Shown here one piece after another: positions 1 through 64,000 of a stretch of DNA of 64,000 nucleotides (position 1 is the first letter of the stretch; each line of letters opens with the position of its first letter). The position numbers and the translations under genes were made by a program. Origin of the DNA: Podarcis muralis. Its lineage: Eukaryota. The stretch spans positions 55,180,001-55,244,000 of the forward strand of contig NC_135658.1 of NCBI RefSeq assembly GCF_964188315.1, given 5' to 3'. A model generated the notes under the pieces. That model was not told the DNA's origin. It searched no databases and saw only the letters and a list, made by a program, of their open reading frames with translations.

Positions 1-30
1 CACGGCTAGATAACTGCCACCTGTACTCTT

Positions 31-61
31 GCGCAGCGGAAGCGTGCTGGGCCCATAACCC
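31..61 (-). promoter_or_regulatory. Primer-binding site of a Ty1/copia element, complementary to the 5' half of initiator tRNA-Met
   Basis: Plus strand GCGCAGCGGAAGCGTGCTGGGCCCATAACCC equals nt 10-40 of vertebrate tRNA-iMet (31/31 against the recalled sequence). On the minus strand it reads GGGTTATGGGCCCAG..., the hemivirus-type PBS, directly after the LTR end ...GCGACA. Confidence 0.9.
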
Positions 62-383
62 TGTCGCGTATTCCACGCGGCGCTTTCAGCGAGACACTAA
101 GAGTTCCAGGTTTTTCCAGTGCAGTCTTTTTTAATGTGAGCTATATACAGGCATTTACAAAAGAAACAGTCCATACAGAGTACTTACAAACGAATACTCT
201 CCACCACAGCACCACCACACTACAGCACAACCACCACACCTACTGTTAAACAGGCTTTCCTTTTAAAACAGGTGATAGCCAATCACACTAATCACACTCC
301 TGCTGAGTCACTCTGACCCAGCAGAGTATTGCATCATCCTGTTGAAGCCTGCAGACTTATCCAGTATCCTGCGAATCCCAACA
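62..383 (-). mobile_element. 5' LTR (322 bp) of a Ty1/copia retrotransposon whose internal region extends left of the window
   Basis: Minus strand begins TGTTGG (383) and ends CGACA (62), abutting the PBS. Contains ATTGG/CCAAT (279-283), TTTTAAAA (261-268), ATTAAA on minus (130-135) and AP-1 TGAGTCA (304-310). Confidence 0.85.
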
Positions 384-1980
384 GTGCTGTCATATATGGT
401 GTCAGGCCACAATTCAAGCCACAGCTGCTGCAAAGGAATCCTTGAAAGGTTGTTTCATAAGGTAGGGGCCACTACTGTGAAGGCGCTGTCCTCAGTACTT
501 GCCAATGCAACTGATTTTAAAGTACAGGCAGACATATATGGGCACAAGCAGTCCTTCAAATAACCTGTGTACCTATAACGTATGCATAGCCCTATTGGAA
601 TGAGAACTATCTGAAGAACTCATCTTACTGGTTTCATGTAAACATCTCATTATCATGTACTGTAAAATAATATGTTTAGTATTTTATCCCTCCTCTTCCT
701 GAGGCTCCTCTTTGTTTTGTTTTGTTAGTCATGCCATGTTTTTTTATTTATGTGTGTACAATTTTGTAAAAAGAAAATTAAAAAGAAAGACTGACAGACC
801 AGTTCAGGCCTGCACTGCTGCTCTATAAATATTAACTTAGCGCATAATCAGAGTTCATGGCCGGCTATTTCTTTCTTAAATCTGCTCTTTACTTTGATAG
901 CCCCCTTTGAGGTATTCTATTTCATCCTTTTTTACTGTACATGATGCAACATGCAGCACTTCCTCGAGCTGAAGACCAATTACCGGTACTCACCCTTGGA
1001 TTGACTTCAATGGTGTGATTCATTTGAATAAAGAACATCCCCTAATGGATGTTGGCATTCATGCCTTCCTCCTTTATGTTTCTGTAACTGAATTTATTCT
1101 GTTTTTTACCTATTGCAGCTGAAATCTGAAGAATCCCTCTGAGCTGCAGAGTGCATTCAAGGCCTACCTAACATGCCCTCTTCCCTATTAGCTAATCTGG
1201 CTGATACCTATTGCACAGTAATATCCGACTTAACCCACCTCCATCTCTCACCTGGGGGCAAAAAATTATTCTCCTGTTTCCTACCCAGGAAGGGCACAGT
1301 TCCACACTCTCACTCAAGGGATAGGAAACACTTCTCTTTTGCACTTCTAGAGGTGACTTCCATCCTCTCATACTGGAAGTGGTCTAGAGTAGGGAGGAAA
1401 TCGCATAATACTCCCCTGAGAGGGGAAAGTCCAGAAATTCAAATGCACAGTCATGCCCACTAAATTCAAAGGGGGTCCATCCTGAAGAAGTGACCCAAAA
1501 AAGATAGTCTTTTTGGTGTTCCCCCTTTGGCAGTGGTGTTGTGTCGGCTGCCAGGGTAAGGCGTGGGGCACTATACCAGCCCAACCCTTGCCACTAGAGC
1601 CAAGTGAGGCCATGCTGCACTGCCTGCCCATCCAACGCTGGCCAGACGGCTGTACAGTGAGAGAGCTGGGGACCCAGCAGCGAGGCCAGGCTAGGCTCCA
1701 AGCCCAGAGACCCCTGGCAGCATGCAGAGCAGGACAGAAATCCTGGTTTGTACCCCCTCAAAATTATGCACCCGGGGCTATGGTCCCCTGGCCCCTCCAC
1801 GCTATGCCCCTGCTCTTTGGATCACCTCTGAATGGTGCAACCTGCTGCCCCCAGCAGACTTGGCTTATATCCTCCCTTTCTCTATCCCCCATGCAAAGTG
1901 TACTGTCTTGTGGGAGTGTCCTGGACAGTTCTTGTTGCTCAGAGAGATGTATCAGAGTCTCAGTGGGGCCTAATCCTGAT

Positions 1981-2130
1981 ATTAGGGAAGTTCTTAATAT
2001 TTGATGTTTTGCTGTGCTTTACTGGGCTTAATGTTCTTTAAATTTGTTGGAAGCTGCCCAGAGTGGTTGGGCAACCCAGTCAGATGGGTGGCATATCAAT
2101 AATAAATTGTTGTTGTTATTATTATTATTA
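1981..2130 (+). mobile_element. L2 LINE 3' terminal fragment
   Basis: gttggaagctgcccagagtggttgggcaacccagtcagatggg followed by a (TTG)/(TTA)n tail; the same motif recurs at ~4230 and ~50360. Confidence 0.7.
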
Positions 2131-3799
2131 CTATGTGTCTCTTGGCAGGCAGCTGCTTTTGCAAGGGGATGGGGGTCTTGATGATATATTCTCTGTTTCT
2201 CTCCACTCCCCTGAGCTCAGCTGCCTCCTAACTCACTTCCTCCTCTTAGTGCAGAATATTTCCTGTGGGGCTCATCGGATCAACAGCCTTGGTCCAAAAC
2301 TACAACATACTTTCATTCAAACTCCTCCAGTGCATGATGAAAAGACAATTGACTTATAACTAACCATATACAGTGACTTGTTCTATTCTGCCTAGATATA
2401 GTAAACAAAACTTCTGAAAAACACACAGAAGAAAACCCTACAGAAAAACTCCAGTTTAATCTCTAGACAGCAAGCTATGGTTTAAGGGCAAATGTGTACT
2501 CGCTAGAAGCACTCGATGTTTATAGATGTGCTGCCGAGCATTCCACAAGCTTTGTAACAAGGTGTCACAAGATTTGCAAATATCATATGGTTTCCAGTTC
2601 TTTTCTGTGTTTAACTGCCTTTCAGGGGTATCACATTCAAAAGAAAGGCTTTAAGCATATCCCAGGAAGCACCACCAGCCGATTTTTAAAAGAACACAGG
2701 AGGTTTATTTTGTGTGCTATTCTTACCCCAGGCTTCATGCCACAGGATGTTTACCATTCTCTGCAGTTTTGCCTTCAGTATATCTGAAAGATTGCCTTCA
2801 CCCATACCAGCTGCCTGCACTTGAAGATTGACAACAGAGAACCCTCCTCTCCTCATATGCACATTTTACAATACTTCAGCTGGTGGGCAGAAAAGAGAGT
2901 CCTTTCTGCAGTGAAACCTCAGCTCTTCAATCCGCCACCATCAACACTGCAAAAGGCCCTGTCACTTCAAGTTTTCAGGACAGCCCTAAAGATTCATTTG
3001 CTTCCAATTACTTTTTCTTGAGTTGTTTTATTCTTCTGCTGATGGTTTCAGTTAAGTGTTATATTTTAATATTTTGGGGCTGTATATTATAAATGCCGGC
3101 TTCCTTAATGGTGTTACGGTTATTGATACTGCATTGCATTTTTTAAATTGTTAGCCACCTTGAAAGGGATTAGTTATTTCTCATAAAACCTTCTGAGAGT
3201 TTATCTGGTCTCCACTTCCTGCCTTGTAAGCATAAAGATTGTAGCTGGAATGTAGCAAAAGCTTATTCCTGAGGACATGGTGGCTGCTGTTGATGTGAAT
3301 GCAGAGAAGATGGATACAAATGCTGATCACTCAGCTCAGGGAGGAAAGATGTCCAACTGCTCAGCAAGGAGGGCTTAAGGTGTGTACTAGCGATTGCTGA
3401 TGCTTCTGAGACAGGAAGGTAACTTAAGCAACTCAACTGATGGCAGGGGCCTCGTCTTCTGCAAGTGCTATCTCAGTAAACACACTTTCTTTTGACCTTT
3501 GTAAGCCTGTTGTGACCCTGGGCATTTGAACCATATACACATTTACCGCAGGGTATTTCCAATAGCCTCCCTGTGTTTGTTCGAACTATGCTTTCCCTTC
3601 TGAACTCTTTTCAGCAAGGTCCAAACACTACAATATATAATTAAGGGCCCAATCTAGTGTCCTCACAAACCAAAGTGTTGGTCCCTGAGGGCTGTTTAGT
3701 CCCCACTCATACTCGGGTATGCATATATATCACCCAAAGGCTGCTGTGGCCCACTGCTTCTGACCACTTTAGAAATATGTACGTGATTGCACATAAAAG

Positions 3800-3944
3800 C
3801 ATAGAACAATAGCATTGTAAAGTTGGAAGGGACCCTAAGGATTCTCTAGTCCAATCCCCTGCAATGCAGGATTATGCAGCTGTCCCACACAGGGATTGAA
3901 CCTGCAACCTTGGTATTATCAGCATCATGCTGTAACCAAATGAG
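3800..3944 (-). mobile_element. tRNA-derived SINE with CR1-like tail (Squam2-like)
   Basis: Minus strand has a tRNA-like head with box B (GGTTCAATCC), then ggactaga...ggtcccttccaact and a ...ttctatg tail typical of CR1 3' ends. Confidence 0.7.
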
Positions 3945-4149
3945 GGCCTTCACATTTGATGAGGTAAGCATTGAAGGAGTGTCTCCATCCCTATTGTTCA
4001 GCTCGGACACTGAGGTCCAGCTCCGAGGGCCTTCTGGCGGTTCTCTCCCTATGAGAATTGAGGTTATAGGGAACCAGGCAGAGGGCCTTCTCGGTGGTGG
4101 CACCTGCCCTGTGGAATGCCCACCCATCAGATGTCAAGGAAATAAACAA

Positions 4150-4310
4150 CTATCTGACTTTCAGAAGATATCTGAAGGCAATCCTGTTTAGGGACGTTTT
4201 TAATGGTTGATGTTTTATTGTGCTTTTAATATTCTGTTGGGAACTGCCAAGAGTGGCTGGGGAAACCCAGCCAGATGGATGGGGTATAAATAATAAATAA
4301 TAAATAATAA

Positions 4311-4358
<48 letters not shown>
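4150..4358 (+). mobile_element. L2 LINE 3' end with (AAT)/(ATT)n tail
   Basis: atctgaaggcaatcctgtttaggga...gagtggctggggaaacccagccagatgg...gggtataaat followed by a long ATT microsatellite. Confidence 0.75.
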
Positions 4359-4359
<1 letters not shown>

Positions 4360-5054
4360 TGCACATGGCAGTCTGCATACCTGAGTACTAATACTTAACT
4401 GAGAATTTGAGCTACAACTCTTGGAGAAACTTGCTGCATTACTCTGAATATCCCTTCTTCCATTCATAGATCTGACCTTCAGCCATGAGATTTGGATCTC
4501 AATGGTTGGTTATGAATCACAAGATAATTAGAAGGAGGACATTTCCTAGCTTAAACTGTATGCATTTTCAAATCATTTGCTACCGAGTTCTGAGAAATCT
4601 TGAGAGCCCACTGCTCCGATTACATCAGTCAGACAGAAGGTCTCATTACTCAAAAGGCTGTGGGACCTGCCTGACCACAACTTTTCAAATCTGCTCACAA
4701 TGATTTCTAAAAGTAGATTTTGTTCCCATAATTATGAGACTTGGTTCATTGCAAATTGTTTACAGCTGAGTAAAGTCTAATTAGAATTGCAGCTGCTGGC
4801 TGGTCATCTCTTTTGTCAAATTTTTGGCTGGCTAATAGTCGGAGATAGCTTCATCTGAGATGATCAGTGGATGTTTCATCAACGGCTGCTAATGACAGTA
4901 GATGGTCTCCTGATAGCTGAGGATCTCTCTCAGTATTTGGAAATGGAATGAGATACCCATTAGAGGCTGGAGAGGTGACATGCCTCCAGCTTTTGAGAAG
5001 AAAGGTAAATTAGGCTGAGAGACAATGATGAGCCTAAGGTTACTCACCGTACCT

Positions 5055-5495
5055 TTGGGACTGCCACTCCTGGTATGCCCTGTGGAGGACCTTAAGGTCC
5101 ACAGATGACAACATTTTGGAGGTCCCAGGTCGTAAAGTGGTTAGATTGGTCTCAACTAGGGCCAGGGCCTTTTCAGTACTGGCCCCGACTTGGTAGAACG
5201 CTCTGTCACAATAGACTAGGGCCCTGCGGGACTTGACTTCTTTCCGCAGGGCCTGCAAGACAGAGCTGTTCCGCCTGGCCTTTGGTTTGGACTCAGTCTG
5301 ACCCTTATGTTTCCCTCCCCTTATGGTTTTGATTTATGGGCTACTTTTAAAATGAGGCTGCATTTTAAATTGCATTTTAACCTGTATTTTAAATTGAGGT
5401 TTTTTTCCTATTATGTTTTTACTGTAATTTTACTGGTGTTAGCTGCCCTGAGCTCGGCTCTGGCTGGGGAGGGCGGGGTATAAATAATAATAATA

Positions 5496-5537
<42 letters not shown>
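5055..5537 (+). mobile_element. L2 LINE 3' fragment
   Basis: Translates to a decayed ORF2 C-terminus (LRSTDDNILEVP...TRARAFSVLAPTW*NAL...FRRACKTELFRLAF), then a T-rich 3'UTR, gccctgagc...gggcggggtataaat and (AAT)/(ATT)n. Confidence 0.8.
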
Positions 5538-6455
5538 GAATGAATGAATAAGGATTTGAACCCAAAGTTTAGTCAACATGCAGCTAATACTACATCACCG
5601 TGGCTTGCCTTCACTTAGTGGGAATTTGCGCATTTAAAACAAACCGATGTGGATATTTTTGGATAGTTAAAGTGAGGAGTGTTGAGTTTAGATATTTCTT
5701 TATACCATACACACTTAGTAGAAACAGGATGGGGCATTTGAAGATGATAACCTGTGAAAATTACTACAACTATTCCTGCCACATATCAGAGACATATCAG
5801 AGTGTGACCACCAGTTCCTGTGCAGTAAACGGAACAGGAAGAAGGACCGACAAACCTAATCTCCACTTGCCGTGTTGTTTCTGATGCTCAGAGTTAAGGC
5901 CCAGCAGCTCTTGTTTCCCCTGATGAATTAGGATCTCTCCTTCCTTTGGATTGTCAAAAGCAAACATTTGGCTGACAAAGTCAAACACCATCATTTCCTC
6001 ATTAGGATGAAGAAAAATCGGTGCATTTCCCAGTTGCCTATTCCCCACTTAGAACTGCCATGCCACTGAACGGAATAACATTGTATTGCATAAAAGATAA
6101 GGAAGGAGAGCAGCTTTTATTAATTTTTAAAATCTACAATTATTCAAAATGACAATTGACTATAAGCCAAATAAGGAGAAATGGGGGGGGGGATTTGATG
6201 AGGAGTCAACTGAAGAATAGGTTATGTTCATTGTTATGTGTTATGGAGGGCTTCGGCAAGATCTAACTTAGTTTTAAAGAAACATTTGAAGTAGACTGGC
6301 CATAACACTTATCATAATGAAGAATGAATATCCAGCATGGCTTTCCCTTTCCCTTTTGTTAAAAAAACACCCCTATCTCCATGTTGCTCTCACAACTTAA
6401 ACTTGTGTATGTCATTTGCATCTGCCAGTATTTGTATCAAAAATGTCCAGTTATA

Positions 6456-6456
<1 letters not shown>

Positions 6457-6487
<31 letters not shown>

Positions 6488-7745
6488 TATTTATTAAATT
6501 TGTTTACCACCCTTCAGCCGAAGATTACAGGCTGGCTAACAACATAAAAAAAGGAGAACAAAAAATACATAATAAAAACAAAAACAATCACAAACCAATA
6601 ATCCCCCCTCTCACAAACACATTTAAAAGGACACAGAATATTAATCAGCCCAAGGCCTGGTTGAAAACAAACATTTTTGTCTGGTGCCTAAAGATATGTC
6701 ATGAAGCTGCCAGGCAAGCCTCCCTGGGGGGCCACCACAGAAAAGGCCTGTTCTCATGTTGCAGCCCTTCAGATTTCTTGTGGAGGAAACACATTAAGAA
6801 GGGGCTGATCGCAGGGTCTTGGATAGTTCATACATATAGGCAGAGGCAGTCCTTGAGGTATTGTGGTCCTGAGCTGTTCAAGGCTTTACAGGTAAAAGCC
6901 CAGCACTTTGAATTGGGCCCAGAAACTAAATGGCAACATCTTGCCCCAATGAGCAACCTGGCTGCCAAATTCTGCACCAGCTGAAGTTTCTGAACTGTCT
7001 TCAGAGGCAGCCCCACATATAACACGTTGCAATAATCTAACAGAGATCAGCAGAGCATAGACAACAGAAGTTAGGCTATCCCTGTCCACATAGGGGCACA
7101 GCTGGACCACTAGCTGAAGCTGATGGAAGGCACTCCATGCCACAGAGGCCACCTGAGCCTTAAGCAACAGGAAAGAAGTACCCCCAAGCTACATACCTAC
7201 TCCTTTAGAGGGAGGGTAGCTCCATCAAAAGCAGGCAACCTTCCATCCGGTCTAGGGAAGTGGTTCCCACTAACAGTGCCTCAATCTTATCTGGACTGAG
7301 CTTCAGTTTCTTGGCTCTCATCTAGTCCATTACCAAGGCAAGACAATGGTCCAGCATATCCACACCTGCAGATGCAAAGGAGAAGCAGAGCTGTGTGTCA
7401 TCAGCATACTGCTGACAACATACTCTAAAACTCTGAATAACCCCACTCAGCAGTTTCATGTGGATGATGAACAGCATAGGAGATAAAACTGAATTTTGAG
7501 AAACTCCACATTGAAGGTTCCACGGGGCTAAAAAGCACTCCCCAAGCATCAACCCCTGGAAATGGCCAAACAAACAGGACTAGAACTCAGACAGCTGCTC
7601 CAGAAGGATACCATGGTCAATGGTATCAAAAGCTACTGAGAGGTCAAAGAGAATCAAGAGAGACACATTTCCCCATCTCTCTCATGACAGAGGTCATCAT
7701 CATACAGGGTGCATCATATAATGGTCCACATTGAACAAAGGTGGC
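6457..7745 (-). mobile_element. L2 LINE, decayed RT region and 3' end
   Basis: Minus-strand ORF fragments GVSQNSVLSPMLF...[12 protein letters not shown] (RT YADD motif) and LYVGLPLKTVQKLQLVQNLAARLL; (TAC)n tail at 6457-6487. Confidence 0.85.
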
Positions 7746-7789
7746 GTCTATGTGATGTTTTCTAGGACTGTGTCCTGGCTTCCAAAAAA

Positions 7790-8390
7790 GAAGTTCAAAA
7801 GTTCAAAAGCTGAGACCTGCCTTAGCTGGAGGTAATCCTGGGGGCAAGCAGGTTTCGGCCATACATCCAATGCTGTATATCAGTGAAGATGACAAAGGAG
7901 ATGTGGTATAATAGAGCTGGTGGACTAGTAAAATGGTAAAAGAGTATTGGGAAACGATCCATAATGAATTGGGGAAAAAAATTAAAGTCCTCCCCCCCCC
8001 CCAAAAAAAACCCAGACTGAAATTCCCAGTTGTCAAAAAAGGTTATTTATGTATGCTACTACTGTGGCCCATGTTTTGTTAGCCCCAAAATGCAAAACGA
8101 GCAAGGATCCAACCAAAGAAGAATGGCAACTTAAGTTGACAGAATATGCACAACTTGCAGACTTAACATACAGAATAAGAGAACAAGAAGAACATATGTT
8201 GAATGAAGATTGGAAAACATTTATTGAATATAGGGGAAATAATTGTGTGCAGCTGAAAATGCTGGCAGCATTAAGTATGCAGGGATTTATGATATGTAAA
8301 ATGAACCATGGAAAGAGAAGAAGGGAAGTCATTGATATCTTAAGGATGTAAAATGAGCATTTTAAATGGAAAATTTAATAACAATTATAT
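7790..8390 (+). mobile_element. L1 LINE ORF2 C-terminal fragment
   Basis: ORF 8049-8351 (MYATTVAHVLLAPKCK...PTKEEWQLKLTEYAQLADLT...EDWKTFIEY) and upstream WWTSKMVKEYWETIHNEL resemble non-mammalian L1 ORF2 ends. Confidence 0.7.
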
Positions 8391-9074
8391 ACAGTGATAG
8401 AGCACTGGAGCACCTGATTTCAAACCACTGGATGACCTCAAACCAGCCACTAACTTTCATTCTTACCTTCTTACAAGGTTGTTGTTGAAGTGGAATGTGT
8501 GAACCATGTGTACCACTCTAAGCAGACTGGAGGCAAGAGGTGCTAAAAATGTAATGCATTAACAAATGCAATAAATAAATATTCATATGACAAGATAAGC
8601 TATTAGATACAATTTCTGCTTCTGCAGAGGCCTGGATAAGATCAACCAAGTTCCTTCCAGCTCTGACATCTCTACCATTCTGTCACTAAGGTCTGGCAAA
8701 ACTGCATAAGTTTTGAGTTTCAAATGGCTCTAGATGAAGAACAGCTACTTTCCCAACATTTCCTTTGCTTGTTTTCTTTACATTTCCTCTAGAATCTAAA
8801 ATTACCCCAGCGGGAGGGCAGTGGGGGTGGGGGGAGAAAGTAAGCGAACAAAACGTTGACTTGCTCATTGAGTGCCCATCGTGTCAGCCTGCTTGTGAGT
8901 TTTGGCTGAAATCTCTGCAGGGGAGCTGACTACTGCTGTGTGTTTGGGAGAGCACCAGCAAGACCCACAAACAGGTGTCAGCCTTCAGCAATAGGCAACT
9001 GCTGTTCCTAGTCAAATATTTCTTCACTGGTACAGAGAACTGCATCGTGTGAAAACGTGCTTCCACTCAGTCCT

Positions 9075-9431
9075 GGTAAAAAGGTAAAGGTAGAGAACCC
9101 CTGGATGGTTAAGACCAGTCAAACATGGCTTTTCAGGCTGAGGGAGCCAGCGTTTGTCCACAGACAGCTTTCCAGGTCATGCGGCCAGCATGACTAAACC
9201 ACTTCTGGTGCAACGGAACACTGTGACAGAAACCAGAGCGTGCAGAGACGCTGTTTTCCTTCCTGCCTACCTATTTATCTACTTACACTGGTGTGCTTTC
9301 GAACTGCTAGGTTGGCAGGAGCTGGAACAGAGCAATGGGAGCTCACCTCATCGTGGGGATTTGAACCGTCGACCTTCTGATTGGCAAGCCCAAGAGGCTC
9401 ACTGGTTTAGACCACAGCACCACCCACATCC
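9075..9431 (-). mobile_element. Sauria SINE (diverged, near full length)
   Basis: Reverse complement of the element at 20259-20622: (ACCTTT)n tail, gcagttcgaaagcac core and tRNA-like head. Confidence 0.85.
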
Positions 9432-9542
9432 TGGACAACTGTGTTCTGTTACATGCACACATTGATGTACAAAACCAGAAAGTTTTGAATAAATCATGCT
9501 ATGAAAGAATATATATATTATCTCGGATAGCCCGCCAGCAGA

Positions 9543-9775
9543 GATTTATTTATTTATTTATTGCATTTTTTTTATCCCATCTTTTTTCCCATGGAGCTCA
9601 TGGGATTTCCCTACATGATTTCCCCTCTCCTCATTAACCCCCACAACACCACCATTAGGCTGAGAGGCAATGACAGACCCAAGGACACCCAGTGAGTTTC
9701 ATGGTTGCATGGGGATTTGAACCGTGGTCTCCCAGGTCTTAGTCCTACACTTTAACCACTACACCACACTGGCAC
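9543..9775 (-). mobile_element. Squam3/MIR-like tRNA SINE
   Basis: Minus-strand head gccagtgtggtgtagtggtt, box B ggttcaaatcc, gggtgtccttggg core and (TAAA)n tail. Confidence 0.7.
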
Positions 9776-10967
9776 TCTCAGTGAACCTAATTACTTCAAA
9801 AATACATTTCTGCTGTTGAAGAATGGCCAGAGCTCCACTGCAGAGCACACATCCTGCATGCCAAAGAATCCTGGTTCAATTCTAGGTAGGAAGATGACAG
9901 TAAGTGAGGTGAACTAATGATATGAAGTAGCCTCCTATTTTCCAAGAAACGGCAAAACATGAAGATTTAATCAATGCATTTGGGGCAATTGTCTTGACAC
10001 CCCTGTTTGAGGTCCCCCTCTTCCTTTTGCTCTTGCTCCCTCCCCCCAAAACCCCTCAAATTGTTTTATGTCACAATTGTGCAGAACAACAGTGGCCCAT
10101 AATGAGAAAAAAGGGGGGTGTAATAACTAGAAACATACATAACAAAAGAGGTTTAAATGATACATACCAAGAGGTATGCATCAAAGGATTAAGTATAATT
10201 TGAAAGAGTAGCTGGAAACGTTTTGAGCTGGAGAGATGTCTGAATTATCATGTTTTTTTGGTTGTTCTGGTGCTCCAGCTCTTAATATGTCATAGACTCT
10301 GGTATAGTCTAGACGAGGTGCATTGCATTCTCACTCCTCTGCTGCTTTCCATTCTGAAAGGTGTGTTGTTGTCACACCTTTAATCAGTGTTACTGTTGGT
10401 CTGCCTGACAGCAACACAAGAAGCAGCACAAGGGAGTTTTCAAAGGCTGATTTGATTTGGTGGTCTCACCATAACTTCTTGGATGTTGGCTCCAGGTAGC
10501 CACTGCACACCTTGGAAGCCATCCTCCTCTCTAGGAAAATGCTTCGGACTTCTAAGGCTAGGCCTTTTTGTGTACATTGTGTCTTTTCTCTTTCCCCAAT
10601 CTCCACCACTTCCAATCAGCCACATATGGTGCTTGTTTGCAAATCCCCCCCCCCAAAGTACTAACATAGGAACACATACTAGCATTTGATCTGTATGGAA
10701 CTTGTGCTGTCTTAATTAAAGCAAGATCATATGCCTGACATATGGGACACATTGATCCAGAACTGCTCACTATTCCACCTACCCTTTTAATATACTAGCT
10801 GGGTTGGATCAATGTTTTGTTGATTATCACAGTGTCTGGGCCACCAGTGAAGGGTTGCAGCTGACTGGTAGAGCCATACATTGCCTATTGGAAGAGCTAG
10901 GTTCAATTCTCCATTTAGGGCTAGAAAAGACTAGAAACCTGGAGAACCATTGTCAGTCAGTATAGAC

Positions 10968-11105
10968 CAGGGGTAGCCTATGTGGTATCAACCAGATTTC
11001 ATTGGGTTTCAGCTCCCACCAGTCCAGCCAGCATGGCCAATGGTCAGCAATGATGGGAGAGGCAGTCAAACTGTATCTGGAGGGGCAGAGGTTAGCCACC
11101 CTTGC
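10968..11105. mobile_element. Short (~135 bp) hAT-like MITE; related copies near 24280-24410, 26045-26160, 39415-39550 and 50780-50915
   Basis: caggggtagcc...ggttagccacccttg termini; internal ctcccatca/tgatgggag inverted motif shared among copies. Confidence 0.55.
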
Positions 11106-11184
11106 TCTAGAATGTGCTCAAGATCCCTTTCCAGTCTATAATAGATGTAAGGTCCCCAAGCTGATATGGAAATAGTTCATTGAA

Positions 11185-11830
11185 TGTTGTTGTTGGCATC
11201 TGTCTATCTCGAGAGACAATGGAGTGTGCCTCTGGGGGTGAAGTCAAACCACTGCATTAGTAGCACCTCCCCGGGGAACAAGCCTAGGCAATGTTCCCCA
11301 CTCTCAGCCTCACTGATGTGTCCAAAGGAAAGCAGAGCAACATGTTTGGCACCAGCTTGGCTATAGGAGTTGCCAGAAGGAGGCATTCAAGGCACCATCC
11401 AACCATCCACTCTGGATTTGTGTAGGGTTTGCTCCTTAGCCTTTTCTTCTTCTGAAGGTAGCCTGCAAGGTGAGCAGAGGTTTAGGATCAGAGTTTTCCT
11501 TCTCCTAGATGGGATCCTGAGGATAATGAGCTCCATCTGCCCTTCACTTCCCTCTACAGCATGTGCAGAATCCACCTTCTTGACCACTGGACCCGCTATT
11601 GGTCTCATCTGCTCAATCTGCCAGAGCCTATTTTTGCATCCATGGGAAGTCCCTAACTCACCAAGGGATTAAGACCCACCAGTTGAAGCCGTTCCTGGGG
11701 TGTGGTCACCGTCACATGCTGACAGCTTCTAGGAGCCACAGGTAAGAGCAGAGTGCAGGGTGGGGACCAAAGGTGGGCAAACTATCCCAGCACGACATGT
11801 CCCTCACCAGAGGTACTACCTCTCCCCTAA
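11185..11830 (-). mobile_element. Non-autonomous retroposon, probably RTE-derived (~650 bp)
   Basis: (CAA)n tail on minus at 11185-11195 and internal catctaggagaaggaaaactctgatcctaaacc, which I recall from RTE 5'UTRs; no tRNA head or ORF. Confidence 0.45.
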
Positions 11831-12419
11831 CCCCTCATACACTACATTTGCTGAATGTAGACACTTGAAAACCACTCAAATAAATCATCTGCAACAGCAG
11901 CAGAGCACCATAAAACAAGTTGTTGTCCTGGCATTGCAGAGACAGCGACTCTGCCAGAAGTCTTACGATTAAACATCAGGATGCCAATTAGGCTTACATT
12001 TGCTGTTTTGGAGGATCAGACTGGTAGCTTTTATCCTGAACTAACAACTATAGGCAGATTGGGAAGAATTCCACTTACTAAATATTTGTACTTTGCAAAT
12101 GTGCAGGGCAGACAATCCGTGGGATAAAAATACCCCTATTATCTGATAGATGGCCAAGGCCAACACTTACAATTGGCCCATTTGGTGCTATTGTATCAAC
12201 ACTGCGTTGGCAATGAACCCCATGAGGTCATGTTAAAACATCCCCTCTGCTGGCAGGAAGACACAAGAACTGGCTGAACCAGCTTAAGCAGGGCACTTTC
12301 TTCCAGACCACTGATCTTCTTTGCTCAGTATAGTCTACACCAGGGTAGCCAATGCAAAGGTCTTCAGAAATTTTGGACTTTCATCATCCCTGACAACAGC
12401 CACACTGCTCACAGAAGCA

Positions 12420-12890
12420 GATTATTGGGAACATATTAATCCACTGCTGAGAGAGCTGCTGTGGTTGCCAATTTGCTTCCTGGTTCAAGGTTCTGGTGTT
12501 AATTTACAAAGTCCTCAACAACTTGGGCCCAAAGTGGGAGGGGGCACAGGAAGAGGGTGGTGGTGGTAGATGTGAAGAGCAGCACCTCATTTTACTGATG
12601 ATTGTATTAATGAGTTCATTGCCTTCCACACATGCATCTCAAGGCAATGTACAATAAAAACAGCAGAAATAAAATAAAATCCCACAACAGTTTAAATAAA
12701 CAAAAAACAGCAGATAAATTTAAAACAAAACCAAAGAAAGCCAAATTAAAGACCTTGGCAGCTGAGAAAGCCTGATAGAGGAAAATGTCCTTGATTGTTT
12801 CTGGAGAGTGCAGATTGTGATATCTATAGGAATGGTATTTCACAGAACAGGGGCAACCATACTGAAAGCCCTGCTCTGAGTTGCTGTGGA
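12420..12890. mobile_element. Two L2 fragments in opposite orientation (12420-12535 plus; 12606-12890 minus)
   Basis: Plus: EHINPLLRELLWLPICF... typical of L2 ORF2. Minus: A-rich 3'UTR and actgaaagccctg motif. Confidence 0.6.
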
Positions 12891-13625
12891 GTGGGATTCT
12901 GGTATCTTTGGCAGGGTGTATAAGGGATTATGGTCTATAAAGCTGAGATGAATCGGAATAAGTGACTATATCTTAAAACCAGGGACAGGTGTTATAGTAA
13001 TCCGTGATCATTTTGAAATGGACTCTAATGTAGGACTCCAGAATTGAGAACTAATGTTCTAATCCAAAGCACCACCTAGTGTTTAGATATTTTTAAACAC
13101 ACACATACATTAAAAGGCCCTGATCCAGCTGAAGTTTGGCATCCTGAATCCTGTACCACTCACTTGTCTGTAGGCCCCATTAAACTCAATGGGAGTTGCT
13201 TCTGAGTAGACATGCATGGAGTTGTGCTAAAAGTCTCAATGAAAGCAAAGGGGTTTGTGATAAACTTGCATCATTTGTTTGAATGAGACATTCACACCAT
13301 GGATAACTTTGGCTGGATTGGGTCCATTATAATTCAGAGCTCTGTACTGTAAATAAAAATATAATTGACCCAACCTGGCTAAAGTTGTTTATGCTCAGTG
13401 TGTTCCATTGAAAGAAATGAAAAATAAATAAATAAAAACTATTACAGAGTGTAAACATTATACTTTCTACAAATTACAGTGATGCTCTATATACAATACA
13501 TGATAGCGCATCACTAGAGCTAGTAACCTATCATGGGCTGGAGCCGACACATCAAAGAAGTGTTTCAGTTTAAAGCTTTGTAAATTTAAGCAGGGAAAAC
13601 AGGTAGAGAAAAACGGGACTCTACA

Positions 13626-13641
13626 TCGCCATCTGGCGGCA
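13626..13641 (-). promoter_or_regulatory. CTCF core motif
   Basis: Minus strand TGCCGCCAGATGGCGA fits CC[AG][CG][CT]AG[AG][GT]GGC[GA]; possible upstream module CTGCGATA; CpGs retained in a CpG-poor region. Confidence 0.6.
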
Positions 13642-16387
13642 CAATGTTCTATCGCAGGTACAATGTATATAAATTGCTTTTTCTTTACCAGTCTAGCTGA
13701 GTCCCCTAGGGAGTGTCTCCTGTTGAATTATCAAATGCTTAATAGGAAATCATGGAAGCCTGCAAAGATTTAAAACCTGCAATAAAACACTTTAAAATAA
13801 GAGCTGGGAAGAGTCAGTGTTTGTGCGGTGGGGGGGGGGCAGGGACAGAGCTGCTCATAGACAAGTATATGTTTATTTTTGAAATTTTGTAGGCTTCACA
13901 TTTCTTCAGGTGAGCTGCTGTTTGTATCCATCTTGCATTAGTTATTCCTGCCAAAGATGAACAATCGCCTTTGGTGCAGTTGCCCACCATGAAGTTCATG
14001 GCTCGAGCTGGATCAGTTTCGTTGACAGGGGGTTCATGAAGGGGGAGTTAATAGAATCACAGTGCGGTGTGTCATATCTGCTGAACAGTTGTAGTAATGA
14101 CAATGCTGAGAATGTGGCAAGATTTTTGAGTGACACTATGAAATTACATCACCATAGGTCCTAAGAGCCATTTTCATACCTCACAATGTCTGGCTAGTTT
14201 TATCCTAAAGTATCTCCTACTATGTTTCATTAACTGTGTCAGGTTCTAATCCATGTATACGATGCACTTTTCTATGCCAATAAAGGAGATCGATTGATTG
14301 AGTTATTCCTGTCTCTAATGATATGGGTATATCAGGGGATTTTTCTTCCAGGGAGATTCTTACAGAGGCTTTCCAGGAAAACCAAAGTGATTCATATGCA
14401 ATTTGATGACCCCACATCACCACATCAGCAACTGATGCCTTGTGCCTGGGCAATACTTGGTGTTGTAGTATAAGCTATTTGGTTACAATCGGGTCACTTA
14501 CGGTACTCAGGAACAATCATCACCAGTCCAGAATCAGTTTCATGGCAGAAATCGGTGGTGCTGGGGCACGAAAGAAAGATTTGTCTTCATGAAAGAGATA
14601 TGGAACAAAAAAAGGCAAGAGATATTTGCTTTCCTACATACTTTCCCTGAGGACACTGAGCTGCCACAAATCCAATTGCTTCATGTGAACTTACAGGTTG
14701 TTATAATAGAATTTGAAAATGACTCAAGCATATGGCAGGATTGAAAATGAATGAGTAGGTAGCAACTGAAAGCCTGTTGATCCAGGTCACGATCCTATGA
14801 AGAATTACTTGAGTGTAAGCTCCATTAAACTTAATGGGACTTACTTCTGAGTAGACAAATAGGATTCTGCTGTTAGTGCTATATGTAAGTGCCTAAAGAT
14901 CCTTTGAAAACTGAACAGTTTTTTCTCTCTCTTCATTTAAAGAACTTTTAAAAATGCAGCACATTCTCAGTAGATTAATCTTGTGAATTCATAAATACTA
15001 CACAGGGGTGTGTTTTTTTTGGGGGGGGGGCACCAAAGATGTTCGAGGCTGTAGAAAATCAGTTCTTTTTGCATAATATGTATAAATTATATAACATAAA
15101 TTATTTCCATGTCCTCTCTGTCCTGTTCTCACCTTATTATGGGGCATTTACATTTTAGGCATTTCTTTAAAAGAAGAAGAAGAATTAGGGCAAAATATGT
15201 CATTATCAAATTAGTGATTGTTGCAGGGCAGGGGAGACATATTACTGGGTACATTTCCCGCTCATGGTGAACAATGTTTCACAGGAACATATGGTTTTCA
15301 ACAAATAAATTGTACTTAGCTGAACTATTTGGTTGCTTGAATTGCAGGGGCTAAAGTAAGTAAATAGGAAGGAAGCTGAAGAGACGCATAAAAATGAATT
15401 TGTTCCACAAGCAAGATCTTCAGTCAGTCTTTTTCCTAGTGAATTCTAGTGCCATCTGTTGGCATAAAGTGGAATATCCATAGACTGTTTAATGCACCAT
15501 ATCATTGTAGGCAATGGTTTATAATATTTATAATGTACTGAGCAGAAGACTTTAGGGAGCCTTCCTCCCACCCCACAACAAAGGCATGAGAAACATGGCT
15601 GGTTCAGAGGGACTTTCTGTCATACAAACTGAAGAAAGCAATTTAGGGGAGAAAGCACAGGCCCATTCACTGTTCATTAGAACACATTACTTGCATGCAG
15701 AAGGTCCATAATTCAACCCCCAGCTCCTTTGGTTAAAAGGATCAGGTAAAAGGTTATGGGGATGAGTTCTGCCTGAGATATGGGAGAGCTGCGACCTGTC
15801 AGGGGTGTTAATGTTGGTCAAGAAGGACAGCTAATCAGACCTGGGATAACTCATCTTCTTGTACCTGCTGATTCCCATATCATTAATTCTGAAGGCCCTC
15901 TCTCTTGCAAACACAGAAGTGCTTCCATATATTTGAAACCCATATTCACCCTCAGGGCGGATCTACTATAAAACTATTGAAGCTTAAGCTTAAGGGACCC
16001 TAATTCTGGAGGGGCCCAATAAACAACTTTAGTCCATATTGCTTAAATTTGGGGGGTCTAGTAGACTCTAGAGTCTAGCAGAACTCTGGTTGATTTTTTG
16101 TTGTGTATATTTCAACAATCCCCAAGTTTGACAGTAGCACAGATGTTGTAAAGGTGTGGTGATCTGTTGTAGAACAGCCCCACTGAAGAGGAGAACAGTG
16201 GTTACCCTGACCTTGTTGCTGGTTGAGAAGTGGTCCCCAAAATGGACCATTGTTCCATTGTTCACCCTAAGATTGATGTAAATAAGGCTGAGATTTATGT
16301 TTGTTTGTGTATTTGTTTATTTGTTAAAAAAAAATTAGTGGAAAATTAATAATTTTTTTTGAAAAAATATATAAAATCATGAACATA

Positions 16388-17453
16388 CAGTGGTACCTTG
16401 GTTCTCAAACACCTTGGTACTCAAACGCTGAAAACCTGAAAGTAAGTGTTCCGGTTTTTGAACGTTTTTTGGAAGCTGAATGTCCGATGCGGCTGTCAGC
16501 TGTTGTTTCTGGGGCGCCTACACCAATCAGAAGCTACGCCTTGATTTTTGAACATTTCGGAAGTCAAACAGACTTCCAGAATGGATTAAGTTTGACGGTT
16601 TTGTTTTTGCTATTTATTTTGCGTTTTTGTTTTTGAGGCTTTTTCAGTTAATTTGTTTCTCTGACTGCGCGGAACCCAGTTCAGCTACTGATTGATTGAT
16701 TGATTGATTGATTGTGTGACTGCAGAAATGGATAAAAGCACCCCCATCCAAACAATGACCATCATCAGTGCAGGTAAGAATTTTTAAATTTTTTTTTATC
16801 ATTTACAATACTCAATACGCTCTTATTTATTTTATAGTGCAATACATTGATTATTACTTTCATTTTATGGATCAATGGTCTCATTAGAAAGTAAAATGTA
16901 TGTTAAACTGCTGTTGTTTTTAAAAGTCTGGAACGGATTAATCCATTTTGCATTACTTTCTATGGGAAAGCGTGCCTTGGTTTTGGAACACTTTGGTTTT
17001 GAAACAGACTTCTGGAACGGATTAAGTTTGAGAACCAAGTAAAAGGCGAAAGATTTGTATGATCTGAAGAGAAACCAGAAACTAACTGAAAGGCTGAGAT
17101 ACAAAGACATAGAGACTTTAGGTAAGATTGGGAACCATTCATGTCATATTACAGAAACAATGTAAAGAAATGGACTTGCTAGCAGGTTTTGAGTAAACAC
17201 AATCAGCAAAATAAATATATGAATTATAAGGATGATGTAAAAATGAGAAGCGTATAACAATATTACAATTTAAAGATTTTAAAAATTAAGATATGTTAAA
17301 ATAAGCAGGAGAGGATAGTATGAAAGAAAAAACCAGAAGAGGAAGCGGGGGGAATGGTATTTGTGGTTATTTGAATGAAATGTTGATGATAAAAATGTAA
17401 GGCTTAATAAAAATTATTTTTTTAAAAAAAGTTTGAGAACCAAGGTACCACTG
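16388..17453. mobile_element. Tc1/mariner-superfamily MITE interrupted by an L1 fragment
   Basis: Perfect 23-bp TIRs CAGTGGTACCTTGGTTCTCAAAC / GTTTGAGAACCAAGGTACCACTG; TA TSD at 16386-16387 and 17454-17455; internal (ATTG)n. Confidence 0.9.
17040..17428 (+). mobile_element. 5'-truncated L1 insertion (389 bp)
   Basis: 16-bp TSD AAGTTTGAGAACCAAG (17024-17039 and 17429-17444), AATAAA at 17406-17411, short A tail. Decayed coding end DWEPFMSY..QKQCKEMDLLAGFE* resembles the L1 end at 8049-8351. Confidence 0.8.
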
Positions 17454-17609
17454 TATTACTTAAAAATAAAAATGCAGACAACAGTAAGATGTAATTCCAC
17501 ATTATCTTCCCTGTCCAAATCTCTGCAAGTATCTGATGATCTCAACAAGTTTTCTGCAATTAAGGATCCCTACATTCTCTTCAATGCTGAGTAGGGAAGG
17601 GGGATGATG

Positions 17610-17900
17610 TTTTTATTTTCATACAAATTTATATACTGCTGCATGGCATAAAGCAGTAAAAACAGAATAAAACACCGAATTACAAGCTCTAAGAACAATA
17701 AAATAAATCCAGCAAGCCCTAAAACAATAAAAACATTCATAAAAACTATAGAAACAATGAAACCGTTTCACCAAATATACAATGGATCTTCCATAAATGA
17801 TTGGGTTACGCCTCAGGGAAAACCTTTTAAAATAAAATGTCTTCAGTAAGCACCTAAACACTTTCTCACACTAGGTGCATGCCTGATTTCAGCTGGTAAT
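17610..17900 (-). mobile_element. L2 3' end
   Basis: aaatttatatac tail motif, A-rich 3'UTR complement and tgtcttcagtaagcacct as in other L2 ends. Confidence 0.55.
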
Positions 17901-18806
17901 TGGGGGGGTGTGTGTGTGCGGGGGGGGGGGGTGTCCCTCCAGCAGACATCATACACACACACCCCAACTACCAAAATCAATACTATCACTACTGCAAATG
18001 TCCCCACAAAACACTTCATCACAGTTTTTTCCTATCTCTATTCAAAGGGCCTCCACTCCACATTACCAAATGCAACAATTCACTGATAAATGTATCTATG
18101 TACTGGCCTCACTGGGAAAACTTTAGAAAGTCATATAATATCGCTCCAGTATGGATTTGCACCATTCCAACTTTGTTCTGTTCAGGAAAGGAATGGCTAC
18201 CAATGGGGGAGTCTGGGATTTGGGCAGCCATATTCCCTCAGGCCTGAGACCACATACTCAGCAACCTCTTGCACAAGAGATCATCACTGGCATCCTAGCA
18301 GATGGGTGTCAGACAGATGGTCATCACATGGACAATAGCAAACCATCCAAGAATGGATTAAGGACAAAGAAGTGTTATTACCTGACCAGCAAACCCAGGA
18401 ACTTGTAAGTATTTTCTTTGTATCACTTGATGGGGGTAAGGTGGAGGGCAAAAGAGAGTTGGGGGCATAACCTGATGAACCGGTTTCTGCCAGAGACCCC
18501 TCCCTGTTTGTGACGTATGTATGATGTATGCATGATTGCATGATGCTTCACCAAAGATGTTTATGGGAAAAGAGAAAACTTATAAAAGAGGAAGCATCCC
18601 TTTGTTCTGGGTTTCTTCCTGCTTCTTCCATGTGGTGGGTGGTCCTGTTGCAACAGTCCTTTAAAATAAAAATCAGGCCTACAGGCTGCTGTTTTGCTCC
18701 TATATCCCTGGCTGGTGTCTTTCTTTGGTAATCCAAGTGAGCCCAAGGATTGTCCTTTAACAACTAAAAGCCCAGTCCGGTTAAGATTTTTATGTGAACC
18801 TACATA

Positions 18807-19070
18807 CCGTATTTTTCGCCCTATAGGGCGCATCGGCCCTTAGGGCGCACCTAGTTTTTTGGGGGGGGAAATAAAGAAAAAAAATTATTTCCCCCCCCAG
18901 GCACGGGGCTGGGGCGGGGGAAGCCCGAGCTTCCCCAGACCCCAGCCCCCAGAACAGGCTGCTATCCGCAAGCCTAGGGACTCTGGCGGGACCTGCCCAA
19001 TAGGACACACACACATTTCCCCTTCATTTTTGGAGGGGAAAAAGTGCGTCCTATAGGGCGAAACATACGG
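18807..19070 (+). mobile_element. TcMar-Tc2-like MITE (264 bp), inserted into an older AT-rich repeat
   Basis: TIRs CCGTATTTTTCGCCCTATAGG / CCTATAGGGCGAAACATACGG, TA TSD at 18805-18806 and 19071-19072; same family as 56066-57293. Confidence 0.85.
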
Positions 19071-20190
19071 TAGTTCACACTTTCTGAAACAATATGCAAA
19101 CTCAAACACTGCTATGCTTCAAAATCCACACTTCACCAAATTTTGTGATTTGGTTCTTCAACCAAGAAATCTGTAAAGAAATGTCCATATTTGGGGGGGG
19201 GGGGTGCATAAAAATGAGTAGATTAGTGAAAGAAAGTACCGGTAAGTCATAAAATGTATTACATCAAGGAACTTTGCAAAATATACAAAGCAGGCAACAT
19301 TGCCTATACAAATGCTTATACTAGGAGAAACTTGCACTTAATGGCTGACAAATTTTCACTAGGGTCTTAAAAAGAAATAAAATTCGCAGACTAATGCAGT
19401 TATGTGGAGCACTTAAGTCCCCCCCCATCCCCCTTCATTTTGACAGCTCAGGGGAGAATTGGGAGTCGCAGGCGGGTGGCGTACCGTTGTCCTGCACCCC
19501 CAATGGCCCACCCGGGCAGCTGTTTCAGCAGTGATACCGTAAGGTCGCGAATATAAGCAACACTTTAACTTTTCACAATCGGAATTGGGGGGGGGGGGAA
19601 TGTGGCTTATATTTGGGGCAATACAGTGCTCTAGCCTAAGTATTTTCATGAAGACATTTTAATGTTCCTCCTCTTCCTTGTTCTCATCACTGCTTGCACA
19701 CTTGGAAGGAGCTGGTGAAAATACAGCAACAGCAAGAAGTAGCAGCAGCAATGCTTGCCAGGGGATGGTTTCTAGGGCTCAGTAGTGGATCCCAGTATGG
19801 CCATGACAATGCTGACTCCTGATAACAGCCCTGACCCCAAATTTAATTTGATTGGAGATTCACTCTCAAACATGATCAGCTTCAAAACGATAGTAGCAAA
19901 GTTATGAGATGCATCTTCAAAATAAATGAGACAGGCACAGTACAGTGTAGGTCAAGCAGCAATGAAAATATGTTCTGAGGGTGATAGTAGCCAAAGGTTT
20001 ATTAACAACCTAAAACAAATGATGCTGCAGACAGTTTATGCGAGTCCTCCCTTTTCTTCCCCTTCATCAGCCTCAAAGCTTTTCCTCAACTCTCTTACCT
20101 TTACCCTGCAGTCCCTGTTTCTGTGTTCAGCTTGATGCATCTTCCAGCTGCCCATTCTACAAGGTCTGACAGAAGATGTCTAATGGTACG

Positions 20191-20834
20191 TGTTATAGGA
20201 ATTCTAAGATGATCTTGAGCTACAGGGGAGGCAATTTTCAAATGTCTATATATGAGCAAAGGGATGCGGGTGGCGCTGTGGGTAAAATCTCAGTGCCTAG
20301 GACTTGCTGATCGTAAGGTCGGCGGTTCGAATCCCCGCGGCGGGGTGAGCTCCCGTCGTTCAGTCCCAGCTCCTGCCCACCTAGCAGTTCGAAAGCACCC
20401 CTAAGTGCAAGTAGATAAATAGGTACCGCTTTATAGCGGGAAGGTAAACGGTGTTTCCGTGTGCTGCGCTGGTGCTGGCTCGCCAGAGCAGCTTCGCCAT
20501 GCTGGCCACGTGACCCGGAAGTGTCTTCGGACGACGCTGGCTCCCGGCCTCTCGAGCAAGATGAGCGCGCAACCCTAGAGTCGGTCACGACTGGCCCATA
20601 CGGGGAGGGGTACCTTTACCTTTATATATGAGCATGCACACCAATGTTTGGGGTTCCTCTTCACCCTCCCTGCTTGGGGTGAGCGGGGGGACCCTGTTCC
20701 AACAGTTTAATAAAGATCATGCTTACTAGCTGCTTTGCTTCTCAATATTCTCTGGTTGGCCCCTGTTATTTTCTCCTACCGATAGAGAACCTACAAAAGG
20801 ACTCTATATGGGCTCTTAGAAACTCCATATAACA
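20191..20834 (+). mobile_element. Probable solo LTR (~268 bp without the SINE insert)
   Basis: Ends TGTTATA (20191) and TATAACA (20834); TATATA box followed by AATAAA (20709-20714). Flanks tacg/catg are not an exact TSD. Confidence 0.55.
20259..20622 (+). mobile_element. Full-length Sauria SINE
   Basis: Head gggatgcgggtggcgctgtggg, box B GGTTCGAATCC, (ACCTTT)n tail; 12-bp TSD TATATATGAGCA at 20247-20258 and 20623-20634. Confidence 0.95.
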
Positions 20835-21084
20835 CATGGCTGTGGCAGCTTGCATGCTTGGCAGAGGGAGGAACCCGTTGCAAGGCTAGAGCCATGGCAG
20901 CAGAATGAAATGGAACTCTGGCCATGAATATGGCCAGGAGGAGAGGCATAAAGTTCTTTTATAGGACTCCAAAAGGGAACAATATAACAAAGCAATCTGA
21001 AGGAGGGAGACACAAGAGGATCTTTAGAGCTCCACTTCCAAAAATGAATGTGCTGGTATATATCTCTTTTCCACAAGCCAATTA

Positions 21085-21518
21085 CTGTATATACTCGAGT
21101 ATAAGCCGACCCAAATATAAGCCTAGACACCTAATTTTAGCACAAAAAACTGGGAAAACTTATTGTCTTGGCTATAAGCCAGTTCACCACACCACTAACC
21201 TGGTGGTGGCAGCAGCAGAGGAGGAAGAACAAGCAGCCTGAAAGGATTGCTTTCGGGCTGCTTGTTCCTCCTCTGCCGCTCGCAAGATCAGGCATAGGAG
21301 CCGCGGTTGGGAGAGGCCCAGCGCAGCACAGCATCTCTCTCAACCGCGGCTCCTATGCCTGCCCTTGCAAGAGGCGGGCGGCGGCGGCGGAGGGACGAGC
21401 AGCCCGAAAGGAGCCAATTTTTCTAAGGTCGTGGATTTAAGACGCATTTTAACTTTTCACAGTCAGAATTTTTTTTTGGGGGGGGGGGGAATTGAGGCTT
21501 ATATTCAGGCCGATACGG
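21085..21518 (+). mobile_element. TcMar-Tc2-like MITE with GC-rich internal hairpins
   Basis: Left end CTGTATATACTCGAGTATAAGCC, diverged right end GGCTTATATTCAGGCCGATACGG, TA on both flanks (21083-21084, 21519-21520). Confidence 0.75.
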
Positions 21519-21689
21519 TAATGTGCCCCCTTTTCCTTATCCTTTAGTATGTGCATGTATTTAGCTTTTCCAAGACTGCCCACATTTATAACACTTTTGA
21601 AGATAATAAAAAAGGAAATGGCATTTTGAACAAAACACAGCTGGCCCCAAAGTCACAAAAATGCAGACTACGGTGTCAATCTGAATTGC

Positions 21690-23074
21690 CATGCTAGGCC
21701 AAGCTTATTTTATTACATACATTCTGCTTTCTAAGTACTAGTTAAGTTCATAATGTAAACATGAAGCATACAGAGTTAAAATTCAAGGCCACAATATTTC
21801 TGATTGTCCCTTTCTGTGTCTTTGGTTGGCTGAGATCAACTCGTAGTGTATAAATGCATAAGTTATATAATTATTATATAAAAAGAAAAAAAATAACGTT
21901 GACTTGTATATTTCATTCTGACAAACGCACAGCGTTCGCGACTCGGAAAAGAAAAACTGGCGCTGCCTAACAAAAATATCTATATGATTTCAGACTTTGG
22001 CAACTGGGGATTGTCTCTTACCTTCAACCAGTAGAAAACAAATTCCCTTTAGAAGAATGAGGTCCTAAGCGTCACTTTTAAATATCAGACAATTCCAGTT
22101 TTACATTTTTATAAAGAGATGCATACTCTGATACTACAACTTCCCCCTTCTTAGACTTAATAAAAAAATCAAGTCTTTTCTTTGATAATACTGGAAATGG
22201 CATAATAGTCAACAGAATATTTCTCAAGTCCAAACAAGTAATTCTTCATAGTTCAAACACTGTCCAGTTTTCAGTTTCCCCTATATCTACAGGAAATGTC
22301 TTCTCCTTCACTCTTATGACTCTTCCCTTCTCTTACCCCTTTCCACTTCATGTATCCGACCCAGGGGCTCTTGTGCAGGTCCAGTTCATTTTAGTAGAAC
22401 TTGCACCAGAGGACTTCCTGGTGTGTTGTGCCCTTTTGTCTACAATCACACACTTGCCCTTCAGCACATTCTCAGTCCCAATATTTGGCTCAGAGCTCTT
22501 TAACACTGTCAAGGAATCGTAAAGCTTGCATTGTCTTCACAGTTTTGAAATAGCTGATCCCTCCCTCTTAATAATGGAATGTATTTAAGTTCATCCCAGC
22601 TGAAACTGCTGCACTGAGAAACAAATATTTATGACACTGTTCTGTAGGTTTGTTTTTGTTTTGTTTTTTTAAAAAATGCAGGTAGTATCCTAGTCTGTAA
22701 CAGAATTATCCTTATATTGCTGTAGTAGAGTCCCAATATGCATTAGCATATCAATCGTGACGTAAAAGCTTATAAACTTTTCCTGAAACCCATTTTATAC
22801 TTTGCCATTAGATACTTTTCTACCTAGAACAGTATTTCATTGTTTGATGTGTAAGTTCAATGTCAACATACAATTTACATAATAGCATCTTTAAATTTCT
22901 TTAATACTCTCCTGTAATCCTTTTTTTTAAAAAAGCATTTGTATATGGCATTTTTCGGTCCCAGTCAACCTTGTCATGTCTTTTAGGCACTTTTTGCTCA
23001 TATCCTCCAATAAAATTCATTACAATTCATTGTATTCCTTGGAGAAATGTCCTCTTCTTATTTTGTTTCTTCCT
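21690..23074 (-). other. ERG: ERG 3'UTR (~1.4 kb; 3' boundary approximate)
   Basis: Runs from the TAA stop (23075-23077) to the AATAAA; free of repeats; contains several miRNA seed matches. Confidence 0.75.
21709..21714 (-). terminator. ERG: ERG polyadenylation signal AATAAA
   Basis: Minus strand GAATGTATGTAATAAAATAAGCTTGGCCTAGCATGGC: AATAAA preceded by two TGTA elements, in a block I recall as near-identical to the human ERG 3'UTR. Confidence 0.75.
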
Positions 23075-23595
23075 TTAGTAGTAAGTGCCAAGGTGAGAAG
23101 GCATGTGGGTGGCCGGGAGCCTAGTGTTAGGATAGATACTTCCAGCTGGTGAATTCCAGTATGGAGTGGGTCCGGCAAAAAAGTTGGAGGAAGTGACAGG
23201 CAAGGCTGGAGCATGGGGAGCAACGAAGTTCATTTTCTGGGGATGTGCATGGTAGGAGCTCATGTAGGGCAGGTCTGATGGATATTTGTACATGGATGAT
23301 TCTGGAGGATGTGGCTGGAGAGCTTGAGCAATCCCATGGAAGTCAAACTTGTAGGCATAACGCTTACCATGGACTTTAGTCATTATATTTTTGTCGTAGT
23401 AGTAACGGAGAGCACGGCTGAGCTTGTCATAGTTCATGTTGGGTTTGCTCTTCCTCTCCCCCCAGCGTCGGGCTACTTCATCAGGGTCAGTCATCTTGAA
23501 CTCTCCATTTGTGCCCTCCCAGGTGATACAATTGGAATTGGAGCTATCTGACAGAAGCTCCAGCAAGAACTGCCATAGCTGTATCTGCCCACTTC
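23075..23595 (-). CDS. ERG: ERG terminal coding exon (521 nt): ETS domain and C-terminal activation region
   Basis: ccacag|GAAGTGGGCAG acceptor; [28 protein letters not shown]...[19 protein letters not shown]...LGTYY*. Confidence 0.98.
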
Positions 23596-23858
23596 CTGTG
23601 GGCAGGAGGAAAAAATAGGAAAAATGAATTGAGTAATGGGTAATGGATGGAAAACATTTAGCTTTGTATTTTCAGCTGTGCCAGATTCTGGTGAGAAAGT
23701 ATTTGAAGGACTGCTTATCTACCAAAATCAAACTGGAACATTTAATCAGATTCTGTAGGCCATGTTATAATATACTGTTTTCTTTACTTATGAAGACCAG
23801 AGAAATCTGAACAAATTTTGCACAGTAAGATTAACACAGCCAATCACTGGATTTAATA

Positions 23859-23902
<44 letters not shown>

Positions 23903-25300
23903 GCAATAGTGTTAGGGTTGGTTAGCATCTCTTACCAGTGCAAGATACAATTAGGTTTGGTTGTTGTCATTAGCTTTTAATGATCTAAGGCACCAAGTTA
24001 CTGCTTATATGAGTCTACTTCTTTTTCTCAAGCAGGAGCCAACATGTTATGTTGCAAACCTCTTTCAATCAGTGACATGGATGGGTTAGTTTTTGGTGAT
24101 GACCTTCTTAGATGCCTCTATTTCCCTATTTGCTCCTGTTAGCCACTTAATTAAGGTCACTCCTGATTTTGACAATGCCAACTTCATCTATCAGTAACAA
24201 TATGTTATGTTTCTACGATGATGTAATATGTTGTGAGGGTCTAAAGGTGTTTAAAAAGGAAAGAAAGACGAATACAATATCTGTTTTAGGAATGTAGAGT
24301 CTGTAGCCTTCCAGATGTTGCTTGCCTATACCTCCCATCATCCATTGCAATTGACTGATGGGAGTTGGAGTCCAACAGCATCTGAAGGACCAAAGGTTTC
24401 ACATCCCTGATGTATTTCTACCACGCTGGTGTTAAGTGTGCAATAAATTTCCATGTGCTTTGCTATATGAATTTTCTAGATAAACATCCTAATGCAGTAC
24501 TATTTTTCCTACCTGGATTTGCAAGACGGCTGCTGGTTGGGCCAAGAATTTGGTAGGGATCTAGAGAAAGGTTAAAAAGAGAGAGACATAAACCAAAATG
24601 CTGTAAAGATATTAAGAAAGCTTTTTCAAATATAGGTTATACAGTAATGTGTATAATCAGAATCTGGTTAAACAGCTTTGGCATATTTTGCAAAAATAAG
24701 GGATTTTATATTAATTAAAAGAAATAAATGCTACACAGATCTTTATTTTAAACTATATTACAATGCAAAACTAATCTTGAATTATGTTGACTGCCTATGA
24801 TTGATAGAGCTGCACCTGGCAGAACAATCTTATCTAAAGAAAGTTGGTGTAACTTATAAGAAAGCTCAAGTTACCCCTATTCTAAACTATGTTCGGATGG
24901 AACTTGGAGGAGTTTGCCCTATACTGTGTGCTAGGTCATGTGACTGAGCTGAAAGTGGTTTGGAATAGGTATAAGTCTCTTTTTGCCCTGTCCCATCCCT
25001 CCCCACACCCCCAAAATGGCCCCTTTAGGGGATTTATACCAATGGGGAATAGCTGCAGGTAGACATACCTAACTGAGGGCGCTGGTCTTCTGTTTTGGGC
25101 ACTGTTGAAGATGATGCTTGAGCTGCTAGGGGGGGAAAAACACAACTGAATGCCCAGATCAAGGCAATGAGTGGCTTTTGTCTGTAGAGCCTGAGTCCCT
25201 ATCAAGAAAGCTGAAATCCCAATGTTTTGTAATTGCATTGACTTCCCCACCCCTCCAACTATCCAACTTGTCCCCGCTTTTGCCCTACTCAGCATTTCAG

Positions 25301-25366
<66 letters not shown>

Positions 25367-27852
25367 CTCACATAATATGATACAAAACAACTATGAAGTT
25401 TTCTGAAGTCATAGTATACTAAAATGAAACAGCTGCAAAGTCATGGAAGGTACGGACCAGGATCAGATGAAGATCAAACAAACAGTAAATACCCAGGTAT
25501 AGTATATGAAATCACATCCCTGTTCACAGTTACATATTATACTCTAGATCCTAAAGAAAGGATCCTCATAATTGCTATGGATATTTAATTCTCTAATCAG
25601 GCCAAAGTCCAAACAGCAACAAATGAACTATGATTTGAACCTGTTTATATAAGGTCTTCAATAAGCTGGTTTGCACCTGAAATTTAATTGTCAGAATCAA
25701 ATTCTTCTGAAGCAGCTATGGCATTTCCAGGTAATGTTATCTGTTATGAAAGAAAAAGAAGATACTTTACCTTTTGACTGGGGAGCAGGATGACTGTGAC
25801 TTGTCCAGGCTGACCTCCTGGCCTGTTCATAAGGTATATCTGTGTAAAAAAGAAATTATCTCAAATATATGTGAGCTAGAAATAACTATCAAAGGTCAAA
25901 TTTCTCCATGTATGATTGTTTCTGAAATAAGTAATTTTCCTGATGACACACTATTCAACATGGTTGATAGCTGCACTGCAGTAAATCTAAAATCAAAATC
26001 ACTCCTGCAGTGATCTGTCTAATCGCCACTCTGCAAAATAATTTCATATGCGGAACCAGTGGCCCTCCAGATGTTGTTGGATTCCAATTCGAATTTCCAG
26101 AAGTCCCAGCCAGCATGGGTATCAATATTTAGGGAGCTGCAGGCTCTGTATCTATGTCCCAGGGGTGCCACCTTGAATGAAATACTGGGGGGGGGGGCAG
26201 GTAAGGCCTCCCCCACATAATCACATGACATGGTGCATGCACACCATTTGAATGGCAATGCCCATTCCCTATTATTTGGGGGGGGGGGCAAAGCCCTCTC
26301 AGCCCCTAGGAGTTGGCTCCCATGCTATTCTTAAGAAGCTTCAAAATTCATGCAATTCTTAAGAAGCTTCAAAACATGCAATTGCCACCAGATAGACAAC
26401 TATGAATCTTTTCTTCCTTTCCTACATTATAAACATGTATAGATTTGCATGGTATAATTTCTTGCAGCAACTAAATACATTCTTCTTCTTCTTTGGCGAT
26501 CACTCATAGCCGAGTAAGATTGTTTTCCATGAACACAGTGTTAACAATGAGTCCGTAAGTGACTGTGGAGGCCAATTCTGGATCTACACGTCCTTCCACA
26601 GTGGGGACATAGGGTTCTGGGCAGGAGCTGATCAAGATGAAGGTTTGCCAAGCGTGCCTTCCTCTTACCACGTTTCTCCTTTTCGCCCTGAATTTGAGCA
26701 TCTTCAAAGTCCATGACACCTTTGGTAAAGAAAATCCAATTGGAGCGCTCACAGACCAGTGTTTCTCAATTACACTACATTTTAAAATATTTGCTTTGAG
26801 AGAGACTTTAAACCTCTTTTGTTGACCACCAGCATTATGTTTTCCATTTCTAAGTTCAGAATAGAGTAGTTGCTTTGGAAGACGATAATCAGGCATCCGC
26901 ACAACATGACCAGTCCAATGAAGTTGATATTGAAGAATCACTGCTTCGACACTGGTGATTTTTTGCTTCTTTCACTACTCTGGCATTAGTTCACCTGTCT
27001 TAGAGAGCCAGTGTGGTGTAGTGTTTAAGAGCGGTAGTCTCGTAATCTGGTGAACCGGGTTTGCGTCTCTGTTCCTTCACATGCAGCTGCTGGGTGACAG
27101 AAGTCACACTTCTTTGAAGTCTCTCAGCCCCACTCACCTCACAGAGTGTTTGTTGTAGGGGAAGAAGGGAAAGGAGATTGTTAGCTGCTTTGAGATTCCT
27201 TCAGATAGTGATAAAGTGGGATATCAAATCCAAAGTCTTCTTCCCAAGCTATATGTAAAATTTTTCTGAGACACCATTGATGGAATCTTTCAAGGAGTTG
27301 GAGATGGTGTTTATAAGTGGTCCATGTTTCACAAGCATACAGTAAGGTTGGTAGTATAATAGTACATGCTGGGTTGGAGATGGATCCCCTCCCCCAGCAC
27401 TTGCACAAAAGTTTACAAACAGTGCTAAAACACGTTCTCCTTCTATTCCTGTCTAGCGTTTTCATGGCCTTGGCCAATCCAACACCTGTGGCTATTTTAA
27501 CCCAAACCTTAAAATAAAACCACCTGCATGATTGGGAACCAGTCCCTGATTGGGCCAAACATTCTACTCATGTGAGTAAGCACCTCCTGCAGAACCTCCC
27601 TGTTTAATAAAAACTGACCATGGGTGGCCAACATGCATGGAGACACCAGGGATGGGGTTTGTTTATGCACCTCTGCCTCCTGTCCACAGAGAACAGTATT
27701 TGCATGCTCAATCAGATGCCCAAACACGTATAATTGAGGCATCTTCTATACAATTATATATGTCTTATATCTAGTACTAGTTTTCTGTGTACGAGGAAAG
27801 AGCAGGATAGGAAGAACAGCCAGCCAGACTGTAGCACTTTAAAAAGAGAGAA

Positions 27853-27903
<51 letters not shown>

Positions 27904-30891
27904 GAAAATAGGGCGGTGTATTTGCATACCTGGCCTGGTGGTAATTCTTTGTGCAGTTTCAGGGTAAACTGAAGTGTTCGGGAAGATAAAAGCTGCACCT
28001 CCTAGATACAAGAAGAAAATGGAAATAAGGATAACTTTGCATTTCAATATGTTTTGGAACAAAACTTATGACTATATGTGCATTGGAGTTGGACTATGAT
28101 AAAGCATCTGATCTATCAGGTATTCAGCTGAAATCAGGACAGTACATTGAAAGAAAAATATTCATATTTTCCAATTAGAAGGCACTGTAGTAACATTTCA
28201 ACTGATTTAATTAGAAGCTTTTTTATTTTGTTTTTTATTCGGTCTTTGTGGAAGTCAGTGTTAGGTTTATCAGGCATATCAATTATTTTCCCCACCCTGC
28301 ATATCCCTAGTTATTGCATGAAGTAACTCACTATGACCTGGTTATTCTCAGGAAGAATGAGGAAGCCTGGTAAGCCATACATAGCCACAGAACCATCACT
28401 TAATACATACAACTGCTGTACCCAAGGTAAACTTTTTTCAGGGTCAAATGGACTTGTATAAATTAATATTCTAATAGGTGAACAACAAGAAAGTAGAGTT
28501 GGAAGGAACATACAAGCTCCTTACTATTCCTTTTACACGTAGAATGTACAGTGTAGTGGTTTCAGTTTTGGACTAGGACCATGGAGACCCAGATTCAAAT
28601 GAAAAAGGAGGAGTGGGAAAGAATCACATACAGTACTCAGAACTTTTTGGAGGAAAAGTGAGCTATAAACTGAATAAATAAAATGAACAAAGAGGGATAC
28701 TGGAAAATCCATATGTATATGTATATGTTCTCATAGCCCACCCTTCGTCAAATGGTCCTAAGGGCAGGTTACAAATATATCACAATTAAAATAAGTACAG
28801 TGTGCAATTATAATTATAAAATAAAACCACAAAACAACAAATTTAATAACAAAACATAAGTACAGAACAGCAGTGCACAACAGGGCTTGCTTCCCATATT
28901 ACTTTAAAAAATCAGGGGTATGTGTAGCTGAGTGCTAAAAAAAGATACAGTGAGGTGAACGGCACATTATGTCTGTTCTAAGGAGATATTTGTGTACAGC
29001 AAAAGAGGGGGATTGTGATATCAACTTATTTAAAATGTATCAAGCATATTAATTAGTGCCTAGATGTGAGACATTCAGGAAACCCTACGTACATTGCCTT
29101 GAGTTCCATTGTGGAAGATAGGGAAGATACAGATGTAACAAGAACAATATCACAGTGAAAAATCCCTTTTAGTTTCTAACATTGTCGAGAGAGAATAATA
29201 AACTTTCTATTCTTTATAGAGTTGTTATTTCTGGTCACTATAAGTCATCAAAACCCCCAGGCATGATAATGAGATATCCCAAACTTTTATTTAATCAGAT
29301 TAAAGATACAGAAATTTCATACATCTACATTGTCTTCTGATGCACAATTTCAAGAGCTTGATTTTAGTTTCCTTACCTATAACCCACATACGAACCAAAT
29401 TTACTTCTAGAAACAGAGAACCAATGGGAAGTTTCTTTCCCTCCAAGTTATAACCTGATCTGCTGAGCTACAAAGTATAGATCCTGGCCAAATTGTGGCC
29501 TGGTACCTAACTCAAACCACAAAATTGGCACAAGATGCCTCTATATGAGGCATACAAGTGATAAGAGAACAGAAGGTGAAGGACTAACACTTATTCCTTC
29601 TATGCTTCTTGGTCTTCTGCAAGAGTGGGGAGATGGGCTGCTTCCCTGGTGCTTGTTCCCCGTCCTTACATCAGTATGAGCATGGTTTGGGAACAGAGTG
29701 GTGCCATAGCTCATTGAAGGGCCATAGCTCAGTGGCAGAGTATCTGCTTTGCATGCAGAAGGTCGCAGGTTCAATCCAGGCAGGCTTGGGAAATAATTAT
29801 TATATGAAACCCTGGGAAGCTGCTGCTCCCATCAGTGTATACAACACTGAGCTGGGTGGACCACTGGTCTGAGTCTCTATAAGGCAGCTTCCTGTGTAGC
29901 ATGATTCCCTGTACTTTCCTTCCATTATATCCTTTGGGATATAGGCAATTGAGGAGTTCAGTGTTTCTTGCAAGATAAATTTATTTTAACATCTATATCT
30001 TGCACCTTCAGGAGTGATGCTATCAGGGAGGCCATCAATCAGCTACAAAAAGATGATTTATCATTAAAAAAAATCAATAAAAACAGCATCAATGCAACAA
30101 AAATGAATCAGTAAATAACAAACGAGGGAGCCAAAACCTCCAAAAATTAACAGTGGCACAAATGCCTGAAAATACATAGAAGGCCTGGGAGAATTAAAAA
30201 ACAACTTTCACCTGGCTCTGAAATGATGGCAGTGCAGCTGCAAGGTGGGCACCCTAAGAAGGGCATTCTGTACATGGTGTGCCACATTCAAGAGAGCCCT
30301 CTTTCGGATGGGCAGCTCAATACAGCACACATTTGCTCCTGCTACAGCAAACCCACAGACCTGCATCAGTCAATCAAAGACACTGAATGCAGATCCCTAC
30401 ATTTAAATTACGCTCTACTTGGATACAGGCCATGCTTTCAAAAGTGCTTGAGAGGTACACCATGGTTTGTTCAGACGACCTGTTTCACTCTTCTCTCATT
30501 AAGATGTTCAATTGCTTAATAGATTTATAGAGATCTCCCGTACACAAAATTTGAAGATTAGGGAGCAGACTAAGCTAGTGCTCTCTTATCTCTAACAGGC
30601 TACTTTTATATGGGGGCTTTTTTCCAAGCAAGGGAGACCAAACATACAATCTCCCACAGGAAATGGCACAGCCTGCTCTTCTTCTTTTTTATGTTTCACT
30701 CTTGGGATGAGAAGCAATAGCGAGAGTATTATCTGAGTGCTTGCATGTGTGTGTTCATGCACATAAAAAAGGGTGTAGGTACATGAATATTCTCTTTCTC
30801 AGAGGCCATATTTCCTTCTAAGAGAACTCATGAAGAGCTTCATCCAAAACAATTACTGTATCTGAGCCTAAATGGTTTATCTGAGTATGGC

Positions 30892-30932
<41 letters not shown>

Positions 30933-33900
30933 CAAGAGAGAGAGAAAGCAATTCCCACCAATGCTAGGAAGCATATTACACTCTTAAACCCTGCCTTTCT
31001 TTCTTAATTTACAGTTAGCATGCATTTGTCACATAGATAACCTTAACTTTAAAAAAATGGCCTATAGGGAGGGGAGTCGTGACAGCATTACCTGTATTTC
31101 TAGCATGCATTAACCGTGGAGAGTTTTGTAAGGCCTTATCAACATCATCTGAAGTCAAATGTGGAAGAGGAGCTACAAAACAAAAAGCAACACCAAAATT
31201 TTAAAAATATATATTCAGAATTATCTTAATAACCATTTTCTTTTATCCTGATAGGATTGTTTATTGGTCAGTCTAGCATCAATTCATTCTGCTCTTTGTG
31301 GGAGTGGGTTTATAATAATGCTGGAAGCAGGGCTTTAATTAAGAATATTGTAGAAAATACTGACAACTAGAAAGCCTGTGAAAAACAATGTCATATTGGT
31401 GTTGCACTGCCTGATTTTTAAAAACAGAAATTGTTCTTTGACATTTTATTATTCAGTTATGCAACATTGTCTATACCACAGATAACAAATTCGCTTTCTC
31501 CTCCTCTCATCTCTGAATGCTGCTTATAAGTTTAATTTTATCTATATTCAGGGGACTCTTTTGTTCACCCTAACATCATACAAGCCCTATATCTGCGAGA
31601 GTCTTATAAACTGCTCCTTTGTGCACACACATTTAAAATCATGCCTGGAATTTCTTTTCAAATTATTATGTATATAATCTCATTTAGAATGATCATTTCA
31701 GTAATGGAAAAAAGGAAATGCATGTGACCAGAAAAAACATTACAATTTTTTAATATAGATTATGTTTGAACTGATTTTTGGTTTTCTTGTAATATCTAAA
31801 ATGGTTAAAATTTCCCTGATTTGAAGTCTGCTTAAAGAACTCTGTGAGCATAGCAATTGAAAGAGAAATCTGAAATAAGCATTACAGTAGAAATTGCAGG
31901 GGACAAAACGTGTTTTTTTTTGGGGGGGGGGGAAGCCATCAACAAAGAAAAGGTTCTTACTCTCTCTGAGGTAGTGTAAGTGTGAGAGAAGAATGTCTGC
32001 ATTATAGCTTGGTGTTAGCCTCTGGAAGTCATCTTTGGTCATCTTACACAATTCCTTCCCATCAATATTCTGAAACAGCACAATGTCCACATCTGGCAGG
32101 CCATATTCTTTGACTGCCCATTCCAACCACTGGCGTACGTGGTCTGTGCTCCATAATGTGGGATCTGTTTTGAAAAGCAGAAAGTTTCATTGTGTTAATG
32201 TTATGGAGAATGAGTTCTGCTACAAAATTGACTGAGCTTCTCCCCCATAGCAAATGCACTACTGAACAATGGGTAGCATCCAATGCAATTGTTCCATTAG
32301 CACAAGGGTTTATGATTTCACCCCCTCCCCTCCCCATGCACATTCTGTTACCCTTCCCAAATCTGATGTGGATGATTGGGGGGAAACCCAGAGGAGATTT
32401 AGGGGGCACCTGGGGAGAGGAAAGGGGGGTAAAATTTTGTGTATAAGCATAAATCTTTGCACCATTGGAATGCGTTACTTAGTGCTACACTGAAATACAA
32501 GCCAGTATTAATTATTCTGGCTCAGTGTGTTCGTCCCAGGAATCTGTTTATTCCATCAAAAGGAACCAAAACTTAGGCAAAAATTGGATGTGTGCCATCT
32601 ATCCCCATTGAACTCAATGGAAACTCTTTTACTGAATTCAGTTGGATGTAAATTACACCTAATGCCTGAGGCAGAGTGGTTGGCACACTTTCAAAATCAT
32701 GCCTGAGCATTCATTTTTCTCATCATGTATCTTGAATAGTGCTTATTGTGAGAAGACATTATGCTAAAGTGGAACTAACTACCCTTTCCACTGTAGCCCT
32801 TTGTACTCTTTAGTCAAGGTATGCCATTTATTTATTAATTATTTATAAATTGCATTTATTTATTGTTAAGCCACTTTCCATATTGATTGCAAGGCAGATT
32901 ACAACCTTAAAAGAGAACCAATAAGCAAAACCAGTAAGCTAACAATTTAATAAACACAAATTAAAATGCAACCATAAACTAGTTTCCAGAACAGTTCTCA
33001 ATAGCCAGGAATCAGGAAATCACAAAGATCTAGATGAATAAATATATTTTCAGGAGGCCCTGAAAAGTGGCTGAAAATGTGACCTGTGGTTCAATAGTAA
33101 AAAATAAAAAAAATGGCAGAAAACAACACCCACAGGACATGACCTCAAAAAGTAGCTATCATATTGACCCATAGGTTTTGAAGTTTTGCCAAGTGTCCAA
33201 AAAAAGTTTGAAAGAAGCCATACTGTCCTGTGTAAGGAGCATAGAAGCACTCCAATAATGATGTCTAAGAACCATTGGAACCTTTGGCTAGGAGGAATCT
33301 GCCATTCAGGTCAGACAGGGAAGCATCAAATATGTAGGGATGTTTCCAAGTCATTGGAATAGTCACTCCTCTCAATTTTGAGGAACTGGGTGTGCACAGC
33401 TGTTTTCCTGTCCACACACCCTACAGTAAATGGAATTCAGGGTTTGGTTGCTGGTGGTCCTCCTGCAGAGAGCAAATTGTCAGGATGCTCCCTCTTTTGC
33501 ACACTTTCTACCCTTGATCTCTTGACTACTGATCCCAAGCCATTAACAGGTCTTCCATCACAATTCTTAGAACTGCAATTCAGACTGATTCCCCCCACAA
33601 TTTGATCCAAAATGACTTCAGTTTTCGCCTCCACTAGTTCCAAAGCAGATGCCCAATCCTCCGCTACTGCATTCCTTCTTTTAAAGATATATTCACCAGT
33701 TCCCCTGCTTATCTAATGGGCTTGTCAGGTTCCCACCTTTCTGTGTCTTAGAACCACCCCACACCTTGTTGGTCTCATCAGTTTCGTCTGACAGCTCAAA
33801 AAGGCTGTCATCCATTTCATGCTGAATATCAAGCCTGGCGAACTTGGTCTTAAGTCTGTGCAGACACTGGAGCATAGTCTATCATCTTCTGACATTTGCA

Positions 33901-36900
33901 AGCAAGCCCCCCTCACCCCAGTGTCAACCACTGCTCAATGAACAGCACCAACTACACCCCTGTTCTTTAAAGAAGAATGCAACCTTGTCCAGAACAGGTA
34001 AACTGCTTGATTCGAGTGCATGGAAGCCACCTACTCCTAGAACACCCAGCTTGTTATGATTCAGCTTCAACTCAATAGCCCTCATTCAGCCCACCACTGT
34101 GTCCAAGCATGGCCACACCTGATTGAGCGATACAGAGAAACAGAGCTGGGTGTCATCAGACTTGTGATGATACCACACCCCAAATCCTCTACTGACTGCT
34201 CTCAATGGCTTCGTGCAGATATTGAGCAGCACGGGACAGAATTGATCCTCTCCTGTACCCCTCAGCTTAAGAGCCAGAGAATGAGGTATAGTCACCCAGT
34301 GCCCTCCACTGAAACCAATTCTGCAGGCACGAGTGCAACCACAGTAATTCAGTGTCACTCTCTTCTAATTCATGGAAGTGGTCCAGCAAGACATATGAAC
34401 ACCAGGCCCTGCACAGTGACCCAGCTTAGCTGTGAACTATTAATCTCGCTCCCCCACCCCTTTTTCTTTTTCCTTTGCCACATCATCCTGCAATCTGTAA
34501 TGGCTGTGTATAAATGAAAAACATCTGGCAGTCAGATAGCAGGACTTTGCTCAAATATTTCTTGTGCAGCTCAGCAAACAGCTGTTTATGCCTACAGACC
34601 TCTTGCTCCCTGAACAACATTTACATCAATTTCCAAATGTATTTAAGACAGATGTGGATAGAAGAAAGCTATTTATGATCACTCACGGTTCAGAGACTGG
34701 GAAATGTATCAATGGCCCATTTTTGGACCAGATTGCTTGGGAAGTGCTGCTGCTTTGTGGCTTGTTTCAGAACATTTTTATCATCCACTGAATCAGTTTG
34801 TTAGCAAAGCATTATCTGAGTATGTGTAGAAGATTATGCAACAAGTGTGTAGCTTGACAAATAACTGACAGAATTTCAACTTGTCATTTTAGCCACATCT
34901 AATTTTCCTATAGATTCATGTCACTATATAACTGTGGGAAAGTTAAGCAATGCAGCAGAAGTAGAATATATATTCCTTTTAGAGTAGCATGAGTAAAGGC
35001 CAATCTTCTTTTCATTAAAGATTAGCCCCATATACCAATGTAAACCACAAGTGATAAGGGAATATTATGATTAGTTTTTGACTCTCCAAAATGTGCATAA
35101 AACAGAGGAATCAACAACCCCATTTGATGTTCAAGGTTTACCAGCAGTGATAATCAGCTGGAACAGCTACTTTTATGCCAGAAATTCAACAAAAATTCAA
35201 CAGAGCACTAGTTCCTCCATCCATATCTAACACACTAGCCACCCTAGATTATCATTTACTTGTACATCTTTTGCCAGCAGGTATATGTGTGTATACTAAT
35301 TACTGCTTTATATTTAGGGGCTCTACCACAAAAGATACAATTGACCACAGTATAGCTAATAATTTATATTGTACTTATCAGAAATGTAATTGCCTGTTTA
35401 TGAAAATGCAAAATTGCTGTTATGGAGGCTTGAATTCAGTTGATATATATCTGGACTCGATGGGGTGTTGATATCCTTAAGAACTCCAGGGAATAACTTC
35501 AGTTCATTCCAACTGGCAGTTCATGCCTCTTTCCTTCTGCCATAAGGCTTACGTGGTCTGCCTATTCTCACAAAATCCTACAGAAGACTAGAAATGCTTA
35601 GTTGTGGGCTGGATCACACACAGAGATCCATAACTTGATTAGTGTACCCTTTATAGGGATGTCAGAAGGCAGCGATTTCCCTTCCAAACTGTATTCATCA
35701 CAATCAGTGCTGTTTCCATTCTGCTGCAGTTCAGTTTCTGCCAAATATTATGCTATTTGCTTCACTGTCCACTATTTAATTCAAGTTACATACATTACCT
35801 ATTTACATGATTTTTGTGACTTACATTGATTTCAGTGTAAATGAAGCATCAAAACAATGTAAAAAAGTAATTACTATAATTACATATTACTTACAGACTT
35901 TGAAACACACCTATGTGAATGAATACCAATCATATTGGCTTGAGTGATTTCCATTCTAGACTGCAGGATGAACAAGCAAACTGCATGAATTTCTGCTTCC
36001 TTTTCTGTTTTCACTGGAATTCTCTGACATCTCTTCAACAGCTTCTCGCTTCCCATCTTGGTACAACAACGCCCCTACAACCAATGAAATGGCCAGGAAG
36101 CTTGCGCTGCAGTGCCACCTCACCGGGCAAGCTGCAACTGATATATTCCTAAGTATGTACACCAGGCTCCTGCTGAAATCAGTGTGGAACTAAAGGTGTT
36201 TAAGCTGAATGGCCGACTGTGTTTAATGACTGGGTGGGCCCAGTTTAAAAAGGTTATTTAAAAACATCTGTCTTCTCACCTGCTGGGACAATAACTCTCC
36301 GTTCATTGGTGGTCATGTTTGGTGGTGGGATGTGCTTTTCTTCCATATAGCTTCCATAGTTCATGCCAACATTTTCTGTGTTGCTGGACATCTTTCCTCC
36401 TTTTGCCACACTGCAGTTGTCAGGGGAATTCCTAAGGAAACAATTTAAGATTTCCTGAATAATATTTTTCAGTAAGCAGGTTCACAAGTGAAAGAGGATT
36501 TTTGCTATATGCTGATCTGAAGTGCTCATCTATCTGTCAAGCAATGCTGTTCCAGGAGTCTACTTTAGATACTAAAATGCCTTCCGCTGGTGGAGGCATT
36601 TTAGTGAAGTGTAAAAACTTGAGGATCTGACTCCATATTACTTTATTTTTGGAAATGGAAATGGAGTTTGAATTTGCAGGCATATGATTTAGGCCTGATG
36701 GAAACTCACTGTTGCATCTCTTGAACGTCTAAAAATATGCATACTGTCTTTCTCCACTGGTGCACAAATCAGTAAATCACAAAAAATATTGCAAATCAGC
36801 ATAAATACATTATAAAAACAGGCATAAAAATAGCATGCTGTTAGGAGACAAATTGGCCTAAACTTCAGGCTAGAGTTTACGCACTCAGCTCTTCTCAAAG

Positions 36901-49480: not shown

Positions 49481-49925
49481 AAGAGGTTTTCAACCCTTTA
49501 GAGTCCACGGCTCCCTTGACCAACTACAATCTTTCTGCAACTCCCCTGTGAGGAAACACACTCTGAGTCACAGAAGCCCGGTTATGTCGCCCCTTGCCTG
49601 CCAATCCTTCTGCCCTTCACCCCTTTTCAGTCACTCTCTCTTGTGGAGGGTTCCCCCAGCGTCTTCTCCTCTCCCCTCTCCTCAGGGGTCCTCACCCACT
49701 TGCTTGCTTCCTCCAAGGATGCCTCAGCTCCTGGCAACCAGCACCCCCTGGTTGGCCTCAGAGGCAACATTCGCCTGGAGATCTTGTAGCCAGGGCCATT
49801 GGTGTGAGAGGGCATCAGAGGAGGGAGGGAAGGGAGGAGGTATGGAGGTCCATGCTGCCAGTGGCACCTCTGACCACTTTTCAAGGCACCCCAGGGTGCC
49901 ACAGCACACTGGTTCAAAACCACTG
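49481..49925. mobile_element. hAT MITE, 445 bp
   Basis: Perfect 8-bp TSD TGATAGGG (49473-49480, 49926-49933) with central TA; imperfect TIRs AAGAGGTTTTCAACC / GGTTCAAAACCACTG. Confidence 0.85.
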
Positions 49926-50136
49926 TGATAGGGAGACTGGCATTCTAATTCTAAGCACATTAACCATGCAATGTTATACCTGCCACCTCAGAAGTAAGTT
50001 GTATTCCATTCAGTGGTGCTCACTCCCAGGTAAATGGTTAGGGTATTGCAACCTAAGTAGTATTAAAAATATGGCATGCTTCTAAGTGTATTCAATCTGA
50101 GCAAGCGCCCCCCCCCCCACTACTGAATATGCAGGC

Positions 50137-50478
50137 CAGACCCTCCAAGTGTTCCTATTTTCCAGGGACGTCCCTGATTTAGAGAAGCCATCCTGGTTTT
50201 TTATTTGATCCCGGAATATCCCGCTTTTCCTCAGTATGTCCCTACTTTCATCGGAAAAACGTTGGAGGGTATGGAGTTATCCAACCCCCAAGCCATCTGA
50301 AGGCAATCCTGTATAAAGAAGTTTTTAAAATGTTTAATGTTTTATTATGTTTTTATATATGTTGGAAGCTGCCTAGAGTGCTGGCGCAACCCAATAGGTT
50401 GTGTGGCATATAAATAGTAAAATGATCATTATGGAATGGGACGCCCCTATTTTCATCGAAGAAATATTGGAAGTTATG
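50137..50478. mobile_element. Composite MITE-like element carrying an L2 tail
   Basis: Left end CAGACCCTCCAAG; two direct copies of a right end (50238-50273, 50443-50478) enclosing an L2 3' end. Confidence 0.6.
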
Positions 50479-50491
50479 GGAGATCAGAATT

Positions 50492-50544
<53 letters not shown>
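50492..50544. repeat. (AAC)n microsatellite, ~17 units
   Basis: Read directly from the sequence. Confidence 0.95.
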
Positions 50545-50924
50545 GAAAACTACAGAATCAGGTTTGGAATTAAGGTGCTTTGTTTTCAGGAATTCTGCTT
50601 TAAAAAAATCATGAAAATAAGTGTCTAAATTAAAGCACATATTGAAATAAGATGCCTGAAGACAAAACTCTAAAAACTGTTTTTTAAAAGTTCACCTCTC
50701 TTCTTTCTGGGGCTGTTTCTGCATTGAAAACTGATCTATGATGGTTTGTTAAATAATAATACTTAACATTTGAATATTTCAGGGGGTGGAGCGTTTGGCC
50801 TCCCTGATGTTGCTGAACTACAACTCACATTGACCCTGGCTGCTGGCCACACTTGCTGGGTCTCCTGGGAGTCATAGTTCAGCAACATTTGGAGCGCCAA
50901 AAATTTCCCACCCCTTGCACATTG

Positions 50925-51130
50925 CTTTATTTAGTTCTAATCCTAACAGCAACCTTGTCAGTCAAGTCAGTATTATTGTCTCCCTTATTGAACGTAGGCA
51001 TGGTAGTGGTGGGACTGAAGCTGAGAGAGAAAGAGGCTGTCCTAAGGCCACCTAATGAGTTCACAGCAAAGGTGAGATGTGAACTGGGGACTTTCTGATT
51101 CAGAGCTCACTTTCTCAGCCACTATTGCTA
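50925..51130 (-). mobile_element. MIR-like SINE
   Basis: acagcaacc...tattattgtctccc...gaagctgagagag...cctaaggccaccta...gtgagatgtgaactgggg pattern of core SINEs. Confidence 0.6.
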
Positions 51131-51688
51131 CAGCAACTCTCTAATAAACTGATTAATTTTTTTAGATGAATCAAGTAGTATATACATTTTGTCAAAGGGG
51201 AGGAGCTAGACAAAGAATGATCCAAGGAGTCCTCAATGGCAGAACAGGGGGAAGATAACAGGCGGTATGTTACAAGGTCTGTGAAGGCGGATGAAGGCTG
51301 CAGCAGATAAGAATTGGCCGGTCGTCGTGATACCCATGCCATCGGAATAGAGCCTTACTGCGAAGACTGTGCATTGGTCAGCGTGCACTGATCTACACAC
51401 ATAAATTCAGGCACAGGTGCCTTCCAAAAACCCATCCCAAACCCAAAGAAGTCCCATGGTGATCGGCAAATGGCAATGGGGGAAGAACTGTGAAATCTGG
51501 AGGCCCCTAGTCATGTACCGGCATATGGGTGGTGGATACAGATTCAGTTGCTCTGACTCAAGGAATGAGGCAGTTGAGCAGCTCGGCAGCTGTATTCATG
51601 ACTGAGCAGTCCTATTTAGGATCCACTCTGCTCACCTCAAAACAGGGAGGGGCTAGTTAACGTGTTCATGGAAGATAATGTTACTCAG

Positions 51689-51823
51689 NNNNNNNNNNNN
51701 NNNNNNNNNNNNNNNNNNNNNNNNNNNNNNNNNNNNNNNNNNNNNNNNNNNNNNNNNNNNNNNNNNNNNNNNNNNNNNNNNNNNNNNNNNNNNNNNNNNN
51801 NNNNNNNNNNNNNNNNNNNNNNN
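51689..51823. other. Assembly gap (135 N)
   Basis: Run of N. Confidence 1.
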
Positions 51824-51896
51824 TAATACAGTAGCCATTAATTAGATAAAAAAACAGCAAATGTTAACGGATTAAATCCTGATCATGTGCAGTTTG

Positions 51897-52036
51897 NNNN
51901 NNNNNNNNNNNNNNNNNNNNNNNNNNNNNNNNNNNNNNNNNNNNNNNNNNNNNNNNNNNNNNNNNNNNNNNNNNNNNNNNNNNNNNNNNNNNNNNNNNNN
52001 NNNNNNNNNNNNNNNNNNNNNNNNNNNNNNNNNNNN
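51897..52036. other. Assembly gap (140 N)
   Basis: Run of N. Confidence 1.
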
Positions 52037-55000
52037 TCATTACTTTTCTGGCCAATATTGCTTTTGGATTATATATTCAGCCTGTGGAGAAAACAGAAGC
52101 CTACCTAGTTTGAACATATAACTCAAGAAGCAGGTGTGCAAGATAATGTAGAGGCTCCTTTAGATCTTCAGAGTGTGATTTCCCCAAGTGTTGCTCCTGT
52201 GCCTTTTAATCATGCTTGCATGAACTTGGGCATCCTTACATTTCCATATTTATACAACTGCTTCTGGCCAAAACAACTTTTAACGGAAACTGTCCTGCTT
52301 TCCATTTTCCAAAAATGGATAGTTCGATGGTTTTTGTGAGCTATCAGGGCAAAATATTTTGAGCAAAACTCATAAATCCACAATCTGTTTGGAACAGCAC
52401 TGACATCTGAAAGGAGATCTCAAGATGAATCTGCTTAAACCTGGGTTCATTAAAAGAGCTAATTCAAAGCACTGCAATTGTTTCAGTTGTTTATGAATCT
52501 CGACCTTCACAATGCTATGAAAATGTGCTGTCTCCTAAAGATGTTCTTTGCCGATATGACACACATTTTGTATTGTTTCATGGCACACAAGCATTAAATA
52601 TCCCAGAGGTAATCCACCCTTCTCTTAACGGCTGATGACAGGTCCAATGCCTGAGCAAAATCAGTTGAAGGAAAGGGAAGTCTTGTCGGAAATGAGATTA
52701 ATCTTGTAATGAGTGTTCAGTCCTGATAACCCATCTGTGCAGAGAACTGCTTTAACTGGAGTGCAATTAACCTTCACCTGACAAGTTCTGCCCAACTGTT
52801 ATAAACAACATTAAAGGCAACCCCAGTTTCTGCGTAGACTACGCAGTCACATTTCAATACCATGACTACTGCTATGTGCAACAGGTTACTAACAGTTAAG
52901 TCCCAGAGGGAAATTTAAAGTGATCCTGGGAATGTTTTCCAAATTATGGCTTGTATGTAACCAAACTTTTCTCAGAGTAGACCCATTGAAATTATTCATC
53001 ATGCCCATTAATGGGGCTACTATGAGCATGACTAACAATGTGTATGACAAACTTCAACTCATTGTACTTTTAAAAAACCAGTCGGCTGATATAGTCAGGC
53101 ATATATTGGTCATGAAAGTACTTACCACCAGTTTAAAGTGGGCTGAGGTTGTTATATACTTTCCTGGAACATACTTGAGGTTACCAACATGATCTTAAGC
53201 CCGGTGCATACTCCCTGCTGTACATGCATTGAGAATTACAAACATTTTGATATGACTCCAATCTCTATTTGTTGTGCTGTCTAAATAAATGCATCTTCAT
53301 GATTTGATCTCAAACTAGTCGATTTTCTTTTCTTCTTTATTTAACAGCAAATTTCTATATTACTCTTCACCAAAAATGGTCACCAGATGTTGAACAAAAA
53401 ATAATATAAGACCATAATGTATATTAAACAAAAGCATTAAAATAATTATTTTATATTACACAAAAACACCATAAAAATTGCTCAGCCCATCAGCCACTAA
53501 AAGTGAGTTATTTCTAACTTGAAAATAAAGAAGTTTAATGAAGAACCGCTTTCTAATTTGGTTTTATCCTCACCAAGTGCCAAATTTAGACACATTCAAG
53601 CTGAATTCCTTGTTCTGTGGTGCAGACATGTACACCAGACATGAGCACATTTAGTAACAAATATCGTGTTCACTTTACAGAATCCGAGTTTACTGCTTTT
53701 TTCCTAAGTTTAAATGTTTTTCATATTTCTTTCTCTCAGGAAAAAAATAATAAAAGTGGGTTGTAGCCAATGTTAGTCCTACTCTGAGTAAACCCAGTGT
53801 CATTAATGGGTCTAAATTAGTAATTTCCAATAATTTCTGTGGGTTTACTCTGAGCAGCACTAATATTGAGTTTAACATAATGTCTCTAAATACATTAATA
53901 CCAAACTACAGAAGCAAAAAGCATTTTATAAACATAATCATATACAACATCAGTGAAAGATCAGTCATTGTACATTATTCTAGGCCCCCAAGTCTGTGGA
54001 AGTCTCTTCCTCAAGTAATACACATGGCTCTATTTTGGGGGACATTTAATAATTTTTTATTATTATTAGCTTTTAATTAATTGCTACTGTTTTTTATTAA
54101 CTGTTCTAATCAATTCCCATTATTGTATTAATTACTGCTGCTCAGTTTTCAGGGGGTGTTATGTGGTTTTTAGTGGGATACTTTTCTATGTTTGTTTTTC
54201 CTTGGAAGGGCAGCGGTGCCCTAAAAGTTGGCTCTAAATCAGTTAATAATGATTTTTTAAAATTGCTATGGATCAACAAAAGTTTCCAGTTTTCTGCTCT
54301 AAATCTAAAGAAGTGAGAAGTTTATTTTGGACCTTTCTGAACAGCCTTTCAATGAATTACAAGATAATCGTAACTATGTCTACTCAAAAGTAAGTCCTGT
54401 TGAATTCATTGATGCTTACTCTCAGGTATGTGGGGTTAGGAATACAGCCTGATATTAGTGAAGAGGAAGTTCCAATTCAAAGAACTTCCTCTATTGGTAC
54501 TCCCTGATCTGGTGAGCTATCAGAATAGGAAATGGAGGCAGGAAGTATCTGTCTACGGGCTCATTATCATCATAAGTGCTGTGGCAGCGTATTTATTGTT
54601 TATCACAGCAATAAACACACACACACATACACACATATACGGTATATACATATATATTCTCAAGAATGGCAAATTCCTATGAAGAACAGTATCTTGTTTA
54701 CGACAAACCTTTACAGCATTGTTCAAATTCCATAGCATTGTTTGCTTTCTGTCTAATAAAAAGGGATGAGATGTTTCCATTCAGCATTCCAGTGACGGCC
54801 CATTGTTTAGAATGTTACTCAAGTGTCTTTTTTGCCCTTACTTTCACCCTCCTTCCCGTCCTCAATTTAAGGACTGTAATTAGGCACCAAATCTTCATGT
54901 TGCCTTTCTGTACCACTTTAAGACTCTGATCAGAATATTTCTGAGAGTGATAGAGCCTAGCTGTACATTCCAATTCTTGAAAAGCAGCAAAATGTAGTGA

Positions 55001-55556
55001 GCAACCAGACAAAACACTCAGTCAAAGATGGACGGAAAACCAAAGGAGAACGAAGGCAAACAACATAGGGAAGCAGGCACTGCTTGCTATTTTCCTACTT
55101 GGAATCCTGTGTCCACATGCGCATGAGTGAAGCAGGATCGAGCTTGCTGGCCTCTCTGCAAGCTCCATGTATTCCTCTGAACTGATGTGCAAACAAACTA
55201 TGCGTGGATCAAAGTCTCTACAAAATGGAGGCGCCTGAATCACAGAGACCCTTGGCTCATACAACTTCCAGAGGCACAGCCGTATTAATTTGTTTTGCAG
55301 CAAAGTCAACAAACACTGAGGAAGCCTACTCTAGTCCCAAAAAATATGCCACAATAAGGTTTACTAAATGCACTACAAGACTTATCAGTATTTATGCTCA
55401 AACAGATTTATTATTATTATAATAAAATTTATATACCACCCTTCATCCAAAGATTAATGGGCAGTTTACAGTTCTGATAAATAACTCATTCCAAGGCCTA
55501 ATACATAAATAGCAAAAACTAGACTGGATTATGTAATGTCTCAGGTTATGAATGAA

Positions 55557-56019
55557 CAGTGGTACTTTGGTTCTCAAACGCCTTGGTACTAAAACAACTT
55601 GGAACCCAAACACTGCAAACCTGGAAGTAAGTATTCCAGTTTGCAAACTTTTTTCAGAAGTTGAATGTGCTCCGTTTCGAGTGTTACACTTTCGTTTTGA
55701 GTGCTATCTATTTTACATTTTTGTTTTTGCGGCTCTTTTTGTTTTGTTTTTGCGACTGTGTGGAACCTAGTTCCGCTACTCATTGATTGATTGTGTGACT
55801 GCAGTACATTGCTTATTGCTTTCAATTTATGGATCAATGGTCTTGTTAGATAGTAAAATTTATGTTAAAGTGCTGTTTTAGGGATTGTTTTTAAAAGTCT
55901 GGAATGGATTAATCCATTTTGCATTACTTTCTATGGGAAAGTGTGCCTTGGTTTTGGAACACTTTGGTTTTGGAATGGACGCCCGGAACGGATTAAGTTT
56001 GAGAACCAAGGCACCACTG
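55557..56019. mobile_element. Second, uninterrupted copy of the Tc1/mariner MITE at 16388
   Basis: CAGTGGTACTTTGGTTCTCAAAC ... GTTTGAGAACCAAGGCACCACTG, right flank TA; internal sequence colinear with the first copy. Confidence 0.9.
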
Positions 56020-56065
56020 TATCTAGACACCCCCTGTCCTTTGGAATTGCAGAAAGCAGGAAGTA

Positions 56066-57293
56066 CCGTATTTTTCGCACCATAGGACGCACTTTTTCCC
56101 TCCTAAAAAGCAAGGGAAAATGTGTGTGCGTCCTATGGAGCAAATGCAGGCTTTCGCTGAAGCCTGGAGAGTGAGAGGGGTCGGTGCGCACCGACCCCTC
56201 TCGCTCTCCAGGCTTCAGGAAGCTATCCGCTAGCCGTGGGAGACCCAGCTCTCCCACGGCTAGCGGAGCGCTGCATTAATCCCGAAGCTTGGGGCGTGCG
56301 GAGCTCAGCGCGCCCCAAGCTTCTGGGTGCCGGAAAGGTCTCCGCTAGCCCTGGGAGAGCCCCGCGACGTCACGGGGCTCTCCCAGGGCTAGTGAAGCGC
56401 CGCGCTAATCCCGAAGCTTGGGGCGTGCGGAGCTCAGCGCGCCCCAAGCTTCTGGGCGCCAGCAAGGTCTCCGCTAGCGCCCAGAAGCTTGGGGCGCGCT
56501 GAGCTCCGCACGCCCCAAGCTTCAGGATTAGCGCTCCGCTAGCCGTGTCTAGGCTGCGGATAGCAGCCTGCTTCCCGGAGCGTCGGGCGCCCTGAAAGCA
56601 GAGCTCCAGGCACTTCGGGAACACATCCGCAGCGTGGGGAGCCTTGCAGGAATTCCCCACAGGGCTCCCCACGCTGCGGATAGCAGCCTGCTGCCTGGCG
56701 GGTGGGGCGCCCTGAAGCAGAGCGCCCCTCGCGCCAGGCATGCATCCGCAGAGTGGGGAGCCTTGCAGGAGTTCCCCACAAGGCTCCCCACGCTGCGGAT
56801 AGCAGCCTGCTGCCTGGCGGGTGGGGCGCCCTGAAGCAGAGCGCCCCTCGCGCCAGGCAGACATCCGCAGAGTGGGGAGCCTTGCAGGAGTTCCCCACAA
56901 GGCTCCCCACGCTGCGGATAGCAGCCTGCTGCCTAGCGGGTGGGGCGCCCTGAAGCAGAGCGCCCCTCGCGCCAGGCATACATCTGCAGAGTGGGGAGCC
57001 TTGCAGGAGTTCCCCACAGGGCTCCCCACGCTGCGGATAGCAGCCTGCTGCCTGGCGGGTGGGGTGCCCTGAAGCAGAGCGCCCCGCCCGCCGGACAGAC
57101 ATCGGCCAGCTCCACAAGCTCGGGGGACAGCAGGGAGGCGCAGCGCCACTATCCCGCTGTTCCTCGACCTGGTTTGGTTTCCCTGACCTGCTTTTGGGGG
57201 GGAAATAAAGGGGAAAATTTTTTCCTTTATTTCCCCCCAAAAAAACTAGGTGCGTCCTATGGTCCGGTGCGTCCAATCGTGCGAAAAATACGG
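56066..57293 (-). mobile_element. TcMar-Tc2-like non-autonomous element (1228 bp) with GC-rich palindromes and a VNTR
   Basis: TIRs CCGTATTTTTCGCAC / GTGCGAAAAATACGG, TA TSD (56064-56065, 57294-57295); subterminal sequence matches 18807-19070 in reverse orientation. Confidence 0.9.
56553..57088. repeat. 119-bp GC-rich tandem repeat, ~4.5 units
   Basis: GCTGCGGATAGCAGCCTGCT recurs at 56553, 56673, 56792, 56911 and 57030. Confidence 0.95.
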
Positions 57294-60139
57294 TAGATAA
57301 ATTACTCAAGGCATTCTGGAAAACTGGCTAGGAATGGAAACATATTCCCCAGCACAAACACTGTAATGGGGTGCCCAAAGTTTTTGAGCCCATTTTGTAT
57401 TGCCATGGACAGTTTAGCCATGCACACTCACTCTCCCAAACCAGAAATTAGGCTTGGAAAAAGTGTTTTTGCTTCTCCCCCCCCCCCAACAGGCATAATA
57501 AAGAGAGTACAACTAGTAAGAATTAACCATCTCTCCACAGATGCAAACTCCTGGAAGATCACCCCCCTCAAAGAGCCAGTAGAAGGCTTTCACAAGCCTA
57601 ATTATAGCAAGGAGGGGTCGTACCTGGGAAGTGACATGTTACCTCTGCAGTTGGGACCCCGAGGTCACCCCTCCTCTGTTGCAATTGAGTTTCAACAAAG
57701 CTTTCCAACATAGCTAATGGAAGACTTCTTTCGAGCCTAATTTCAGCCAAGTGGGGGGACAGAAGGAAAGGGACTCTGTGGAAAGTCTGTTCAGGTGACT
57801 GTGCACCTGTGTGCACCACACTGGCAACTCATGTGCTATAAGAATAATTTATGCTGGTTTATCCGCTTCTGCCCTCAAATAATGTTGCCTTGTAACATTG
57901 CACTGGGTACAGCAGTACATATGTTCAATTCTGGGCAATTATTTACAGCTACCATTTGTACTGAGTCTTCATTAATGATGTTACTCTAAATGCATCTTTT
58001 CCTCTCACAACAGAGGCAGTTTTAGGGTAGTGCAACTGGTGTAGTCACACTGGGTGCTGCGCTACAAAGAGCACCAAAACAAGGCTGTAGAATGGAGCAT
58101 CAGAGGTGAGGAGGAGTGCTGAATTTTAGCGTCACACAGGGCATCGTTGAAATTTGAGAGCCTGAAGTCCGCCACTGCTCACAAGTACACATGTTAAGCT
58201 GTCTTTATCGCTGCGTGACTGAATTGCTGTTAACCTTAAGCTATATAGTGTAGTACATACTTAAGTAGACCCAGATTTGCAGCTGGTCTATATTAAAGGG
58301 GAATAGGAAGTTTTGGCCTTCATCCTACCTTATGAATGCAATTTTTAAGAAACAAATTTGACCCTTTAAAACTATTACATTTCCCTTGGGGGATAGCGTT
58401 CAAATTCCATTTGTCTGAACATGCTTAATAACTCAATCAAGATGCACTTTTAATCAAATTAGTCTCATTAATCATGCTTCTTTTAGCACTGTTTCTTCAA
58501 GAGAATAGCTGTTTGTTTAACAACGTCTAGAAGTTTAAGAGAGGATCTAAGACAGCAAAGACATGGGAATGTAATCTTCTGAGTGCTGCTACCATGAAAT
58601 CTACATGCACCTCAGTGTGGTTCATGAAAAAGCCCAATGAAATGGGGGTTACAGAACTGATGGGCAACAGCTACACTAGGGTGGATTGTTCACAGTATTG
58701 TGTGTTGCTAGCCATTGCCCTTAGATTTTTGACACAACACAGCACAATAGCTTGGAGAAAACAAAGGATGCAATTTGTCTGATTGGGAGAATAATGTGGC
58801 CAGAGATTTTTATGTCCTGCAGAATTAGAAAGGAGGGCACATAATTCTCTCATGGAAATAAGACATTGAACTAAGAATGTTTAAGATTGGCTGTACTGGG
58901 TCCTGGTTCTGTAGTAACAATTGTTACATATTTAACTTCCATCAATTTCCAATGCTGGGACCTTTCTGCAACTTTTGTTATATAAATGAACTTTTTTAGT
59001 GAAGTATTCAATAAAAAGTGAGAAAAAGCTTTCCAGTTTTGAAATAAAAGAGAGAAAAACAGCCAAGATGGAACAAAGGATTTATGCATCCTCGAAACGT
59101 TTAGAGTCTAATGGTTCAGAAAGAACTTTTGTTATGTTCACAAGTTTAGTGCTCCCTAGATATAATAAGTTATGGTTCTGCTCCCACCTTGTTATGTAGG
59201 AAGTGTAGACTATACACTTGCATATAAATTCTATTTTGAAAGTTTTTATGTTATCTATTATATGACAAGGAACAAGGAGGATATAAAAGAGTGTTTGTTA
59301 GTAAGGGGAGCCTGCTATGTTTTTAACATTCACTAGAATGCAATCCTTGCTACCTGGAGCTCAACTCATAGTAAGGAATTACCTTTCTTATTTTGGCATC
59401 TTCTATTGTCCAAGGCCAAAACTACATCAATGCACATAAATACTAGCAATGTGGATGAACAGCATTCTATAAGAATTGTTTACTGGAATTGCAAATTCAT
59501 CTCTCTGGGTGAGATGGGAAGAGAAGACAATCCAGAGTAGGGTCACCCATGCATGAGCCCTTTTCTGCTTTCTCTTTCCTCCCCTAATACCAAACAGGCA
59601 ACTTGCTTAAGCCCCAAACAGGGACCATTTGTTCCTGTGGAACAAAGAGGTCTGAATGACTCACAAAAGCAAGCCAAGGCATATGCTACATGTTCATGAG
59701 TCCATCTGTCTAATGGTGTCATTCTATCCTAAAGTCACACTAACTGAGCATGCAAATCTCCCTATGCTAACATAACTCAAAGTTATGATAGCATAGTGAA
59801 ATTGTGATAGTGTAGTAGGGATCCCAATGTGGCCAATCATGCCATAGATCCAGCAGTATTGAGAAGCCAGCAAAGGATCACAGCACATACATGACTTTCT
59901 TTCTTTATTCCCCTGCCACCTCCCGCACTGGTGTCTAGAGAACATTGGTGACAGGGAGCTTTGGTTAAACAAGGTTAAGCACAATAACCAGAGAAACCAA
60001 TGTAGATGAGTAATACTTGTGTTCTGAGCAAAGGCCTATTTCACCAATGTCTTGCTTTGGGCTTAGCTACTGTGAGAGCACAGTGCTGCTTTAGAATGCC
60101 CTTTGGACTGATCCAGCAGCAGCTCTTCCTATGTTCTTA

Positions 60140-60318
60140 ACTCTTACAGGTTCTTGGCCTCAGAGGTTTACACACAATGCAAACATCAGTTGATTGTGAA
60201 AAACACAAAATACACAACAGAAATAAGAACAGAAACAAACCAATAACCTCACTCTTCCACAATACATTTAAAAGGGCATCAGATGTCAATCAGCCAAAGG
60301 CCTGGTTGAAGACATGCA
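60140..60318 (-). mobile_element. L2 3' end, same subfamily as 6490-6680
   Basis: cacatttaaaagg...aatcagcc.aaggcctggttgaa shared with the earlier copy. Confidence 0.7.
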
Positions 60319-62115
60319 GAATGAGAAAGCGCCTAGGTAGCAGTACCTTTCTCAAATATTCACTCACCAACCCCTAATAAGCATGTAGTCACAGGAACCA
60401 TCTGTTGCAGCTGCTATCCACTGGCAATTGGTCAACTTTGCAGCACTAAGAGAGGCACAGGGTGTACCTCACCCACTAGACCACCAGCAAGTCTTCTAGC
60501 AGCAGGGACTAGTGGGAAACCATCTATTCCTATGTGGAACTGCCATATTTTTGTCCCAGCACAAGTCCTATGGAATAGAGAGCTCTTTCCGTAGCAGAAA
60601 AGTTGTACTCATGCCCAGCTGGAGAAGGTAGTGATGAGTAAAGCTTTGCCTGGTACTCTGCTGCCTGTTACACAGCTTTCAAAGGCATAGTAGCCCTGCT
60701 AGGGAAAAAGTAATCCACCACAATGCTTTAGGAATTCACTCCATCACAATGTTGCCTAATAAAATCGGGGCATGTTCTAGTTAAGTCTCTATAACAAATA
60801 CAGACCCTTCCACTTGTCACTCACCTGAGCTGACCTCAAGATGAAACACTAAATAGTGGTGGGGCGGGGGGGGGGGGTAGTTTTCTACCAGGGGCTGTTG
60901 TGGGAATAGTTTGTTGTCTCTTTTAAGCTGTGCTGATTATATGCTGTTGCTGTTGCAAATTGCTTTGAGGATTTTTTTATTTTTACAACCAAGTATATAA
61001 ATTTTGTGAAAGAAATAATAAAAATGTCATCTAGTACCGGTGGAGACTTGTTAAATTAGCTAGCTAGGTAGCAAAGAAGGAGAAACTTGCTCTAAAAATG
61101 GTTCTTGAGAGCACAATAAATGCCATCTTTACAAGTAAACAAACAAACAAACAAACAAACATTCAAATATATTTCCCCTCCCCCTAAAAATTCAGGTCTG
61201 GTTTATTAACAGAGAAAACAGCACGTCTAGCTACTGGAAAGCCACCCAGAGTGAGGAGGCAGGGCTGAAGTTCTCCTCTGTTCCATCCGATCTTCCTCCA
61301 GCATGCCAGATCGGGAGTTTGGATTCATCTGCTTGACTCTGTTCATCATTCATGTTTATTTGTAAGAGATTCAACATTGGATTGTAGTTTTGTACAATCC
61401 AACATTGGGATGTTTATAGTTTTTTTAGAAGTATTATTTTCCTCAACATTTTTAGAGCCCTTGCATTGCTTTTCAGACCCACGTCTCTTCCCTGATTGGT
61501 AAATTTAATCCTGTGTTTGCTAAATCTCATTGAATCTCACACACCTCTTAAAAAGCATTCTGGGTAAATATGACGCTATTGGAAAATAAACCAAGCACTA
61601 GGCATTTTTTATCGTCTGCTCTGTACTTGGAGACTCTCATTCGCCTGAAAGCCAAATATCTGGATCAAATTCATCCTTTGTCTAATCAAGAATAAGCCCT
61701 CTTAGGCTTTGTTATTGGGTGTTCAGCAAAGATAAGAGTGTAGAAGTGGAGATGAGCAGGCTAACTCTATTCCCCACCATCCCTATCCTCCTCACCTTCC
61801 AAGTCGTGGAATGCAGACCTTTGTACCAGGGATCATTTTGTGTCCATGGAGGCTCACTACATGTTCTGGGACCCTGATTTCCCAGATTTTTGGAATGTGG
61901 AGTGCCTTGTCCAATACAACCCCCCCCCCCCCCCCCCGCTGCACATAGTCTCCTTCCAAAGTGGAGAGGCAATGAGAACAGCGATCTAGAGCTGGGGCAT
62001 TCATCCCCACTTCCTCCCCTCATGTGCTTATGGAACACTGGCTAAGAGTGCCTTAAAAAGAGTTAAGATTTAGTACGCTATAAAGAAAATTCATTCCTGC
62101 TACATACATAAAGTG

Positions 62116-62387
62116 CAGTGCAGGATTTACGTATAAGCTAAACAAGCTGTAGCTTAGGGCCCCACTCTCTTGGGGGCCCCCAAAAAATTTAAAGGATTTT
62201 TTTTTAAGTTAGAGCTTAATAATTATTTCACTATTCATATACTACTTCTTAATTGTATTTCACTATTAATATACTTCTTCTTAATTGTAGCAGTGACAAT
62301 TTGTTGTTGACAAAGGACAGCTGGACATATAAAGGGCCCCATTACCTTCAGTAGCTTAGGGCCTCATCAAACCTAAATCCGGCCCTG
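62116..62387. mobile_element. PIF/Harbinger-like MITE; partial relatives near 15950-16040 and 58012-58177
   Basis: Termini CAGTGCAGGATTTA / TAAATCCGGCCCTG and subterminal gtagcttagggcc repeats; TSD not clear. Confidence 0.55.
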
Positions 62388-64000
62388 ATTCAAGTGGATT
62401 ATTGATTGCTTTTTTTTTATCTCTAAGCGAAAAACAATTATGGTCCTGATACTCATTTTTTTTTTAAAAAGAACTCAGGACCATACTATGGATTGCCACA
62501 GTGTCAAAGCAAATTGTTAAACTAAATGAAACAAAATTCTTATTATACTTATTTGGATCACAAAGGCTCATTAGTTCCAGGGTGTCCAAAACCTTACCAA
62601 GTGGTACAGTACAGAGAACATTAAAAAGACATGCCTCTTAACCATGTGCCTCAGTCCCATATATTTCAATGACACTTAAGCTTTACTAGCTATTTCTCCA
62701 TTGTGTTCATGCATTTTAATTGGACTGCCATTTACCAGATGAGAGTTAAGGATATGCATAAACTGTCTGATGAGCTACACAGCAAAGGAGTGAAAACCTT
62801 TTATTCCGCTTTCCATGCAAACGGTCTACAATGATGTTAGCAAAGATAAGGGATGAGAAACCAAAAGAATTGCATACTGCTGACTTCTATTGCATTGTAA
62901 TCAAACCTACCTTCTCATAGAAATGTTTTCCATTCACTGAATGGGCTGATTTTCCTTAATTGAATTAGCTATATAATCTAAGAAATAAAGGACATTCTTT
63001 TTTATACTAGAAATAAACAAATGTTGCTATTGTAATTGAGATTGAATTACATAAACTGATATTGTCAGCAAAGGAATTATGCAGAAATCAAATTAGATAA
63101 CTCTAGCGACTATTGAAACCTCAAACATTACTATTCTAATTACATAGACATTTTATCTCAAATAGCAGAGCATCCTAACTAACCACAAAAAAGGAAACTA
63201 GCAATTAAAAGCTGGCTATTTACATGGTCCAAGGTAGACTGGGTAGCTTAAACTGAAACAGCTAGCCACAAGTGTATGCAGTATGCCATTTCAGAAAATG
63301 CAGTATTCATTAAAATATGTTTTATTACAAAACTGTAAATGCATCTGCCAAGGGAAGAAAGGTAGCACAGCCTGCTGATGGAAAACAAATCCAGTTGAAG
63401 GCAGGCATTTATTTTTTTTAAACCTTTATCCCACCATTTTTGAATAAAGAAAAAGAAACATCAGGAGAATTATTTTTACTCTAATCAGCTAGCAATATTG
63501 ACTTCAATGCTAAATGAAAATGAAAGCTCGATGTGTATTACTTTCTGTTCCTTTTACAGATTACAAGGTGTCTACAGTCACTGGGTTTATATATGCCATC
63601 TGTACACTATACTAATCTTCTGCTTGCAATTAGTTTTAGAATAACAAAAGGGCCTGTAAGTTTCCCAGTTTGATAACCAAACAAAAACTCCCCCGTTTGT
63701 ACCAACATTTTAAATTGGCTTGTAAAGATGGCAATGAGAACACCCAATTGATCTAAATAAGGATACGGGAATAAGATATAATAAATGGAATAGGGGTACA
63801 ATCCATGCATCATACTGAATTATGGCAAAACATCCCCGCCAAAAAACTATTATCATTTCATAATCATCTGCCACAAAGCAGTTTGCACCCTTATCAAAAG
63901 CAACTGGGGTTAATATTCTTCAAAAACACAAAATACATATGACTCCCACTCCAGGCTTTATGGCTGTAGTGATTATGTTAGCAAGACTGCCGTTTGCAAA

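Follow-up and report, generated by a model that had tools for sequence, protein, structure and literature searches.

The primer-binding site (PBS) of copia and Ty5 is 13–15 nt long, that of hemivirus-type elements is typically ~14 nt, and the internal PBS of Tca2/gamma elements measures ~32 nt. Among the elements known to be primed by half of a tRNA are copia, Ty5, Osser, and Bryco, as far as the available text of the relevant reports goes (PMC5371799, PMC6317226, PMC10886601). Candida albicans Tca2, a gamma LTR element, is described in the accessible part of one paper as having an “extensive” internal match to tRNA-Arg(UCU) (PMC4139406). In retroviruses, plus-strand synthesis stops at m1A58 of the primer, and a lentiviral primer over-extension sequence is described (PMC13191261, in part); renewal of the retroviral PBS leads to 50:50 inheritance of the tRNA copy (available sections of PMC13191261 and PMC7472051). 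According to the same portion of PMC7472051, HIV and MLV inherit the tRNA copy, whereas Ty1 (copia) and Ty3 are reported to inherit the PBS strictly and not the primer sequence. The available portions of PMC5445492, PMC7175516, PMC6894440, and bioRxiv 2024.01.30.575011 supply general background only. The ending of the plus strand and the restoration of the PBS in half-tRNA-primed elements are hard to study outside yeast. Our literature search, which lay outside the older key papers and supplements, found neither a 30–31-nt tRNA-iMet site ending at G9 nor inheritance of an isodecoder base in Copia elements, and long PBSs may be present in the supplementary PBS tables of PMC6317226 and PMC10886601.

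The sequence analysed here is a 64,000-nt stretch of genomic DNA, referred to as the window. The original prediction held that the window contains a perfect 31-nt match to tRNA-iMet nt 10–40 adjoining the end of an LTR. The match is exact at positions 31..61 (minus strand), where the DNA is the complement of host tRNA-iMet nt 40 to 10, i.e., of the anticodon arm and the whole D-arm; positions 62–66, which had been included in the predicted feature, belong to the LTR as its final 5 nt, and the PBS adjoins the LTR end …CGACA directly. The reference is a tRNA-iMet gene found by ARAGORN in the host genome itself (G000, locus L063), and tRNA positions are numbered sequentially unless marked as standard. 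The predicted lack of a match to nt 1–9 is likewise seen: the element base opposite tRNA G9, at position 30 (minus strand), is A where pairing requires C, and tRNA nt 1–8 are unmatched. The probability of any 31-nt tRNA match arising in the window by chance is computed as ~3e-14, and the 31-mer has 96 matches in the genome, namely 87 elements and 9 tRNA genes, compared to 0 for the reversed-pattern control. A tRNA gene or pseudogene at this place was considered and rejected, both Rfam and ARAGORN being empty across the window.

The element surrounding this site is oriented on the minus strand. Its 322-bp 5’ LTR (62..383, TG…CA) is identical to the 3’ LTR (322/322, L183) located left of the window, and it is flanked by a 5-bp target-site duplication (TSD) at 384..388 (plus strand; AGCAC on the element strand), the second copy of which follows the 3’ LTR. 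The 5’ leader occupies positions 1..29 (minus strand), the gag-pol ATG lying 53 nt past the PBS just outside the window (G000:C4). Left of the window, the element body continues with a single 1319-aa gag-PR-IN-RT-RH frame, a polypurine tract (PPT), and the 3’ LTR. Pfam assigns gag_2 (28–189), Pol_BBD (278–355), rve (464–563), and RVT_2 (840–1082) to this frame, RNase H being without a Pfam row. By its domain order, TG…CA LTRs, PPT, and 5-bp TSD the element belongs to Ty1/copia (Pseudoviridae), and its PBS is of the hemivirus type in that it pairs with the tRNA-iMet anticodon stem-loop beside the LTR and not with the 3’ CCA end. We confirm that it is a full-length young Copia element with a genuine, family-wide 31-nt PBS. 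The primer of the family could end at nt 40, or at nt 39 followed by a spacer G, which cannot be told apart from sequence because the spacer bases at this place vary among other Copia families. No unusual fold was found in the U5-PBS region (z −0.63). Elsewhere in the window, three similar short repeats with (TTA)n ends (2040–2130, 4230–4360, and 5430–5540), recognized by eye, are probably 3’ ends of a non-LTR retroelement.

We fetched 117 copies of the family, partly with patterns blind to the PBS (12 matches of one pattern are not among them), and aligned them to the host tRNA-iMet. The PBS is 31 nt long with A opposite G9 in 117/117 copies, in place of the ~14 nt of hemivirus-type priming, so its length neither varies randomly nor is mostly ~14 nt. 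A pattern combining the LTR end with the PBS core yielded 119 family matches; none has any base other than A opposite G9, so that 0/119 extend to that base. The predicted doubling of the usual length also stood, the other Copia families of the genome having ordinary 14–15-nt PBSs that end just before standard G26 of the tRNA. These short sites gave 294 pattern matches; of 30 inspected, 28 are short sites outside the long-PBS family. The family is very young, with mostly identical LTR pairs and a median distance between copies of 1.6%. Contigs of three other organisms span the same PBS, the main contigs without differences and one low-depth contig with one change. Four raw RNA runs gave thin coverage, with one haplotype dominant and reads mostly in what is likely the antisense orientation.

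Several features of the distribution of copies can be recorded here. One contig (G000:C20; 30 Mb, 2% of the genome) carries 24/117 of the fetched copies, many of them truncated, and is possibly a low-recombination or sex chromosome. A dense cluster of ~18 short-PBS Copia matches lies at G000:C4:1.46–4.5 Mb. An older, internally deleted relative (G000:C10:68866302-68872502, L129) has a diverged LTR and an identical long PBS, followed by 16 nt that are also identical.

Window position 40 (minus strand) lies opposite tRNA nt 19 (standard A20). The host has 9 tRNA-iMet genes with A at this nucleotide and 4 with G, the minor isodecoder. The element base is T in the window and in 104/117 copies, and C, which matches the minor isodecoder, in 13/117; the next commonest PBS variant occurs 3 times. 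The isodecoder base is the sole common variant among 25 non-CpG sites of the PBS, and it is not a CpG change. The normal PBS is predicted to pair with the minor tRNA by wobble about as well as with the major one (−71.8 vs −72.3 kcal/mol), and the C variant is predicted to pair less well with the major tRNA (−67.8 kcal/mol); consequently, selection does not favour the C variant. Its share is about 10% across five U5 groups (4/43, 3/29, 2/24, 1/10, and 3/11). On the LTR tree it takes 11 changes for 12 copies, with a mean of 11.6 when labels are shuffled and a median of 0.36 changes per copy for LTR control sites. The nearest neighbours L132 (C) and L166 (T) have a rare allele 40 nt away in common and differ in the PBS base. 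Decay of CpG sites in the PBS (5/582) is close to the post-insertion level (12/2538, p=0.34) and lower than at the other 140 CpG sites of the element (mean 4.7%, p=0.035), which fits selection as well as re-copying. Repeated copying of the PBS from tRNA is well supported, and its renewal in many cycles is likely. Among the over-copied tRNA halves in other families (see below), 24 extend past nt 19, and none of these carries the minor-isodecoder base (0/24), which counts against this reading. Genes for tRNA-iMet in which standard position 20 is G, where A is usual, form a cluster at G000:C2:115.74–116.19 Mb, together with two decayed copies (L084–L086, L097, L302, and L303).

Recombination limits what the scatter of the C variant can tell. 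Linkage in the internal region is lost beyond about 50–100 nt (L131–L247), and no site retains any across the PBS; 22/59 control sites are as unlinked as the PBS variant. Since control sites are equally scattered in the internal tree and the linkage tests, the scatter of the PBS variant cannot separate re-templating from recombination. With most LTR pairs identical, this loss of linkage points to template switching at a very high rate in a family that is very young. One alternative to repeated copying is that an ancestor took up nt 10–40 once, the site was afterwards inherited through the element RNA and kept by selection for stronger priming, and the isodecoder base stems from one further capture or a mutation that was spread by recombination. 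The very high recombination speaks for it, as do the polymorphisms that young copies often have in common with older ones (19/39), the large predicted gain in binding (−36.5 kcal/mol for the long PBS vs −5 to −17 for five short-PBS copies), and the precedent of strict PBS inheritance in Ty1 (PMC7472051, available part). L152 and L160, moreover, have one PBS change and a nearby rare allele in common, and this change seems to have been inherited through element RNA. We nevertheless consider such a single uptake unlikely: it needs the one common variant of the PBS to coincide with the isodecoder base and to persist despite its poorer pairing with the majority tRNA, and it leaves the nt-10 ends seen in independent lineages without an explanation. 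A C>T change opposite G10 was also considered as recurrent misreading of m2G10, an idea that was dropped given that the two copies with it carry the same nearby rare allele.

Evidence on where copying of the tRNA ends comes from outside the long-PBS family. A search for longer tRNA matches there gave 26 events, in which one pattern contributed 24 matches minus two tRNA pseudogenes, one unextended match, and one duplicate; L311 and L312 are a single locus, and L316 and L320 have flanks in common. The last matched tRNA base lies at nt 1–5 in 13 events, at nt 8–11 in 7, and at nt 15–20 in 6, and the corresponding numbers for the 20 events from a pattern blind to the far end are 9, 6, and 5. One of the searches constrained some positions, which affects the following two tests, both of them post hoc: 1) among 20 halves reaching nt 14, 7 end at nt 8–11 and 0 at nt 12–14 or 6–7 (p=0.003), and 2) A stands opposite G9 in 3/15 copies that pass G9, the other 12/15 reading G9 correctly, an excess over the ~4 mismatched bases among 237 non-CpG positions elsewhere (p=0.005, computed with 240). 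In 8 of the 26 events the half comes after a recognisable complete LTR from a short-PBS family and mostly leads into non-element DNA, as integrated plus-strand strong-stop DNA should; 6 of the 8 LTR-verified halves pass G9. LTR-linked copies of nt 39 to 1 occur in sister short-PBS families and show, at the level of sequence, that a 5’ half-tRNA primer was attached there. Integrated halves of this kind are direct DNA evidence for a half-tRNA primer in a vertebrate-type genome.

With 13/26 halves reaching nt 5 or beyond, G9 behaves in these genomic copies as a partial stop that leaves errors behind, not as an absolute block. In human tRNA-iMet, G9 is almost completely methylated to m1G9, and RT makes errors there at a rate of 0.1–0.2, according to the part of PMC7293042 available; the leaky stopping and the errors at G9 agree with this. 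The same source describes human m2G26 as only partial and invisible to RT methods. At window position 46 (minus strand), opposite standard G26, where the ordinary PBSs end, T replaces C in 3/117 family copies, and 7/26 over-copied halves have a mismatch; we do not claim these as a modification signal, as the element’s own next base may have been retained and human m2G26 is only partial.

Two loci are unusual in their arrangement. At G000:C8:1063851-1063937 (L311/L312), an LTR end is followed by two inverted copies of the tRNA-iMet 5’ half (nt 39 to 1) 7 nt apart, likely a snap-back or tail-to-tail product of reverse transcription, and a similar inverted LTR end with PBS is present at the metagenome locus L434. 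At G000:C12:7930954-7931099 (L248), a tandem 124-bp repeat contains an LTR end and a full copy of the tRNA 5’ half with errors opposite nt 10 and 9.

Long sites also occur in metagenomic elements. A scan for sites reaching nt 19 or beyond gave at least 119 loci, mostly tRNA genes, and the rest form 13 groups as judged by eye. Among the matches listed, 6/13 groups end at nt 9–11 (L354, L374, L384, L389, L427, and L429), two more (L342 and L330) may do so, five end at nt 15–19, and none of the 13 non-tRNA groups runs past nt 8. The host tRNAs of these elements are presumed to have G9-U8, which hardly varies among the tRNA genes that the scan returned. Copia gag is carried by L354, L374, and L384, and for L389 tblastn alone shows a remnant of RT/RNase H. 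A gag-protease tree was built from 11 natural frames of fetched loci (4/15 were excluded as too short); in it the window family groups with short-PBS families found in the same genome (98/99). An AU test rejects a common clade for the long-PBS elements (p=0.0024, with long branches present). The nt-10 boundary was thus either attained or lost on more than one occasion.

The recurrent boundary could instead reflect selection, if longer captures bring no benefit and disappear. Dead-end copies often reach nt 1 and the ORF-bearing families stop at nt 9–11 or earlier, and ordinary PBSs end at another structural hinge of the tRNA, G26, as this explanation would have it; it is also compatible with part of the model that we prefer. 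As a full account we judge it improbable, because an excess of ends at nt 8–11 and of A opposite G9 is still seen in the over-copied halves, which mostly run into non-element DNA, and because 0/119 family copies go past G10. That the extra 16 nt serve regulation, as a target of 5’ tRNA fragments or a decoy for them, is very improbable, for the site begins exactly at the LTR end as the short PBSs of the sister families do and a perfect silencing target would hardly be useful to the element, even though tRNA fragments, of the 3’ kind, target the PBSs of mouse ERVs (PMC7472051, in part).

The reading that we favour, with a probability of about 0.55, is as follows: the young Copia family is likely primed by the 5’ half of tRNA-iMet, likely with retrovirus-like inheritance of the primer; the attached half would be copied with a tendency to stall at m1G9, and the resulting 31-nt site would have been captured and is likely re-copied repeatedly. 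In steps, host tRNA-iMet cut at nt 39 or nt 40 would prime the minus strand, after which plus-strand synthesis would run on into the attached tRNA half. In short-PBS families the overhang would find no pairing partner and normally be lost, rare dead ends remaining. The ancestor of the long-PBS family would have captured a product stalled at m1G9, supposing that this species carries the modification and that it stalls synthesis, and the family’s own A opposite G9 may be a misreading error fixed at that capture. Later stalled products would be fully paired at second-strand transfer, with a putative advantage at the 3’ end, and tRNA sequence would reach the progeny as it does in retroviruses. Renewal from the tRNA pool would take place in a large share of cycles.

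The original prediction is thus partly supported. It was right about the origin of the site and about its boundary, and too strong in two respects. Regeneration of the PBS from tRNA finds support in the repeated copying recorded by the isodecoder base (13/117), and “each cycle” goes beyond this, as recombination erases the linkage test. A boundary set by m1G9 agrees with the recurrence of the nt-10 boundary in unrelated elements and with the near-complete modification of the human tRNA (PMC7293042, available part); the hard block that was envisaged does not agree with the halves that extend to nt 5 or beyond. A broader generalization, which we put forward tentatively and at less than even odds, is that in most cycles Copia elements with half-tRNA priming write their PBS anew from the tRNAs of the germline, and that PBS length evolves between modification-defined stops (G26, m1G9, and the tRNA 5’ end). 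If this were true, integrated copies would amount to a fossil tRNA-seq showing, for the cells in which elements transposed, their isodecoder usage and methylation, and the rule drawn from Ty1, under which primer sequence is not inherited by Copia elements, would be overturned. The genome provides a natural experiment that combines a long-PBS family with an isodecoder marker, short-PBS sisters, and integrated complete 5’ tRNA halves, making primer inheritance testable by sequencing alone.

In comparison with the known systems, the window family resembles Drosophila copia, Ty5, Osser, and Bryco in its Copia domain order, a PBS for the tRNA-iMet anticodon arm right after the 5’ LTR, and a 5-bp TSD (available text of PMC6317226, PMC5371799, and PMC10886601). 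Unlike hemivirus-type Copia elements, it has a PBS of 31 nt that extends over the whole D-arm, compared to 14–15 nt in its sister families. The nearest precedent for the long site is Tca2/gamma. Tca2 likewise has a long internal tRNA match beside related families with short matches, whereas its tRNA is a different one, tRNA-Arg(UCU), and the available text of PMC4139406 makes no link to m1G9 or re-templating. With retroviral PBS renewal, as described in the sources available, the family has in common a boundary at an N1-methylated purine (here presumably m1G9), tRNA variants in integrated copies, and a putative over-copying of the primer; it differs from retroviruses in that the element is Copia, the 3’ end of the primer is internal, the stop is at G9 and not at A58, and the stop is leaky. 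The findings in this genome suggest that m1G9 plays the part here that m1A58 plays for retroviruses, and that the long site is likely a form of hemivirus-type priming that is new in its combination with retrovirus-like primer inheritance.
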